Part shown: piece after piece, positions 1 to 64,000 of the stretch
Layout of the letters: each line of letters begins with the position of its first letter
Numbering within the stretch: the first letter of the stretch is position 1
Assembly: GCA_965202625.1 (NCBI GenBank)
Contig: CBDBBI010000010.1
Coordinates: forward strand, 2,208,001-2,272,000
Origin: a bacterium
Lineage (GTDB): Bacteria > UBA8248
Length of the DNA stretch: 64,000 nucleotides
Direction: 5' to 3'
Notes under the pieces: generated by a model
What the model was told of the DNA's origin: nothing
Database searches by the model: none
The model's input: the letters and a program-made list of their open reading frames with translations, nothing else
Position numbers and translations under genes: made by a program

Positions 1-331
1 CGGGAGAATCGATTGAATTCGCGGCCCATGATCATCCGAGGGCAGACGAGGGGAGATTATCTATCATCTTCATAGCGTAGCCCTTATCCTCCGAGATAGA
101 GGATTTCACGATCTTCTCTGTTTTGGTCGTCCTTGGCCATCTATCTTTACCATACCCAACAAACGTAATCATTTCTCCGGGCGCGGAATGATACGGCTGC
201 ATGTCGTATTCCCAATTTGAGTATTTTCCACAAGAAAGCACGGTCGCAGCTCTTCATACACGTTTTGGTGCTTGTTTTGTTCATTCGAACCCCATTCCTG
301 GGATTGGAATTCGTTCTGGAGGCTGATTGTC

Positions 332-1093
332 CTAGGTCTTGAGGGCAGCCATATCTTCAATCAAACTATGCAGGCGGGCGGATACGGATTCAAAGTATTT
401 CCCCCCATTTTCCGCCGTTGCCGCCGTTGGAGTGCCTGACACGCCCGAGGGTGCTCGGTTTCTGTTGAAGTCCACGGGGTGGAAAAGCATTCCACGACGG
501 TGCATATCTTTTGTCATCAAAGGGTGCGTGTTTGCGTTGGGTTGATCCACGGCATCATCCATGTTCACTAGGTCAGGGCGAAGATGTAGCATCATAGCAG
601 TTTCAAATTCGCCGCTGTGCCCCATGCCGCCAACCTCGCTTTTTCTGACCGTCTGCGCGATTTCGTTTCCAAGGTGAAAGTAGGTGACCATCCAGATGGT
701 GATGTCGAGGTCATAGCCGATGTCGTTCAACGTCGCTTGAAGGGGTTGCGCGTTGCCGCCGTGGCCGTTCACGGTGAATATTTTTTTGTATCCATGGTGC
801 GCGACGGAACGGATGATGTCCTTGATGAGCGCGACGTAGGTTTCAAGTCTGAGTGAGATGGTTCCCGGATATTCAATATGATGGCAAGACGCGCCTGCCC
901 ACATGGTGGGGGTGAGGAGTACGTTCTCCAGGCCATCCACCGCCTTTTGGCAAACGCTCTCGCACAACAAGGTGTCCACCACGACGGGATTATGAGGCCC
1001 GTGTTGTTCCATTGAAGCGAAGGGGACGACGACCACGGCACCGGCTTGGACCATTTTCTTGTGTTCCGGCCAACTTAACTCTTCCCAAAGCAT
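332..1093 (-). CDS. Creatininase/creatinine amidohydrolase family protein
   Basis: Family motifs EQHGPH, VDT, HHIEYPGTISL, NGHGGN, GHSGEFET; ATG at 1093 preferred over the ORF-track start at 1117. Confidence 0.9.
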   Translation of the reverse strand: MLWEELSWPEHKKMVQAGAVVVVPFASMEQHGPHNPVVVDTLLCESVCQKAVDGLENVLLTPTMWAGASCHHIEYPGTISLRLETYVALIKDIIRSVAHHGYKKIFTVNGHGGNAQPLQATLNDIGYDLDITIWMVTYFHLGNEIAQTVRKSEVGGMGHSGEFETAMMLHLRPDLVNMDDAVDQPNANTHPLMTKDMHRRGMLFHPVDFNRNRAPSGVSGTPTAATAENGGKYFESVSARLHSLIEDMAALKT

Positions 1094-1499
1094 GGAGGTA
1101 TCCTTAAAATAAGGCAAGAAATATGGAAGGCGTTAAGACTCTCAGGTTTTTTCGTGCTCGGCAAGGACTCTCATATATCCAGGCTATGACGTGAAGGTTT
1201 TGGCGGGGTTTATCAGGGGGCCTCGGCGGATTTTGCTCTCCCCACTGATTGACAGGCGTGGAGTTGCGCGCGTCCCCTGTGGTATCCGTATCTTCGCTCA
1301 CGGTAGGGCGGGGCGTGGGCGTTCAAGGCGCGCATCCGGATCGGACGATGTGAGCCGGTGCGTTTCTCATTTTCGGGTGGCCCGAAAGCGAGAAAAAAGG
1401 CGCGGACGTTCACCTTGGCGAGCGCTTTAGGCGGGAGATGCTTTCTGGCTTGCCAGAGGTTTCGATTCATGGTCTTTTAAGGGGCGTGAAAGAGCACGA

Positions 1500-2015
1500 A
1501 TGGAGGAGAGGGAAGTGCATTCGGTGAAGCAGGAGGGGGAAGACCAGCGATGGATGGAAGAAGCGCTGGCATTGGCCAAAAGGGCTGAGAATGCGGGAGA
1601 TGTGCCCGTGGGTGCCCTTGTGGTTCGTGAAGGTCGAGTGCTGGGGCGCGGGTTCAATAGACGGGAGGCCGCTTGCGACCCCACGGCGCACGCCGAAGTC
1701 TTGGCGCTTAGAGAAGCGGCTGAGACCGACGGTATATGGCGCCTCGATGGCGCCACTTTGTATGTGACGCTTGAGCCGTGCCCCATGTGCGCGGGCGCCA
1801 TGATCAATTCGAGGATCGCCAGGCTCGTGTTTGGCGCCAAAGACCCCAAGGGCGGGGCCTGTGGCTCTTTGTTTGACATTCCCTCGGACCCGCGCGTGAA
1901 CCACCGCGTCCCCATAACCTCGGGGGTGATGGCTGAGGAGAGCGGCAAAATGCTGCGCGCTTTTTTTGAAGAGCGACGCCGCGTCGCTCGAGAGGCGAGG
2001 GGGGCCGTCCGCTGA
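1500..2015 (+). CDS. tadA: tRNA adenosine(34) deaminase
   Basis: VPVGA, PTAHAE, TLEPCPMC zinc motifs; sits directly upstream of a tRNA-Ser. Confidence 0.95.
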   Translation: MEEREVHSVKQEGEDQRWMEEALALAKRAENAGDVPVGALVVREGRVLGRGFNRREAACDPTAHAEVLALREAAETDGIWRLDGATLYVTLEPCPMCAGAMINSRIARLVFGAKDPKGGACGSLFDIPSDPRVNHRVPITSGVMAEESGKMLRAFFEERRRVAREARGAVR

Positions 2016-2028
2016 AGACGCCCGTCTG

Positions 2029-2120
2029 GGAGAGGTGGCCGAGTCCGGTTTAAGGCGGCAGACTCGAAATCTGTTGTGCAGGCGACTGTACCGGGGGTTC
2101 GAATCCCTCCCTCTCCGCCA
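2029..2120 (+). tRNA. tRNA-Ser (anticodon CGA)
   Basis: Acceptor GGAGAGG/CCTCTCC followed by G-CCA; anticodon arm GCAGA-CTCGAAA-TCTGT; long variable arm; GGTTCGAATCC T-arm. Confidence 0.97.
2090..2120 (+). repeat. attL-like 31-bp direct repeat (tRNA-Ser 3' end)
   Basis: ACCGGGGGTTCGAATCCCTCCCTCTCCGCCA, identical to 9830-9860. Confidence 0.95.
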
Positions 2121-2145
2121 ATAAATCCATAACTTAGATGCCAAT

Positions 2146-2475
2146 CGTCGGGGACGAGCTTCAACCCCTGGCGCCATCGCTCGACAACAGCGTCCTGGTG
2201 AGGAAGACGAAGTCGCAACGCCTGCCAAGGCCGCTCAAGCCGAAGCGATTCCATGGAACCGTGCAGATCGACGCCACGCGCGTTGGGACGCGGATGCGAG
2301 CAAGATCGCGGATGAGGTTATTGCGCACCTCTCCGGTCTCGTTGGCGCCAAAGTTACTGTGACCCTGGAGATCGACGCGGAGATCCCGTCGGGCGCACCC
2401 GACCAGGTCGTTCGCACGGTTACGGAGAACGGGCGGATCTTGAAGTTCACGAGCCAAGGCTTCGAGGAGGAATAG
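2146..2475 (+). pseudogene. C-terminal remnant of a DUF499-family ATPase
   Basis: Across a frameshift near 2288-2293 it reads KRFHGTVQIDATRVG/DASKIADEVIAHLSGLVGAKVTVTLEIDAEIPSGAPDQVVRTVTENGRILKFTSQGFEEE*, which I recognise as the DUF499 C-terminus; 5' limit approximate. Confidence 0.75.
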
Positions 2476-2539
2476 GCCGCATGTCGACATTTTGCTTTCT
2501 GAAATGCCGCCGGCAGGAGTTTCTGTGGAGCCAAGATCG

Positions 2540-2917
2540 ATGACGGACGATAGCCAACAAGCAGATCCCGCAACGCTGCCGAAATCGCTGCTAGACTTTG
2601 TCGTGGATTCGTGGCATTTCGGGCGCTTGTGCGACCGGTTGCTGCGGAAGCTGGACGCGGGCGAACAAGGAAGGTATCGAGGCCAGTTTCGTTGGTTTCA
2701 GAGAAAACTCGAGGACTCCCTCACGGACGCCGGGATGCGGATTGTCAACGTCGAAGGACACCCATTCGATATGGGGATGGCTGCGACACCCCTCAATATC
2801 AAGGAGTTTGGATCTGAGGACGCGCTGGTCGTCGATCAGATGCTCGAACCAATAATTATGGGCCCGGAGGGCGTAGTCCGATTAGGCACGGTCACGCTCA
2901 GGAAGGTGGAGTCATGA
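2540..2917 (+). CDS. GrpE-like protein (short, divergent)
   Basis: Helical N-half, then G-I-VEGHPFD...VVDQMLEPIIM..EGVVRLGTVTL resembling the GrpE beta-head; GGAG RBS at 2527; ATGA overlap with the Hsp70 gene. Confidence 0.65.
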   Translation: MTDDSQQADPATLPKSLLDFVVDSWHFGRLCDRLLRKLDAGEQGRYRGQFRWFQRKLEDSLTDAGMRIVNVEGHPFDMGMAATPLNIKEFGSEDALVVDQMLEPIIMGPEGVVRLGTVTLRKVES

Positions 2918-5412
2918 ATAACTATGTTGGTATTGACCTGGGTACGACGAACAGTGCGATCTGTTCATACGACGGCGACGAGACCCGTATCTGGAAAAGC
3001 CCCGAGCAGAACGATGTGACGCCATCGGTGATCTACATGGACCGGCGGGGAAACAAGTACGTAGGTAAACGGGCCTATGACTCGGCACCCCACAGCCCGG
3101 ACAACGCCGCAATGCTATTCAAACGCCTGATGGGCACGAGTACGCCCATTAAGCTATCAGCGGTCGATATCACAATGAGCCCAGAGGAATGTTCTTCCGA
3201 GATTCTTCGGGTGCTATATGGCTACCTACCGGAGGAACTTCGAAACGATTCGGACGTTGGGACCGTTATCACGGTGCCTGCCGCCTTCAATCAGATGCAG
3301 AAGAACGCCACGATGCAGGCGGCAGAGCTGGCCGGAATCGGCCGGGTCGCACTGATGCAAGAGCCCGTTGCGGCGGTGATGAGCGTCATGAAGGCGCGCA
3401 ATGCGGACGGCATCTTTGTTGTCTACGACCTTGGAGGCGGCACGCTTGACGTTGCGCTTGCAGAGAGCATTGGGGGGCGAATTAACCTTCTTGCGCATGG
3501 TGGCATAGCGATGTGCGGCGGAAGGGATTTCGACCGTTTTCTCCTCGATAGCGTCATCAAACCTTGGCTATTCAAGAATTTTGATCTCCCTGAAGATATT
3601 TCGACCGACTCGACCTATAAACCCTTGCTTCGATTGGCAGCTTGGGCAGCCGAACGCGCCAAGATTGAACTGTCGGCGCGCAAAGAGGCGATCATCAGTC
3701 TGTCCGAGACTGAGGCGCGCGTTCGAGACCAATCCAATCAGGAGATCTACATCGATATTCCGCTGGATCGGAGCGCCCTGGACGAATTGATCAATGAGAA
3801 GGTTGGCGAATCAATCGAGGCCGCACGGGAGGCGCTTGCCAAAGCTGGATGGAGTCCTCACGACGTCGAGCGGGTCGTTTTCGTTGGCGGTCCCACGAAC
3901 TACAAGCCGCTGCGAGACAAAGTGTCGTTCGAGCTTGGGATATCTGCGAGCACCGAAGTCAATCCGATGACGGCCGTTGCTGAAGGCGCTGCTCTTTTTG
4001 CCGAATCTATTGAGTGGGGTTCAGAGAATCGCAGTCGTAAGAGCAATCGCGGAAGGTTAGCATCGAGCGGACAACTCGATCTGTCCTTCAATTACACCGC
4101 ACGCACGCCGGATACTCGGGCGAAGATCGTCGTGCAGGTTGGCGGTCAGGTGATGCCAGGTGCGGAGTTCCAGGTGGACAGTCTGGATACTGGTTGGACC
4201 TCTGGCCGATTGCCGCTGAGCAATGGCGCCGCCGTCGACGTATCACTCTCGAAGAGCGGAGAAAACGGGTTCAAAGTCTTTGTTTTCGATGCGGCTGGCG
4301 GCCCGTTGCCGTTGACGCTCGAACAGGACAAGATTGCGATCACGAGGACTGCGGCTACGGTCGATGCTATCCCGGCCTCGCACTCCATAGGCATTGAAGT
4401 GCTGGAGAAGCTCGGTGGTACACCCACTATCGAATGGCTTGTCCGGGCGGGAGACCAGTTACCGAAGAAGGGAAAGCGAGTTTTCAAGGCGGGCGAGTCG
4501 TTGAAGGCCGGTAGCACTGGTGCGCTCAATTTCAAATTGCTTGAGGGCGAGAGCGACGTGCCAGCCGACAATCGCTTTATCGGGCTTCTAAAGATCACGG
4601 GCAGCGACTTCGACGATGGGGTGATCCCGGCCGGAGCGGACCTCCAGTGCGATTTCGAAATGCTTGATTCCGGAAACATAGTGCTCGAGGTGTCCGTTCC
4701 GAGCATCCGTGGAACGTTTCATTCCGGTCGGAACTTCTACTCGCGCCAAAAAGGCCAGATGGACTTCAGTAGCGAATCCGCGCGTATCAGTAAAGAGGGA
4801 GAACGGACACTTCAGCGCCTCGACGACATCGCCGAAGTCATAGACGACCCCAAACTCGAGCAGGCGCACAGGAAGCTGACTTTGGCATCACAACTCAATG
4901 CGGATGAGCCGGATACCGAGCGCGCCCAAGAAGCGATGGAGGGAGTCGTTGAAGTGCGTCGTCTGTTGGCGAAGTTGCGAAAAGAGAACCTTAAGAAGAT
5001 TCGGCCGATGGAGCTTGACAGTGCTACTGAATTCTTCAATGAGCACATTCGTAAATTCGCGCGCCCGAGCGAGAAAAACGCGTTCGATAATCTGGTGCGG
5101 ACCGCTCAGCGCGCTATTGAACGAAAAGACAAGGACTTTGAGAGCCATCTGGAGGAACTCAAACGCACGAACTTCGAAATCCTGTGGCGGCAAGACTGGT
5201 TCGTCGTGCGGAAGTTCCAGTGGATGGCTGATTCACCACACCACTTCTCTGACCCGGTTCGATTCAAGGAATTCGTTTCAATGGGCCTGAATTCACTCCA
5301 GGCTGACGATATTGACTCGCTGCGGCAGATCGTCGGGCGCCTTGAACATATCCGGATTGATACGGGAGCGGATACGGACATGCTCGACATCGCCAACATC
5401 ATCCGAGGCTAG
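2914..5412 (+). CDS. Divergent Hsp70-family protein (832 aa), not housekeeping DnaK
   Basis: GIDLGTTNS, TVPAAF, EPVAA, YDLGGGTLD, GGRDFD, AERAKIELS, VGG, NPMTAVAEGAA motifs; long atypical C-terminal half. Confidence 0.93.
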   Translation: MNNYVGIDLGTTNSAICSYDGDETRIWKSPEQNDVTPSVIYMDRRGNKYVGKRAYDSAPHSPDNAAMLFKRLMGTSTPIKLSAVDITMSPEECSSEILRVLYGYLPEELRNDSDVGTVITVPAAFNQMQKNATMQAAELAGIGRVALMQEPVAAVMSVMKARNADGIFVVYDLGGGTLDVALAESIGGRINLLAHGGIAMCGGRDFDRFLLDSVIKPWLFKNFDLPEDISTDSTYKPLLRLAAWAAERAKIELSARKEAIISLSETEARVRDQSNQEIYIDIPLDRSALDELINEKVGESIEAAREALAKAGWSPHDVERVVFVGGPTNYKPLRDKVSFELGISASTEVNPMTAVAEGAALFAESIEWGSENRSRKSNRGRLASSGQLDLSFNYTARTPDTRAKIVVQVGGQVMPGAEFQVDSLDTGWTSGRLPLSNGAAVDVSLSKSGENGFKVFVFDAAGGPLPLTLEQDKIAITRTAATVDAIPASHSIGIEVLEKLGGTPTIEWLVRAGDQLPKKGKRVFKAGESLKAGSTGALNFKLLEGESDVPADNRFIGLLKITGSDFDDGVIPAGADLQCDFEMLDSGNIVLEVSVPSIRGTFHSGRNFYSRQKGQMDFSSESARISKEGERTLQRLDDIAEVIDDPKLEQAHRKLTLASQLNADEPDTERAQEAMEGVVEVRRLLAKLRKENLKKIRPMELDSATEFFNEHIRKFARPSEKNAFDNLVRTAQRAIERKDKDFESHLEELKRTNFEILWRQDWFVVRKFQWMADSPHHFSDPVRFKEFVSMGLNSLQADDIDSLRQIVGRLEHIRIDTGADTDMLDIANIIRG

Positions 5413-5414
5413 CC

Positions 5415-6872
5415 ATGGCTCAAGAGCGCTGGTTTCCGGTAAAGCACGAGCTGTCAGGCCGGTCTAAGCTCGGTCGCCTTCTGCACTGCGGGGCGGACTG
5501 GCAGATCTACCGACTTGACCGTGAGAATTCGGTGTTGGTAGCGCGAAGCACTCTTGCCGACCGGTGGGTAGAAGCGGGTTTTTTGCCGGATACTGTTCTT
5601 GAGTTGTTCACGTTCGGCAAGGAGAGCTACAAGGCAATGGCGTCAGGGCCGGACCAGAGACTAGAGCCTGTCGCGGAAGGTGGTTCCCCGGACAGCAAAG
5701 CGGATGGGCTCTCTTTTGCGCTCAGTCTACGCGAAAGCCGAAAGATTGACGCCGAGGTTCCGCTGCATGACGCCGTATACGCGGAGCGCTACTCGCGGCT
5801 GCTCCCGACCTGGACCGTGTCGGAAGCAACCTCTGATGAGGAGGTTCTGGGACGATGGTTGACCGGCGGCGTATCCATTCCCGCGACCTCCTTTCGGCGC
5901 CTGTCCAGCCTGCTGGGGTGGCTTGACAAGAAGGACGTTCACGACCTCGTTGAGGCAGCAGGATTTTCGGCGCCGCTGGATTCAGGCGGGTCGCTGACGA
6001 AAGAGAGGCCGAAGCGCGGAAAAACAAAGCCTGAAAGCGAGAAGGCTGCAACGCCTCGGACGCTGACTGAAGGAGACTCAGGTGAGCGTCCGCAAATGCG
6101 ACAGTTCCAGCTTTCGGGGCGCCCGGACCTGGAGGCGTTCTTCAACGAGCACGTTATCGACATCATCGAAAACACGGAGCGGTACAAGGCGCTGGGGATC
6201 GAGTTCCCGACGGCCATCGTCTTGCACGGACCGCCGGGATGCGGAAAGACATTCGCTGTGGAGCGGCTCGTCGAGTATCTCGATTGGCCGATCTTTTATG
6301 TCGACTCTAACAGTGTCAGCAGTCCATACATTCACGAAACCAGCCGCAAGGTAAGCGAGGTGTTCGATAAGGCAATGGACGCATCCCCATCGATGATCGT
6401 GATCGATGAAATGGAGTCATACCTGTCGGACCGGCAAATCCATGAATCTACCGGCCTTCACCACGTCGAAGAAGTTGCCGAGTTCCTTCGCCGTATTCCG
6501 GAGGCGAACAAGCGCGGCGTCCTAGTGATTGGCATGACCAATCGGCTAGAGATGATCGACTCGGCCATTCTTCGACGTGGTCGATTTGACCATATTGTTG
6601 AGGTGGGCATGCCATCCGCCACTGAAGTTTCGAGCTTGATTGACTCACTGCTGGTCAAGGTTCCGGTAGAAGGCGCAATTGACACCAAGGATGTGGTGGA
6701 GGCATTGACCGGTAGGGCGTTATCGGACACTGTGTTCGTTGTGCGGGAGGCCGCGCGGCTCGCGGCGCGCGCCGGGAAGAACGCTCTGGACGACGAGTTT
6801 TTGCGGGCAGCGCTCGCGAGTCTTCCCCCGGCCGAGCCGAAGAAGCGATCGATCGGTTTCATTCAGGATTAG
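5415..6872 (+). CDS. AAA+ ATPase (classical AAA clade) with an uncharacterised N-terminal domain
   Basis: Walker A GPPGCGKT, Walker B IVIDEME, SRH TNRLEMIDSAILRRGRFD, C-terminal RSIGF. Confidence 0.92.
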   Translation: MAQERWFPVKHELSGRSKLGRLLHCGADWQIYRLDRENSVLVARSTLADRWVEAGFLPDTVLELFTFGKESYKAMASGPDQRLEPVAEGGSPDSKADGLSFALSLRESRKIDAEVPLHDAVYAERYSRLLPTWTVSEATSDEEVLGRWLTGGVSIPATSFRRLSSLLGWLDKKDVHDLVEAAGFSAPLDSGGSLTKERPKRGKTKPESEKAATPRTLTEGDSGERPQMRQFQLSGRPDLEAFFNEHVIDIIENTERYKALGIEFPTAIVLHGPPGCGKTFAVERLVEYLDWPIFYVDSNSVSSPYIHETSRKVSEVFDKAMDASPSMIVIDEMESYLSDRQIHESTGLHHVEEVAEFLRRIPEANKRGVLVIGMTNRLEMIDSAILRRGRFDHIVEVGMPSATEVSSLIDSLLVKVPVEGAIDTKDVVEALTGRALSDTVFVVREAARLAARAGKNALDDEFLRAALASLPPAEPKKRSIGFIQD

Positions 6873-6875
6873 GCC

Positions 6876-8537
6876 GTGGAGCTGCTAAAGAATCCATTTT
6901 TCGTCCTTGGTGCCACGATGCGAGATGACCGGCGCCGCATCATGGAACTGGCCGAAGAGAAAAGTCTGCTCTCTGACGAGAGCTCGGTTCGTGATGCCAG
7001 AGCGACCCTTACTAATCCGAGAAGGCGCCTCGCAGCAGAGGTGGGTTGGCTGCCGGGGCTCGGCCCGAAGCGAATTACAGAGACGTTGTTTGTTCTAGAA
7101 AAAGACCCTATCAAGGTCCGCACTCAGGGAAATTTGCCGGCCCTCGCACTTGCCAATCTTTTAGCTGATGGCTTGGTGCGCGCCGCTGCGAAGCTGCCAC
7201 TCGACGAGGTTGCGAAATGGATCGTTCAACTTGCCGAGGCCGAGGCGTATGACGACCTCGAAATCGAGCTAACGGTCATGTTGTTGAACAAGGAACGTTC
7301 GGTGGCTGGCTTCCCCGATATTTCAGATCTCCAGAATGTAGAGGAAGAGCTTCGGGCTCGGCGCCGGTACTACTGCCAGGCGATAAAGGATGCTCTCGAC
7401 CAGTTGCCTGCTACATCTCTCGTGGAGGTCGTAACACGGGCGGTTGATCAGGCGACCGCCAACGGCTCAAAGCACGCTCCGATTCTGATTGACGATTTGG
7501 CGGATAGTTTTGCACTTGAGGCCCAGGGTTTTCTTGAAATGGAGACGAAGAATATCGCGGGGCTTGTGCAGGGAGTACGAAGCGCGGCCGAGGGCGAGAA
7601 AGGCGAGAGATATATCGGTGGCCTTGTCGGACAGCTAGAAAAAGTGCTCAAGAACTGGGACACGGTGGTTCAGCCGATCCAAGTGAGTGCCCAGAGCCGG
7701 GGCATGAGGCACGATCCCAGCCATGAGGTTGCGCGCGAGATTAGAAGTCTCGCGGTGGACCTGTTCAACGAGCATGGCCTCCTCGATCTTTCCAAGCGAC
7801 TAACGGCACTCCAGCAGGAGGTGTTTGCCGAGGTTGACAGGGTAGTGGAACAGTTGGAGAAGGATGCCTCCGCGCTGGATGAGATTGCCGAGCAGAGGAG
7901 TCAGTTTCTCGCAGACATGGAGACTCGAGCTGAGTCCTGGAAACGCGAAGTCACCTACGAAGCCGACGTTGGTGTGATGTTCAAGGATAAGCTGCGTATC
8001 TCACCGGCCGGGGTCCTGTGGAAAGGAACGAAGATTCCACTGGAAGATATCAATCGAGTGAGATGGGGCGGTACCCGGCATTCCGTCAACGGTATTCCAA
8101 CTGGTACGACGTACAACATCTTCGTTGGCGCCGCGAGGGGCGGGACCACTATCAATCTGAGAAAAGAGCATATCTACTCGGAGTTTGTAGGCCGCCTCTG
8201 GAAGACGGCGGGTGTGCGCCTCCTAACGGAGATGCTCGAGGGGCTGAAGGCCGGCAAGCGATATAGGTTCGGAACAGCCGTCATTACTGATGATGGTGTT
8301 GAGCTGGAAAGGCGCCATCTCTTCGCAGCCAATGAACGGGTTCTCTGCCCGTGGACGGAACTGGTCATCGGCAACAGAGGCGGTACGTTCTACATCGCCA
8401 AGAAGGATGAGAAGAAGGTAGCGGTCGAGTTGCCTTATCAGGATATGGACAACGTCCACATCCTCGAGGCTGCGATGCGCGTTTTCTGGAAGAACGCCAG
8501 CCCCAGGCTGAGCGATCTGCTAAACAAGACGCACTAA
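6876..8537 (+). CDS. Hypothetical protein: N-terminal J-domain-like region (no HPD), helical core, C-terminal PH-like beta domains
   Basis: NPFFVLG...I and ARATLTNPRRR resemble J-domain helices I/II and III/IV; GTG start 3 nt after the AAA stop. Confidence 0.65.
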   Translation: MELLKNPFFVLGATMRDDRRRIMELAEEKSLLSDESSVRDARATLTNPRRRLAAEVGWLPGLGPKRITETLFVLEKDPIKVRTQGNLPALALANLLADGLVRAAAKLPLDEVAKWIVQLAEAEAYDDLEIELTVMLLNKERSVAGFPDISDLQNVEEELRARRRYYCQAIKDALDQLPATSLVEVVTRAVDQATANGSKHAPILIDDLADSFALEAQGFLEMETKNIAGLVQGVRSAAEGEKGERYIGGLVGQLEKVLKNWDTVVQPIQVSAQSRGMRHDPSHEVAREIRSLAVDLFNEHGLLDLSKRLTALQQEVFAEVDRVVEQLEKDASALDEIAEQRSQFLADMETRAESWKREVTYEADVGVMFKDKLRISPAGVLWKGTKIPLEDINRVRWGGTRHSVNGIPTGTTYNIFVGAARGGTTINLRKEHIYSEFVGRLWKTAGVRLLTEMLEGLKAGKRYRFGTAVITDDGVELERRHLFAANERVLCPWTELVIGNRGGTFYIAKKDEKKVAVELPYQDMDNVHILEAAMRVFWKNASPRLSDLLNKTH

Positions 8538-9752
8538 GTGGCAATTGGCGTGAGAGGATACAATGAGCGACGAGAAGGAAAAAAAGGGTTCTCTGGGCTC
8601 TCGTCTCTTGCCTCCGACGTTGAGGAAGTCGCGGCAGACACACCGCGCCAAAAGGATCAAACGGAAAGACGCGCTGCGCAACCGCAGAGACAGAGCACCG
8701 GATCCTCCACGCATAGTTCAGCAGCACAGACGAAGCCCTCACATTCTCAACGGCCCGAGCCGGAGGAGGTGGCTTCAGGTACATCCCGAGCCCCTACCTC
8801 CGGATCTTCTGGCGCAAAGTGGTTCTGGGGTCTGGTCGGGGTTGGTGTGTTGATCTGGCTGTTCAACGCTGCTCAAGAGGACAGCAGCAGTCCGAGCCGT
8901 GGTCGCTCGTATACCCAACCCACCCCTACGCCTAGTTACACGCCGCCGGTGTCACCGGCGCAGCAACCGGGGCTCGATTTTTCGCAGCCACCTGTAGGCC
9001 AGAACAAAGTGCTGTCCGTCGCGCAAATACGATGGTGCCTTCGGGAGGAGATTCGGATTGAAGTCTTGCGACCTCTGCCGACGACGAACTCGCAGATAGA
9101 CCAGTTCAACGCCGTCGTCGCTGACTACAACAACCGATGCGGGAACTACCGTTACCGTGGAGGAACGTTGACGCGCGCACGACGAGAAGTCGAACGTGTG
9201 AGAGCGCAGATCGTTGCGAGCGTCGCGCCGGCGCAGCCTCGGCCGGTTCAGCAACAGTCACAATTAGCACTGGACGTGCAGAATGCACTGACCGCGTTGG
9301 GGTACGAACCGGGGCCTGCTGACGGCTTGTATGGCGCCAGAACCAGGTCGGCGATCCAGTCCTTCCAGCGGGACGTCGGACTCGCCGCTGACGGGCAAGT
9401 GACAGAGGCACTGCTAGAGCGCCTTCGGCTAGAGGTTGTCTCGCGTCGATCACGAGGCACATCGGCGACCACTGGCGGTGTCACGCCACCGAGTACGGCC
9501 ACACGCTCGAAGGGCGAGCCAAACGCGTACTTTACTAGGAACTCACACCAGGACGACGTACTTCGATTGCAGGGGACACCATCGGATATCACGCGCTACG
9601 ATGCCTTGGGATACGAGACGTGGTATTTCGGCCGCAGCACGGTGAACATCGATTCTCGTACGCGGCGGGTGCTCGAGTGGGACAACAAACCAGGCAGTCA
9701 GGTTACCTCGTCTACGGCGTTTACACGGAACTCGCACGCGGACGAAGACTAA
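8538..9752 (+). CDS. Single-pass membrane protein with a peptidoglycan-binding domain and a truncated C-terminal repeat
   Basis: TM WFWGLVGVGVLIWLF; PG_binding_1 pattern VQNALTALGYEPGPADGLYGARTRSAIQSFQRDVGLAADGQV; repeat FTRNSHQDDV / FTRNSHADED*. Confidence 0.85.
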   Translation: MAIGVRGYNERREGKKGFSGLSSLASDVEEVAADTPRQKDQTERRAAQPQRQSTGSSTHSSAAQTKPSHSQRPEPEEVASGTSRAPTSGSSGAKWFWGLVGVGVLIWLFNAAQEDSSSPSRGRSYTQPTPTPSYTPPVSPAQQPGLDFSQPPVGQNKVLSVAQIRWCLREEIRIEVLRPLPTTNSQIDQFNAVVADYNNRCGNYRYRGGTLTRARREVERVRAQIVASVAPAQPRPVQQQSQLALDVQNALTALGYEPGPADGLYGARTRSAIQSFQRDVGLAADGQVTEALLERLRLEVVSRRSRGTSATTGGVTPPSTATRSKGEPNAYFTRNSHQDDVLRLQGTPSDITRYDALGYETWYFGRSTVNIDSRTRRVLEWDNKPGSQVTSSTAFTRNSHADED

Positions 9753-9829
9753 ACGCGCGAGAGGATGGCGTTCGAATTAGACGCGATCTGGACACGGTAC
9801 CTTTTTAACTTATTGAAAAATAAGGAAAC

Positions 9830-9860
9830 ACCGGGGGTTCGAATCCCTCCCTCTCCGCCA
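9830..9860 (+). repeat. attR-like 31-bp direct repeat of the tRNA-Ser 3' end
   Basis: Identical to 2090-2120; no D-arm or anticodon arm upstream. Confidence 0.95.
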
Positions 9861-10278
9861 TTCGGATTTCAGGAAGCGAAGATCTGCTGGAGCGGCTCTC
9901 CCGTTGGATCCTTTCCGTGCGCGGTTGCGCGCGCCCTTCCCCCTTGGGGAAGGATTTTCCGCTTTTCATTCAAGCAGAAGCGTCTCACCGCCCGGGGGTC
10001 GTTCGACAGATCTAAGGATAAGAATTTCAGGGTTGCCCATGTGCGCCCGATGCACATCTCATATTGCTCCCTCCCAGAATGAAATGAAATCCCAGAAGCA
10101 TTCGAGAAATAAATCAGAAATTCAGAATTAACGCTTGCGAAACGAACAATATATGTATCGCCCATATCATGGATGTAGTCATGGGGTGGCGGCGTTTACT
10201 TTGTTTGAATCTTCATCTGTATTGGCCCACTAATTCCCCTAAAACCGAGATACTCGTTTTAACGAAGGAGATGGCCCA

Positions 10279-11451
10279 ATGAAGGAAAATTTGTCTCATG
10301 ACAGGCGGTTCAGGCGCCGTGATTTTCTGAAAATGGGAGCAAGCGCGGCTGGCGCGGGGTTGTTGCCACTCCTGAAATATTTGCCCGCGGAGGCCGCCAC
10401 GGGCCGCGGCATGCTCGTGGTCGTCATTGGCAACGGCCCCAACGGCATGGACATTCACAGAAAAGGAACAAATCGCCCAAGCTATCAAGTTGCCGTGAAC
10501 CTCTATGATCGTTTGGTTACCTATGGAAGAAAGAAACTCACAGACGGGAACGTCATGTACGATTATCAGAAGATTGAACCGGAGCTGGCTGAATCCTGGG
10601 CGTTCGCCCCGGACGGCATGGCCGTCACCTTCAAGATTCGCCAGGATGCCAAGTTCCACGACGGAAAACCCGTCACCGCTCATGACGTGAAATGGTCTTT
10701 CGACCGGGCGGTTTTCCAGCCGTCCAGATGAAGGCAGGTTCGCTTGTTCGCCCCGATCAGTTCATCGTCGTTGATGACTATACTTTCAAGATCAAATTTA
10801 TCCGCAAGAGCAAGCTCACATTGCCCGACCTCGGCGTTCCCGTTCCCATCATTATGAACTCGGTGGTCGCCAAAGCAAAAGCTACAAAGAGCGACCCGTG
10901 GGCGACGGAATACTTGCACAGGAACCCGCAGGGAAGCGGCGCATTCAAGTTGCAGCAATGGAAACCCAGACAGCATACAGTTTGCATTCGCAACGATGCC
11001 TGGAAATCGGGCCCCCTGCCTGGCGTGAAGCGGGTGATCATTCGGGAAGTGGCGTCGGCCTCCACGCGTCGCGCCCTGTTGTTGCGAGGAGATGCCGATG
11101 TGTCTCTTGATCTCCCGCCGAAGGACACCAAGGAACTTACGAACAACAAAAAGATCAAGATCGCTGGTGTTCCCCTGGGCCTATCAGCCGAAGCGCCTTT
11201 TCAACTCGATGAACTACAACACCCCGATGCTGAACAAACTTGTGGACGAAACCCTGCACATGCCGGTGGGCAGCCCCGGCTATGCGGAGCGCGTCAAAGC
11301 TTTCATCAAAATCGCTTTCGAGGAAGTGCCCCTCATTCCGCTCTGGCAACCTTATCTGGATGTCGCGATGCAAAAGAACATAGAGGGGTACGAATATTGG
11401 TTTCACCGTCAGCTTGACGTGAGGTCGTTCACGAAATTGCGTAGAGCCTAG
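10279..11451 (+). pseudogene. Peptide/nickel ABC transporter substrate-binding protein (family 5, Tat signal), disrupted
   Basis: RRRDFLK Tat motif and FHDGKPVTAHDVKWSF; split over three frames; jumps from IAGVP to a C-terminal segment near 11175, implying a large internal deletion. Confidence 0.85.
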
Positions 11452-11500
11452 AGGTTTGGGGCAAGTACGTCGCAACATGAGACAGCGCGTCTCTTGAAGG

Positions 11501-13228
11501 GTGGACTATGAGATGAGAGGCAATCCTTTGCTCCTGATCGGCCGGTGCTTCCTCCAGGCGGCACCGGTCGTGATGGGCATTATCTTGGTGACGTTCATTC
11601 TGACGCGCGCTTTGCCTGGCGATCCTGCGGTATTCTTCGCTGGTCCCGCGGCGGATGAGAAATCCATCGCCGACATACGCGCCTCGCTCGGATTCGACAA
11701 GAGTTGGCCCGAGCAGTTTTGGCTCTACCTGCAGGGTTTGTCGTGTGGAGACTTGGGTAAATCCATCAGCACGGGTCAGCCGGTTCTGGAGGAACTCGCC
11801 ACGCGGTTGCCAGCTTCCTTGGAACTTACGCTCACGAGCCTATTGCTAGCCATCGCCATACCTCTGGGGGTGCTGGCGGCCACGCGGCCCAACTCATTTG
11901 TCGATCATCTCTGCCGGCTCGTCGTTACCATCGGTGTTTCGCTGCCCACTTTCTTTACCGGCCTGTTTCTAGTCTATGTCTTCTATTTTCTTCTGGGGTT
12001 CTCGCCCGCCCCTATCGGACGACTCAGCATCATTCATCTCGCTCCCGAGCATCTCACAGGCTTCTACCTCGTTGACAGCCTCATCGCGGGTGATTTCGAG
12101 GTCTTTCGCGCCGCGCTTTCGCAGATGATTCTTCCCGCCTCGACGTTGGCTATTTTCGCTTTGGCTCCGATTACACGCATGACGCGGGCCCGCGATGCTG
12201 GGGGTTTTATCGAGCGACTTCGTACGCACGGCGCGCGCGAGCGGCTTGTCGCGCCGTTCCATCCTCTGGATATACGCCTTTCAGAACGCCATCCTTCCCG
12301 GCCTCACTACGTTGGGAATGGTATTCTCTTTTTTGCTTGGAGCGAACGTTTTGGTGGAACAGGTCTTCGCTTGGCCCGGAATCGGCTCCTTCGCCATTGA
12401 GGCGCTTATCACTTCGGACTACGCTGTGGTGCAGGGCTTTGTTCTGACGATGGCGTTGATGTACTTGCTCCTCAACCTGGCGATTGACGTCCTCTATACA
12501 GCCATCGACCCGCGCGCCAGCGACATCGCCAACGCTCTAAAGCCGCCCTCGTGGGTTCATTTGTTCGGCACGGACAACCTGGGACGAGACGTTTTCAGTC
12601 GCGTCATTACGGCCACGCGGCTCGACTTGGCGATATCCGTGGCGGCTGTTTCGCTTTCTTTTGTCGCGGGAAGCGTTGCCGGTGCTTGCGCGGGTTACTT
12701 CGGCGGCGCAACGGGCAAGCTCATCGGTCGGCTCACCGACACCATCATGGCGTTTCCCCTGTTTGTGCTGGCCATGGGCATTGTATCCGCCCTGGGGAAT
12801 ACAATTGAAAACATCGTCTATACGACAGCCGTCATCAACTTTCCCTTCTACGCCCGCGTGGCGCGGGCTGAGACGAGCTCGCGCGCGAGGCGGGCTTCGT
12901 GGAGGCGGCGCGCCTCTCGGGGAAATGGACACGAACGGGTTCTTTTCTTCCACATGTGGCCCAACATCATGCCGCCGATGATGGTGCAGATATCGCTGAA
13001 TATGGGTTACGCGATACTGAACGCCGCGGGTCTTTCTTCATCGGCCTCGGCGTCCGGCCCCCGACCCCTGAGTGGGGGATCATGGTGGCCGAGGGGGCCA
13101 AGTTCATCGTCTCGGGCGAGTGGTGGCTCGCCATCTTTCCCGGAGCCGCTCTGATGCTCGCCGTGTTGTGCTTCAACCTTCTGGGCGATGGTCTCCGAGA
13201 CCTGAGCGGCCCGAGAATGCGAGCCTGA
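11501..13228 (+). pseudogene. DppB/DppC-type permeases, frameshifted and fused by deletion
   Basis: PGDPA, FAWPGIG, IDPR joined directly to ASDIANALKPPS..HLFGTDNLGRD; several frameshifts. Confidence 0.85.
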
Positions 13229-14610
13229 TGGAGTCCCCCATTCCTCTCTTGGTCGTCAACGACCTCTCGCTTGAGTTCCGCACGCGCACCGGCATTGTCA
13301 AGGCACTGGAAAACGTGAGCTTCGAGGTTGAAAAAGGGCAGACGGTTGGCGTGGTTGGCGAGAGCGGATCGGGCAAGTCCGTTATGTCTTACGCCATTAT
13401 GGATATCTCCGATCCGGCGGCGAAAATCACCTCGGGTCAGGTTGTTTTTGGAGGCGTTTCTTTGCTTGGGAAATCCGGAAGCGAACTGGAAGAGATGCGA
13501 GGACGCGAGATAGCGATGATCTTTCAGAGTCCAAGAACGGCGCTGAACCCCATCTGAACCATTGGCAGACAACTCGAGGACGTCATTTATCGCCATAGCA
13601 GCTTTCGCGGCTGACAGATTCGTGTGCGCGCGATCGACCTGCTCAACCAGGTGTGCATCCCTGATCCGGAAAAACGCTATAATGCTTATCCATCTGAGAT
13701 TTCTGGTGGTATGTGTCAGCGCGTGATGATAGCGATCGCAATCTCTTCGGACCCTTGGCTCCTCATTGCGGACGAACCTGTAACCGGTCTGGACGTCACG
13801 ACCCAGGCGTTGATCATGGACCTTGTCAGTGACGCCGCGCGTGAACGCAACATGGCCACCATTCTCGCACTCGATGGACACGTCGTCGAGGTTGCCGATA
13901 CCGAGCGCCTGTTCATGCGCCCAAGGCATCCCTACACGGCGAAACTGATTCGCGCCACGCCGAACACAAACGGAGACATGACGGAGCTTTCCTCAAAAAA
14001 TTTCCTATCAGCCAAGGCGGGGCGCTTCGCAGGGCTTGGAGCGCTTTGCGGGGAATGGGGACGCAAAGGGAAGGCGAGACGGACTATCTCCACGCCGTGG
14101 ACGAAGTGTCCTTTTCAATCAAAGCAGGGGAGAGCGTCGGCCTCGTCGGCGAGTCAGGTTGCGGGAAATCTACACTCGCCCGTTTAATCGCCCGCCTGCA
14201 AGATCCCACGTCGGGCGATATTGTTTTTGAGGGGAGAAACATAGGGAGGATTCCGTCGACTCTTCTGCCAACGGGTTCTGGTGATGTACCTCGGCAAGAT
14301 CGTAGAGGCTGGCCCTACAGGGGAAATTTTGCGCCGCCCGCGTCACCCTTATACACAAGCGCTCCTCTCCGCTATACCTGTTGTTGACGCGACCGAGCAC
14401 ACCAAACGGGTCCGACTGACCGGCGAGGCGATGAGTCCCATCAATCCTTCCCCGCGCATCTGTCGGTTTTATAGCCGTTGCCCGCAGAGGGAGGAGAAAT
14501 GTAAAAAAGAGATGCCCACGCTCATGTCCTATTCTCACGGAATCGAGGCCGCCTGCCACTTTCCATTGGAGAGAAGGGAGAGTGCCGGAATACCGGCGGC
14601 CACTTCGTGA
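13228..14610 (+). pseudogene. DppD/DppF-type ABC ATPases, disrupted
   Basis: GESGSGKS and GESGCGKS Walker A motifs, SGGMCQR, ADEP; in-frame TGAs at 13555 and 13612; missing ITHD switch segment; C-terminal CRFYSRCP..C..ACH. Confidence 0.85.
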
Positions 14611-14735
14611 GTGGCGGCTCAGTGAAACCAAGGTTGGGGTCTGGCAGCTTGCGCTCGAAAAATGCATTGCGAAGGAGGTGGTGCGGGAACATGGCACCGC
14701 GCGTCTTTTGATCTGAAACCCTCGGAGGAGGCGCC

Positions 14736-15707
14736 TTATTTGCGGATGGTGCCAAAACTGAAGCCCGTGATGAGATGCTTTTGAATCAAGACGCCGAGAA
14801 TGACCACAGGGATGGTGATCACGGTGCCGATCGCCGCTTGGGGGCCGTAGAGTCTGCCCTCCACGGCGCTTTGGAACTTATTGAGTAGGATGGGGAGGGT
14901 GATTACGTTCGGCTGGGTCAGTGTCAGCGCGAGCAGAAATTCGCTCCAGTTCAGAATGAAGATGAAAAGAAAAGTCACCACCATGCCTGGAGCAACTAGG
15001 GGGATGACCACGCGGCGCAGCGTGTAGATTCGGCTCGCGCCCATAATTTGAGCGGCGTGTTCGATGGTATAGGGGACCTCCTCAATGAAGTTCAGCATCA
15101 TCCAGATGACAAACGGCAACGTGGTTGCCGTGTAGAGGAGCCCGAGGCCGATGTAGGTGTCGATCAGGCTGATTCGGAATCCGAGAATCGCCTGGGATGA
15201 GAACGGAATCAGAATGGCGTAGTACATCACGATGGGGATCGCGATAACGATGGGCGGCACCATCCGGATGGTCAGAATCATGTAGCGGAAATACTTTCCG
15301 CCGACGTTGAACCTCGATATCGAATAGGCCAGAAACGTCCCCAGCAGAAGCGCGGCCAAGGCGCTGAGAGAGGCGATAAGCATCGAATCTCTCACCGCTC
15401 CCCAGATGGCGTAGGCCTGTTCGGTGGCTTCCCGGCTGAGGCTTTCGCCGTGCCCGGCCAGAGTGAAAATTTGTTGGTAGTTCAGAAGAGTGGGTTCGTA
15501 CCCCCCGCCGAGGAAGGTCGGAAACCAGTTCGGCGGCCAGGCGACCCAATCGCCCGAATCCTTGAAGGAAGTCGATATCATCCAGAAGATCGGAAACATA
15601 ACAATCATGGCCCAGCCCAGCAGCATGGCGTGGCGGAACCAAACGAAAAGGTTGTGCCGTTTGGCGAAAGAGATATCTGATCGGTCGGAGCGGGCATCGT
15701 TCATCAT
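14736..15707 (-). CDS. Carbohydrate ABC transporter permease (MalG-type)
   Basis: FPIFWMISTSFK, EAA-like loop IEHAAQIMGA, FILNWSEFL; ATGA overlap with the upstream permease. Confidence 0.92.
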   Translation of the reverse strand: MMNDARSDRSDISFAKRHNLFVWFRHAMLLGWAMIVMFPIFWMISTSFKDSGDWVAWPPNWFPTFLGGGYEPTLLNYQQIFTLAGHGESLSREATEQAYAIWGAVRDSMLIASLSALAALLLGTFLAYSISRFNVGGKYFRYMILTIRMVPPIVIAIPIVMYYAILIPFSSQAILGFRISLIDTYIGLGLLYTATTLPFVIWMMLNFIEEVPYTIEHAAQIMGASRIYTLRRVVIPLVAPGMVVTFLFIFILNWSEFLLALTLTQPNVITLPILLNKFQSAVEGRLYGPQAAIGTVITIPVVILGVLIQKHLITGFSFGTIRK

Positions 15708-16654
15708 CTTAGTCGTTCCTCTTCGACGATGGAGCGCTCCCGGACGAGCAAATGAATTCCATAGAAGATGAGTGCTCCAAACATGAAGAGCAGCAGGACC
15801 GAGGCGGCGGCGCCGAAGCTGTATTTGTTGAACTGCCACACCTGACGCCAGAGGAAGAACGCGATGGTTTCAGTCGAAGTCCCCGGGCCGCCGAAGGTGA
15901 GCAGCACGGAGAGGTCAAAAAGTTTAAGCGCTTCCATCGATCGGATGATGACGGCGATCGTGATCGCAGGCTTGAGTAGCGGCAGATGGATTTGCCAGAA
16001 TATCTGCCATCGGTTCGCCCCCAGAACACGAGCGGCGTTGGTGAGCTGCTGGGGAAGGGCGGTGAAGCCGGAGAGGAAAATCAGGAACGTCAGCGATGTC
16101 CACTGCCACACGTCGGCGAGGATGATCGCCCACTGGGCGGCGATGGGGTGAGAGAGCCAGCGGATGCGGGGGTTGATTCCCAAAGTCTCCGTGATCGGGG
16201 ATAGAATCTGGTTAAGGGGCCCTGAGTCGATATAGATCATCGAGAAATTATAGCCCCCGACGACTGGCACCACCATCATGGGGATCAGAAAAATGGTGAT
16301 GTAAAATCGCCTGCCCCGAAACTGCTTGTAGGCCAGCATGGCGAGAAGGAAGCCCAGGAGCAATTCAAGGATGACCGCCGTTCCGGCGAAATAGAACGTC
16401 CGTCCGAGTGCCCACCAGAAATCCTCGTTGGTGAGGACGCGAACGTAGTTCAGAAGGCCGTGAAAATAAGCCATCTCGAAGGGGCGGTTGGCGCGCCATT
16501 TGAGGAGGCTGATGTAAATCGTGAGTAGGAAGGGAATGGCGAGAAGCAGGAGGAAAATAGCCTCCACCATGACGAACGGAATCAGGCGGAACACCCTTTC
16601 CTGTCCCAGCCAGGCGGAGAAGCTTCGGCGTTCTGTTGTTGGGGCTTGGTTCAT
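15704..16654 (-). CDS. Carbohydrate ABC transporter permease (MalF-type)
   Basis: DVWQWT, AARVLGA, LTFGGPGTSTET. Confidence 0.92.
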   Translation of the reverse strand: MNQAPTTERRSFSAWLGQERVFRLIPFVMVEAIFLLLLAIPFLLTIYISLLKWRANRPFEMAYFHGLLNYVRVLTNEDFWWALGRTFYFAGTAVILELLLGFLLAMLAYKQFRGRRFYITIFLIPMMVVPVVGGYNFSMIYIDSGPLNQILSPITETLGINPRIRWLSHPIAAQWAIILADVWQWTSLTFLIFLSGFTALPQQLTNAARVLGANRWQIFWQIHLPLLKPAITIAVIIRSMEALKLFDLSVLLTFGGPGTSTETIAFFLWRQVWQFNKYSFGAAASVLLLFMFGALIFYGIHLLVRERSIVEEERLR

Positions 16655-16738
16655 TTTTTCATCTTTTATTGTGTATCGCGCAGGACGCCTGCCCCGGTCT
16701 TTGTTGCGCGCCGGAGCAGGCGCCCTTAGGCGCCGTGC

Positions 16739-18208
16739 TTAATTCGTCGGCGCGAACTTGTCGATATAGGCGCCGCTGGCGACGCTCTTCCTCCAAGCGT
16801 CGATCTGCTCTGCCCGACCGATGTCTTCGGTGACGCGGTTCCAGCCTTTCTCTATGTTCTTCGCTGCCTGTTCTGCGGATATGTTGCCTTGCATAACCTG
16901 GGCCAGGTTTTTGTCGAGCACGTTGAAATACTCGTAGTTGCCCTCGATCATGAGAAGAGAGATGGCGTTTTTCGCGTTCTTCATCGTCATCTTGACGAAA
17001 GGCTCGGTGTGTTTGGCGAGCACCGCCTTGTTCGTCAGGTTTGAGGCGCGCATCGGGTCCCAGAAGCCCTTGGGATCGGCGATGGCTTCATCGCCCTTGG
17101 TCGGGCCCGTGAACCACTGGATGAAGTAATAGGCGAGCTCGGGGTGCTTGCCATGCGCATTCACCATGTAGCCGGTGCCGGCCGCCTGGGGAGCGCGCTG
17201 GGCCAGCTTGCCGTTCACTTGGACAGCAGGAACCGGGCAGGCGAGTTGGTTCCCGCTGATCTTGCTCTTCGGGCTGCGGTTGGCGTAGCCCATCGCCGAG
17301 GGGAAGGACATGAAGGAGAAGGCCTGTCCGCTTCCCCAGTGGGGGTAGAGCTGCGGCGTTCCCCAACCCTGCACGTCAGGAGGCATATACTTGACGATGG
17401 AGGAGAATTCCTTGATGGCCCGGACGCCGTTCGGAGTGTTGATGGTGGGGTTCATGTCCCTGTCGAAAAGCAATCCGCCCATATAAGCCGGAAAGTGCCG
17501 GTAGGAGAAATTGATGCTCCGGTAGGCCTGGGCACCGTAGAGCGGCTGGTCGAACTTTTTGCCCCAGCGCGTCTCACCCTTTTTCGTGTGGAAGAACTTG
17601 GCCATCTGTTCCCATTCGGCCATCGTATCGGGGCAGCCCGGCTCTTTGCCGAATTTGGTTTTGTATTCGGCCGCTCCCAGTTTCATGATGTCGGAGCGCA
17701 GGAACAAGGCGAGGTGGTCGCCGTCCAGAATGAACCAGTAGTGTTTTCCCTTGTAGGTTTGCTGCGCCAGAAGACCGGGGTCGATGCCCGTGAAGTCAGG
17801 CTTTCCCTTCGCCATGAAGGCGTCAAGCGGCTGAAGAACGCCGGCGCCCACGGCGTCCGGTATGACGTAGGGGAAGTGGTTGATGATGTCGTACTGCCCC
17901 GTCTTCGCTATGGCTTCCGCCATGATTTTGGCCGGAATGTCCGTGTAGCCATACTGGATGGTGTTGATCTTGACGCCGGTGAGTTCCTCCCATTCTCTGA
18001 GGTATTTCGGCTGAGAGTTTTTGAAGAGCGAAATCAGAAGCATGGTCTGGGTCGGATTCTTCAGATTGTGCTTCTTGACGTACGCCTTCGCCCCATTGAT
18101 GGCCCGCTCCTCCACCGTCGCGCCAGGCAAGGCCTGAGCGATGGCCCCTGAGGCCATAAATCCCGTGAGGCCCATCAGTATCAGCGCTGAGAAAATGATT
18201 CTCTTCAT
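16739..18208 (-). CDS. Carbohydrate ABC transporter substrate-binding protein
   Basis: GGAGGAGG RBS, signal peptide MKRIIFSALIL..AIA, SBP family 1-like pattern WEELTGVKIN; operon context. Confidence 0.88.
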   Translation of the reverse strand: MKRIIFSALILMGLTGFMASGAIAQALPGATVEERAINGAKAYVKKHNLKNPTQTMLLISLFKNSQPKYLREWEELTGVKINTIQYGYTDIPAKIMAEAIAKTGQYDIINHFPYVIPDAVGAGVLQPLDAFMAKGKPDFTGIDPGLLAQQTYKGKHYWFILDGDHLALFLRSDIMKLGAAEYKTKFGKEPGCPDTMAEWEQMAKFFHTKKGETRWGKKFDQPLYGAQAYRSINFSYRHFPAYMGGLLFDRDMNPTINTPNGVRAIKEFSSIVKYMPPDVQGWGTPQLYPHWGSGQAFSFMSFPSAMGYANRSPKSKISGNQLACPVPAVQVNGKLAQRAPQAAGTGYMVNAHGKHPELAYYFIQWFTGPTKGDEAIADPKGFWDPMRASNLTNKAVLAKHTEPFVKMTMKNAKNAISLLMIEGNYEYFNVLDKNLAQVMQGNISAEQAAKNIEKGWNRVTEDIGRAEQIDAWRKSVASGAYIDKFAPTN

Positions 18209-18345
18209 CTTGATTCCTCCTCCCTTCGCGTTAGAAATGGCGATAGCACGCTTCCAAATCGCCGAGGTCGAACACAAAACCTCCGAGGCTGCTCCCAGCT
18301 CCCAAACCTTCGTTTTTCCTTTCATGGGTGCCTCGCAGACTTAAT

Positions 18346-19419
18346 TTACAGCCGCAACCCGCTGTCGGCATCGAAAAAATGCATTCCGCTGGACTGAAAA
18401 CCAAAATGGATTTTCTCGCCCGGGGTGAATTCGCGCTCGGCGTCCACCTTGGCCACGAGGAATTCTTCGCTGCCGCAGGAGAAGAATATGAGCGTTTCGT
18501 CTCCCATCGGCTCGATGAGTCTGACCTCGCCGTGCGCGCCCTCCTCCCCGATGGTCACATTCTCCGCGCGCGCCCCAAGGTGGATCGGCTGATTGCCGAC
18601 AGATGCGGGTACGATGTCCGGATCGATGCTTGTCTCGAAATGCGCGGACGCGAACCTCAACGAACCATCCTTCTCGCCAATGCGTCCCGAAATGATGTTC
18701 ATCGCTGGTTGACCAAAGAACGTGGCGACGAACTGATTTTTAGGCTTTCTGTATATTCCGAGCGGCGTGTCGATTTGCTGCACGTGCCCGCCTTCCATGA
18801 CCATGATGCGGTCCGCCATCGTCATGGCTTCGGCCTGATCATGGGTGACGTAGACGAAGGTAGATTTCAACTCCTCGTGGAGGCGCTTGAGTTCTGTGCG
18901 CATTTCGATGCGCAGTTTGGCGTCCAGACTGGAGAGCGGCTCGTCCATGAGCAACACTTCCGGCTCGGTTACAATCGTTCGCGCCAGGGCGATTCGCTGC
19001 GCCTCGCCTCCGGAGCATTGGGCGGGTTTTTTGGAAAGCAGGTGGGATATTTTCATGGTTGTGGCGACCTTTGAAACCCGCTCTCTTAGCTCCGCTTCGG
19101 CAACCTTGTCCACGCGCAAACCAAAAGCGATGTTTTCAAAAACGCTCATGTGGGGAAACAGGGCGAGGTCTTGAAACACCATGCCCAAGCCGCGGTCCCC
19201 CGGATCGAGGTGATTCACCACGCGATCGCCGATCAGCATTGTGCCGCTCGTGGGCTCCTCGAAACCGGAGATCATGTTGAGCGTGGTGGTTTTTCCGCAG
19301 CCCGAAGGTCCGACCACCACCATGAACTCCCCGTCAATGACATCAAGGTCGACTCCCGCGACTGCGGTGACGTTTTCCCCGAATTTCTTGATCAGACTTT
19401 TGAGCGTAATGGACGCCAC
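18346..19419 (-). CDS. Sugar ABC transporter ATP-binding protein (MalK/UgpC-type)
   Basis: GPSGCGKTT, SGGEAQR, MDEPLSSLD, YVTHDQAEA, C-terminal TOBE-like region. Confidence 0.95.
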   Translation of the reverse strand: MASITLKSLIKKFGENVTAVAGVDLDVIDGEFMVVVGPSGCGKTTTLNMISGFEEPTSGTMLIGDRVVNHLDPGDRGLGMVFQDLALFPHMSVFENIAFGLRVDKVAEAELRERVSKVATTMKISHLLSKKPAQCSGGEAQRIALARTIVTEPEVLLMDEPLSSLDAKLRIEMRTELKRLHEELKSTFVYVTHDQAEAMTMADRIMVMEGGHVQQIDTPLGIYRKPKNQFVATFFGQPAMNIISGRIGEKDGSLRFASAHFETSIDPDIVPASVGNQPIHLGARAENVTIGEEGAHGEVRLIEPMGDETLIFFSCGSEEFLVAKVDAEREFTPGEKIHFGFQSSGMHFFDADSGLRL

Positions 19420-19831
19420 CTCAATTTTCCCCTTGAAATTGGATGGTCAACGAGCATCACCAAAACCCTATGAGCAATGCGTCAACATATTTATCGCCTC
19501 GAGCCTTGAATGATGAGCAGCTCGCTCTTATTTTCAAATTTTAACCTATTTTTATACTTTCACATTATACATTATACTATCAGTCATTCCGATTTTCCAA
19601 CCTCCCCCCGCTCGCTTGTTCGGGGATGATGAGGCGTCTGGTGAGAAGTCGTTTCCTTCCGCGTATGCGTTGGAACGCCCATCGGTTGCACCGCAGCGAA
19701 ATCCATCACCCACCGGCTGCCCCACGCCTTCCTGCAGCCTCCATGGTTGAATTTATTTATATAACTTGAATACTGGAGCCAGGCGTCGATCAAATGAACG
19801 CGATATTTTGGTGGATGGCGGAGAGAGAAAA

Positions 19832-20539
19832 GTGTCGCAAAGGATTCTCGTCGTAGAGGATGAGTCCGATATTCGTGAACTCCTGACTTACAACATGGAG
19901 GCGGAAGGGTTCGAAGCATTGGGTGCGGCCAATGGCGAGGAGGCTTTTCATATCCTCAGGGATGAGTCGATTCAGTTGGTCATTCTCGATCTGATGTTGC
20001 CGGACGTTTCTGGCCTGGAGATTTGTCGCTACATTCGGCGCGATTCTTCCCTCGCTCATCTCCCCGTCATCATGTTAACCGCCAAGGGTGAGGAGATAGA
20101 CCGGATCGTCGGCTTTGAATTGGGCGCGGATGATTACGTGACCAAGCCCTTCAACATCAGAGAGGTGCTCCTGCGGGTGAAAGCCGTGCTCGCGCGCTCA
20201 AAGGCGACCGTGGGGCTTGCGGGAAAAGCGCTCCGGCGCGGCGCGCTCGTCATCGACCCCGAACAGCACGAAGCGACAGTGAACGGACGCCAGATTCTCT
20301 TGACGGCGACGGAGTTCCGGCTTTTGCACCACCTGGCGGCTCACTCCGGGCGCGTTCAGAATCGCGATGAGTTGCTCGACGTAATCTGGGGGGAAGACAA
20401 ATTCGTCACCCCGCGCACCGTCGACACGTACATCCGCCGCCTTCGGGAGAAACTCGGCTCCGCCGGAGACATGATCCAGACGCTTCGGGGCGTGGGGTAT
20501 CGGTTTCAGAAAATGTCCGAAGGCGGATTCCCTCCCTGA
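19832..20539 (+). CDS. phoB: OmpR-family response regulator, PhoB/PhoP type
   Basis: VVEDE, LDLMLP, GADDYVTKPF, RTVDTYIRRLREKL; upstream of phoR and pst genes. Confidence 0.88.
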   Translation: MSQRILVVEDESDIRELLTYNMEAEGFEALGAANGEEAFHILRDESIQLVILDLMLPDVSGLEICRYIRRDSSLAHLPVIMLTAKGEEIDRIVGFELGADDYVTKPFNIREVLLRVKAVLARSKATVGLAGKALRRGALVIDPEQHEATVNGRQILLTATEFRLLHHLAAHSGRVQNRDELLDVIWGEDKFVTPRTVDTYIRRLREKLGSAGDMIQTLRGVGYRFQKMSEGGFPP

Positions 20540-20560
20540 TGCCTAGAAAGCATTCCGGAT

Positions 20561-22336
20561 ATGCGCAGGTCATTTTACAAGAAATGGATGGCGAGCTATC
20601 TCGTGGTCATCACCGTAGTCTTCACTGCGGGATTGATCTATCTCCATTTCGGCTTCTCCGCGCAGTGGATGAAAAAAGCGAGGGAGAATCTTGCGCGCAA
20701 CGCACGTCTCGCGCGCTACCAGTTGGCTTCGTTGCCCTCCAAGGGTTCTGAGAGCAAACGAATGGATGAGCTCGCCGATGGAATCGCCCGCGCACTTGGC
20801 GTCCGGGTGACGATCATATCTGCGGCGGGACAGTTGCTCTCTGATTCCCATCTTGCCCTTGGTGGCTCCGCTCAAGTCGAAAGACGCGCCGCCCGGCCCG
20901 AAGTCATAGCGGCCAGAAAGAAAGGGGTGGGTTCGAGCGTCCGTCACAGCCAGACGCTTGGCGGAGACTCGCTTTACCTGGCCCTTCCCATAGACGCGGG
21001 CCCGGTTTCGGGAGGCGTGATTCGGCTGGCGATGCATCTTGGCGAGATCGAGGAGGCGATCTACGAGATGTGGCGACTTCTCCTCGTATTTGGCGTTTTC
21101 GCGCTTCTGCTCGCCGTTGCAGTCAGTTTGGGGGCGGGCGCGATCGTACGGCGGGGATTTTACGACATCTACAGCGCCGTGGAAAAAATTTCCCGCGGCG
21201 ACTTCAGTCGTCGAATCGCTTCCCGACGCAAGGACGAGCTGGGAGACTTTGCGCGGACAATGGACAGGCTCGCCTCAGAGGTGGAAGCCCGTCTTGATGA
21301 ATCGCGCTACGAACGTGAGCGCCTAGAGGCGATTCTTGAAGGAATGACCGAAGGCGTCATGGTCACGGACGTTTCTGGGGATATCCTTCTCGTGAATGCC
21401 GCGCTGAGGGATTTCTTCCCCTCGCTTCCGGGGTTCGAGGACGGATCGCCGATTCCCCTGGAAGCCGTGCGCTCCACCGAGGTGCAAGAGACGGTGCGGG
21501 AGATGCTCTCGCGCTCCGCCGCTCGGATGGAGCGCGAGGTGAAAATCCTTCCTGCCCGAACGCTGACCTTGCACGCCAAGCGACAGGGGTCGGAAAAAGA
21601 ACCGAACCTCGTTCTGGTATTTCACGATATCACGGAAATGAAGCGGCTTGCGGGAGTGCGGCGGGAGTTCACTTCCAATGCCTCGCATGAGTTACGCACG
21701 CCCCTGACGGCAATACAGTGGGCGTCCGAGACGCTCCAGCAGACCGCGCACGCAGACCCAGAAGCGACGCGCAGGTTCGCCTCGACCATCGCCCGGCACG
21801 CCCGGCGCCTCTCTGCCTTGGTGGAGGACCTGTTGGAGTTGGGCAAGATAGAGTCGAAGGAAGAGCACGTTCGACCCGAGGAGGTTTCCATCCGAGGCGC
21901 GATGGACTCAGCCGCGCATACTTTGGGCCCCCTCGTTGAGGAAAAAGGAGTTCGCCTGGACGTGGAGATTCCCGAAGAGGCCGACCAGGTGTGGGCGGAT
22001 CCCATGGCGCTGGAGAGGATTCTGATCAACCTGGTGGAAAACGGGGTGAGCTTCAGTGCCGAGGGAAACGCGGTCACCGTCTCCGGGCGCCTGCGCGAAG
22101 ATGGTTTTGTCGAGATCGCGGTGGCTGATCGGGGAGAAGGAATTCCCCCCGAGCACCTCCCCCGGATATTCGAGCGGTTCTACCGGGTGGATTCGGCCCG
22201 CTCTCGAGATAATGGAGGCACGGGCCTCGGGCTCTCCATCGTGAAGCATCTCGTTCAGGAAATGGGAGGAGACGTGCGGGTCGAGAGCACGCCTGGCCGA
22301 GGTTCCACCTTTCGCTTCACCGTTCCCACTCCTTGA
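20561..22336 (+). CDS. phoR: Phosphate regulon sensor histidine kinase (HAMP, PAS)
   Basis: NASHELRTPLT H-box, NLVENG, DRGEGI, RIFERFYRVDSARSR, GTGLGLSIVKH. Confidence 0.92.
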   Translation: MRRSFYKKWMASYLVVITVVFTAGLIYLHFGFSAQWMKKARENLARNARLARYQLASLPSKGSESKRMDELADGIARALGVRVTIISAAGQLLSDSHLALGGSAQVERRAARPEVIAARKKGVGSSVRHSQTLGGDSLYLALPIDAGPVSGGVIRLAMHLGEIEEAIYEMWRLLLVFGVFALLLAVAVSLGAGAIVRRGFYDIYSAVEKISRGDFSRRIASRRKDELGDFARTMDRLASEVEARLDESRYERERLEAILEGMTEGVMVTDVSGDILLVNAALRDFFPSLPGFEDGSPIPLEAVRSTEVQETVREMLSRSAARMEREVKILPARTLTLHAKRQGSEKEPNLVLVFHDITEMKRLAGVRREFTSNASHELRTPLTAIQWASETLQQTAHADPEATRRFASTIARHARRLSALVEDLLELGKIESKEEHVRPEEVSIRGAMDSAAHTLGPLVEEKGVRLDVEIPEEADQVWADPMALERILINLVENGVSFSAEGNAVTVSGRLREDGFVEIAVADRGEGIPPEHLPRIFERFYRVDSARSRDNGGTGLGLSIVKHLVQEMGGDVRVESTPGRGSTFRFTVPTP

Positions 22337-22625
22337 AGGAGAGGGAAATTTCCTTCTCTCGGACTCAAGGGTGCGCGCGCCTCTTAAATCGCACAGTGCA
22401 GACAGTGAGGCGGGCATCTTGAAAAATTGGTTTATCCGAAAAATCACCTGACCGCCACGCTGCTTTAACATTCCCCCCCGCTTTCTGCACTATATTCCAC
22501 GCGCTCGGAGATCGATCGCGGCAAAGAGCGCTTCTGCTCATGGCCGCTGACGCGCAGTCCGCAGTCGCTATAAAGGGCGATGCCGTTCTCTGGGCACCGA
22601 CGCTCGTGGCGAGTGCGCGTTCCGC

Positions 22626-22691
22626 TGTCGCAGGTGGAAAATGCCGATGTCGCGGTATGTTCAATGCTTTGTCACGCAAATGTAACAAAGT
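22626..22691 (+). promoter_or_regulatory. Pho box array upstream of pstS
   Basis: TGTCAC (22670) and TGTAAC (22681) are 11 bp apart; TGTCGC at 22626 and 22648 are in the same 11-bp phase. Confidence 0.75.
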
Positions 22692-22738
22692 TTTTTGCTT
22701 TTTCCTGTAGTTTTAACCTGATTAGAGGAGAGGACAGG

Positions 22739-23749
22739 ATGTCAGCAACAAGCGGTTTCTTAAGAGTTTGGGGTTTGTTGGCGGTCATCGCCGCCATATG
22801 TTGCGCGTTCGTTTCGCAGCCCAGCGCCGCCCTAGTGGTGGACTCGAAATTGCCCGTCTATAAAGCCGCCAGCGGCGTTTCGGGGAACGTGAAGTCGGTG
22901 GGTTCGGATACGCTGAACAACCTGATGACCCTTTGGGCCGAGGGCTTCAAGCGCGCTTATCCAGACGTGCGAATCGAAATTGAGGGGAAGGGCTCCTCCA
23001 CGGCACCGCCCGCCCTTATCGCTGGAACTTCCAACTTTGGCCCGATGTCCCGCGCCATGAAGTCTAAGGAAGTGGACGCTTTCGAGAAGCGATTTGGCTA
23101 CAAGCCCGGCCGCATCCGCGTTGCGGTGGACGCCCTGGCCGTTTTCACGAACAAGGACAACCCTCTCAAGTGCCTGAGCCTACAGCAGGTTGACGCCATT
23201 TTCTCCAAGACCCGCAGGGGGGGTATGCGGACGAGCGTCGGCACTTGGGGTCAGGCGGGTCTCTCGGGCACGTGGGCGCGCAAGCCCATTTCCGTCTATG
23301 GTCGCAACTCCGCTTCAGGCACTTACGGCTACTTCAAAAAAGTGGCCCTCTTCAGGGGCGACTTCAAAGATTCCGTCAAAGAACAGCCCGGCTCCTCGGC
23401 AGTGGTCCAGGGGGTGGCTTCGGACAAGTTCTCCATTGGCTACTCTGGCATAGGGTATAAAACCGCAGACGTCGTCGTGCTCCCGATTTCCCGGAAGCCC
23501 GGCGCCAAATGCTATGCGCCTGAGGCGAAGGAAGCCTATTCGGGCAACTATCCAGTCGCGCGCTTCCTCTACGTCTACGTCAACAAGAACCCGAACCGGG
23601 CACTCGACCCCCTGCGGGCGCAGTTCATCAAATACATCTTCTCCAGGGCCGGTCAGCAGGCGGTCATCAAGGCGGGTTTCTTCCCCGTGAACTCGGCTAT
23701 CGCCGAGAGTGACCTGGGCGCTCTCCGCCTCGGACTGGGGAGCAACTAA
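22739..23749 (+). CDS. pstS: Phosphate ABC transporter substrate-binding protein
   Basis: GSDTL, GKGSSTA, GRNSASGT, GYSGIGY, YPVARFLY; AGAGGAG RBS. Confidence 0.95.
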   Translation: MSATSGFLRVWGLLAVIAAICCAFVSQPSAALVVDSKLPVYKAASGVSGNVKSVGSDTLNNLMTLWAEGFKRAYPDVRIEIEGKGSSTAPPALIAGTSNFGPMSRAMKSKEVDAFEKRFGYKPGRIRVAVDALAVFTNKDNPLKCLSLQQVDAIFSKTRRGGMRTSVGTWGQAGLSGTWARKPISVYGRNSASGTYGYFKKVALFRGDFKDSVKEQPGSSAVVQGVASDKFSIGYSGIGYKTADVVVLPISRKPGAKCYAPEAKEAYSGNYPVARFLYVYVNKNPNRALDPLRAQFIKYIFSRAGQQAVIKAGFFPVNSAIAESDLGALRLGLGSN

Positions 23750-23840
23750 GGCAGGGGAATTTCCCTTCGTTATCGTGCAGCAGCGGGGGGCCGCGAGCCG
23801 ATTTGTCCCCCCGCCGCTTTCATTTTTGAAAACGAGAGAT

Positions 23841-26474
23841 ATGAGCGGCCGGCGAGCATTAGGCGAAGACGACGCAATCCAGGGTAAGCCCAGGCGCGCG
23901 CGAGATTTAAGCACGAGGCGTTCTGTTCGAATAATCGACAAGGTTGCCGGCAAGGTTATCGCCGTCGGCGGGCTGTTCGTGATTTTGGCCGTCCTCGGAA
24001 TTATGGTGTTTCTCATCGCCGTGACCCTGCCGCTTTTCGCTGGAGAGACGATAACCCACTCCGCCGCTTTTAGAATCACCCCTCCGGAGAGCCCTCTCCT
24101 CAGTGTTGAAGTGGATGACTACAACAGCGTGGCCGTTTTGATTTCAAAGGACGGGACTTTCACTTCCGTGCACGCGCCAACGGGAAGCCCTCTCACGAAG
24201 TGGAAACTGGATTTTGGGGGAGCGCGCGCGACCGCGTTCGCGCGAACGCTCAAGGATGGAAACGTCGCTTTCGGTTTTGTCGATGGAACGGTTCGTTTTG
24301 GAAAAATCCATTTTCGTGCAGAGGTGTTGCCCGCTGAGCGGGCGCCCAGAAGCCTCGCCAGGCTCAACAGTCGCGATTTTAGCGATGGGCGCTTTGTTTT
24401 CTCGAAAATTCCAGGTCAGCAGGTTCGGAAAATTTGGGTGGAGGTAGAGCTGGGAGACCCGCAACAGGTGGCGCCGAAGGGGACACCCATCGTGAACCTG
24501 GACTACAAGGTGGGGGGAACGCCTGAGCGCCCGAGCGTCTCCTTCGCCACGTTGGACGCCAATGGAGTGGCGCGCCTCAGCCTGACCCAGACGAGGGTCA
24601 ATCTTCTGACGGGGCTGACCACCCCATCCGTAGAGAGCGTGGTTCTGCCCGACTTGCCGCGTCGGACGCGCATTTTCGGAATTCTCCTCACGGAAAGAGC
24701 CGACGCGGTTTACATCGGCACAGAACGAGGAGTCCTCCTGCGTTACGATGCGAGAAATTTCAACGGTGTATCCCTCGTAGAAAAGCAAAACCTCCTTCCC
24801 GAGGATGAAAAATTGACGGTGTTCGATTTTCTCATTGGCGATGAATCCATCGTCGCGGGAGGCTCTAAAGGGTCTTTGAACGTCTTTTTCCGGATACGCC
24901 GACCGGGGGCGACGACGCCGGACGGCTTGGTGATGGCGCGCGCACGCAATCTCGAGAAACACGCCGCAGGAGTCTCGGGCTTCTCCGCGTCCCAGAGGAG
25001 TCGAATGTTCCTCACGCTGGATTTCGGCGGAGACGTTTGGCTGCGCCATTCCACGAGTGAGGCGACTCTGTTGCGGTTTCGGATGAAAGGTATGACAGAC
25101 GCCAGGCGCTTTGTCCGTCTCTCTCCCCGAGATGACGCGCTCATCACGGCGGATGAAAATGGCGTGATGCATTTTTGGAAATTCTCTGCCGAGCACCCCG
25201 AGACGACCTTTCAGACCTTGTTCGGAAAAATTTGGTATGAGGGCTATTCCAAACCTGAATACACATGGCAATCTTCTTCTGGAGACGATGCGTTCGAGGA
25301 GAAGATATCGCTTGTTCCTCTTATTTTTGGAACCATCAAGGGGACGGTCTACTCCTTAATTTTTGCGATACCCATCGCGGTTTTAGCCGCTATTTTCACC
25401 TCTGAGTTCGTCGGCCCGGAAATCCGATCCATCGTGAAGCCCGCTATGGAGATGATGGCCTCGTTGCCCTCGGTGGTGCTCGGTTTCGTGGCCGCCTTAA
25501 TCCTGGCCCCGATAGTGGAAACATGGATTGCCGCGGTTATCCTCACTTTCATGTTGATCCCTTTTCTGTTGTTGCTCTCGGCCTATCTATGGCAGTTGAC
25601 GCCGCCTCGAATCTCCCTCTCGCTGTCGGGATTTCCCAAAGTCGGCTTGATGTTCATCGTGATAGCTCTCGGATCGCTGCTCGCCTATCAGCTCGGACCG
25701 GGGTTCGAGAGATTTTTCTTTGGGGGTGATTTCAAGGCTTGGGCGAATGGGAACATCGGGTTGGCGACGCCGGTTTTGTTCCTCGTTTTCCTCCCCTTGT
25801 CTTTTGTGGCAGTCGCTTTTGTGACCGATCGGCTCTTTGGCTATGAATGGAAACAAAAGATGAGGCGGATGCCGCATTCCCGGGCCGCGTTTTTTGAACT
25901 CCTCCGCTGGTGTGGAATGCTCGCCGCTGCCGCCCTGCTGAGCTGGGGGACGGCCGCGGCGCTTACGATGCTCGGCTTCGACGCACGCGGCGGGGTAATC
26001 GACACTTATGTTCAGCGCAACTCCCTCGTCGTGGGCTTCGCGATGGGCTTTGCCGTCATTCCGCTCATCTACACCATCGCCGAGGACGCGCTCCATTCCG
26101 TGCCGAGCCACCTCAGGGCGGCGAGCCTCGCTTGTGGCGCGACGCCGTGGCAGACCGCCCTTTGGGTCATCTTGCCCACCGCGGCCAGCGGAATTTTCGC
26201 CGCAGTGATGATTGGCATGGGCCGCGCAGTGGGCGAAACCATGATTGTGGTCATGGCGGCGGGGAACACTCCGATTCTGGATTGGAACGTCTTCTCGGGA
26301 CTCAGAGCGCTTTCGGCGAACATCGCCGTGGAACTTCCCGAAGCCGTCAAGGACGGGACGCTCTACCGGGTGTTGTTCCTCGCGGCGCTCGTTCTCTTCG
26401 CGATGACGTTTATCGTCAATACGGTTGCGGAGGTGGTGCGCCTTCGCTTCCGGAAGCGCGCCGCGCAGCTGTGA
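23841..26474 (+). CDS. pstC: Phosphate ABC permease, long form with a beta-rich soluble domain
   Basis: WYEGY..PEYTWQSS, SLPSVVLG, GRAVGETMIVVMAAGN, NIAVELPEA. Confidence 0.92.
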   Translation: MSGRRALGEDDAIQGKPRRARDLSTRRSVRIIDKVAGKVIAVGGLFVILAVLGIMVFLIAVTLPLFAGETITHSAAFRITPPESPLLSVEVDDYNSVAVLISKDGTFTSVHAPTGSPLTKWKLDFGGARATAFARTLKDGNVAFGFVDGTVRFGKIHFRAEVLPAERAPRSLARLNSRDFSDGRFVFSKIPGQQVRKIWVEVELGDPQQVAPKGTPIVNLDYKVGGTPERPSVSFATLDANGVARLSLTQTRVNLLTGLTTPSVESVVLPDLPRRTRIFGILLTERADAVYIGTERGVLLRYDARNFNGVSLVEKQNLLPEDEKLTVFDFLIGDESIVAGGSKGSLNVFFRIRRPGATTPDGLVMARARNLEKHAAGVSGFSASQRSRMFLTLDFGGDVWLRHSTSEATLLRFRMKGMTDARRFVRLSPRDDALITADENGVMHFWKFSAEHPETTFQTLFGKIWYEGYSKPEYTWQSSSGDDAFEEKISLVPLIFGTIKGTVYSLIFAIPIAVLAAIFTSEFVGPEIRSIVKPAMEMMASLPSVVLGFVAALILAPIVETWIAAVILTFMLIPFLLLLSAYLWQLTPPRISLSLSGFPKVGLMFIVIALGSLLAYQLGPGFERFFFGGDFKAWANGNIGLATPVLFLVFLPLSFVAVAFVTDRLFGYEWKQKMRRMPHSRAAFFELLRWCGMLAAAALLSWGTAAALTMLGFDARGGVIDTYVQRNSLVVGFAMGFAVIPLIYTIAEDALHSVPSHLRAASLACGATPWQTALWVILPTAASGIFAAVMIGMGRAVGETMIVVMAAGNTPILDWNVFSGLRALSANIAVELPEAVKDGTLYRVLFLAALVLFAMTFIVNTVAEVVRLRFRKRAAQL

Positions 26475-26481
26475 GGGCGGA

Positions 26482-28305
26482 ATGAATACAGAAAAGCCCC
26501 AAAAGCCGGAGGACAGTCGAGCGGAGGAGATGTGGACTCCGCAAAAAGAATCGGGAAATGATGCGGCGTATTCTCCCCAAAAAGGAGAGGCCGTCGAAGG
26601 CGAAAAAGGCTCCCCCGGGACGGGCCTTCGGGCCGCGCTGGATTTCAAGGCCAGGGGCGAGCCCTTCATCTGGCTCATGGGCGGCGCGCTCGCCCTCGGC
26701 GTGTTGATGATCGTGGGCTTCCTCGCACTTGTCCTCTGGAACGGAATCGTGACTTTTTATCCTGGGCCGTTGCGTGTGGTGACGCTCAAAAACGGAGAGC
26801 GCATCGCCGGAGAGCCGTTTCGCTCGGAGCGTTTTCGTCCCTCTGACGAGCAGTTGAAGGGCCTCGACGCGCCATCCCGCCGTGCGATAAGGGAGGCGGA
26901 GGGATTTGCGAGCCGCACGCTGTACCGGATCGGAAATTTCGACCTCTACAACGAAGATTTCAAGTGGGCGGTTGAACATCAGATCGCCAAGAACGAGACG
27001 CCGCCAGGTGTATTTTTCGTCGAGCGCAGGGAATGGGGGCCGTTTATCGGTTTTGTCGAAGTTCTGGAGCTCGACGGGCGCCGCATCGCGGGCGAGAACA
27101 TGTCGCTGGAAGAATTGTTCGCCGCCCATGAGCAAGCACTTGATCGCAGAAACGCGATTCGGGCTATTGAGGTGGACGAGATAGGCGCCATCAACTACTA
27201 CATAGAAAAGGAGCGGCTCGCCTTGCGCCGCGCCGCGCTGGACTACGGGGAGAACAGCGAGAAGTATCGCGTCGAGAAAGCGAAGTTTGACCGGTGGGTG
27301 CGGGAGATGGGAAGGGGATTCTCGGCGCTCAAGAAAAGAATCGCCTCGATCAACGCCGAGGATGAAAGATACGCGATCACCTTGCGAGAAATTGGCGGCC
27401 GCGAGAAAAATTTACGGCTCTCCGAGGTGGTCCGCATCTATCCGCCGAATCGCCTTTCATTCGGGGGAAAAATCGGAGTCTATTTCTCCCGGTGGACGGA
27501 GTTTCTGACGGAAGATCCGCGGGAGGCGAATACGGAAGGCGGCGTTCTGCCGGCGATATTCGGCACCGTCCTGATGACGTTGCTCATGGTCGTCTTCGTT
27601 GCTCCCCTTGGCGTGATCACGGCCCTTTATCTGCGCGAATACGCCAAGCAGGGGACTCTGGTTTCCATTGTGCGTATCTGCGTGAACAATTTGGCGGGGG
27701 TGCCCTCCATCGTTTACGGTGTGTTTGGCCTCGGGTTCTTCGCCTACACCGTCGGTGTCAGAATCGACCAGTTGTTTTATCCGGAACGACTCCCCACCCC
27801 CACGTTTGGAACGGGCGGTCTTTTGTGGGCGTCTCTCACGCTTGCGCTCCTCACCGTTCCCGTGGTCATCGTGGCGACCGAGGAGGCGCTCTCTGCCGTC
27901 CCCCGCTCCATGCGGGAAGGCTCGCTCGCCTGCGGAGCTTCGAAATGGCAGACGATTCGGCACATCGTCCTGCCCCAGGCTATGCCGGGCATCATGACTG
28001 GCCTGATACTGGCGATGGCGCGCGGCGCGGGCGAGGTGGCACCACTCATGCTCGTAGGGGTTGTGAAGCTGGCGCCGGAACTTCCCTTCGATGGCTTCTT
28101 TCCGTTCCTCCACCTGGAGAGAAGCTTCATGCACTTAGGTTTCCACATTTACGATGTGGGCTTTCAGTCCCGAAACTCTGAGGCTGGAAAACCTATGGTG
28201 TTCGTCACGACGTTTCTTTTAATCGCGATCATCGCCTTCATGAACGCTTTCGCCATCGTGGTTCGCAACCGCCTTCGCCGAAAATTCGTAGAAGGTCAAT
28301 TTTAA
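26482..28305 (+). CDS. pstA: Phosphate ABC permease, long form
   Basis: PREANTEGG, NLAGVPSIVYG, ARGAGEVAPL. Confidence 0.93.
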   Translation: MNTEKPQKPEDSRAEEMWTPQKESGNDAAYSPQKGEAVEGEKGSPGTGLRAALDFKARGEPFIWLMGGALALGVLMIVGFLALVLWNGIVTFYPGPLRVVTLKNGERIAGEPFRSERFRPSDEQLKGLDAPSRRAIREAEGFASRTLYRIGNFDLYNEDFKWAVEHQIAKNETPPGVFFVERREWGPFIGFVEVLELDGRRIAGENMSLEELFAAHEQALDRRNAIRAIEVDEIGAINYYIEKERLALRRAALDYGENSEKYRVEKAKFDRWVREMGRGFSALKKRIASINAEDERYAITLREIGGREKNLRLSEVVRIYPPNRLSFGGKIGVYFSRWTEFLTEDPREANTEGGVLPAIFGTVLMTLLMVVFVAPLGVITALYLREYAKQGTLVSIVRICVNNLAGVPSIVYGVFGLGFFAYTVGVRIDQLFYPERLPTPTFGTGGLLWASLTLALLTVPVVIVATEEALSAVPRSMREGSLACGASKWQTIRHIVLPQAMPGIMTGLILAMARGAGEVAPLMLVGVVKLAPELPFDGFFPFLHLERSFMHLGFHIYDVGFQSRNSEAGKPMVFVTTFLLIAIIAFMNAFAIVVRNRLRRKFVEGQF

Positions 28306-28320
28306 TGGAGATGTATCGAG

Positions 28321-29151
28321 ATGTCGTTCAGCAAGACAATGGCTGATCCGCAGGTCGAATTCGAAGCCACGGCGTACCATCCCGTTGAAAGCGCGGAGGG
28401 GAGCGTTATCGATGTTGAAAAATTTAGCCTCTGGTATGGAGAGAAACAGGCGCTGTTCGACAACAGCCTGAAAATCCAGAAAGAGCTTGTCACCGCCCTG
28501 ATCGGTCCTTCCGGTTGCGGAAAATCTACGCTTCTGCGCTCGCTGAACCGGATGAACGACCTCATCGACGGTATTCGCCACGATGGAAAGATACGGATTG
28601 ACGGAAACGAGATTCACGATCCGCGTGTCGAGGTCATCGAGCTGCGAAAGCGTCTCGGCATGGTTTTCCAAAAACCGAATCCCTTTCCGATGTCCATATT
28701 TGAAAACGTCGTCTATCCCTTGCGAGTCGACGGGATTCGCGACAGGCGCGTGCTGGAGGAGACCTGCGAGCGCGTTCTTAGGGACGCGGCGCTCTGGGAT
28801 GAGGTGTCAGACCGCTTGCAGGACAACGCGCTTGGCCTCTCCGGAGGCCAGCAACAGCGCTTGTGCATCGCCCGGGCGATTGCCTCCGAACCCGAGATCA
28901 TCTTGATGGATGAGCCTTGCTCGGCGCTCGACCCGATCGCCACGGCCCGCATTGAGGATTTGATCGCGCAGCTCAAGGAGCATTTCTCCATCGTCATCGT
29001 GACGCACAACATGCAGCAAGCGGCCCGCGTCTCGGACAACACAGCTTTCATGTTTCTGGGACGATTGATCGAGTATGGAGATACGAAAAAGATTTTTATG
29101 AACCCCAGGCACGTCCGGACCTCTGATTACATCACCGGTCGATTCGGCTAA
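28321..29151 (+). CDS. pstB: Phosphate ABC ATP-binding protein
   Basis: [45 protein letters not shown]. Confidence 0.97.
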
Positions 29152-29169
29152 GCGAAGGAGGAAATTGAC

Positions 29170-29853
29170 ATGGCGCTGACGAGCGGAAGAACACACACGA
29201 GCAAGGAGTTTGACAACGAACTCCAAGAGCTCCGCCGCCTTATTCTGGAGCTGGGCGCCAAGGTAGAGATGATGATGGCGAAAAGCATCGAAAGCCTTAC
29301 TCGGCGCGATTCCCAGGTTGCCCAGGCTATCATCGCAGAGGATGCGGAAGTCAACGAGCTCGAAGTTGACGTGAACGCTCTTTGCATACAGATGGTGGCG
29401 TTGAGACAGCCGACGGCGGTGGACCTTCGCTTTATCACGACGGGCCTGAAAATTGCTTCGGATCTCGAACGGGTGGGCGACTTGGCCGCCAACGTTTGCG
29501 AACGAGCACTGGAATTGAACGAGGAGCCTCCCCTCAAGCCCTATATCGAACTGCCCCGGATGGCTAGCGCCTCCAGCCAGATGCTGCGCGAGAGCTTGGA
29601 TAGTTTCATCAAGGAAGACGTGGCTTTGGCTCGAAAGGTCATCTCGAGCGATGATGAGGTGGACAACATGAACGAGGAGTTGTTCCGAGAGCTATTGACC
29701 TATATGCTGGATAACCCGCGCAACATCAGCCGAGCCACTCGCCTCACGTTCATCTCGAAATACCTAGAGAGAATCGCCGATCATGCGACGAACATCGCAG
29801 AGGCCGTCCTCTTCATGGTGGAAGGCCACAACCCGAGGCGAAGCCCGGAGTAG
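29170..29853 (+). CDS. phoU: Phosphate signalling complex protein
   Basis: [28 protein letters not shown]. Confidence 0.96.
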
Positions 29854-30012
29854 TTCTTCTCATTCCCAATTCCCATCAATTTTCTTTGCGTCCAAGCAGG
29901 GTTTGCGGGTAGTATCCGTATCACGCCATCGCGGGTTTTGCATTCAAAGGATCGATTTGCTCAGAAATTCCCGGATGGAAAATTCGAGGAGAATTCCCGC
30001 GCGAAGAGGGAG

Positions 30013-30501
30013 TCAGTTCTGCGCCAGAATGCGCGGCCAGTTTTCGTCAGCGCGCTTGATGTGCCCGTCGGTATTCTCTTCCCAGAGCCTCTGAACGCCC
30101 TTGCTGTAATTCAAATAGAGTTTTCCCTCCACGATTTTCCATGCGTGGGGGTTGATGCTTGCGGTGTAGCCTTGGCTCACGGCGTATGCGCAATAGCCGC
30201 CATATTGGGGGGCATACTTCTGTGGGTTGGTGCGAAATAATTGGCGGTTTCGTGCGCTTGCAAAACGCCATGTGGCGTTTTTCCATTGGTGGGAAAAGGC
30301 TTTTTTTCCCTTTATGGGCTGATTCTCCGTGAAATAGGCCACCGGGTCATACCCTCGAATGGCCCCTCCAAGGAGGGTGGAGAAAACAGGGTATAAGGCT
30401 TCCACCGACGCCGGAAGGGCGAGCAAAAAAGCAGCGATCCATATGACCGTCATCACCCGGCGTTTGCGGGGGTCCTGTTTCAGTTTGCTCGTTTTGTGCA
30501 T
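30013..30501 (-). CDS. Secreted YHS-domain protein
   Basis: GYDPVAYF, WRFAS, PQKYAPQYGGYCAYA, WKIVEGKLYLN; start uncertain. Confidence 0.88.
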   Translation of the reverse strand: MHKTSKLKQDPRKRRVMTVIWIAAFLLALPASVEALYPVFSTLLGGAIRGYDPVAYFTENQPIKGKKAFSHQWKNATWRFASARNRQLFRTNPQKYAPQYGGYCAYAVSQGYTASINPHAWKIVEGKLYLNYSKGVQRLWEENTDGHIKRADENWPRILAQN

Positions 30502-30937
30502 ATCTTCAGCCAGCCACCCTTTGAAAAAGTTGGAGAACCGAGGAAATATCTTGCGGCCAAGAGGAGCGTATCGGCGTTGTGCACCGCGTGTCAACACTTG
30601 AAATATGGAGGCGATGCGTTGGGGGGCGGCGTGGAGGGCATGTAGCGCGACAAGAATCATTGCGAATGGCTTGGAAAACCCACCGTTTCAGGGGGCGGGA
30701 AAGGGCGTTGCGCGAGCGATGCAAGGGGGTTTCATTTTTGAGCCTCGCCATCGCGTTTTGACGATGGATTCAGGGCTGATGGCGTCGATCACTTGCCGCG
30801 ACCTGGGCGCATGAATTTCCATCATCCAAGTCAGATGTTGCATTCACGATTCACTCCCGAAGACGGAGGTGAAGAAATATCCGGATTCGGGCTAGAATGA
30901 CGCCGTCACGCGCATCCCTTGATGAAACGGGAAATCT

Positions 30938-32968
30938 ATGAATCAGGCGTTTGTCCGAGAAATAGACCCCATATCCCTTGAAGTGATAAATGAATCCTTC
31001 GTGGCCGTCGTACGAGAGATGCGGGCGAACATGGTGCGGACGGCGTATTCGTCCATCATCTATGAGGGGCATGATTTTTCATGCGTCCTCGTGGATGGCG
31101 AGGGGGGGCTCGTTGCTATGGCGGAGGATAATCCTGTCCATATTTTTCCGGTGCCGATGGAAGTCGCGCAGATGCGTAAACGCTTCTCCGGAGACGTCCA
31201 TCCGGGCGATGTGTTCATTCATAACGATCCCTACACGGGCGGAACGCACCTGAACGACGTGGCGATGGTCGCGCCCCTGTTTGATGGCGCGGAAACGACC
31301 ATCTCCCCCGTCATTCGCGCCCATTGGGGCGATGTGGGCGGCACTACTCCGGGAAGCATTTCCGGCAAGAATACCGAAATTCTCCACGATGGCGTTCGCA
31401 TACCCATACTGCGCATTATCGAAAGAGGAAAAATAAACCAGGGGATTCTTGACCTTCTCCTGCACAATATGCGGGTTCCCGATGAGAGGCGTGGAGATTT
31501 TTTCGCCATGTTGGCCACGTGCCATACAGCCCACAGGCGGCTTGAGGAGTTGGCGGCGAAGTATGGCTGGAGTGCCGTGCTCGCCGCGAAGGATCGTCTG
31601 CTCGATAGGGCCGAGGCTTCCATGCGTCGCAGAATCGCCTCTTTGCCTGATGGAGAATCCACCTATGAGCATTTCATGGATCACGACGGTCACTCGCTCG
31701 AGCCGATACGAATCAGCGTAAAACTCAAGAAATCAGGCGATGGTTTGGTGATTGATTTTCGTGGAACAGACGCGCAGACGAAGGGGGCATACAACGTTGG
31801 GCCCGCCATGGCACCATCCGCCGCTTTCAGCGTCATCAAGTCGTTCCTCGACCCAAAGGGCGCGATCAACCAGGGGGCTTTTCGTCCGCTCCGCATCGAA
31901 GTCGAGCCCGGCTCCTTGCTTTCGGCCCGTTATCCCGCGAGTTGCGCGGGTTCCATGGAGGTGAGCCACGCCGTGGTCTCCGCCTTGATTGGCGTAGCTG
32001 CGCCATTTGCGTCAGGTGCTGTCACGGGCGATTTGAAGGGGACTTCGAATCATGTCTATATCGGAGGGGATGCTTCCCAAAACCACAAGCCTTTCTTGTT
32101 CTACGAGTTTCCAGCGGGTGGCACCGGAGGATTTAAGGAGGGCGACGGCAACAACGCTACCCGGAATTTCACCGAAGGGGACTTCGCTTCGATTCAATCC
32201 ATCGAGGTCATTGAGCAGAGTCAACCCTTGCGGATAAGGGAACTCTCGTTGCGCACGGATTCAGGCGGGGCCGGAACCCATAGAGGCGGGCTGGGTCTGC
32301 GTCGTGAAGTGGAAGTGCTGGCCGATAACGCCCTGCTGTCGATTTCCTCTGACAAGAACGTCATTCCTCCGTTCGGTATATTTGGAGGCAGGCCGGGGAA
32401 ACCCAATCGATTTATCGTAAGAAGGGGCGTTGAAATCCTGATGCCCTCCGAAACGCCCGGCAAGGCGGCGGGTTTTCCTCTGCTTCGAGGCGATGTTCTT
32501 GTCATGGAGACTTCTGGTGGAGGCGGTTTTGGGGATCCCCTTGAGCGGGATGACGCGTTGGTTCTCGCCGACGTGAGAGCCGGCTACGTGACGGAAGAGG
32601 GAGCCAGGAAGGATTACGCCGTTCTCGTGCGAGAGGGAGTCGTGGATGGAGATAGGACGCGCGCCTCTCGGCGCGCTGCCCAAATTGCAAGGTGTTCCCT
32701 GGGGGTAGTTCAAAAAAATGAAAAAAACCGGGCGGGTTCCCGCCGCAGATGTTATGCGAGTCCAGCAACGCTTGCGCGACGGAATCTCCGTGAGGGAGGT
32801 TTGGTCGAGTTGAGCGGAAAATGGGGGGTTCCCCTCCGCGCCTGGATGGAGAAAGACGCGGCCCTGCCGGAGAACGCGATAGGTTTGGATGCGGTTGGCA
32901 GGGCCATGCTCGATGCGGGAGAAGGAGAGGAAATTTTTTTGTCTTCCGTGGACGCATGGGCGGTTTGA
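30938..32968 (+). CDS. Hydantoinase B/oxoprolinase family protein
   Basis: RTAYSSII, HNDPYTGGTHLND, AHWGDVGG, DSGGAG.HRGGLG, GGGGFGDP. Confidence 0.93.
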   Translation: MNQAFVREIDPISLEVINESFVAVVREMRANMVRTAYSSIIYEGHDFSCVLVDGEGGLVAMAEDNPVHIFPVPMEVAQMRKRFSGDVHPGDVFIHNDPYTGGTHLNDVAMVAPLFDGAETTISPVIRAHWGDVGGTTPGSISGKNTEILHDGVRIPILRIIERGKINQGILDLLLHNMRVPDERRGDFFAMLATCHTAHRRLEELAAKYGWSAVLAAKDRLLDRAEASMRRRIASLPDGESTYEHFMDHDGHSLEPIRISVKLKKSGDGLVIDFRGTDAQTKGAYNVGPAMAPSAAFSVIKSFLDPKGAINQGAFRPLRIEVEPGSLLSARYPASCAGSMEVSHAVVSALIGVAAPFASGAVTGDLKGTSNHVYIGGDASQNHKPFLFYEFPAGGTGGFKEGDGNNATRNFTEGDFASIQSIEVIEQSQPLRIRELSLRTDSGGAGTHRGGLGLRREVEVLADNALLSISSDKNVIPPFGIFGGRPGKPNRFIVRRGVEILMPSETPGKAAGFPLLRGDVLVMETSGGGGFGDPLERDDALVLADVRAGYVTEEGARKDYAVLVREGVVDGDRTRASRRAAQIARCSLGVVQKNEKNRAGSRRRCYASPATLARRNLREGGLVELSGKWGVPLRAWMEKDAALPENAIGLDAVGRAMLDAGEGEEIFLSSVDAWAV

Positions 32969-33197
32969 TGAACTCTCCACTTGATAACGAGACGTTCTTG
33001 TCTGCGTGATTTTGAAGGGGGGCCTTATTATACAATCTTATCCAGCGAAGCTAGGGGTTAGCTTCGCGAACTTCGCTCAAGAATAGCCGGCCGATAGAGG
33101 AAATTATGAGGTATCAAGTCGTTTTATGAAGGGTAAAACCTATTCGGCTTTCTTTTCTTTAGTCTAATTTTGACGCTCATCAAAATCGAAGGATTTC

Positions 33198-34960
<1,763 letters not shown>

Positions 34961-35106
34961 AATGATAAGCGCCCAAGAGGTCGGCCGGTTGGAGAATGCC
35001 GCCGCCAATACCGGGTACGCCGGAAGACATTTTAAGAGCGTCCCAGCTAGGTTATGGGTTTGGCTAAAATTTTCTATAAGCCCTTTTTGAAGGGGTAGGC
35101 AGCGAA

Positions 35107-37131
35107 TTGAGCCTCCTCGGGATAGACACCGGAGGAACTTTTACCGATCTGGTTTTCTATGATGAAGACGAGATGCGGATAAAAGTTTCCAAAATTCCCA
35201 CCATCCGGGGCAAAGAAGATGAGGTTTTTCTCAGGGCGGTTGAGGAGGTGGACGTCTCCTCGCTCATCAGAATTACGCATGGCACCACTGTGGGCACGAA
35301 TACGGTATTAGAGGGAACAGGAGCGCGTACCGCCATTTTGACGACGCGCGGTTTTCGCGACGTCTTGGAGATTGGCCGAACGCAGCGCCTCGTCCCCCGA
35401 ACCTTGTTTGATGCGAAGTTCGTTCGTCCCAAGCCCATCGTTGCCCGAGAGATGCGATTCGAAATGGAAGAGCGCGCCTTGGCCGACGGCCGCTTGCAAA
35501 CCCGCGTCAAGGAGGCGGACGTTGACAGGCAGGCCGAGCGGCTGAAGCAGCTTGGGGTTCAAGCCGTCGCTATTTGCTACTTACACGCCTACGTGAACGC
35601 AGAGAACGAAAGGCGGACGGCGGCGCAGCTCCAGAAAGTCTTGCCGAGCGTATATCTGTCGCTATCCCATGAGGTCGTGCCCGAATATCGTGAGTTTGAG
35701 CGTTTTTCAACGACGGCGCTGAACGCCTATCTCGGCCCCAGAATAAGAGATTATGCGAGCCGGCTGGATGGCGTGCTTCAGGAAAGAGGATGCCGCGCAT
35801 CCCTCTTCATCATGTCTTCCAACGGTGGAATGCTGGACGTCGAACGGGCCACCCGATTTCCCGTGCAGACGATACTCTCCGGCCCGGCGGGCGGGGTGGT
35901 GGGCGGGGTTGCCATCGCCGAGGCTCTGAACCTCAAGCATCTGATCACCTACGACATGGGGGGCACCAGCACGGACGTATGCCTTATTCGGGACCGCCAG
36001 CCCGTCATCAGCAGAAACAACTTGGTTGGCTCCTACCCTCTCAAAACCTCGCAACTCCAGATCAATACCGTAGGCGCTGGCGGGGGGAGCGTCGCATGGC
36101 GCGATGAGGACGGTGCGCTTCATATCGGACCCAGGAGCGCGGGCGCGCGCCCGGGTCCCGCCTGTTATGGGTTCGGCGGCGAGGAGCCGACGGTGACGGA
36201 TGCGAACGTGGTTTTGTCTCGCATCGGACCGCGTGCGCTTTTGGCTGGCGGGTTGAAGCTTTATCCTGAGAGGGCGAGACGCGCTCTTCAACTGCTGGCT
36301 GACGACCTGGGCGTCCACGACGCGGTTGCGATGGCGCGCGGGATCATCGACGTTGCCGTGGCGAAGATGGTGAGTTCGATTCGCGAGGTTTCCATTGAGC
36401 GTGGATTCGACCCGAGAGAACATGCGCTGCTCGCCTACGGCGGGGCGGGGCCGCTCCACGCCGCCCTCATAGCGCGGGAATTGGCCATTTCAAGCGTCGT
36501 CATCCCCCGGTTTCCGGGGAATTTCTCAGCCGTTGGCCTTCTGATGTCGGATGTCGTTCAAGAGAATGTCGAGACGCATTTCCTCGCACTGGAGGAAGCG
36601 GAGGAACGCTCCCTTGAGCGCATTTACGAGAGGCTGGCTGCGTCTTCTGCGAATCATCTCCGGGCAGCCGGCTTGAACGAGATTCGCAGCCTTCGCTACT
36701 TGGACGTTCGCTACGTCGGGCAGGCGTTTGAATTGACGATTCCGGTTCGGGAAACCGCCGGCTGGCTGAAGGCGTTGGCGGGGGAGTTTCACGCCCGATA
36801 CGAGCGGCGCTACGGGCATTCTCATCCCGAAGCGCCTTTGGAGATCGTCAGCTTGCGCGCCCGCATATCGGGGATGGTGGATAAGTTGAAGTGGGGGAGG
36901 TCGGCGGAGTCGCCAAGAGATTTGGGGAGCGCGTTGCGGGACAGGAGAGACGTCGTTTTTGAGGATAGCGTGCCGGATTGCCCCGTCTATCATCGAGATT
37001 CCCTGCCCATCCGCCAGGAAATACATGGCCCGGCGGTCATAGAGGAATACGGCTCGAACACCTTGGTGCCGCCCGGCTGGGTGGCGAGCCAGAATGCCGA
37101 GGCGCATCTTCATTTGCGGGCTATGGAATGA
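35107..37131 (+). CDS. Hydantoinase A/oxoprolinase family protein
   Basis: GIDTGGTFTD, HGTT, SGPAGG, DMGGTSTD, GAGGGS, PGPACYG, YGGAGPLH. Confidence 0.94.
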   Translation: MSLLGIDTGGTFTDLVFYDEDEMRIKVSKIPTIRGKEDEVFLRAVEEVDVSSLIRITHGTTVGTNTVLEGTGARTAILTTRGFRDVLEIGRTQRLVPRTLFDAKFVRPKPIVAREMRFEMEERALADGRLQTRVKEADVDRQAERLKQLGVQAVAICYLHAYVNAENERRTAAQLQKVLPSVYLSLSHEVVPEYREFERFSTTALNAYLGPRIRDYASRLDGVLQERGCRASLFIMSSNGGMLDVERATRFPVQTILSGPAGGVVGGVAIAEALNLKHLITYDMGGTSTDVCLIRDRQPVISRNNLVGSYPLKTSQLQINTVGAGGGSVAWRDEDGALHIGPRSAGARPGPACYGFGGEEPTVTDANVVLSRIGPRALLAGGLKLYPERARRALQLLADDLGVHDAVAMARGIIDVAVAKMVSSIREVSIERGFDPREHALLAYGGAGPLHAALIARELAISSVVIPRFPGNFSAVGLLMSDVVQENVETHFLALEEAEERSLERIYERLAASSANHLRAAGLNEIRSLRYLDVRYVGQAFELTIPVRETAGWLKALAGEFHARYERRYGHSHPEAPLEIVSLRARISGMVDKLKWGRSAESPRDLGSALRDRRDVVFEDSVPDCPVYHRDSLPIRQEIHGPAVIEEYGSNTLVPPGWVASQNAEAHLHLRAME

Positions 37132-37149
37132 CGCATCGAGGGGGTGCCC

Positions 37150-38091
37150 ATGAATGGAGCGATGAAATACGGATATAGCCATGGAATGCAGCCGGGCGCC
37201 TTCCCCTCCCATCGGGATTTTTTCGCTTTCGTCGAGAGAGTGGAAAGGGCTGGCTTCGATTCTATCTGGATTGACGATCACATCGCGTTTCGCGGCAATT
37301 ATCTGGAGAGTCTCAGCGCGCTCGCCGCCGTGGCTGCTCGAACCGAACGAATCACCATCGGGAGCCTCGTCTACCTCCTGCCCCTGCGGCGACCACGGTC
37401 GATTATCTGAGCGGGGGCGGACGTTTCATCTTTGGAATCGGAATCGGGGGCGAGGAGACGAAGGAGTTCGACGCTTGCGGCGTGTCGAAAGCAGAGTGCG
37501 GTGCCCGCACGGATGAAGCCATATAGGTTTTGCGCAAATTGTGGTCGGGTGAGCCGACGAACTACCCGGGAGAGTTTTTTCGTTTTTCAGAGGCGCGGCA
37601 AAGCCCTACCCCTTCGAGCGCGGGTGGCCCGCCCGTTTGGGTGGGCGGCAGGAGCGAAGCCTCGCAAAGACGCGCCGCTGCTTTACGGGATGGCTACGTG
37701 CCCTATCTGTTTTCCCCATCGCGCTATGAGAGAGGGATTGAACCGAATTCGCCGCTGCGCCGCCGAGCGAGGAAGGGTGCTGGAGGATCCCCGAAAACCA
37801 TGGACGCCTGTCCTTCACCTGTTCGTCAACCTTCACGAAAAAGAGGACAAGGCGCTGGATGACGGCACCAGAAATCTCTCGATGCGATACGGGAGCAATA
37901 TGCGCGAGGCGGCGAAGAAGTATCTGCTCCATGGGCCGCTCGAGCGTTGCGCGGACGTGATACGCGCATTTTCGAAAGTGGGCGTGAGGCATTTTATCTT
38001 CAAGACGGCGGCGCCTGCCCATGAGGAGGTGGACCATATGGCGAGGCTGACGGAAGAACTCTTGCCGGTGGTGAGACGTCATGTCGGCTGA
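37150..38091 (+). pseudogene. LLM-class flavin-dependent oxidoreductase, disrupted
   Basis: GFDSIWIDDH, RTERITIG, LSGGR..GIGIG, PPVWVGG spread over three frames, with an internal deletion near 37395. Confidence 0.8.
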
Positions 38092-39745
38092 GGCGAGCGG
38101 ACACGTCGATACGTTCGCGCGAGATAATCTTCCGCCCGCCTCTTTGTGGCCGGAGATGAATTATGGTGCCCTGCCGGAGTTGGCGGCGTATCCATCCCGA
38201 ATGAACGCCGGGGTGGAGCTCATAGACAAGGTGGCGGAGGACGCGCAGGGTGCTCGGCCCGCGATTTACTTTGGAGAGACCCTCCGGACGTATCAAACGC
38301 TTTTGGAGAGCGCGAATCGAATCGCCTCGGTGATGAGCGATCAGTTTGGTCTCGTGCCCGGAGGCCGGGTGCTTCTTCGCGCCTCGAATCACCCGATGCT
38401 CGTGGCTGCGTGTCTGGGGATTTTGAAAGCGGGCGGCGTCGTAGTTCCGACCATGCCGGTGATGCGCGAGCGCGAGTTGGTTTATGTGCTTGAAAAAGCC
38501 AGGGTCGAGTTCGCCATTTGCGACGCCCGATTGGGTGCGGACCTGATGGGTGCGGCGAAGTCTTCCGCCTCCCTTGGAGACGTCATTCGCTTCAACGACG
38601 ACGATTCCAGCAGCCTCGAAGCATTGATGACCCAGGCGTCGTCTGAATATCAGAACGTGGATACGGCCGCCGATGACGTCGCTCTCATTGGCTTTACGTC
38701 GGGCTCCACGGGAACCCCGAAAGGGACGATGCATTTTCATCGCGATTTGCTCGCCGCCGCGGATACTTTTCCCAAGTGCCTGTTTGGCCTCGGTCCCGAC
38801 GACGTCGTTTGTGGCAGCCCGCAGATCGCTTTTTTGTATGGCTTTTGCGCTTTCATAACAGATGCTTTGAGATTCGGCAGCTCCATGGTTTTGCTTGAAA
38901 GAGGAACTCCCCGTGATCTCCTGGAGGCCATCCAGAAATACAAGGCGACGGTGTGTTTCAGTACGCCCTCGGGCTATAAGCAGATGCTCGCTATCCTGGA
39001 TGAGCACGATTTGGGCAGCCTTCGCGTCTGCGTTGCGGGGGGAGAGCCTTTGGCCCCTTCCGTGTTCGGCGAATGGCGCGAGAGGACGGGGGTGGAGATC
39101 ATCAACGGCCTAGGTGTCTCCGAGCTGCTTCACATATTCGTTTCGGCCAGCGGCGAGGACATTCGTCCTGGAACGATTGGCCGGGCGGTGCCGGGCTATC
39201 AGGTTCGGGTCGTGGACGATGCGATGGAGGACGCAGCCCCGGAAGAAGTGGGGCAGTTGATTGTCAAGGGACCCACCGGATGTCGTTATCTCGATGATAT
39301 CGAAAGACAGCGGAATTACGTGCGCGATGGCTGGAACCTGACGGGAGACCTCTGCCGCGTCGATGAGGATGGGTATATTTTCTTCGAAGCGCGATCCGAC
39401 GATATGATCAACACCGGAGGATATAACGTATCCGGGCTGGAGGTAGAGGCCGTGCTGCTCGAACACCCGAGGGTGCGCGAGTGTGCCGTGGTGGGTTCGC
39501 CGAATCTCGAGCGAGGAGAAATCGTGAAGGCGTTTGTCGTTCTCGCGGAATCTTCGACCGCTGAAACCCCCGAGGGGCGGAATGAGACCATTGAGGAACT
39601 GCAGGATTTCGTGAAATCGCAGATTGCACCGTATAAGTATCCGAGAGCCGTGGAGTTCATCGCAAGCCTTCCCCTCACGCCCACGGGAAAGATACAAAGA
39701 GGCGCTTTGAGGAAATTGGAGATAGAGCGCAGCGCAGAAAGCTGA
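38081..39745 (+). CDS. Aryl-CoA ligase, 2-aminobenzoate-CoA ligase-like
   Basis: N-terminal SGHVDTFARDNLPP, FTSGSTGTPKGTMHFHRD, GPTGCRYLDD, APYKYPR, LPLTPTGK. Confidence 0.85.
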   Translation: MSAEASGHVDTFARDNLPPASLWPEMNYGALPELAAYPSRMNAGVELIDKVAEDAQGARPAIYFGETLRTYQTLLESANRIASVMSDQFGLVPGGRVLLRASNHPMLVAACLGILKAGGVVVPTMPVMRERELVYVLEKARVEFAICDARLGADLMGAAKSSASLGDVIRFNDDDSSSLEALMTQASSEYQNVDTAADDVALIGFTSGSTGTPKGTMHFHRDLLAAADTFPKCLFGLGPDDVVCGSPQIAFLYGFCAFITDALRFGSSMVLLERGTPRDLLEAIQKYKATVCFSTPSGYKQMLAILDEHDLGSLRVCVAGGEPLAPSVFGEWRERTGVEIINGLGVSELLHIFVSASGEDIRPGTIGRAVPGYQVRVVDDAMEDAAPEEVGQLIVKGPTGCRYLDDIERQRNYVRDGWNLTGDLCRVDEDGYIFFEARSDDMINTGGYNVSGLEVEAVLLEHPRVRECAVVGSPNLERGEIVKAFVVLAESSTAETPEGRNETIEELQDFVKSQIAPYKYPRAVEFIASLPLTPTGKIQRGALRKLEIERSAES

Positions 39746-40010
39746 ACGAGCGTCGTTCGCGTGGGAGACGCTGATGAGATTGTAGATTCTCGCCGCCCCG
39801 CAACGCCGGCGGGTTGCGCCAGCGTTGCGCGCGGCTTGGTAAACGCCTGTTGGCGTCTTTTTGGAGTGAATGTCGCCTCTTGGGAAAATCAGAGATGGAT
39901 TCTGATGCGAAAATGAGAGATAATAATCACTTACACATCAGAAGCGATTTCTCATTTCGAGATTCACGCAAAATGAGAAGCGTGTCTTTTCCAGCCGAGG
40001 AGGGAAGAAT

Positions 40011-40979
40011 ATGAAAATGCGTCACGTCCTGTGGTCCATTCTGATATCTGCTTTCGCCGCTTTCTTTCCGTTGCAGCAGGCTTCGGCGGCCTACCCGGAG
40101 AAGCCGATTCAGTTTATCATTCCCTTTGGTGCGGGCGGCGGTGCGGACATCGAAGGTCGCCTGCTCGCCAAGGAGATGGCGAAAATCCTTGGCGTCCCCT
40201 TGGTGGCCATCAACAAGCCGGGAGCGGGCGGTGCCGTCACCTATACCTTCCTGAAAAATGCCAAGCCAGACGGCTATACGGTGGCCTGGAATTCAACGTC
40301 TATCCTCACCTCCACGAACATCGGCAACGTTCCGTGGGGCTACCAAGCCCTGGATCATATCGGGCGGGTCCACTTCCAGCCTCTGGTCGTGGCGGTGAAC
40401 TCCAAATCAAAATGGAAGACGGTCGCCGATTTTGTGAGCGATTGCAAGAAAAAGCCAAATACGCTCAAGGTTGGCCATGCGGGAACCGGAAGCACGACCC
40501 ATCTCACGGCCGTCGTCTTCACGAAGATGACCGGGTGTGAGGCCATCCTTATTCCTCTGGGCGTCAAGCGGCGCAACGCCGCGCTTCTGAGCGGGGAGGT
40601 TGACGCCATGGGAGCACCTCTTACGGGAGCGGTGCGTCTGTGGAAGGCGAAGAAGTTTCACATCCTCACCCATTTGACGGGGGAGCGTAACCAGACGATT
40701 GAGAGCGTGCCCACCATGAAAGAACTCGGATATGACATCTCCTTCGATCATTTTCGGGGTCTCAGCGTGCCTAAGGGGACGCCTGCGGAGGTGAAGGCGA
40801 AACTCGTGGACGCCATGACAAAAGCGGCGCGCTCGAAGGCTTTTGCGAATCTGGCGAAAACCAAGGGATTCACGATCGATCCGAGCGGGCCCGAGGTATT
40901 CGGAAAGATGCTCGCCGAGCGGGACAAGATTGTCGCTGATATCATGAAGGCTTCGGGCATCTACCGGTCCAACAAGTAG
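40011..40979 (+). CDS. tctC: Tripartite tricarboxylate transporter substrate-binding protein (TctC/Bug)
   Basis: Signal peptide, YPEKPI..IIPFGAGGGAD, NKPGAGG, VPTMKELG, PKGTP. Confidence 0.92.
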   Translation: MKMRHVLWSILISAFAAFFPLQQASAAYPEKPIQFIIPFGAGGGADIEGRLLAKEMAKILGVPLVAINKPGAGGAVTYTFLKNAKPDGYTVAWNSTSILTSTNIGNVPWGYQALDHIGRVHFQPLVVAVNSKSKWKTVADFVSDCKKKPNTLKVGHAGTGSTTHLTAVVFTKMTGCEAILIPLGVKRRNAALLSGEVDAMGAPLTGAVRLWKAKKFHILTHLTGERNQTIESVPTMKELGYDISFDHFRGLSVPKGTPAEVKAKLVDAMTKAARSKAFANLAKTKGFTIDPSGPEVFGKMLAERDKIVADIMKASGIYRSNK

Positions 40980-41003
40980 CCGCGCGAGTCGCGCGCGCCA
41001 TAT

Positions 41004-41044
41004 GGGGCCGCCTCCTTCTCTGGCGAGGGAGCGGCCCTCGTTTT
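41004..41044 (+). terminator. GC-rich hairpin with T-tract after tctC
   Basis: GGGCCGC..CCT / AGGGAGCGGCCC followed by GTTTT. Confidence 0.5.
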
Positions 41045-41080
41045 GCGATTCCTTCTCTCTCGTGGAACGGGTTATATGCG

Positions 41081-41557
41081 ATGGGCTTAAGAAATATCGT
41101 CGGCGCGCTGGCCATCCTTGGTTTTACGCTCTACTATGGTGGTCTTGCCGCCCTGCTTCCAAAGCGAGCCACCACCGATGCGCCGGGGCCTCATTTTTTC
41201 CCCTACCTGATCACCGTCTCGATACTCTTTCTCACCGGAATGATCTTCCTCCAGGGGGTGAGAGGACTCAAAGGCTCCTCAGGCTTCGCCGACTTGATTC
41301 CCAAGAATTCCTCCGCGAATCAAAATTACAGCCTCGCGCGCGCGGCGGCTGGCCTGCTGCTCACGGGGCTCTATTTTCTTTCTCTTTCCACGTTTGGATT
41401 TTTTTGGGCGACCCCCTTCTTCTTCGCCGCTTTCATGTGGATAACGGGCGAGCGACGCCTTCAGGTTCTTCTCGCCCTTGCGATTGTCGTTCCGATGTTT
41501 TTGTTCTTTTTGTTTCGTGACCTTTTTCAACTTCCTCTGCCAAGGGGAAGTTTTTGA
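41081..41557 (+). CDS. tctB: TctB-family small membrane protein
   Basis: Four TM segments, GPHFFP, LPLPRG. Confidence 0.85.
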   Translation: MGLRNIVGALAILGFTLYYGGLAALLPKRATTDAPGPHFFPYLITVSILFLTGMIFLQGVRGLKGSSGFADLIPKNSSANQNYSLARAAAGLLLTGLYFLSLSTFGFFWATPFFFAAFMWITGERRLQVLLALAIVVPMFLFFLFRDLFQLPLPRGSF

Positions 41558-41569
41558 GGATGACGTCTG

Positions 41570-43084
41570 ATGAACGGTGACGTGCTCCAGGGTTTCTATC
41601 TCGCTCTCGCGCCGACGAGCATCCTGGCCACGGCCTTAGGCGCCCTGCATGGCCTCATATGCGGCATGATGCCGGGATTGACGACGAGCGCGGGCATCAT
41701 CATCCTTTTCCCCGTCACCTTCATTCTGGAGCCCACCACGGCCGTGGCACTTCTGCTCGGCGTCTTCGCGGGCGGAATGACGGGGGGAAGCTTCGCCGCC
41801 ATCCTCATCAACATTCCGGGCTCTCCGTCGGCTTCGGCCACCACGATGGATGGATACCCCCTCACCCAGAAGGGAGAGGCCGGCCGCGCGCTGGGGATTT
41901 CCATCGTCTCCAGCTTCACCGGCGGTGTTTTCAGTTTCTTCTGCCTCATGCTGATCGCTCCGCAACTCACGAAGGTGGCCCTCCAGTTCCAGGCGGCCGA
42001 CCTTTTCGGGCTCGTATTCTTCGGAATGTCGGTCATATCCGCCTTCGCGGCGAAATCGCTCGCAAAGGGGCTGTTGTCCACCTTCCTTGGCCTCATGATC
42101 GTGACGGTGGGGATGGATCCCCTCGTGGGAACGGCTCGCTTCACCTTTGGCAGTGCGAACATGCTCGCTGGAATCCATTTTATCCCCGCCCTCGTGGGCC
42201 TCTTCGCCATTCCGGAGATAGTGGCGAACCTCGCGGAAGGGAACATTCGCTCGGTTGCCTCAAGGTTCGGTCGCGTGTTGCCCAGTTGGGAGGACATCAA
42301 GCGAATCCGGCTTCCGGTGGCTATTGGCTCTGTCGTGGGTACTTTCGTCGGCATCCTGCCGGGAGCAGGTGGTCCGATAGCGGTTTTCGTGAGCTACGAC
42401 TACGCCCAGAAGGCCAGCAAGGAGCCGGAGCAATTCGGCAAGGGTTGCGTCGAGGGAGTGGCCGCTCCTGAATCGGCGAACAGCTCCATCGCCGGCGGCG
42501 CGCTCATTCCGATGATGACGCTCGGGATTCCTGGTGATCCGATAACCGCCATTCTCATCGGCGCCTTGCTGGTCCATGGAATGGCACCGGGACCGCTCCT
42601 TTTCGTGGAGCAGGGTTCTTTCGCGTTTTCCGTCCTTTTCTCGTATTTTATCGCGATATGCAGCACGGCCCTGGTCGCGTTCTTGGGGCTGCGGGTCATC
42701 GTGAAACTGCTGTCCATCCCCCGATCTCTCCTTCTGCCGATCATCGTCGCCCTGTGTGTTTTGGGGACGTATGCGCTGCGAAATTCGTTCTTCGATATCC
42801 ACGTCATGTTCTTTTTCGGTCTCGTGGCCCTCACCTTCAAGTGGCTCGACGTTCCCGTGGTGCCGCTCCTGCTCGCGCTCGTGCTGGGACGCCAGCTCGA
42901 GGAGCATTTGCGGGTCGCCCTCGCCGCGTCAAGAGGCGACGTTTCGGTTTTCTTCACCTCTCCGTGGTGTTTGTTTTTTCTCTGTCTCTCGTTCGTCTCG
43001 TTCGTCTGGCCGTTCTTTCTTGAATGGAGAATAAGGAATAGAGCGGCGAAGCAAGAGTCCCCCCCTGCGCCTTCTTCCGCTTAG
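41570..43084 (+). CDS. tctA: TctA-family permease
   Basis: PGLT, NIPGSP, DGYP, APESANS, LGIPGD, PGPLLF. Confidence 0.93.
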   Translation: MNGDVLQGFYLALAPTSILATALGALHGLICGMMPGLTTSAGIIILFPVTFILEPTTAVALLLGVFAGGMTGGSFAAILINIPGSPSASATTMDGYPLTQKGEAGRALGISIVSSFTGGVFSFFCLMLIAPQLTKVALQFQAADLFGLVFFGMSVISAFAAKSLAKGLLSTFLGLMIVTVGMDPLVGTARFTFGSANMLAGIHFIPALVGLFAIPEIVANLAEGNIRSVASRFGRVLPSWEDIKRIRLPVAIGSVVGTFVGILPGAGGPIAVFVSYDYAQKASKEPEQFGKGCVEGVAAPESANSSIAGGALIPMMTLGIPGDPITAILIGALLVHGMAPGPLLFVEQGSFAFSVLFSYFIAICSTALVAFLGLRVIVKLLSIPRSLLLPIIVALCVLGTYALRNSFFDIHVMFFFGLVALTFKWLDVPVVPLLLALVLGRQLEEHLRVALAASRGDVSVFFTSPWCLFFLCLSFVSFVWPFFLEWRIRNRAAKQESPPAPSSA

Positions 43085-43099
43085 CGGGCGCTTTGGCCG

Positions 43100-43714
43100 G
43101 CTCATTTGCGGCTTGCATGGGAGCGGGGTTTTCGCCGTCCGTCGGGTCCGTTGATGGGTGGATGGTGAACCCGTACCAGGACGGCGTGCGCTGGCTGGGC
43201 GAGGAGCCACAACGCCGCGAGCCCTATGGGATTTCCATGAAGGGCGTGGGCTTCGTGCCCGAGGACAGGAGAATCTTTTTCGCCTGCGTGTGGAGGAAAA
43301 CGTTGAGGTTGGCGCGTTCAATCTGGACCGGTCTAGCCCCTGGACGCTCGGTCGCATATTATGGTCTTTTTTCTAAACGCGTTCCACTGAAAGTACACAA
43401 GGGAAACGAACTGAGGGGTGGGGAGCAGCAGATGCCGGCCATCGCCCGTGTCCCGATGGGCGCGCCCAAGCGCGTTGTAGGCGATGCGTCCTCTGAGGGT
43501 CTGGCGCCAGCCATCGGGAGGGGCGTGGGCGAGATGATCGGGGCGCTCCGGGACGAGGGGCTTGCCGTTCCCCTGGTGGAGCAAAACGCCCGCTTCTTTT
43601 GTCGGCTCTCTGAATTGCGTCTGCATCATCGGCGATGATCGGGTTTGTTTTCATGGCGCGGTGGCGCAACTTGAAGAGGAGGAAGAACGGAAATCGCGCT
43701 ATCTAGCCGTTTGA
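43100..43714 (+). pseudogene. LivF-like ABC ATPase remnant
   Basis: Degenerate GFVPEDRRIF, L.GGEQQM.AIAR, SEGLAP, LVEQN, ending RYLAV*; Walker A lost; limits approximate. Confidence 0.7.
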
Positions 43715-43753
43715 TTTTCATTTTTCCGTCAATGGAAATGAGGAGGGTTTTGC

Positions 43754-44761
43754 ATGAACTCTCGCGTTGAATTCGGTTTGATCATGGCCTTGACCATCCG
43801 CGGGCTTGCCGTCGGAAACTTTGCCGACATGAGGGCGGTGGCGCAAGAGGCCGAGAGTCTCAGCTTTGACTCGGTATGGTTGTGCGATCACTTTTTAACA
43901 CTCGATCCGGGCGCATATGCGAAAGAAGCAGGTTTTGACGAGTCCGGAATGTCTGGGGGCGTCGGCTCCGGCTCCATCCCCCTGCTGGAGACCTGGACCG
44001 CGCTCAGCGCCCTCTCGCAGGTGACCGAAAAGGTTCGCCTCGGGACCAGTGTTCTGAGCAACTCCTACCGCATTCCCTCAGTGCTCGCGAAGATGGGCGC
44101 GACGCTGGACAATATCAGCGACGGGCGGCTCGATCTGGGCCTTGGCGCGGGCTGGATGCAGGAGGAGTATGAGGCTTACGGAATTCCCTTTCCCAGGGCT
44201 TCCGTTCGAATTGCGCAAATGGAGGAGGCCATTCAGTTGATCCGCAAGATTTGGACGGAGCCTTACCCCACGTTCGAGGGCGTGCACTACGCGATCAAAG
44301 GGGCGGTGTGCGACCCTCCCCCGATTCAAAAACCCTCGCCTCCCATATGGATCGGCGGCGAGGGACGAAAAGTTCTCAGGGTCGCGGCAAAGTACGCCGA
44401 TGGCTTCAACGTGCGCTGGTGGCCTCCTGAGCGCTACCGAGAGCGCAAAGAGGAGATTGACGCCCACTGCGAAGAGGCGGGGCGTGAGCCGGATGGGCTC
44501 AAGCGCTCTTTGATGTGCCTTCTTCTGCCCAGCCACGATCGCGCGCGCGTGGAGGCGGAAAAAAGGCGGTTTTCAGCCGTTCCGGAAACGGGTATAATCT
44601 CCGGCACACCTGAGGAATGCGTGGGACGAATTATGGAATATGTCCAAGCGGGCGTTCGACATTTTCTGTATACCATTCCCGATGTCGCGAAAATGGATAT
44701 GCTCCGCCTTGCGGGGGAGGAGATTCTGCCCGTTGTCAGGAGTTTATCGAACGGGGGGTGA
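43754..44761 (+). CDS. LLM-class (probably F420-dependent) oxidoreductase
   Basis: FDSVWLCDHF, RLGTSV, GRLDLGLGAGW.EEY.AYG, PPIWIGGEG. Confidence 0.9.
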   Translation: MNSRVEFGLIMALTIRGLAVGNFADMRAVAQEAESLSFDSVWLCDHFLTLDPGAYAKEAGFDESGMSGGVGSGSIPLLETWTALSALSQVTEKVRLGTSVLSNSYRIPSVLAKMGATLDNISDGRLDLGLGAGWMQEEYEAYGIPFPRASVRIAQMEEAIQLIRKIWTEPYPTFEGVHYAIKGAVCDPPPIQKPSPPIWIGGEGRKVLRVAAKYADGFNVRWWPPERYRERKEEIDAHCEEAGREPDGLKRSLMCLLLPSHDRARVEAEKRRFSAVPETGIISGTPEECVGRIMEYVQAGVRHFLYTIPDVAKMDMLRLAGEEILPVVRSLSNGG

Positions 44762-44791
44762 CGCCCTCTTGTCGAGCTGGGAGATTCTACA

Positions 44792-45487
44792 ATGTGTGAA
44801 AAACAAGGTCTGACCGGGTACTTGAAGCCCACGGAATTTATTGATTCGGGCAATCCGGACGTCGTTTCGAAGGCGCAAGAACTCACAGAAGGCTGCGCGA
44901 ACGATAAGGAGAAACTCGGCAAAATCTATTATTTCGTTCGCGATTTTCCCTACGACATTCTGGACTCGTTCCGCTACCTTGCTGAGGGGAAGCGGCGAGC
45001 GAGCGACGTACTGAACAACGGCAAGGCGTTTTGCATGGGCAAGGCCAGCATGTTCGCCGCCCTTTGCCGGGCCTCGGGCATTCCTTCTCGCATCGGCTTT
45101 CAGCAACTTCATTGCCCAGACAAGCCTTTCATGAATGAGGAAGTCGCCAAAATTTGGGGAGATCGCAAACTGCCGTGGCACTCGCTGGGGGAGGCGTATC
45201 TCAACGGCAAGTGGCTCAAGCTGGATGCTACCATCGACAAGACGTTCGCCGCGCGAAAAGGACGGGAATATTCCCGGGAATTCGACGGTGAGAACGATAT
45301 TCCCTCTGTGGAGGGGCCCCTCATTAAAGACCTCCCCAGCCACATGGACTACCCGAAAGACGTGGCCCATTGGTATGAGCAGGTTGCCAAGGACGTCGTC
45401 GCTTCCGTTGATGAGAACGTCGTTCATAAGGATGTTCTCAGCGACGAGGAATGGTCTGGTCCCGATGCGGGGATTTTGAAGAGATAG
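44792..45487 (+). CDS. Transglutaminase-like domain protein
   Basis: Cys-His-Asp triad pattern FCMGKA, WHSLGE, WLKLDAT. Confidence 0.85.
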   Translation: MCEKQGLTGYLKPTEFIDSGNPDVVSKAQELTEGCANDKEKLGKIYYFVRDFPYDILDSFRYLAEGKRRASDVLNNGKAFCMGKASMFAALCRASGIPSRIGFQQLHCPDKPFMNEEVAKIWGDRKLPWHSLGEAYLNGKWLKLDATIDKTFAARKGREYSREFDGENDIPSVEGPLIKDLPSHMDYPKDVAHWYEQVAKDVVASVDENVVHKDVLSDEEWSGPDAGILKR

Positions 45488-45541
45488 GCAGCCCCTCGGG
45501 CCACTTTGGTGGATAAAGTCGTTCTATAAAAGGAGCTTTGG

Positions 45542-47050
45542 ATGTCGCGTGACCTCGTGAGGGTGGCCGAGTTTCCGCTCACCCAGGAAATGGAGCAGCA
45601 GTATATCGACGGGAATTGGCTCAGGGGAGAGCGTGGCGAGCCGGTGGACGTGGTGAATCCATCGAATAACGAAACGATTTTTCAGTTGTTTCCGGCGTCG
45701 GATGCGCAAGTTGACCAAGCCGTTGACTCCTCCTGGCGGGCGTTTCGTGATGCGGTCTGGAGGCGTATGCCCGCTTTGGAGCGCGGGAAACTTATCAACA
45801 ACCTTGCTGTGCTGATGCGGGAGCACGCAGAAACTCTCGCTAGATTAGAATCCATCAACACAGGCATTCCCATTCGAGAGAGTCGCTTGGAATCCGCTTC
45901 CTCCGCGCGCCATTTTGAGTATTTCGCGGGATGGTCCGGAAAAGTCTCGGGCAGTGCCCAGCCCCTCATGAACGATCGGATTATGTATTCGGTGAGAGAG
46001 CCTTTGGGGGTGGTGGCCATCGTCGTTCCGTGGAATACTCCGCTGAAGCTCATGTCCCGTGGGCTGGCCGCTGCTTTGGCCTGCGGTAATACGGTGGTCA
46101 TCAAACCCTCCGCCGTCGCCCTCGCCTCGGTGCTGTATTTTGGAAAGCTGGTTGAAGAGGCGGGGTTTCCACCGGGGGTGATCAACATCGTGGTGGGTTC
46201 GGGACGATCGACGGGCGCGAAGCTCGTGGGTCATCCGGACGTCAGAAAAATCGTCTTCACCGGTGGCACCGAGGGCGGCCTCGAAGTTCTTGGGCTCGCC
46301 GCCTCGAACGTGACTCCCGTGTTGGCGGAGCTGGGCGGCAAGGGTCCCATCATCGTTTGTGAGGACGCCGACCTTGACGAGGCCGCAGATGGCGTGATGA
46401 GTCAAGCCTTCGCGCGCCAGGGCGAGGTTTGTTTCGCTGGGACCCGCCTCTTTCTACCAAGTTCCATTTGCACAGAGTTCCTCGATAAAATTATCGCTCG
46501 CGTCAGTGAGATACGCGTCGGCGACGCCATGGATGAGGAAACCAACATGGGGCCTCTCATTTCCCGTGACCACCTTGCTGACGTCGTTGGTTACGTCGAA
46601 TCCGCACTGGCGGAAGGGGCGTGCGTCGCTTGTGGAGGCGGCCGTGCAGTACTTGCGGGGCAGTCAGACGGGAATTTTATGCAGCCCACGGTTCTCACCG
46701 GTGTGGACCAGGGCATGCGGGTGGCGCGTGAGGAGATTTTTGGGCCCGTTCTCACGGTTCACGAGTTCCATTCTCTCGATGATGCGGTGCGAGACGCCAA
46801 CGCCACGGAATTTGGGTTGGCGAGTTACATCTGGACGAGCGACCTACGACGGGCGCATCAACTGGCTGCCGATTTGGATTGCGGGAACGTGTTCGTCAAC
46901 ACCTACCGCTATGGTTCTGAGATTCCTTTTGGCGGCGTGCGAAAGAGTGGCATTGGCAGAGAGCATGGGGAAGAGGCATTGCGAGAATATACCCATGTCA
47001 AGAGCGTCTGTATCGGGCTCTCAAAATGGCATTCTTGGAATCGTGATTGA
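45542..47050 (+). CDS. Aldehyde dehydrogenase family protein
   Basis: PWN, FTGG, ELGGKGP, QGEVCFAGTR, EEIFGPV, PFGG.RKSGIGRE. Confidence 0.95.
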   Translation: MSRDLVRVAEFPLTQEMEQQYIDGNWLRGERGEPVDVVNPSNNETIFQLFPASDAQVDQAVDSSWRAFRDAVWRRMPALERGKLINNLAVLMREHAETLARLESINTGIPIRESRLESASSARHFEYFAGWSGKVSGSAQPLMNDRIMYSVREPLGVVAIVVPWNTPLKLMSRGLAAALACGNTVVIKPSAVALASVLYFGKLVEEAGFPPGVINIVVGSGRSTGAKLVGHPDVRKIVFTGGTEGGLEVLGLAASNVTPVLAELGGKGPIIVCEDADLDEAADGVMSQAFARQGEVCFAGTRLFLPSSICTEFLDKIIARVSEIRVGDAMDEETNMGPLISRDHLADVVGYVESALAEGACVACGGGRAVLAGQSDGNFMQPTVLTGVDQGMRVAREEIFGPVLTVHEFHSLDDAVRDANATEFGLASYIWTSDLRRAHQLAADLDCGNVFVNTYRYGSEIPFGGVRKSGIGREHGEEALREYTHVKSVCIGLSKWHSWNRD

Positions 47051-47082
47051 CATGAAGACGTGAATTTCAAGGAGGATTTACA

Positions 47083-48045
47083 ATGCAGAACAAAGGTTGG
47101 CTGACTTGTGCGCTCACTTTCCTCGCCCTTGGCGTGTGCGCTGCACCCGCCTCGGCGGCATATCCGACGAAGGCGGTGGAGATGACCATCACTTTCAAGG
47201 CGGGTGGAGCGGCGGACATCTCTGGCCGCACCGTGGCGAAGGCGGCTGAAAAAGTGCTCGGGCAGCCGATAGTCGCCGTGAATCGCCCAGGTGCCGGAGG
47301 GACGATCGGCTTTGCGTATGTCAAGACCGCGCCGCCTAGCGGCTACAAGATTGGCTGGCTTTCGGCCTCGATTTTAACCGGCACGAACATGGGGCGCCTC
47401 CCCTACGATTATGACGCGTGGGATTACGTTTCCCGGGTCGTGTTCGAGGCGACCGCCATCGTCGTTCGGAGCGACTCCCCCTACAAAACGCTTCCTGATC
47501 TCGTGGAGGCGGCCAAGTCGAAAACCCTGAAAATTGGAAGCGCCGGTTCTGGCAGCTTTACGAGGCTGACTGCCTCGGCGCTGGCGAAAAAGGCGGGCTT
47601 CAAGTTTCGCCACATCCCCTTGGGAAAACGCCGCGTGCCCAGCCTCCTTGGTGGAGAGGTCGAAGCGATTTCGGTACATCCGCCTGAGGTCTTGGCCCTT
47701 CATAAGGCGGGCAAAGTTCGAATGCTGGCCGTTTCCTTCCCGAAGCGGCATCCTGCTTATCCGAACGTTCCACTGTTCAGCGAGCATGGGTGGGACGTTG
47801 GTTTTTATCAGTTCAGGGGTCTACACGTTCCCAAGGGAACGCCCGCCGAAGCGGTGCAAAAGCTCCACAAGGCCTTCGAGACGGCTTCTCGGGATCCAAA
47901 GGTTCTGGCCACCGCCGAGAAAAGAGGTTTTCTGGTTTCTTATATGGGGCCAAATGAATTCCCGGGCTTCGTGGCTGAGCAAAACGCACTGATAAGAGAC
48001 ATTGTGGTTTCTCTGGGATTGGACAAGAGAAAAAAGAAAAAATAA
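47083..48045 (+). CDS. tctC: TctC/Bug-family substrate-binding protein
   Basis: YPTKAV, GGAAD, NRPGAGG, PKGTP. Confidence 0.9.
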   Translation: MQNKGWLTCALTFLALGVCAAPASAAYPTKAVEMTITFKAGGAADISGRTVAKAAEKVLGQPIVAVNRPGAGGTIGFAYVKTAPPSGYKIGWLSASILTGTNMGRLPYDYDAWDYVSRVVFEATAIVVRSDSPYKTLPDLVEAAKSKTLKIGSAGSGSFTRLTASALAKKAGFKFRHIPLGKRRVPSLLGGEVEAISVHPPEVLALHKAGKVRMLAVSFPKRHPAYPNVPLFSEHGWDVGFYQFRGLHVPKGTPAEAVQKLHKAFETASRDPKVLATAEKRGFLVSYMGPNEFPGFVAEQNALIRDIVVSLGLDKRKKKK

Positions 48046-48096
48046 ACTTCATCGCATCTTTGCTGAGAGCAAGAGGCCATAGGGGATCCGGCGTTC

Positions 48097-48585
48097 ATGA
48101 TGGAAAATGACGGGGAAATCCGGCGATTGCGCGTTGGGCGCACCATCGTTCCGGCTCTTCAGATGGTTTTTTGTGTTGGGTATGGTTTCCTCATTCTTGA
48201 GTTGCCCCAGGAGCACGGAGAGGAATATCCTTCGGGGCCTTCTTTTATGCCTTGGTTGTGGGTGTTGTTGCTCATCACTCTCACTTTGCTCGAAATCGGC
48301 GCGACCTGCTTTGATGTGCGCGAGAAGAGGGCGCGTGTCTCCATCGCGCGCAAGAGCGTTCTCGACGCCCTGCTCCTCGTCTTGTTGTTGACGGGATTCG
48401 CGCTCTCTATTCAGCGAATTGGTTTCTTCTCCGCCGCCGCGGCGTTTCTCACCATCTCCACCTGGTGGAGTGGAGTCCGCGCCTGGGGAATCCTTCTCCC
48501 CTATGCCATCATCTTCGCCGCGTTAGTGAACTATATTTTTCACCATGTTCTTCAAGTTCCCTTGCCCCAGGAAGGGCTCTTCTGA
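48097..48585 (+). CDS. tctB: TctB-family membrane protein
   Basis: GPSFMP, four TM segments, LQVPLP. Confidence 0.8.
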   Translation: MMENDGEIRRLRVGRTIVPALQMVFCVGYGFLILELPQEHGEEYPSGPSFMPWLWVLLLITLTLLEIGATCFDVREKRARVSIARKSVLDALLLVLLLTGFALSIQRIGFFSAAAAFLTISTWWSGVRAWGILLPYAIIFAALVNYIFHHVLQVPLPQEGLF

Positions 48586-48587
48586 AG

Positions 48588-50078
48588 ATGAACCTCCTTG
48601 TGGATGGCCTCGTCCATGCACTTGCGTTGAAGCCTTTTTTGTTCGCCGTCTTGGGGAGTTTTTTGGGAATCATATTCGCGGCTATTCCTGGCCTCACGGT
48701 GAGCATGGGAATCATTCTCCTACTGCCTTTTACCTTTCACATGGCCGGCGCGACAGCAATGAGCCTTCTCGTAGGTGTTTTCGTCGGCGGAATGACGGGG
48801 GGGAGTATCTCGTCCATCTTGCTCAACATTCCGGGCAATCCCGCCGCTATCGTCACGAGTCTGGACGGATACCCGCTCGCCCAGAGCGGGAAGGCGGGAA
48901 TCGCGCTGGGGGTCGCTTTCTTCTCCAGTTTTTGGGGCGGGTTGTTCAGTCTCGTCTGCTTAGCGACCATCGCGCCTCAGTTGGCGGATTTTGCCCTGAA
49001 CTTCGGCGCGCCGGAGCTGGCGGCGCTGGTCTTACTGGGGCTTTGCCTCATTTGTGGGTTCGCCCAGACATCAATGAGCAAAGCGCTTATCTCGGGCACC
49101 TTGGGTTTGGTCTTCTCCACCGTCGGCATGGACCCGATTGACTCGATACCGCGTTTCACGTTTTCCGTCGTCCAGATTCAGCAAGGCGTCTCTTTTCTAC
49201 CAGTGATGATCGGACTTTTCGCGGTGCCTGAAATCATATCGGGCATGCGCGGCTCCGCCGTTTCTTTGCCGTGTTTCTCCACGCGCCTGCGGGATTTGTT
49301 GCCCGCGCCGGGAATCTTCCTTGGACTTTGGAGGACGCTCGCGCAATCCTCTCTCATCGGAACGGCCATAGGACTTTTGCCCGGAACGGGAAGTGCCGTC
49401 GCCGCCGTGTTGAGTTACAACACGGCCCAGCGCCGCTCCGCGGAGCCGGAATCGTTCGGCACGGGAAAACTGGAAGGCGTGTCCGCGCCCGAGGCCGCCA
49501 ACAGCGCCATGACGGGCGGCGCGATGATCCCGATGCTCACGCTGGGAATTCCTGGTGATCCTGTCACTGCCGTGATGCTCGGCGCACTCACGATCCAGGG
49601 TCTCGCCCCAGGTCCTCTCTTGTTTGAGACTCACAGCGGCTTTGTATTTTCCATATTCGGGTCTTTTTTCATCGCCTTGTTTTTGACCATCATCATTGCG
49701 TTGCTGGGCATCCGTTTGTTCGTCCAGGTGTTGCGCGTGCCCCCGGGACTCCTTTTTCCAAGCATCGCTGTGTTTTGCGTCGTCGGGGCGTTTGCGCTTC
49801 AGAACAGCTTTTTCGATGTGTTTTTGATGATTGGGTTCGGACTGCTCGGCTTTTTTATGCAAAAATTTGATTATCCCATCATGCCTTTGTTGCTGGCGAT
49901 CATCTTGGGTCCCGTTTTTGAGAAAAACGCCAGAGTGTCGCTTATCCTCTCGGATGGCGACCCCACCATTTTCGTCCGCAAGCCGATCAGTTTGGTGTTT
50001 CTGATCGTGTCTTTGCTCTACCTCATCAGCGTTTTTCTAAAACGAACCTCCTTTTTGCGGAAGCGAGAGCCCGCCTGA
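48588..50078 (+). CDS. tctA: TctA-family permease
   Basis: IPGLT, NIPGNP, DGYP, APEAANS, LGIPGD. Confidence 0.93.
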   Translation: MNLLVDGLVHALALKPFLFAVLGSFLGIIFAAIPGLTVSMGIILLLPFTFHMAGATAMSLLVGVFVGGMTGGSISSILLNIPGNPAAIVTSLDGYPLAQSGKAGIALGVAFFSSFWGGLFSLVCLATIAPQLADFALNFGAPELAALVLLGLCLICGFAQTSMSKALISGTLGLVFSTVGMDPIDSIPRFTFSVVQIQQGVSFLPVMIGLFAVPEIISGMRGSAVSLPCFSTRLRDLLPAPGIFLGLWRTLAQSSLIGTAIGLLPGTGSAVAAVLSYNTAQRRSAEPESFGTGKLEGVSAPEAANSAMTGGAMIPMLTLGIPGDPVTAVMLGALTIQGLAPGPLLFETHSGFVFSIFGSFFIALFLTIIIALLGIRLFVQVLRVPPGLLFPSIAVFCVVGAFALQNSFFDVFLMIGFGLLGFFMQKFDYPIMPLLLAIILGPVFEKNARVSLILSDGDPTIFVRKPISLVFLIVSLLYLISVFLKRTSFLRKREPA

Positions 50079-50325
50079 TCCACCGGCCTTTTTCCAGGGT
50101 GTTTCAAGGGCGTTTATCGGGGGTATTTTCAGCGTTGCAAAGGCTGGTGAATCGGGGGGGATTTCGGGAGCGTTTATGGAGGGCGTTTTCGGCCTGTCGA
50201 TGCGCCTTTGAAGCAAGGGGTTTTCCGGGGTGCTGCGGGCGCGGGGCGCTCAAGTGGAGGAGCGGCGGTATCCGCCAGTTCGCGCTTCGTGAATTGCGGG
50301 GTTTTCAGGGTCGAGGCGGGGGTGC

Positions 50326-50628
50326 TCAGGCGTCCTCGTCTTCCTCTTCCTCGTCATCGGGTTCAAGGACGTGGGGAAACTTCGCGTAGAATTCCTCATC
50401 GCTCAGTCCCATGACCTCGTCATAGACTTGGCGCGCCTCGGTTCCGGGCCTGAGCGCGGCACTGGTGAGGGCTTGGTCCTGCATCTTCTTGGCGAGGTTC
50501 GAGATGCCGTGGGTCATGTTTGCCGTGGCCGCAATCACGGCCTTGTCCCACTGCGCCTCCGTGAACATCAGCAGTTTGACGTATTCGCGCGCCTCCGCGT
50601 GCACCTCTTCTTTTTCCGCATCGCTCAT
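50326..50628 (-). CDS. Small acidic hypothetical protein downstream of MuF (candidate immunity protein; may extend to 50845 across frameshifts)
   Basis: Helical, acidic tail; position directly after the toxin-like gene. Confidence 0.55.
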   Translation of the reverse strand: MSDAEKEEVHAEAREYVKLLMFTEAQWDKAVIAATANMTHGISNLAKKMQDQALTSAALRPGTEARQVYDEVMGLSDEEFYAKFPHVLEPDDEEEEDEDA

Positions 50629-50740
50629 GCCGGCGTATTTGCAGCCGGGCCGCCTCCAGGGCTTTTTTCTGGCTCTCGGCGTCCTCCTTCAGGAATTTTG
50701 AGCCAGTCGCTCAATGTCGGCGACGAGTTCCTCTTCCGTT

Positions 50741-53404
50741 TCATGCCCTCGCCCAGACGTGCGACCCTGTCTCGTCTCCGTCCCGATACTGACGGCTATT
50801 CGTGCGCCGGCTTGGCGATGTAGGTTCCATGATCTCCACCGCCATCAGTCGATCTCCTTCATGTAGATTTTTAATTGCGCCGTCTTTCGGGCTTAATCCT
50901 TTCACCTCAAACCTCGTCCCGGAGGTGAAGAGGACCTCGCGCTCTCCGGGGAAAGCGGAAGCCCCGTTGATGCGCTTGCCGTGTCTGGATTGTACCACAA
51001 ATTCATGGGGTCCCCCAAACGCCGCCTCTCCGCTGTGGGAGGTGCTGAAAAAGCCCCGCTCCTCAAAAATTCCCCCCTTCTCGATTCCGTCAAGAACGTC
51101 ATCGGGCAGCGTCGTCCCGCGCTTCACCTCTCCGGCGTAGTCGGGCAGCTTGGCGAGGGCGTCCTTGAGGGTTTTTTCATAGTCGCGCACCGCGGCGATC
51201 TTCTTCTGGTCGCGGGAGCGCAGGGCGTCGTTCAGGGGCCCGTAGCCCCACTTCGAGTCGCTGGTTGTGTAGGCGTAGCGGGCCGCCATCTCTATATCGC
51301 TCAGGCCGTGGCGCTGCCCGTCCGGCATCCTGCCCCTGGCGGCGGAGAGAAAAGAGCGGAACTTCCGCCCCATCTGCTTTTTGAAGTTGCGGTGGGGCGC
51401 GGGGACGTTTTTGAGCGCTTCCATCGCCTTGCGGACTCTGGGTGCGATCTCGTTCTCCAGCAGGCGCGCGCGCCTTCGCAGGAGGTCGAGTATCGCGTCC
51501 CTGTCCGCTTTCGGGACGCCCTTCACGGCCGGAACGAGGTCGGCGAAGTCGTTCGTGCGCTCCCCGAGTTTTTTGATGTCCTCCATCTGGCGCAGGGCGC
51601 GGCGGCCGAGTTCGTCCGCGTCGATGAGGTCCGCCTTCTCGAATATCCGCACGTATGCGGGGTTGATGGAAGGGTTGCTGAAGCCGTCCCACTCGGCGAT
51701 TTTATGGAGGCGGTCCAACGGCTTGCGCCCCGCGCGTGCGCGGAACAGGAGGGAGCCGCCCTGGTCGATGCGGACGACCTTCTTTCCCGCTATGACGACG
51801 TTGTCGAGTTTGAGGCCCACCGCGTCCCAGTTGGCGAGCCAGACGTCGGCGGCAAAGCCATCCAGCACCTTGTTCGCGTGCGCTTTCGTCAACCTGTTCT
51901 TGCCGAGGGTTCCGGTGTTCTCGACGATCTCGCTGGCGATGGAGAGTTTCTTGCCCTCGCGGACGAGGGCGGAGGTCGGCGCCTCAAGCCCCAGCTCCCG
52001 ATAGATGCGGTTCGCCGCCGCCTCGGAGTAGGCCTGGGCGGGGTCGTCGTATTGCTTGACGTAGCGCTCCACCCCGTCCGCGCCCCGATAGAGTCCCCCC
52101 GGATTGCTGCCCTTCGGCCCCGAGATGCGCCGCTCCAGTGCGACTGCGGCGTCGAGTTCCGGTATGGCGCCCTTGCGCACCAGTTTGCCGTCGACGATCT
52201 CGGCCAGTTCCCGCTCCGCCGCCTCGAGCTCGTCCGCCGCCGCGCGTCTGAGCGACGTGAGATGAGTCGTGCGCCCATCCTCGGACGCCCGCACCGAGGC
52301 GCGCCAGAGCTTTTTGTCCTCCTCAAGGAAGGCGATCAGCGCCCTGTCGCTGTCGGCCGCCTGAAAGGCCCGGCCCTCATTCAGCATCCGCTGGACGCGG
52401 GCGTAGTCCTTCGCGCCCAGGTCCGGATGCCGCTTGCTTTGCTTCGCCGCCGTCTCCGCGCTCAGGCGCACAGCGCGGGATTTTATGCCCATCGTCCTGG
52501 CGATGTCGTCTCCGAGCGCTGCCACGGGCCAGTCGCCCGCGCTCTTGCCCGCAAGGTGCAAGCCAAACGCACGCCCCCCTTCGCCCTCAATGAAGTCCTG
52601 AGCGACGGCGGGCGCAAGGTCGGGCGCCGCGTCCATCCTGGAGATCGCGCGCTCCAGGGGGTCTTTCACCACGCCGGCAGGGGCACCACCCGCCTGTGCG
52701 CCCACGTTGTGATCCCAGCCGGAGTCGATTCCTTCCGGAACGCGGACGACCTCTCCCGTCCGGGAGTTCACGCGCGCCGACTTGCGGCGGCTGGGGCGCC
52801 GCTCGCTCGGTGCGAAGCCGAACTCCTCAAGGTCCGCATCCGAGAGCTGCATCACCGTGCACCGGCAGCCCCACCCGTTGGGCGGATAGTGCGTGCGCCA
52901 GAAGGGATCGTTCACAGGCAGGACGACGCCGTGCCAGGAGGCGTGCGCCGGTCGGGTCGAGGCGTCAAGAACCGCCGAGTAGCGCAGCCAGGGCGCGTTT
53001 TGCTTCTCCGCCTGTATGCGCCGCCACCGCCCGGCGGCGTAGGAGGTCCGCAGGTTCGTCTCGTAGATGACCCGCAACCGATGCGACGAGCCCAGCTGGA
53101 CGACGCGCGTCTTCCCCGTCAGCGGGTCTTTCATCTCCGCACGACCCCACCACCCGCGCTTGCGAAGCAACGGCTCCAGCGCATCCTGAAAATCCGCGAG
53201 AGAGCTCCCCTCGATTATCGCCCGATCCACCTCCGCCCGAACGTCGCCGAGAACGTCCATGCGCATCGCCTTCGCCACGCTGAACGCCCGCGCGTGCTCC
53301 GCAGCCTCCACGTCGCGCCAGTCAAATCCCACCGCGTAGCCCTTCGCGCGAAAAAAATCCACCGCCTCCCCAGGCGGAACGTCTAAAATCTCAGGCGCAG
53401 GCAT
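50741..53404 (-). CDS. MuF/SPP1 gp7 phage head morphogenesis protein with C-terminal PBECR-like, kinase-like and ADP-ribosyltransferase domains
   Basis: Y.AVLD..TRP.H..WHG, YPPNGWGCRC; GSNPGG..YVK..E, DVWLANWD, RIDQGG; R(KRG)-STS-ExE (EREVLF). True stop possibly 50845-50847 if one A is removed from the 50868-50872 run. Confidence 0.88.
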   Translation of the reverse strand: MPAPEILDVPPGEAVDFFRAKGYAVGFDWRDVEAAEHARAFSVAKAMRMDVLGDVRAEVDRAIIEGSSLADFQDALEPLLRKRGWWGRAEMKDPLTGKTRVVQLGSSHRLRVIYETNLRTSYAAGRWRRIQAEKQNAPWLRYSAVLDASTRPAHASWHGVVLPVNDPFWRTHYPPNGWGCRCTVMQLSDADLEEFGFAPSERRPSRRKSARVNSRTGEVVRVPEGIDSGWDHNVGAQAGGAPAGVVKDPLERAISRMDAAPDLAPAVAQDFIEGEGGRAFGLHLAGKSAGDWPVAALGDDIARTMGIKSRAVRLSAETAAKQSKRHPDLGAKDYARVQRMLNEGRAFQAADSDRALIAFLEEDKKLWRASVRASEDGRTTHLTSLRRAAADELEAAERELAEIVDGKLVRKGAIPELDAAVALERRISGPKGSNPGGLYRGADGVERYVKQYDDPAQAYSEAAANRIYRELGLEAPTSALVREGKKLSIASEIVENTGTLGKNRLTKAHANKVLDGFAADVWLANWDAVGLKLDNVVIAGKKVVRIDQGGSLLFRARAGRKPLDRLHKIAEWDGFSNPSINPAYVRIFEKADLIDADELGRRALRQMEDIKKLGERTNDFADLVPAVKGVPKADRDAILDLLRRRARLLENEIAPRVRKAMEALKNVPAPHRNFKKQMGRKFRSFLSAARGRMPDGQRHGLSDIEMAARYAYTTSDSKWGYGPLNDALRSRDQKKIAAVRDYEKTLKDALAKLPDYAGEVKRGTTLPDDVLDGIEKGGIFEERGFFSTSHSGEAAFGGPHEFVVQSRHGKRINGASAFPGEREVLFTSGTRFEVKGLSPKDGAIKNLHEGDRLMAVEIMEPTSPSRRTNSRQYRDGDETGSHVWARA

Positions 53405-53422
53405 CGCCGCACTCGCCCTAAT

Positions 53423-53518
53423 CTACCCACCCGCCTCGTTCTCCGAATCCATGAGTCCCGCACGTCCGGAAAGAGCCGCGGAGAACGACAGCCGCGTCAG
53501 ACGATCTACCACTTCCGC
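53423..53518 (-). pseudogene. 3' remnant of a Mu-like portal protein (DUF935/gp29)
   Basis: AEVVDRLTRLSFSAALSGRAG..* resembles the L.R..F.A.L.GR C-terminal motif and occupies the portal position just upstream of muF. Confidence 0.55.
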
Positions 53519-53612
53519 GAGGAAGCAGGAAATATATCGAATTTTTCCTGAAAATCTCTCTTTTTTATTGTGAAAAACGGAAAATAAGTATATCTTTTTT
53601 TGTGTAATATAG

Positions 53613-53641
53613 ATTATATGAGTATTAAACGCTCATATAAT
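53613..53641. promoter_or_regulatory. Inverted repeat upstream of hsp20, HAIR (HspR operator)-like
   Basis: ATTATATGAG-N9-CTCATATAAT perfect 10-bp IR; core TGAGT-N7-GCTCA versus HAIR CTTGAGT-N7-ACTCAAG. Confidence 0.6.
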
Positions 53642-53696
53642 TGGGCCGGGGGGTGCGGGGTTCCCCTAAATTCACTTTCATCATAAGGAGCGGAAA

Positions 53697-54113
53697 ATGA
53701 CCAGTTTGATGAGTCGCGCTTCGTTTCACGATGTGCTCAACCGTATGCTTGAGGACTCCTTCGCCAGGCCTTTCCGCCAGGACGCCGAGGAGGAGATTCT
53801 ACCTATCGACATCGCACAAACGGATAAGGATGTCGTCGTGCGTGCGTCGCTTCCGGGGTTTAGGAAAGAGGATATCGACCTTCGGATTGAAAAGGGTGTT
53901 CTCTCCATCAAGGCGACGAAACAAACGGAGAAAGAAATTGAAGATGAAAAATACTATCGCCGCGAGCGTTTCATGGGCTCTTTGAGCCGGCGGGTCGTTT
54001 TGCCTGGTATCGTGCAGAACTACGAATCGAGTGCGGAACTCAAGGATGGCGTCCTCACGCTTCGGGTACCCATAGCCGAGGTGAGCAAACCGAGGCAGAT
54101 TGCGGTTCAGTAG
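53697..54113 (+). CDS. Hsp20/alpha-crystallin small heat-shock protein
   Basis: LPGF.KEDI, RRER..G...R, AELKDGVLTLRVP; AAGGAG RBS. Confidence 0.95.
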   Translation: MTSLMSRASFHDVLNRMLEDSFARPFRQDAEEEILPIDIAQTDKDVVVRASLPGFRKEDIDLRIEKGVLSIKATKQTEKEIEDEKYYRRERFMGSLSRRVVLPGIVQNYESSAELKDGVLTLRVPIAEVSKPRQIAVQ

Positions 54114-54128
54114 ATCGAGCGTCCCAGG

Positions 54129-54157
54129 CCGGTCCCCGGCGTCAAGCCGGGGACCGG
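54129..54157. terminator. 12-bp perfect hairpin after hsp20
   Basis: CCGGTCCCCGGC-GTCAA-GCCGGGGACCGG; no T-tract on the + strand, so it may be REP-like rather than a classic terminator. Confidence 0.55.
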
Positions 54158-54858
54158 AAAACGTCGGGTATCCGCACTTTTCGCTTCGCCGAGGAAACAC
54201 ATGGACGATGCTCGGAATTCGCGCAACGCCCATGTGCCGCCACGACCTGCCTTCCACTCATATTCAGTCGTCATCACGCGGCGACATGTGTCTATCCATG
54301 ATTCGTATCTTCTGTCTGCCTCGCACCGCCTGGTTGTCTGGTGAGTGAGGTGCTTAACTTAGCGCGCCCTCTGATCAGATGGTGGATATGGCGACTGTGC
54401 CGTGAGGAAGTTTTGCTTTGATCGCTGTTTTGTATCTTTGCCGGGAGGGAGGAAATGGCCGCTCGGCTTTGAACGCGCAGGGCGCGGTTCCCCCTATTAT
54501 TTCCTCGTCAAGGTGAGGTGAGTGGGTGTTTCCGCTTTTTCTACCGTGTCGAGGGTGCGACAGGCTTCGACGATTTTCGTGAAGCGCCGCGCCGGAATGG
54601 CGCGGCCGGGGACGCTGGTTCACGGACTGATGGATTCTCCATAGGTTTTGAGGGAAACGTATTTTGAGGTCTGGAACGCCGCCTGAAAAATGCTTTATGG
54701 CCAGGAAGCGATTCCGCTTAGAGAGTTCTCGCTTTTGGCGAAGGGGGTTTTTCGCCTCCCTTCGTTCAGGCGGTGAAGCGGAAATCTTCCCTCTGGCAAG
54801 AGAAAGCGAGACGCTCCTCTTTCCCGTTGCGTGATTCTGAAAGGCTCAGCAGATAGGC

Positions 54859-57177
54859 CTATCCTGAGAGCGGACCAAAATCAGGCGGGGGAATGCGGCG
54901 CCTTGAGGCCGCCTCATAGGCCGAGGCGATCTGGAGGAGCGCGTCTTCCCTGCCGGGTTCGGCGCGAAACACGAGGGAGAACGGCAAACCTGGTTCCGGG
55001 ATGGTGTTTGCCTGGTCGTTGGGGGCGGGGACGAATCGGGTCCCGTCCTCGTTCAGTTCAAAAACAGGGTCATAGGTCGTCCGCACGTAGCCTGCCGGCA
55101 CGAGTACCTCCGTCAGGCCGGCGTTCGGGCCGCTTTGCGACTCAGGTCTCGAGTTCAGCAGGAGGCCCGGTTGGCTCGCGCCCCCGATGATGGCGGGCGG
55201 AAGCGGTGTGTGCAGTCGCACGAGGGCGTCGAGCCTATTTTCGAGGATGACCATCATGTCCACGCGGCGGAGAAGCTCGCGCAGCATGATGCGCTCGTTC
55301 ACCCCCTGCCGATTCCCGTGCGGATTGCGCGGATCGTCCACTTCTTCCCAGTTTTTGAAGGCGGCGCGCTGGTCGTCTCCCCAGAACTTCGAGCGCGCGT
55401 TCAACTCGGAAAAGCCGGTGATGGTCTCGGTGAATCCACGTGCTTTCCAGTCCTCGGCTCGGCGCGAGAGGTATTGATGAATGTGGTAGCGAAACGTCAT
55501 GGCGAGTTCTTGTTGCTGGACGGTGGCGAGGTCTAGGTTGACGGGCGGTTCGACTCTGCCCTCGGCCATGTCGAGCATATAGTCTATCGGCAGCATGTCG
55601 CCTGTCCCAAAAAATTTCCCCGGTGTGAATTCGGTTGGGACGATGGCCTCTGCAAACTCCCGGAAAAGGGGTTCTCCTTCTGGAGTGAGCCGAAACATGA
55701 TGTCTGGCATGAATATGGGAACGAGTCTGGCCAGCGCGCGCCTGAAGTCCGTTTTCATGGTCTCGACCTCGGGGTCGCTCTTCCACAGCGGGTCGGTGGA
55801 TTCGAGGAGCGTCGCCCCGAGATTTGCGCCAATGATGCTTTTGATCTCCTTGGCCGCAGCGGTGACGATCGGCTCTTCAGATTTTGACCCTCTCGGATAC
55901 ACCATTGATTCACGAATGATCCCGATGCGCATTCCCTTGAGCGCGTCTGCCTCGCCGCTCATTCGCGCGTGCTTCGAATAGGGCGTTTCCAGGACGGAGG
56001 AACGGGGCACCGTCGTGAAGGGATCGCGCGGGTCGTAGTAGCCGTTCTCCGGGTCCTTGAGGGCGTCGAGTATCTTGGCGCAATCGCCGATGGTTCGTGC
56101 CATGATACCGCTCCTGTCGCAGTAGATGTCCGCCCCGATGGCGCCGCCGTCGAAGCCGAGCATCGCCTTGTGGGGCAGAATCAGCGCGACGGCGTTGTGA
56201 TTCGAAGGTCCCCGACAGGAGGCTCTCGTCTCCTCACCCAAGCTCGCCATCACCATGTTGGTGCTCACCGAGAGCGCGGAACCCGAACTCGAGCCGAGCG
56301 AGGCCGCGCGCGTGGTGTCATAGGGGTTCGATGGATTCCCGCCCCAAGAGCTGCGCTGGTAGCCCAGGACGGAAGGCAGCGCCTTATCGGGTTCGTGCTG
56401 CCCGCCCGGATCGCCGGCGCGTCCGTTGTATTCCGTGCTGACGGCCTTGGCGAAGATGATGGCGCCCTTGTTTCTCAATTGCTCGATCAGCACGTGGTCG
56501 CGCGCGGGAAAATCGATGTCGTAGCGCGCGTCTCCACCGCCCGTTGAGCGCATGTCCTTGGCGTCGAAAGGGTCCTTGAAGGAGAATACCATGCCGTACA
56601 TCGACATTTTTTCAAGATCGGGCCTTGTTCCATGCGCGGCGTCGAGCTCCGTCGCACGCTCGAGCGCGTCGGGGTAGTGCCGGAAAACCTCGCAGACGGG
56701 AGGCGCGCCCGGCGGCAGCGGGCCTTCGGAAGGATGCCTGTCGAAGTCGCCCCGGCAGGTGACGGAGCGCTCGCCGCGGATGTTGAGGGTGGCGAGGGCG
56801 TTGACTTGGCCGGCGTCTGGAATTCCGATGATCATCCCGTACTGCTGCTGGACATCCGGATCCGATGCCGTCGGCTCCATGCGTCCGAACTCAAGGGGTG
56901 GCCCCTGGTATTTGTCGAGATCGGGCAGCACGTCTGCGGCCTTCACGCTCTCCCTTGGAAAGCGAAGCGGCGCTTTCGCGCGCACAGCACCCCTAGCTTC
57001 GGGAACCGGGGCGCCATCCTCAGTCACGAGCATACTGGCCACGCCGTTATACGCGCGAACGCGCTCAATGTAGCGCTTGACCACATCGGCGCAGGTCGTT
57101 CGTCCAGCCTGGATTGCGGTATGGAGCTCCTTGATGGTCGCTTCTTCTAAGCGAAACGCCCCGTTTTTATCTCCCAT
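54859..57177 (-). CDS. Amidase signature family protein (long form)
   Basis: FKDPFD (Lys), GSSSGS, ETRASCRGPS (Ser-Ser-Lys triad), NPYD, ASAYEAAS.RR.PP. Confidence 0.9.
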   Translation of the reverse strand: MGDKNGAFRLEEATIKELHTAIQAGRTTCADVVKRYIERVRAYNGVASMLVTEDGAPVPEARGAVRAKAPLRFPRESVKAADVLPDLDKYQGPPLEFGRMEPTASDPDVQQQYGMIIGIPDAGQVNALATLNIRGERSVTCRGDFDRHPSEGPLPPGAPPVCEVFRHYPDALERATELDAAHGTRPDLEKMSMYGMVFSFKDPFDAKDMRSTGGGDARYDIDFPARDHVLIEQLRNKGAIIFAKAVSTEYNGRAGDPGGQHEPDKALPSVLGYQRSSWGGNPSNPYDTTRAASLGSSSGSALSVSTNMVMASLGEETRASCRGPSNHNAVALILPHKAMLGFDGGAIGADIYCDRSGIMARTIGDCAKILDALKDPENGYYDPRDPFTTVPRSSVLETPYSKHARMSGEADALKGMRIGIIRESMVYPRGSKSEEPIVTAAAKEIKSIIGANLGATLLESTDPLWKSDPEVETMKTDFRRALARLVPIFMPDIMFRLTPEGEPLFREFAEAIVPTEFTPGKFFGTGDMLPIDYMLDMAEGRVEPPVNLDLATVQQQELAMTFRYHIHQYLSRRAEDWKARGFTETITGFSELNARSKFWGDDQRAAFKNWEEVDDPRNPHGNRQGVNERIMLRELLRRVDMMVILENRLDALVRLHTPLPPAIIGGASQPGLLLNSRPESQSGPNAGLTEVLVPAGYVRTTYDPVFELNEDGTRFVPAPNDQANTIPEPGLPFSLVFRAEPGREDALLQIASAYEAASRRRIPPPDFGPLSG

Positions 57178-57503
57178 GACGCATCCTTTCATGTCCCCCC
57201 ACCTTCTCGCTCTCATTCCGCCGGGCGAGGCGTATCAACTTGAGATGATTTCAAAATACTATGGGGGATCTTCGGTTTTCGCAATGTCTGATGGAGGCGC
57301 TCCAAAGCACTCCGCCCCTGCCTATTTCGGCACAATGGTCCGCGTCTTTGCTGCGGCGTTTTTCGCACCGCCGTGTTCTGGTTTCGCCATATGATTTCCT
57401 CGTCAATCAAAAAACGATAAGCAAGTGGTATTTTTCGCAAAACGAGTAAGAATATGCGATGCTTCGCTGAAGCGAAAAAGAACCGGCGAAAGGAGACTTC
57501 AGA

Positions 57504-59114
57504 TTGAAAGACGGTTTGAAGACGGACTTGGACGTCCTCATCGTGGGGGCCGGCATAGCCGGGCTGTTCATGCTCTACCGGCTGCGCTCTAGGGGCTTCA
57601 AGGCGCGGATATACGAGTCGGGCAGCGACGTGGGCGGCACCTGGTATTGGAATCGTTACCCGGGAGCGCGGTGCGACACAGAGAGCGTTCAGTATTCCTA
57701 TCAATTCTCGAAAGAACTCCAGCAGGAATGGGTGTGGAGCGAACGATATGCGAGCCAGCCGGAGATTTTGCGCTACATCCGCCATGTGGCCGAGCGCTTT
57801 GATTTGAGGCGGGACATCGTCTTTAACACGCGGGTCGCGTCCGCCGTATTCGATGAGAATGTGAACCATTGGGTGGTCGAGATCGAGAGCGACGAGCGAA
57901 TCTCTGCCGCCTTCTGCGTGATGGCCACTGGGTGTCTCTCCTCGCCCAACCTGCCCGCTTTTCCGGGACTTAAGTCCTTTGGCGGTCCTGTTTTTCACAC
58001 CGGTCTCTGGCCGCATGAGAAGGTTGATTTCTCGGGAAAGCGCGTAGGCGTCATCGGCACTGGGTCGTCGGCGATGCAGTCCATCCCCATCATCGCGCGC
58101 GAAGCGTCGGAGCTGCTCGTCTTTCAAAGGACGGCGCATTACGCCGTGCCCGCACACAATGTCCCCCTGAGCGAGGAGCGGCTTCGAGAAGTGAAGGCGA
58201 ACTACGTCCGGATACGGGAAAAGGCCCGGCAATCGCCTACGGGTTTTGACCAGACGTTCAACGACAAGGCCGCTCTGGAAGTCAGCGAGGATGAGCGTCA
58301 GCGCGAATATGAGAGACGCTGGGCACACGGAGGACTGCCCTTCCTCGCCGCTTTCACGGATTTGCGATCCAGCGAGGAGGCGAACCGGACGGCGGGTGAA
58401 TTCGTCCGAAACAAGATTCGGAAAATCGTGAACGATCCGCAAATTGCGGAGCTGCTTTGCCCGCAGACGGTCATTGGATGCAAACGGTTGTGCGTGGACA
58501 CGGGGTATTACAAAACCTATAACCGCCCGAATGTCTCCCTGGTGGACGTGAGCGAATCGCCCATTGAGCGAATCACGTCCGAAGGGGTGATGGTGGCGGG
58601 AGAGATACATGCAATCGACATGCTCATTCTAGCCACCGGATTTGACGCTATGACGGGAACGTTGCTGAAGATCGACGTCCGGGGTCGCTCCGGGCAGACC
58701 CTGCGAGAGAAATGGAAGGAGGGGCCGCGCACGTATTTAGGCCTTATGACGTCAAGCTTCCCGAATATGTTCACCATCACAGGTCCGGGAAGCCCCTCGG
58801 TTCTGACGAACATGCAAACTTCCATAGACCATCATGTCGAGTGGATCGGCGCGTGTCTCGTGTTTTTGCGCGAGCGGGGATTGAGTGCCATTGAGGCGTC
58901 CTCGGAAGCGGAGGACGCTTGGGTGGCGCATAACAACGAGGAGGCTGTGAAAACGCTGCGCTACCGCTGCACCTCTTGGTATCTGGGAGCGAACATACCG
59001 GGCAAGCCGCGCGTGTTCATGCCGTACATCGCCGGATTCGACTTGTATGCGAGAAAATGCGCGCAAATCGTGGAGGCGGGATACGAAGGGTTTCATCTAA
59101 TTTCGCAATCATAG
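57504..59114 (+). CDS. Type I Baeyer-Villiger monooxygenase (cyclohexanone/phenylacetone monooxygenase-like)
   Basis: GAGIAG, GGTWYWNRYPGARCD, fingerprint FGGPVFHTGLWP, GTGSS, SWYLGANIPGKPR. Confidence 0.95.
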   Translation: MKDGLKTDLDVLIVGAGIAGLFMLYRLRSRGFKARIYESGSDVGGTWYWNRYPGARCDTESVQYSYQFSKELQQEWVWSERYASQPEILRYIRHVAERFDLRRDIVFNTRVASAVFDENVNHWVVEIESDERISAAFCVMATGCLSSPNLPAFPGLKSFGGPVFHTGLWPHEKVDFSGKRVGVIGTGSSAMQSIPIIAREASELLVFQRTAHYAVPAHNVPLSEERLREVKANYVRIREKARQSPTGFDQTFNDKAALEVSEDERQREYERRWAHGGLPFLAAFTDLRSSEEANRTAGEFVRNKIRKIVNDPQIAELLCPQTVIGCKRLCVDTGYYKTYNRPNVSLVDVSESPIERITSEGVMVAGEIHAIDMLILATGFDAMTGTLLKIDVRGRSGQTLREKWKEGPRTYLGLMTSSFPNMFTITGPGSPSVLTNMQTSIDHHVEWIGACLVFLRERGLSAIEASSEAEDAWVAHNNEEAVKTLRYRCTSWYLGANIPGKPRVFMPYIAGFDLYARKCAQIVEAGYEGFHLISQS

Positions 59115-59256
59115 AATGCGCAGCCGAATGGAACCATGAGGATCGTCCGATTAGGAATGTGGGAGCAAAGGCACTTGCATTTTACGTAGGTATGAGAGAT
59201 ATGATAGTAACATACCTACACCTGAGCACTGTAATCACGATTGATGGGGTCTTCGT

Positions 59257-60351
59257 ATGGCGGAAGTAGTCGTAAGGGACTTGGTAAAACGTTTTGGTTC
59301 GGAAACCTTGGCGGTGGACCACATCAGTTTTACTGTGGGTGAGGGAGAATTTGTGACTTTACTGGGTCCCAGCGGATGCGGAAAGACAACGACGCTTCGC
59401 TGCATCGCGGGGCTCGAGACCCCTGATGAGGGAGATATCCTCATCGCTGACGAAGTATTCACTTCCAGCCACAATGGCGTTTGCCTGCCGCCCGAGAAGC
59501 GGCGGCTCGGCATGGTGTTTCAGTCTTACGCCATATGGCCCCATATGTCGGTTTCCGAAAATGTGGCCTACGGCATCCAGGCACAGGGGGCGAATCGCGC
59601 GGAAGTGAGCGAAAAGGTCACCAAGGCACTCGAGCTTGTCGGCTTGGATGGTTTAGGTGAGAGAAACGCCACCAAACTCTCCGGCGGCCAACAACAGCGC
59701 GTATCCCTGGCGCGCGCGTTGGCCTACAACCCCCGTGTTCTTCTTTTCGACGAGCCGCTGAGCAACCTTGACGCAAAACTGCGAGAACGCATGCGGGTCG
59801 AGTTGGCGAGTTTGATAAAAGAGCTGAAATTGACGGCCATTTACGTGACCCATGACCAGGCCGAAGCCATGGTCATGAGTGATCGGATCATCGTCATGAA
59901 AGACGGAAAAATACAACAGGAAGGGGATCCGCACTCCACGTATAATGAGCCGGTCAATAGTTTCGTGGCCGATTTCATCGGCGTGACGAACATCCTTGCA
60001 GGCAAGGCCGGTGAACAGGAGAACGGCAAGGGTCTTTGGGTGGAAGTGCCGGCTCTTGAATCGAAAATCCTTTGCGCCAAGGGAATTGAGCGTGAGGTTC
60101 TGGTTGGTTCCGATTTGCTGGTTACCGTGCGTCCTGAATACATCGAATTCGAAGAAAGCGGGTCGAACGATAAAAACGTTTTAAGGGGCCACGTGAGAGA
60201 TGCAGTTTATCTGGGGCAATCCTGGGATTGTCTGATTCAATCGGGCGGATCGGAGTTGAGGGTGCACGTTCGTGGAGATGCGGAAATTCGGATTGGTCAT
60301 CCCGTCACCATGACCATACCTCCTTCAAGATGTGTGGTGTTGAGCGATTGA
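59257..60351 (+). CDS. ABC ATP-binding protein (Fe3+/polyamine family)
   Basis: [34 protein letters not shown]. Confidence 0.94.
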   Translation: MAEVVVRDLVKRFGSETLAVDHISFTVGEGEFVTLLGPSGCGKTTTLRCIAGLETPDEGDILIADEVFTSSHNGVCLPPEKRRLGMVFQSYAIWPHMSVSENVAYGIQAQGANRAEVSEKVTKALELVGLDGLGERNATKLSGGQQQRVSLARALAYNPRVLLFDEPLSNLDAKLRERMRVELASLIKELKLTAIYVTHDQAEAMVMSDRIIVMKDGKIQQEGDPHSTYNEPVNSFVADFIGVTNILAGKAGEQENGKGLWVEVPALESKILCAKGIEREVLVGSDLLVTVRPEYIEFEESGSNDKNVLRGHVRDAVYLGQSWDCLIQSGGSELRVHVRGDAEIRIGHPVTMTIPPSRCVVLSD

Positions 60352-60430
60352 GAGAGGGCATGCCGAAGGGGTTTCCTGCGCGAAGCCAGTTTCATCTTTA
60401 CCTTTTATTTTTTATTTTGGAGGAAGGTTG

Positions 60431-61573
60431 ATGAAAACAAGATCGATTTTCTGGTTGGGAATGGTGGTATTTCTGATAGGTATGTTTACGCTGAATGGAA
60501 CTGCCTGCGCCGCGGAGGCGCCCATCTTGAAAGAACTGCAAGGTGCGGAAAAAGCCCGCGTCATGAAGTTGATTCGAGGAGCCAGAAAGGAGGGGGCTTT
60601 TTCCTGGGCCACGAATCTCGCCCCCGTGAAAGCGGCCAAGGCGATGGAGAAGGCCTTCAAGGAACTCTATGGACTGCCGAAGGTGAAGTTTCGTTTCGCC
60701 AACAGGCGCTCGGGGACGCTCATCAAGCGTTTCGAGCAGGAAATCAAGGCGAACAAGCTCTCTGTTGATGTGGTTGTGCTCGCCGCGGCCTCTTGGCTGC
60801 ATTCAATGAAGCGTCGTGGGAATTTGATGAAATATGTCTCACCGGAAGATAAGCATTATAACCTGGCGGAGAAAGCGAATATGAACGGCGGCGGCTATTG
60901 GGTGGCCGATGCGCAAATCAACACCATGTCCGTAAACCGTGATTTGGCGGGCAACGTCAAACTGACCAGTTGGTATGATCTGCTGAAACCGGAATTCAAG
61001 GGGAAAGTGCTGGTCGGTGATGCGAGGCCTTCCGAGACATATACACTTTGGTACAAGGGACTTCGAGAGCGCTTGCCGAAAAGTTTCTTCTTGAAGTTGA
61101 GCGCTGCGAAAGCGGGTGTGATGGCGAGGGGCTCCGCGCAGAGGCGCTCCATCATGGCAGGGGAGTATTGGCTCGGAACGACGATTATGGCCAGGCACAA
61201 CTGGATTGCGAAGAAAGCCGGCGTGAAAATGGATCCCATCTACCCCAAAGAAGGCGTAGTGGCGCTTCCCATCGGCTCTGTGATCATGGCGAAAGCGAAG
61301 AATCCCAATATGGCGAAACTTTTTGTCGATTACTGGAGGAGTGTGAGAGGGCATCACATGCTCCTGAATTATAATCCGCTGAATTCCGGAAGACCGCTTC
61401 CACCGCATAAGGACGCGAAAATCAACAAACTCATCTTGGCGAAAGACGGAATTGCGCCTCCCATAGACAAGATCAATGTCATCCCGACCGACTGGAGCAA
61501 GGTCACGCCCGCCGATGTGAAGAAATGGAAGGCGGAATTTATCGAAGTTTTCGGTTCGGGGACGAAAAAATAA
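60431..61573 (+). CDS. ABC substrate-binding protein (Fe3+/thiamine/AfuA-like)
   Basis: Signal peptide, ARKEG, SWYDLLKPEFKGK, YPKEG, AKNPN.AKLFVDY. Confidence 0.88.
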   Translation: MKTRSIFWLGMVVFLIGMFTLNGTACAAEAPILKELQGAEKARVMKLIRGARKEGAFSWATNLAPVKAAKAMEKAFKELYGLPKVKFRFANRRSGTLIKRFEQEIKANKLSVDVVVLAAASWLHSMKRRGNLMKYVSPEDKHYNLAEKANMNGGGYWVADAQINTMSVNRDLAGNVKLTSWYDLLKPEFKGKVLVGDARPSETYTLWYKGLRERLPKSFFLKLSAAKAGVMARGSAQRRSIMAGEYWLGTTIMARHNWIAKKAGVKMDPIYPKEGVVALPIGSVIMAKAKNPNMAKLFVDYWRSVRGHHMLLNYNPLNSGRPLPPHKDAKINKLILAKDGIAPPIDKINVIPTDWSKVTPADVKKWKAEFIEVFGSGTKK

Positions 61574-61602
61574 TGACGAGGAATGCCTGAGGGGGCCGGG
61601 AA

Positions 61603-63363
61603 TTGAGCACCTCGCCCAAAACGGTGTTGGAGGCTGGAGCGGCGGAAGGACAATCAGCCGCTCTGGCCACCGCTCCACTGGGGCGTTTTTTCAATTCTGA
61701 AAATACGCTGAAGCTGGGCTCCTTGGGTCTGCTCACCATACTTGCCATCGTGCCGGTAAGCGTTTTCCTGTACAGTGCATTCGTGACCCACCCTGAAGCC
61801 GGAAAATCCATATTCACATTTATGAACTTCACGAAAACGTTCACCACTTCCGAGGTAATGGACGCTTCGCTGAATACCTTGATCATCGCGCTGGGAACGT
61901 CCGTTTTTTCTTGTTTGACGGGCGTTTCACTCGCTTGGTTTCACGCGCGTACCGATATGCCTTTCAGAGCGTCTTTGGAGGCGTTGACCTTGATTCCCTT
62001 TTTCCTGTCTTCTTTTTTAGGGGCCGTCGCCTGGTGGGCACTCGCCGCCCCGAGGACGGGCATGCTGAATCGCTGGATGATCGATATCTTCGGGTTGTCG
62101 ACCCCGCCATTCAACATTTATTCGATGGGCGGAATCGTCATGGTGTTGGCGTTGTTCTATACGCCCTATATGTATCTTTTTACGATAGGTTCCCTGAATC
62201 GGATGGACCCCGCCCTTGAGGAATCCGCGCGGGTATGCGGAACCGGCGTTTTGCGCACGGCCTTGAGAATAACGATTCCGCTATCCACGCCCGCGATGCT
62301 CTCCGGAGCGATCATTGTTTTCGTGGTGAGCATGGGGGTGTTCGGCGTGCCCAGCTTGTTGGGCCCTATCGCAAGGATATCAACGCTGTCGACAATCATC
62401 TATACGAAGATGGAAGAATATCCCCTGGATATTGGCGGGGCGGCCGCCCTGGGAAGCATCTTGATGGTATTCACCGCTCTGGGGCTTTACCTTCAGAGAA
62501 AGATCATAGCCCCGAGAAGTTACGTGACCGTAACAGGGAAAGGGTACCGTCCCAGCCGCGTTTCTTTGGGCAATTGGAAATACCTCGCGCTCGGCATCAA
62601 TTTTCTATACGTTCTATTGGCGGTCATCCTCCCACTGGGAGCGCTCTTGCTGGCGTCGTTCAATCGCGCCTGGCTGGGCGGATTCCGGTGGAGCCAGCTT
62701 TCCATCTACAACTGGGCTTATGTCTTGTTTGAATACGAGTATGCCATTCAGGCGACCAAAAACAGTCTTCTCCTGGGGCTGGTGGGAGGATTCATCACGG
62801 TGGTTCTTTGTACCTTCCTGTCCATGGTCATTCTCAGGGGCAAGAACAAGAAATTGAGCGGCGTGGTTGATTACCTTAGCACCCTGCCTATCGGCGTCCC
62901 GGGTCTTATCATGGGTATGGCTTTTCTCATCACGTGGATCAAAACGCCGCTTTATGGCTTCCCCCTGCTCTTGCTCATGATGGCGTATATGACGCGCTAT
63001 CTGCCTTATGGTCTGAGAACGATATCTTCGGTACTTCAATCATTGAGTTCCGAGCTCGAGGAGAGCGCCAGAATCTGCGGGTCCTCGTTCGTTGCGACGA
63101 TAAAGAAAATAACGGTGCCGTTGTTGAAACCGGGTATTTTCGCGGCCTATCTGATGCTGTTCATCATGTTCATAAGGGAGTTGCCGGTGTCTGTGCTCCT
63201 GGCGACAGAAGACAGCGCTCCCATGGCGGTGGCACTCTACATCTTGCAGGAAAACGAGGCTTTGGGCGTTGTGGCGGCATTCGCGCTTGTTCAGACGATT
63301 CTGCTCCTGGTGGGCACGATTATTTTCCGAAAACTCGGAAGCATGGAAAAGCTGTCGGTTTAG
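61603..63363 (+). CDS. ABC permease, two-module FbpB type
   Basis: Two EAA loops (LEESARVCG, LEESARICG), TVTGKGYRP. Confidence 0.92.
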   Translation: MSTSPKTVLEAGAAEGQSAALATAPLGRFFNSENTLKLGSLGLLTILAIVPVSVFLYSAFVTHPEAGKSIFTFMNFTKTFTTSEVMDASLNTLIIALGTSVFSCLTGVSLAWFHARTDMPFRASLEALTLIPFFLSSFLGAVAWWALAAPRTGMLNRWMIDIFGLSTPPFNIYSMGGIVMVLALFYTPYMYLFTIGSLNRMDPALEESARVCGTGVLRTALRITIPLSTPAMLSGAIIVFVVSMGVFGVPSLLGPIARISTLSTIIYTKMEEYPLDIGGAAALGSILMVFTALGLYLQRKIIAPRSYVTVTGKGYRPSRVSLGNWKYLALGINFLYVLLAVILPLGALLLASFNRAWLGGFRWSQLSIYNWAYVLFEYEYAIQATKNSLLLGLVGGFITVVLCTFLSMVILRGKNKKLSGVVDYLSTLPIGVPGLIMGMAFLITWIKTPLYGFPLLLLMMAYMTRYLPYGLRTISSVLQSLSSELEESARICGSSFVATIKKITVPLLKPGIFAAYLMLFIMFIRELPVSVLLATEDSAPMAVALYILQENEALGVVAAFALVQTILLLVGTIIFRKLGSMEKLSV

Positions 63364-63454
63364 ACGAAGAGGAAAAATCTCTGGGCCGGAGAAGTGTCGA
63401 AGCGTCGCAGAACGCATGGGTTCAGTCCCAGCAGTGCCTGGTGAGAGAGGTCAA

Positions 63455-64000
63455 TTGAAGATCAAGGGTATGGTGGGTGCGCCCACGACGGCGTTCAAAG
63501 CGGATGGGAGCGTTGATTATGATACTTTTGGGAAGCAGGTGAATTTTCTGATCGAGCAAGGTTTCTCTTTCATCGCCCATCCCATGCACATCGGAGAATC
63601 CCTGAATCTGAGTGAGCGGGAGCGCAAGGAACTGGCGAAATGTCTGGTGAAGGCGGCGGCGGGCCGCGTTCCCGTATTCGTGAACGTGAGTGTCCCAGGA
63701 ACGGACAACTGTGTCGATTTGGCGAAACATGCCGAGACGATAGGCGCGGAGGGGATCGTCGTCTTGTCGCCCTATCACTGGGCGCCTGCGTCCGAGGCCC
63801 ATTTGGCCCATTTCTTGACGATAGGCGGATGCGCGGAGGTTGCGATGATCGCCTATAACAACCCCGGAAAGATTGGGGTGTCCATCGCCCACGACACGTT
63901 GCGGGAGATGGTCGAGAGGCTACCGAACCTTCACGCGCTGAAAGACGCCAGTTTCGACATGAACTATTTTACGGGCGCGTGCCTGATAGCGTCCGAGGCA
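63455..64000 (+). CDS. Dihydrodipicolinate synthase/N-acetylneuraminate lyase family protein (runs off the window)
   Basis: TTAFKADGSVD, GESLNLS.ER, AAGRVPV, AYNNP, Schiff-base LKDAS; TTG start after GAGG. Confidence 0.88.
   Translation, partial: MKIKGMVGAPTTAFKADGSVDYDTFGKQVNFLIEQGFSFIAHPMHIGESLNLSERERKELAKCLVKAAAGRVPVFVNVSVPGTDNCVDLAKHAETIGAEGIVVLSPYHWAPASEAHLAHFLTIGGCAEVAMIAYNNPGKIGVSIAHDTLREMVERLPNLHALKDASFDMNYFTGACLIASEA

Follow-up and report, generated by a model that had tools for sequence, protein, structure and literature searches.

Within the window, by which we mean the whole 64,000-nucleotide stretch of DNA analysed, five co-oriented genes (g1-g5) lie on the plus strand between positions 2540 and 9752, downstream of a tRNA-Ser gene. 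g1 and g2 overlap by an ATGA at 2914-2917 and the later genes are separated by 2, 3 and 0 nt, so that the ORF coordinates bear out the compact layout described in an earlier note on this DNA. g1 ends at 2917 and has alternative starts at 2492 and 2540, giving 141 or 125 aa. The features of the locus are:

2029..2120, plus strand: tRNA-Ser(CGA), the integration target (ARAGORN)
2090-2120, plus strand: left direct repeat, the 3' 31 nt of the tRNA-Ser (repeat search)
2299..2472, plus strand: Swt1-HEPN/DUF499-type remnant, C-terminal ~58 aa without the N-terminal part (tblastn)
2540..2917, plus strand: g1, 125-aa mini GrpE-like protein, putative nucleotide-exchange factor (alignment, hhalign)
2914..5412, plus strand: g2, atypical 832-aa Hsp70 (Pfam, structure model)
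2926-4005, plus strand: g2 NBD, aa 5-364 (Pfam HSP70, E 2.8e-56)
4048-4353, plus strand: g2 Ig-like insert, aa ~379-480 (VIA Z 7-8.3 on the model)
4354-4992, plus strand: g2 SBD-beta and lid, aa ~481-693 (VIA Z 11.4-12.5 for SBD-beta)
g2 aa 694-832, plus strand: extra helical bundles and long tail (model)
5415..6872, plus strand: g3, 485-aa AAA+ ATPase of the classic (Cdc48/p97/Afg2 D2-like) clade (Pfam, PDB)
6084-6764, plus strand: g3 AAA module, aa 224-450 (Pfam AAA match at aa 268-398, E 4.4e-27)
6876..8537, plus strand: g4, 553-aa putative adaptor (alignment, structure model)
6876-7046, plus strand: g4 degenerate J-like domain, aa 1-57 (hhalign)
6876 to 7910, plus strand: g4 conserved helical N-module holding the J-like domain, aa 1-~345 (alignment)
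7956-8495, plus strand: two tentative PH-like units of g4, aa 361-458 and 463-540 (structure comparison)
8538..9752, plus strand: g5, 404-aa bitopic membrane protein (domain search, alignment)
8580-8621, plus strand: g5 cytosolic motif KKGFSGLSSLASDV, aa 15-28 (alignment)
8820-8864, plus strand: g5 hydrophobic segment, aa 95-109 (read from sequence)
8979-9212, plus strand: g5 conserved periplasmic domain with 2 Cys, aa ~148-225 (alignment)
9273-9425, plus strand: g5 PG_binding_1 domain, aa 246-296 (Pfam, E 7.3e-15)
9830..9860, plus strand: right direct repeat (attR-like) marking the island end, a perfect copy of 2090-2120

The perfect 31-nt repeat at 9830-9860 defines the island as 2121-9860 (two matches were reached in 0/100 shuffles), and the operon accounts for 7213 of its 7740 bp (93%; ~7.7 kb), in keeping with the proposal that it fills nearly the whole tRNA-Ser island. 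Several features of the island would fit the view that the window cassette is an inactive passenger, the remnant of a recently acquired island, whatever the family does elsewhere. No integrase lies inside 2121-9860, the adjoining chromosomal peptide ABC transporter operon (10279-14600) has decayed into frame-shifted pieces, and the Swt1-HEPN/DUF499-type gene upstream is reduced to a 58-aa stub. This remnant is real, as had been supposed: its translation matched 29 plasmid records by tblastn (best 71% identity, E 9e-18), which are annotated as Swt1 family HEPN or DUF499 and align at their C-termini; a Pfam search with it gave 0 hits. A consensus scan, which found 1 site in the region where 3.2 were expected, showed g1 to have no promoter-like site in front of it, but such a consensus may not suit this organism. 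In addition, g5 ends within the second copy of a C-terminal repeat when compared with its homologue at locus L006, so its 3' end is probably truncated and the cassette may be impaired, and copies elsewhere are visibly broken (L021, L023, L027 and an Aeromonas plasmid). However, several g5 homologues (L001, L003, L007, L008 and L025) also stop soon after the periplasmic or PG-binding domain, so that the truncation need not inactivate, and g1-g4 remain full length beside the decayed loci, as noted earlier, with all catalytic motifs intact. We consider an inactive passenger improbable.

g2 is an Hsp70 that retains its ATPase motifs and, as its predicted model (pLDDT 81.9) shows, a genuine substrate-binding domain. 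Its catalytic and phosphate motifs are invariant in 23/23 sequences, and Foldseek searches with the model retrieved the SBDs of DnaK (4r5i_A, E 1.2e-9) and HscA (1u00_A, E 2.4e-8). g2 thus shares with DnaK the conserved ATPase motifs and the SBD-beta/lid fold, but differs in its length of 832 aa, the Ig-like domain between NBD and SBD and ~140 extra helical residues, and it reaches 209 bits against the DnaK equivalog, for which the cut-offs are 648-822. Canonical DnaK, DnaJ and GrpE as well as a second Hsp70 are encoded elsewhere in the same genome, which argues that the cassette is accessory and not housekeeping; unlike the set that the host keeps, it is also mobile.

The labels GrpE-like, J-like and PH that the earlier note gave to the partner proteins stand as weak or tentative assignments. 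g1 comprises a helical part and a beta domain and has only 125 aa. When compared with 24 canonical GrpE proteins by hhalign, it gave a probability of 55.8% (E 1.1e-4, 93 columns; controls 0.1-0.3%), and the alignment falls on the GrpE C-terminal half. The GrpE Pfam profile matched 6/27 g1 members weakly (best E 0.011), a Pfam search of the window g1 returned no match and a PDB profile search found no GrpE match, so that the profile support for a GrpE-like g1 is weak to moderate. For g4 (model pLDDT 89.9; no match in a Pfam search), hhalign against 17 J domains gave a probability of 35.5% (P 3.9e-4; controls 0.1%), and a PDB profile search found no J-domain match. The protein starts with a J-like helix pattern in which D34 is aligned on the D of HPD and the His-Pro is missing, and it also differs from DnaJ in lacking the Zn-finger and C-terminal domains; these comparisons weakly suggest a J-like N-terminus. 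In canonical systems the His-Pro of HPD is needed for Hsp70 stimulation, and the J-like domain of g4 may therefore tether or regulate rather than stimulate. Further downstream, a PH-like unit resembles the MTMR6 PH-GRAM domain (Z 8.5, rmsd 2.9, 75 aa), a tentative assignment made on the model. The g4 C-terminus differs by lineage and carries PH-like units, helical repeats with a tail anchor, or a TM segment with extracellular repeats, and the N-module is fused to an Hsp70 NBD in 3/28 loci (L017, L023 and L026).

The AAA module of g3 shares with Cdc48, p97 and VAT the classic-clade fold, Walker A/B, sensor 1, arginine fingers and an aromatic pore-loop residue, and its best matches among PDB chains are Afg2/VAT/p97 (best E 3.6e-47). 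Walker A is unchanged in 14/16 sequences and the Walker B DE in 15/16, and the sensor-1 TN, the RxGRFD arginines and the pore-loop Y are each present in 16/16. These Cdc48-type features fit substrate unfolding or extraction, and we infer that g3 may form a hexamer that threads its substrate. Whereas Cdc48 has two AAA domains, g3 has a single one behind a unique N-domain (aa 1-~220) without detectable relatives. The AAA module also resembles IetA, the anti-phage AAA ATPase of IetAS, but the PADLOC match (E 5.3e-26) is partial and confined to the AAA core, and with the NCBIfam IteA model g3 reaches 78 bits where 510 are required. The cassette has no IetS-type protease, and Cdc48/Afg2/VAT chains of the PDB give g3 a higher score. 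In g5, motif residues G17, F18 and L24 are invariant in 14/14 sequences, the hydrophobic segment is unflagged by a Kyte-Doolittle scan at a threshold of 1.6, and the peptidoglycan-binding end varies among homologues.

Copies of the cassette occur at 28 genome loci (about a dozen phyla by titles), on 13 plasmids and on 3 viral contigs, mainly in Gram-negative phyla and Poribacteria, and g2 identity across the 28 loci is 45-84%. g1 adjoins g2 in 26/28 of these loci and g4 is present in 27/28, the misses being contig ends; the gene order proposed for checking is thus conserved across phyla, which places the five-gene arrangement far beyond chance. g3 occurs in 16/28 loci and g5 in 12/28, always with g3 (12/12), and distant plasmid versions keep only g4N-g1-g2, without g5 and the AAA+ protein. 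The constant core is three genes (the g4 N-module, g1 and g2), and the AAA+ and membrane proteins mark one subfamily, including the window copy. The earlier idea of a self-contained Hsp70 module is upheld as far as the NEF-like and J-like partners, the AAA+ and the membrane component are concerned, but its five-gene form describes a single subfamily.

Moreover, the cassette is horizontally mobile while being conserved as an operon. A search with g4 found it in 1/22 other genomes of the genus and in 0/18 further relatives; the congener copy lies elsewhere in its genome, between integrases and a TrwC relaxase, and only 2539-9230 of the window aligns with it, at 73% nt identity. For g1-g4, dN/dS ranges from 0.03 to 0.10, whereas g5 has 0.21; dS is close to saturation. 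A tRNA gene is found directly upstream of the cassette in 3 further loci, and on 2 plasmids the cassette is cargo directly after TnsABCDE (Tn7-like). With plasmids, a TrwC-relaxase element and Tn7-like transposons as carriers, the cassette might be a membrane-associated pulling or assembly motor serving the mobile element itself, for example by inserting, translocating or assembling an envelope-spanning structure or in element exclusion or maintenance. Mitochondrial Hsp70 import motors use a membrane-tethered J/J-like pair and a GrpE-type exchange factor, and the cassette likewise combines an Hsp70 with a GrpE-like protein, a J-like domain without HPD and a membrane tether; the AAA+ protein, too, co-occurs with membrane-spanning partners. 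We regard such a motor as very unlikely, however, since the cassette has no constant tie to one element type or to conjugation or secretion genes, moves among tRNA islands, transposons, plasmids and prophage-like contigs, lacks g5 and the AAA+ protein in its three-gene forms and encodes no candidate translocated substrate.

The neighbourhoods partly agree with the defence-island setting first proposed: defence genes adjoin the cassette on several replicons, but many flanks, metagenomic ones included, consist of housekeeping genes. On pPNAP01 the cassette sits between Zorya and helicase/AAA plus BrxD genes (a Zorya/BREX island), on 3 IMG/VR contigs it adjoins HsdM and PRTase-CE or a phage tail gene, and other neighbours are RM, Fic, TA, RES and integrase genes. 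In the window island itself, the Swt1-HEPN/DUF499 remnant belongs to the same conflict-related surroundings. Among the 150/224 flank ORFs scanned, PADLOC recognised, besides others, DpdF, MTase_II, PsyrT, MkoC and AriA (three times); of the 25 Pfam families listed for these 150 ORFs, ABC_tran (6) and Proton_antipo_M (5) are the commonest and none is an integrase family. About 4 of 10 large neighbours look conflict-related or mobile (AAA_27, LPD38, helicase-REase and Fic), the remainder being Lon, radical SAM, WD40, a choice-of-anchor protein and two TctA-SNase fusions. A g4 search of 50,697 phage records gave no match. As the earlier note had supposed, the arrangement corresponds to no named system: PADLOC lacks models of g1, g2, g4 and g5, no model in PADLOC v2, NCBIfam r20, Pfam or PHROGs covers the cassette-specific proteins, and our literature search found no paper describing the cassette. 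The PADLOC result means that this is not a known system and gives no positive evidence for defence. That the cassette turns up in many phyla, on plasmids, transposons and prophage-like contigs, suggests a system that has yet to be described and may act against phages.

These genes could also form a mobile stress-tolerance or proteostasis module, an Hsp70 team with a disaggregase-like AAA+ partner that keeps membrane and envelope proteins intact or repairs them under heat, metal or envelope stress and owes its spread to the benefit it brings to hosts in harsh niches. Mobile chaperone islands conferring heat resistance exist, every recognisable part is of a chaperone kind (the Hsp70 with its genuine SBD, the GrpE-like protein and the classic AAA+), and domain searches recognised no effector domain (nuclease, protease, NADase or pore-former) in the five proteins. 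The housekeeping genes in many flanks and the many loci from symbiont-type metagenome genomes (by titles) agree with such a role, as do the membrane-directed partners, which recall DjlB/DjlC of HscC in the account of PMC8215388. Yet we consider such a module unlikely: the cassette repeatedly lies directly beside defence systems and travels as Tn7-like cargo, its J-like domain is degenerate, its occurrence within the genus is very patchy (1/22), and the highly variable, modular g4 C-terminus and the variable g5 end are a typical trait of conflict systems that would be unusual for general proteostasis.

We favour, with about an even chance of being right, the reading that the cassette is a mobile, self-contained, non-canonical Hsp70 machine acting in biological conflict, against phages or mobile elements. 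Judged from g5 topology, PG_binding_1 and the TM or tail-anchor segments of g4 variants, such a conflict system probably acts at the membrane. g4 would recruit the Hsp70 to the inner membrane face and g1 would recycle it, while the Hsp70, together with the AAA+ protein where present, would spend ATP on gripping, remodelling or extracting a specific protein target. This target might be the cytosolic tail of g5, that of a g4 variant with a TM segment, or a protein of the invader; the periplasmic or extracellular parts could tie remodelling to the state of the envelope, and the outcome may be an infection block or abortive infection without a classical effector being encoded. That the machine senses phage adsorption or injection, as the earlier note put forward, is a hypothesis, given that the five proteins have no recognisable effector and many flanks hold housekeeping genes.

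Several described systems resemble the cassette in part. In the sections of PMC8215388 that treat it, E. coli HscC is a specialised, sporadic Hsp70 of 550-580 aa, thought not to use GrpE, whose nearby-encoded, membrane-directed DjlB and DjlC have true J domains; with these tail-anchored J proteins it is presumed to act at the plasma membrane, with a proposed role in membrane and envelope-protein upkeep. The cassette is similar in that its Hsp70 is likewise specialised and sporadic, has membrane-directed co-chaperones of its own and would act at the plasma membrane, but g2 has 832 aa, a GrpE-like gene is adjacent in 26/28 loci, g4 lacks the HP of HPD, and HscC is presented in these sections without an AAA+ or PG-binding partner. 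The only described conflict theme we found that joins HSP70, GrpE and a J-domain protein is that of the GAP1-N2 GTPase-centric systems. The relevant parts of their description (Kaur et al. 2020, PMC7159879) report HSP70, GrpE and a DnaJ-fused protein, sometimes with an NBD-only Hsp70, and a predicted near-membrane action with cell-wall-binding domains, which are comparable to our NBD-g4N fusions and to g5, respectively. However, the defining components there are GAP1, one or two TRAFAC GTPases and an FNIII-repeat protein, whereas GTPase and FNIII domains are absent from all five cassette proteins, and the GAP1-N2 systems are described mainly from actinobacteria and firmicutes. Finally, the passages on CoCoNuT CnuD (PMC11090510) describe an Hsp70-like protein tied to McrBC-type GTPase/nuclease genes with degenerate Walker-A-like motifs, and those in PMC12642450 DnaK-like fusions to EACC1-protease modules. 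The cassette differs in having neither McrBC nor a protease-effector module and in the invariant ATPase motifs of g2, but shares with both that Hsp70-type NBD/SBD units have been drawn into predicted or shown defence systems.

The five co-oriented open reading frames that the earlier note had read as an operon lie where it placed them, and our ORF calling agrees with its account of the junctions (an ATGA overlap, then gaps of 2, 3 and 0 nt). They follow a tRNA gene in the window:

2029-2120, tRNA-Ser(CGA) gene, whose last 31 nt form the left repeat (2090-2120)
2540-2917, + strand, g1, provisionally GrpE-like protein, 125 aa (a TTG at 2492 is also open)
2914-5412, + strand, g2, Hsp70, 832 aa
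5415-6872, + strand, g3, AAA+ ATPase, 485 aa
6876-8537, + strand, g4, provisionally J-like adaptor, 553 aa
8538-9752, + strand, g5, membrane and peptidoglycan-binding protein, 404 aa

The 31-nt 3' end of the tRNA gene recurs as a perfect second copy at 9830-9860 (two matches arose in 0 of 100 shuffles), and because this direct repeat of the tRNA end stands at the far border, which is the signature of a tRNA-integrated island, we delimit the island to 2121-9860 (7740 bp), of which the operon takes up 7213 bp. By ORF and Pfam domain calls the island contains only a gene remnant and g1-g5, with no integrase inside it. The remnant, a stub at 2299-2472 between the tRNA gene and g1, corresponds to the last ~58 residues of large Swt1-family HEPN or DUF499-annotated proteins and has homologues on 29 plasmids by tblastn (best 71% identity, E 9e-18); Pfam, unlike tblastn, gave no match to the 91-aa remnant. 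A promoter and terminator scan of the operon region returned nothing above chance. At the right border, a 105-aa ORF (9765-10082) spans the repeat at 9830-9860 and has a sub-threshold match to Pfam GCD14 (E 1.8e-4, 21.7 bits against a cut-off of 26); it is probably not a gene. Downstream of the island lies a peptide/nickel-type ABC transporter operon (10279-14600; binding protein, two permeases, two ATPases), which we regard as decayed because it is split into many overlapping frame-shifted ORFs, and which directly adjoins the intact island genes.

Structural modelling identifies g2 as a true chaperone-type Hsp70 in which the nucleotide-binding domain (NBD) is followed by a predicted beta-sandwich substrate-binding domain (SBD) and a helical lid. 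Residues 5-364 match Pfam HSP70 (E 2.8e-56), the phosphate-1, phosphate-2 and adenosine motifs and the catalytic K/E of an Hsp70 NBD are all present, and D8, G10, T11, T12, K70, E150, D172, G174-T177 and G325-P327 are invariant in 23/23 sequences, so that g2 is predicted to be ATPase-competent. Beyond the NBD neither Pfam nor PDB sequence profiles gave a match, and the SBD was detected later by structure: the AlphaFold model of residues 370-832 (pLDDT 81.9) matches the SBDs of DnaK (Foldseek E 1.2e-9, probability 1.00) and HscA (E 2.4e-8), with VIA Z-scores of 11.4-12.5 and rmsd of 2.5-3.4. An Ig-like beta sandwich between NBD and SBD (aa ~379-480) is weakly indicated (Z 7-8.3), and ~140 extra helical residues follow the lid. 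The protein is not a DnaK equivalog, since its match is confined to the NBD and reaches 209 bits against cut-offs of 822.55 (TIGR02350) and 648 (NF001413), which also rules out a canonical DnaK operon; it likewise falls far below the HscA equivalog cut-off (NCBIfam). Elsewhere the genome encodes DnaK, a second Hsp70, GrpE and DnaJ, and the island Hsp70 is therefore an accessory copy. To our knowledge, bacterial Hsp70 derivatives besides DnaK, HscA and HscC are essentially unstudied. The C terminus of g2 ends in a conserved ...NIIRG-COOH (nt ~5395-5409; consensus of 23 sequences). Eukaryotic Hsp70 docks partners through its C-terminal EEVD motif, and by analogy a partner could dock on the NIIRG terminus.

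The GrpE-like label of g1 is provisional. The window's g1 has no Pfam match, the GrpE family being matched weakly by 6 of 27 members of the g1 family (best E 0.011, below the cut-off), and a PDB profile search with the g1 alignment returned no GrpE entry. Compared by hhalign with 24 canonical GrpE proteins from relatives, the g1 family reached a probability of 55.8% (E 1.1e-4), in an alignment that is collinear with the C-terminal half of GrpE over 93 columns and for which unrelated-alignment controls gave 0.1-0.3%.

Similarly, we call g4 J-like as a working label. Its first four helices follow the J-domain pattern (aa 7-56), and hhalign against 17 J domains gave a probability of 35.5% (P 3.9e-4; controls 0.1%), with D34, present in at least 90% of sequences, aligned to the Asp of the HPD motif and positions 32-33 variable. 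Because the His and Pro of HPD are not conserved, the protein is better described as J-like than as a J-domain protein; Pfam DnaJ gave no match in g4 and a PDB profile search with the g4 alignment no J-domain entry. In the predicted structure (pLDDT 89.9), residues 1-359 are helical, and residues 361-458 and 463-540 each form a beta-plus-helix unit. Since this model is long and helical, fold searches with all of it say little: Foldseek against the PDB returned nothing at E <= 0.001, and VIA gave generic helical-repeat matches, with no J-domain entry among the matches listed. In VIA with the whole-g4 model, the best PH-type match was the PH-GRAM domain of MTMR6 (Z 8.5, rmsd 2.9 over 75 aa, near the tool's noise range), and we tentatively suggest a PH-like fold for the C-terminal units. 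Conservation across all homologues is limited to the first ~345 residues of g4. The remainder appears PH-like in the window's clade, consists of helical repeats with a tail anchor in Poribacteria, and carries TM segments and extracellular repeats at two further loci (L019, L020); membrane or envelope modules are present either on g5 or on g4 variants. The g4 family comprises 1613 clusters at 90% identity (E <= 1e-5), and among 120 listed all those that have a source name are called 'hypothetical protein', and Pfam domains are absent. In addition, three Poribacteria loci hold an extra gene in which an Hsp70 NBD without SBD is fused to the g4 N-module, the conserved helical N-terminal part of g4:

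L017:10621-13059, NBD-g4 N-module fusion
L023:10584-13001, NBD-g4 N-module fusion
L026:8001-10385, NBD-g4 N-module fusion

These fusion loci have neither the AAA+ gene nor g5, and duplicated g4 paralogues with C-terminal tail anchors adjoin. The fusion argues that Hsp70 and the g4 N-module work together.

The two remaining proteins are an ATPase and a membrane protein. Judged by its motifs, g3 is a classic-clade AAA+ protein of unfoldase type and probably ATPase-competent: Walker A reads GPPGCGKT in 14/16 sequences (GPSGCGKS and GPSGCGKT in the other two), Walker B has DE in 15/16 (EE in L005), and the sensor-1 TN, the RxGRFD arginines and the pore-loop aromatic Y are each found in 16/16. Among solved structures it comes closest, by PDB profile, to the AAA modules found in Afg2, VAT and p97 (best E 3.6e-47), the p97 match covering chain residues 469-702; the N-terminal ~220 residues have no detectable relatives. 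The cytosolic N-terminus of g5 bears the invariant motif KKGFSGLSSLASDV (G17, F18 and L24 in 14/14). After it come a single hydrophobic segment (aa 95-109), a conserved two-cysteine domain on the periplasmic side (aa ~148-225) and a PG_binding_1 domain (aa 246-296, E 7.3e-15). Relative to L006, the second copy of the C-terminal repeat of g5 is cut short.

A scan of species-representative genomes with g2 yielded 28 loci at 45-84% identity, which, going by our reading of their titles, belong to Acidobacteriota, Alpha-, Beta- and Gammaproteobacteria, Desulfobacterota, Nitrospirales and Poribacteria (8 loci), and also to Synergistaceae, Elusimicrobiaceae, Riflebacteria, Megasphaera and Acidimicrobiaceae. 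By tblastn, g1 adjoins g2 in 26/28 loci and g4 is present in 27/28, all misses being contig ends; the Hsp70 is strictly linked to a small GrpE-like protein and the adaptor N-module. The AAA+ gene g3 occurs in 16/28 loci and g5 in 12/28, all 12 of which have g3. Distant plasmid versions, with g2 at 33-35% identity, keep only the g4 N-module, g1 and g2, and we therefore regard this triad as the core and the AAA+ and membrane proteins as marks of one subfamily. The interpretation in the earlier note is partly borne out, in that the system is real, conserved, mobile and apparently undescribed, but the core comprises three genes and not five. We are highly confident that this is a conserved, mobile and dedicated Hsp70 system. 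In a search of 1.84 billion cluster representatives, the g1 family has 866 representatives (50% identity) at E <= 1e-3 and 483 at E <= 1e-10. Comparison with three homologues gave dN/dS values of 0.03-0.10 for g1-g4 and 0.21 for g5, with synonymous sites near saturation. That the window's copy, with its shortened g5 repeat, is inactive would be compatible with the other readings and seems to us quite improbable.

The cassette is mobile. Within the window's genus g4 was found in 1/22 other genomes, and in 0/18 more distant relatives searched. In the congener G012 the cassette sits at a different site, between two integrases and a TrwC relaxase, and only window positions 2539-9230 align (73% nt identity). 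The same integrase- and relaxase-bearing element encodes a 774-aa ankyrin-repeat and bacterial-SH3 protein (L101:3928-6249). In three other loci the operon is immediately preceded by a tRNA gene (Glu, Arg or Ser-TGA). For L007, L018, L019 and L022, the flanking sequence retrieved contains no tRNA-end repeats bordering the operon. In thirteen plasmid records g2 is matched over at least 80% of its length, and on Shewanella and Aeromonas plasmids the operon is Tn7-like cargo, as it directly follows TnsA-B-C-D-E. The whole operon is also present on three IMG/VR contigs, next to HsdM and PRTase-CE, a phage tail protein and a UvrD-type helicase. Given these vehicles, the cassette might be a motor that serves the mobile element itself, a reading that we consider very improbable.

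The neighbours on these vehicles repeatedly include defence genes. On Polaromonas pPNAP01 the operon has Zorya (zorA, OmpA-family, EH-signature, SNF2) on one side and a helicase/AAA pair with BrxD on the other, and on a Vibrio plasmid a helicase/PLD gene set, an integrase and a toxin-antitoxin pair lie beside it. The three-gene form is accompanied in one plasmid context by a restriction enzyme, Fic-VbhA and RelE/ParE, and in another by an integrase, an AAA-helicase pair and a RES-domain gene. The cassette thus lies repeatedly near defence genes (Zorya, BrxD, restriction-modification, toxin-antitoxin). In the flanks of the genome loci, tallied for 150 of 224 ORFs (L001-L018 only) as a pool in which matches are not assigned to a locus, PADLOC gave scattered matches to defence genes (DpdF, MTase_II, PsyrT, MkoC, PDC-S01, AriA three times, RmrA twice), and the commonest Pfam families are ABC transporters and respiratory antiporter subunits. 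About four of 10 large neighbours look conflict-related or mobile, and phage records contain no relatives of g4. The flank tallies, the large neighbours and the absence of g4 from phage records count against a simple defence-island picture. The main rival to a defence role is that the cassette is a mobile envelope-proteostasis or stress module, which we hold to be rather unlikely; it would then be a new mobile determinant of envelope proteostasis. A role in conflict or defence is plausible, and we put its chances at about even.

Comparison with described systems gave no named match, in agreement with the earlier note. PADLOC-DB v2.0.0 has zero families for g1, g2, g4 and g5, and g3 draws only generic AAA matches (IetA, TRIP13) through its AAA core. 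NCBIfam r20 and PHROGs returned nothing for g1 and g4, and PHROGs gave only generic Hsp70-NBD, AAA and endolysin PG-binding matches for g2, g3 and g5. We rejected IetAS, as g3 scores 78.3 bits with NCBIfam IteA against a cut-off of 510 and g1-g5 contain no protease domain. The gene set is not described in the papers found; it could still figure in supplementary tables, those of Kaur et al. 2020 or those accompanying recent large-scale defence screens. The closest functional analogy among chaperone systems is HscC with DjlB and DjlC. In the part of the source available to us, HscC has 550-580 aa and no NEF dependence, and DjlB and DjlC carry true J domains and tail anchors (PMC8215388). The cassette differs from that system in Hsp70 length (832 aa), in the adjacency of a GrpE-like gene at 26/28 loci as opposed to NEF independence, and in a g4 that lacks the HP of HPD in place of true J domains, and only some g4 paralogues have tail anchors; we therefore rejected this identity.

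The nearest described theme is a subset of the GAP1-N2 GTPase-centric conflict systems. As described in the accessible portion of that paper, the systems are predicted to act near the membrane, and the subset is extended by HSP70, GrpE and an FNIII protein fused to DnaJ, in some cases also by an NBD-only Hsp70 (PMC7159879). A GAP1-N2 system (Kaur 2020) was rejected because Pfam finds no GTPase, GAP1 or FNIII domain in g1-g5; the 25 families listed from a non-exhaustive scan of 150 flank ORFs include no GTPase either. Hsp70-like units also serve in defence as CnuD of CoCoNuT (PMC11090510) and as DnaK-like fusions to EACC1-protease modules (PMC12642450). As far as the available text of these two papers goes, both are built differently from the cassette, and we rejected identity with CoCoNuT. 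A 2026 review, in its available part, calls bacterial DnaK derivatives largely unexplored (PMC13580251).

A more far-reaching view, to which we give clearly less than even odds, is that the cassette represents a new prokaryotic immune class with a triad core and a segregase subfamily, in which an Hsp70 cycle replaces the nuclease, NADase or pore-former. The triad, made up of a long Hsp70, a mini-GrpE and a J-like adaptor whose target or sensor modules can be exchanged, would recognise an invader or envelope signal, and ATP-driven protein remodelling would neutralise the invader or trigger abortive infection. In the mode of action that we consider most likely for the cassette, g1 would act as exchange factor, the J-like end of g4 would dock on the Hsp70, and its variable end would place the Hsp70 at the membrane or on a target. 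The SBD of the Hsp70, together with the AAA+ protein where present, would grip a specific peptide, the obvious candidate being the invariant basic-hydrophobic tail of g5; the output would be remodelling or extraction driven by ATP, which the periplasmic domain and peptidoglycan binding of g5 may couple to the state of the envelope. In one subfamily, a Cdc48-like segregase would pull a peptidoglycan-tethered membrane sensor by its invariant cytosolic KKGFSGLSSL tail, although we think this specific tail-pulling mechanism unlikely. If true, the immune-class view would offer a bacterial parallel to eukaryotic membrane chaperone/segregase extraction.

The family itself is well defined and sizeable, with its own putative exchange factor and a J-like adaptor without canonical HPD, and its members are carried alongside defence genes by transposons, plasmids and prophage-like contigs. 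Should it prove to be a defence system, protein remodelling by an Hsp70 machine would join the known immune mechanisms and the cassette would provide a tractable model for J-like domains without HPD. Either way, cultured carriers allow direct testing, namely Polaromonas naphthalenivorans CJ2 (pPNAP01), Geomonas azotofigens and Megasphaera hominis, and plasmids of Vibrio rumoiensis, Shewanella and Aeromonas.

Finally, individual loci show further features. In L021, g2 and g3 are each split by 1.4-1.5 kb of inserted DNA (6033-9797 and 11454-14297), and a frameshift or split disrupts g2 in L023, in L027 and on the Aeromonas plasmid L066 (9995-12492). Fusion membrane proteins combining a TctA transporter, a staphylococcal nuclease and Excalibur are encoded near the operon at L002:15078-17183 and L003:2327-4723, and the congener has a stand-alone SNase ORF (L101:12324-13148) and a TctC gene near its operon; a TctA/SNase gene may co-travel with the cassette. 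Moreover, the same small hypothetical genes, with an RDD-family membrane protein last, follow the operon in the Tn7-like cargo of L066 (17572-21379) and on the IMG/VR contig L104 (10004-13148). One of them weakly resembles g5 (E 9.5e-17), and these small genes may be further members of this subfamily's system.
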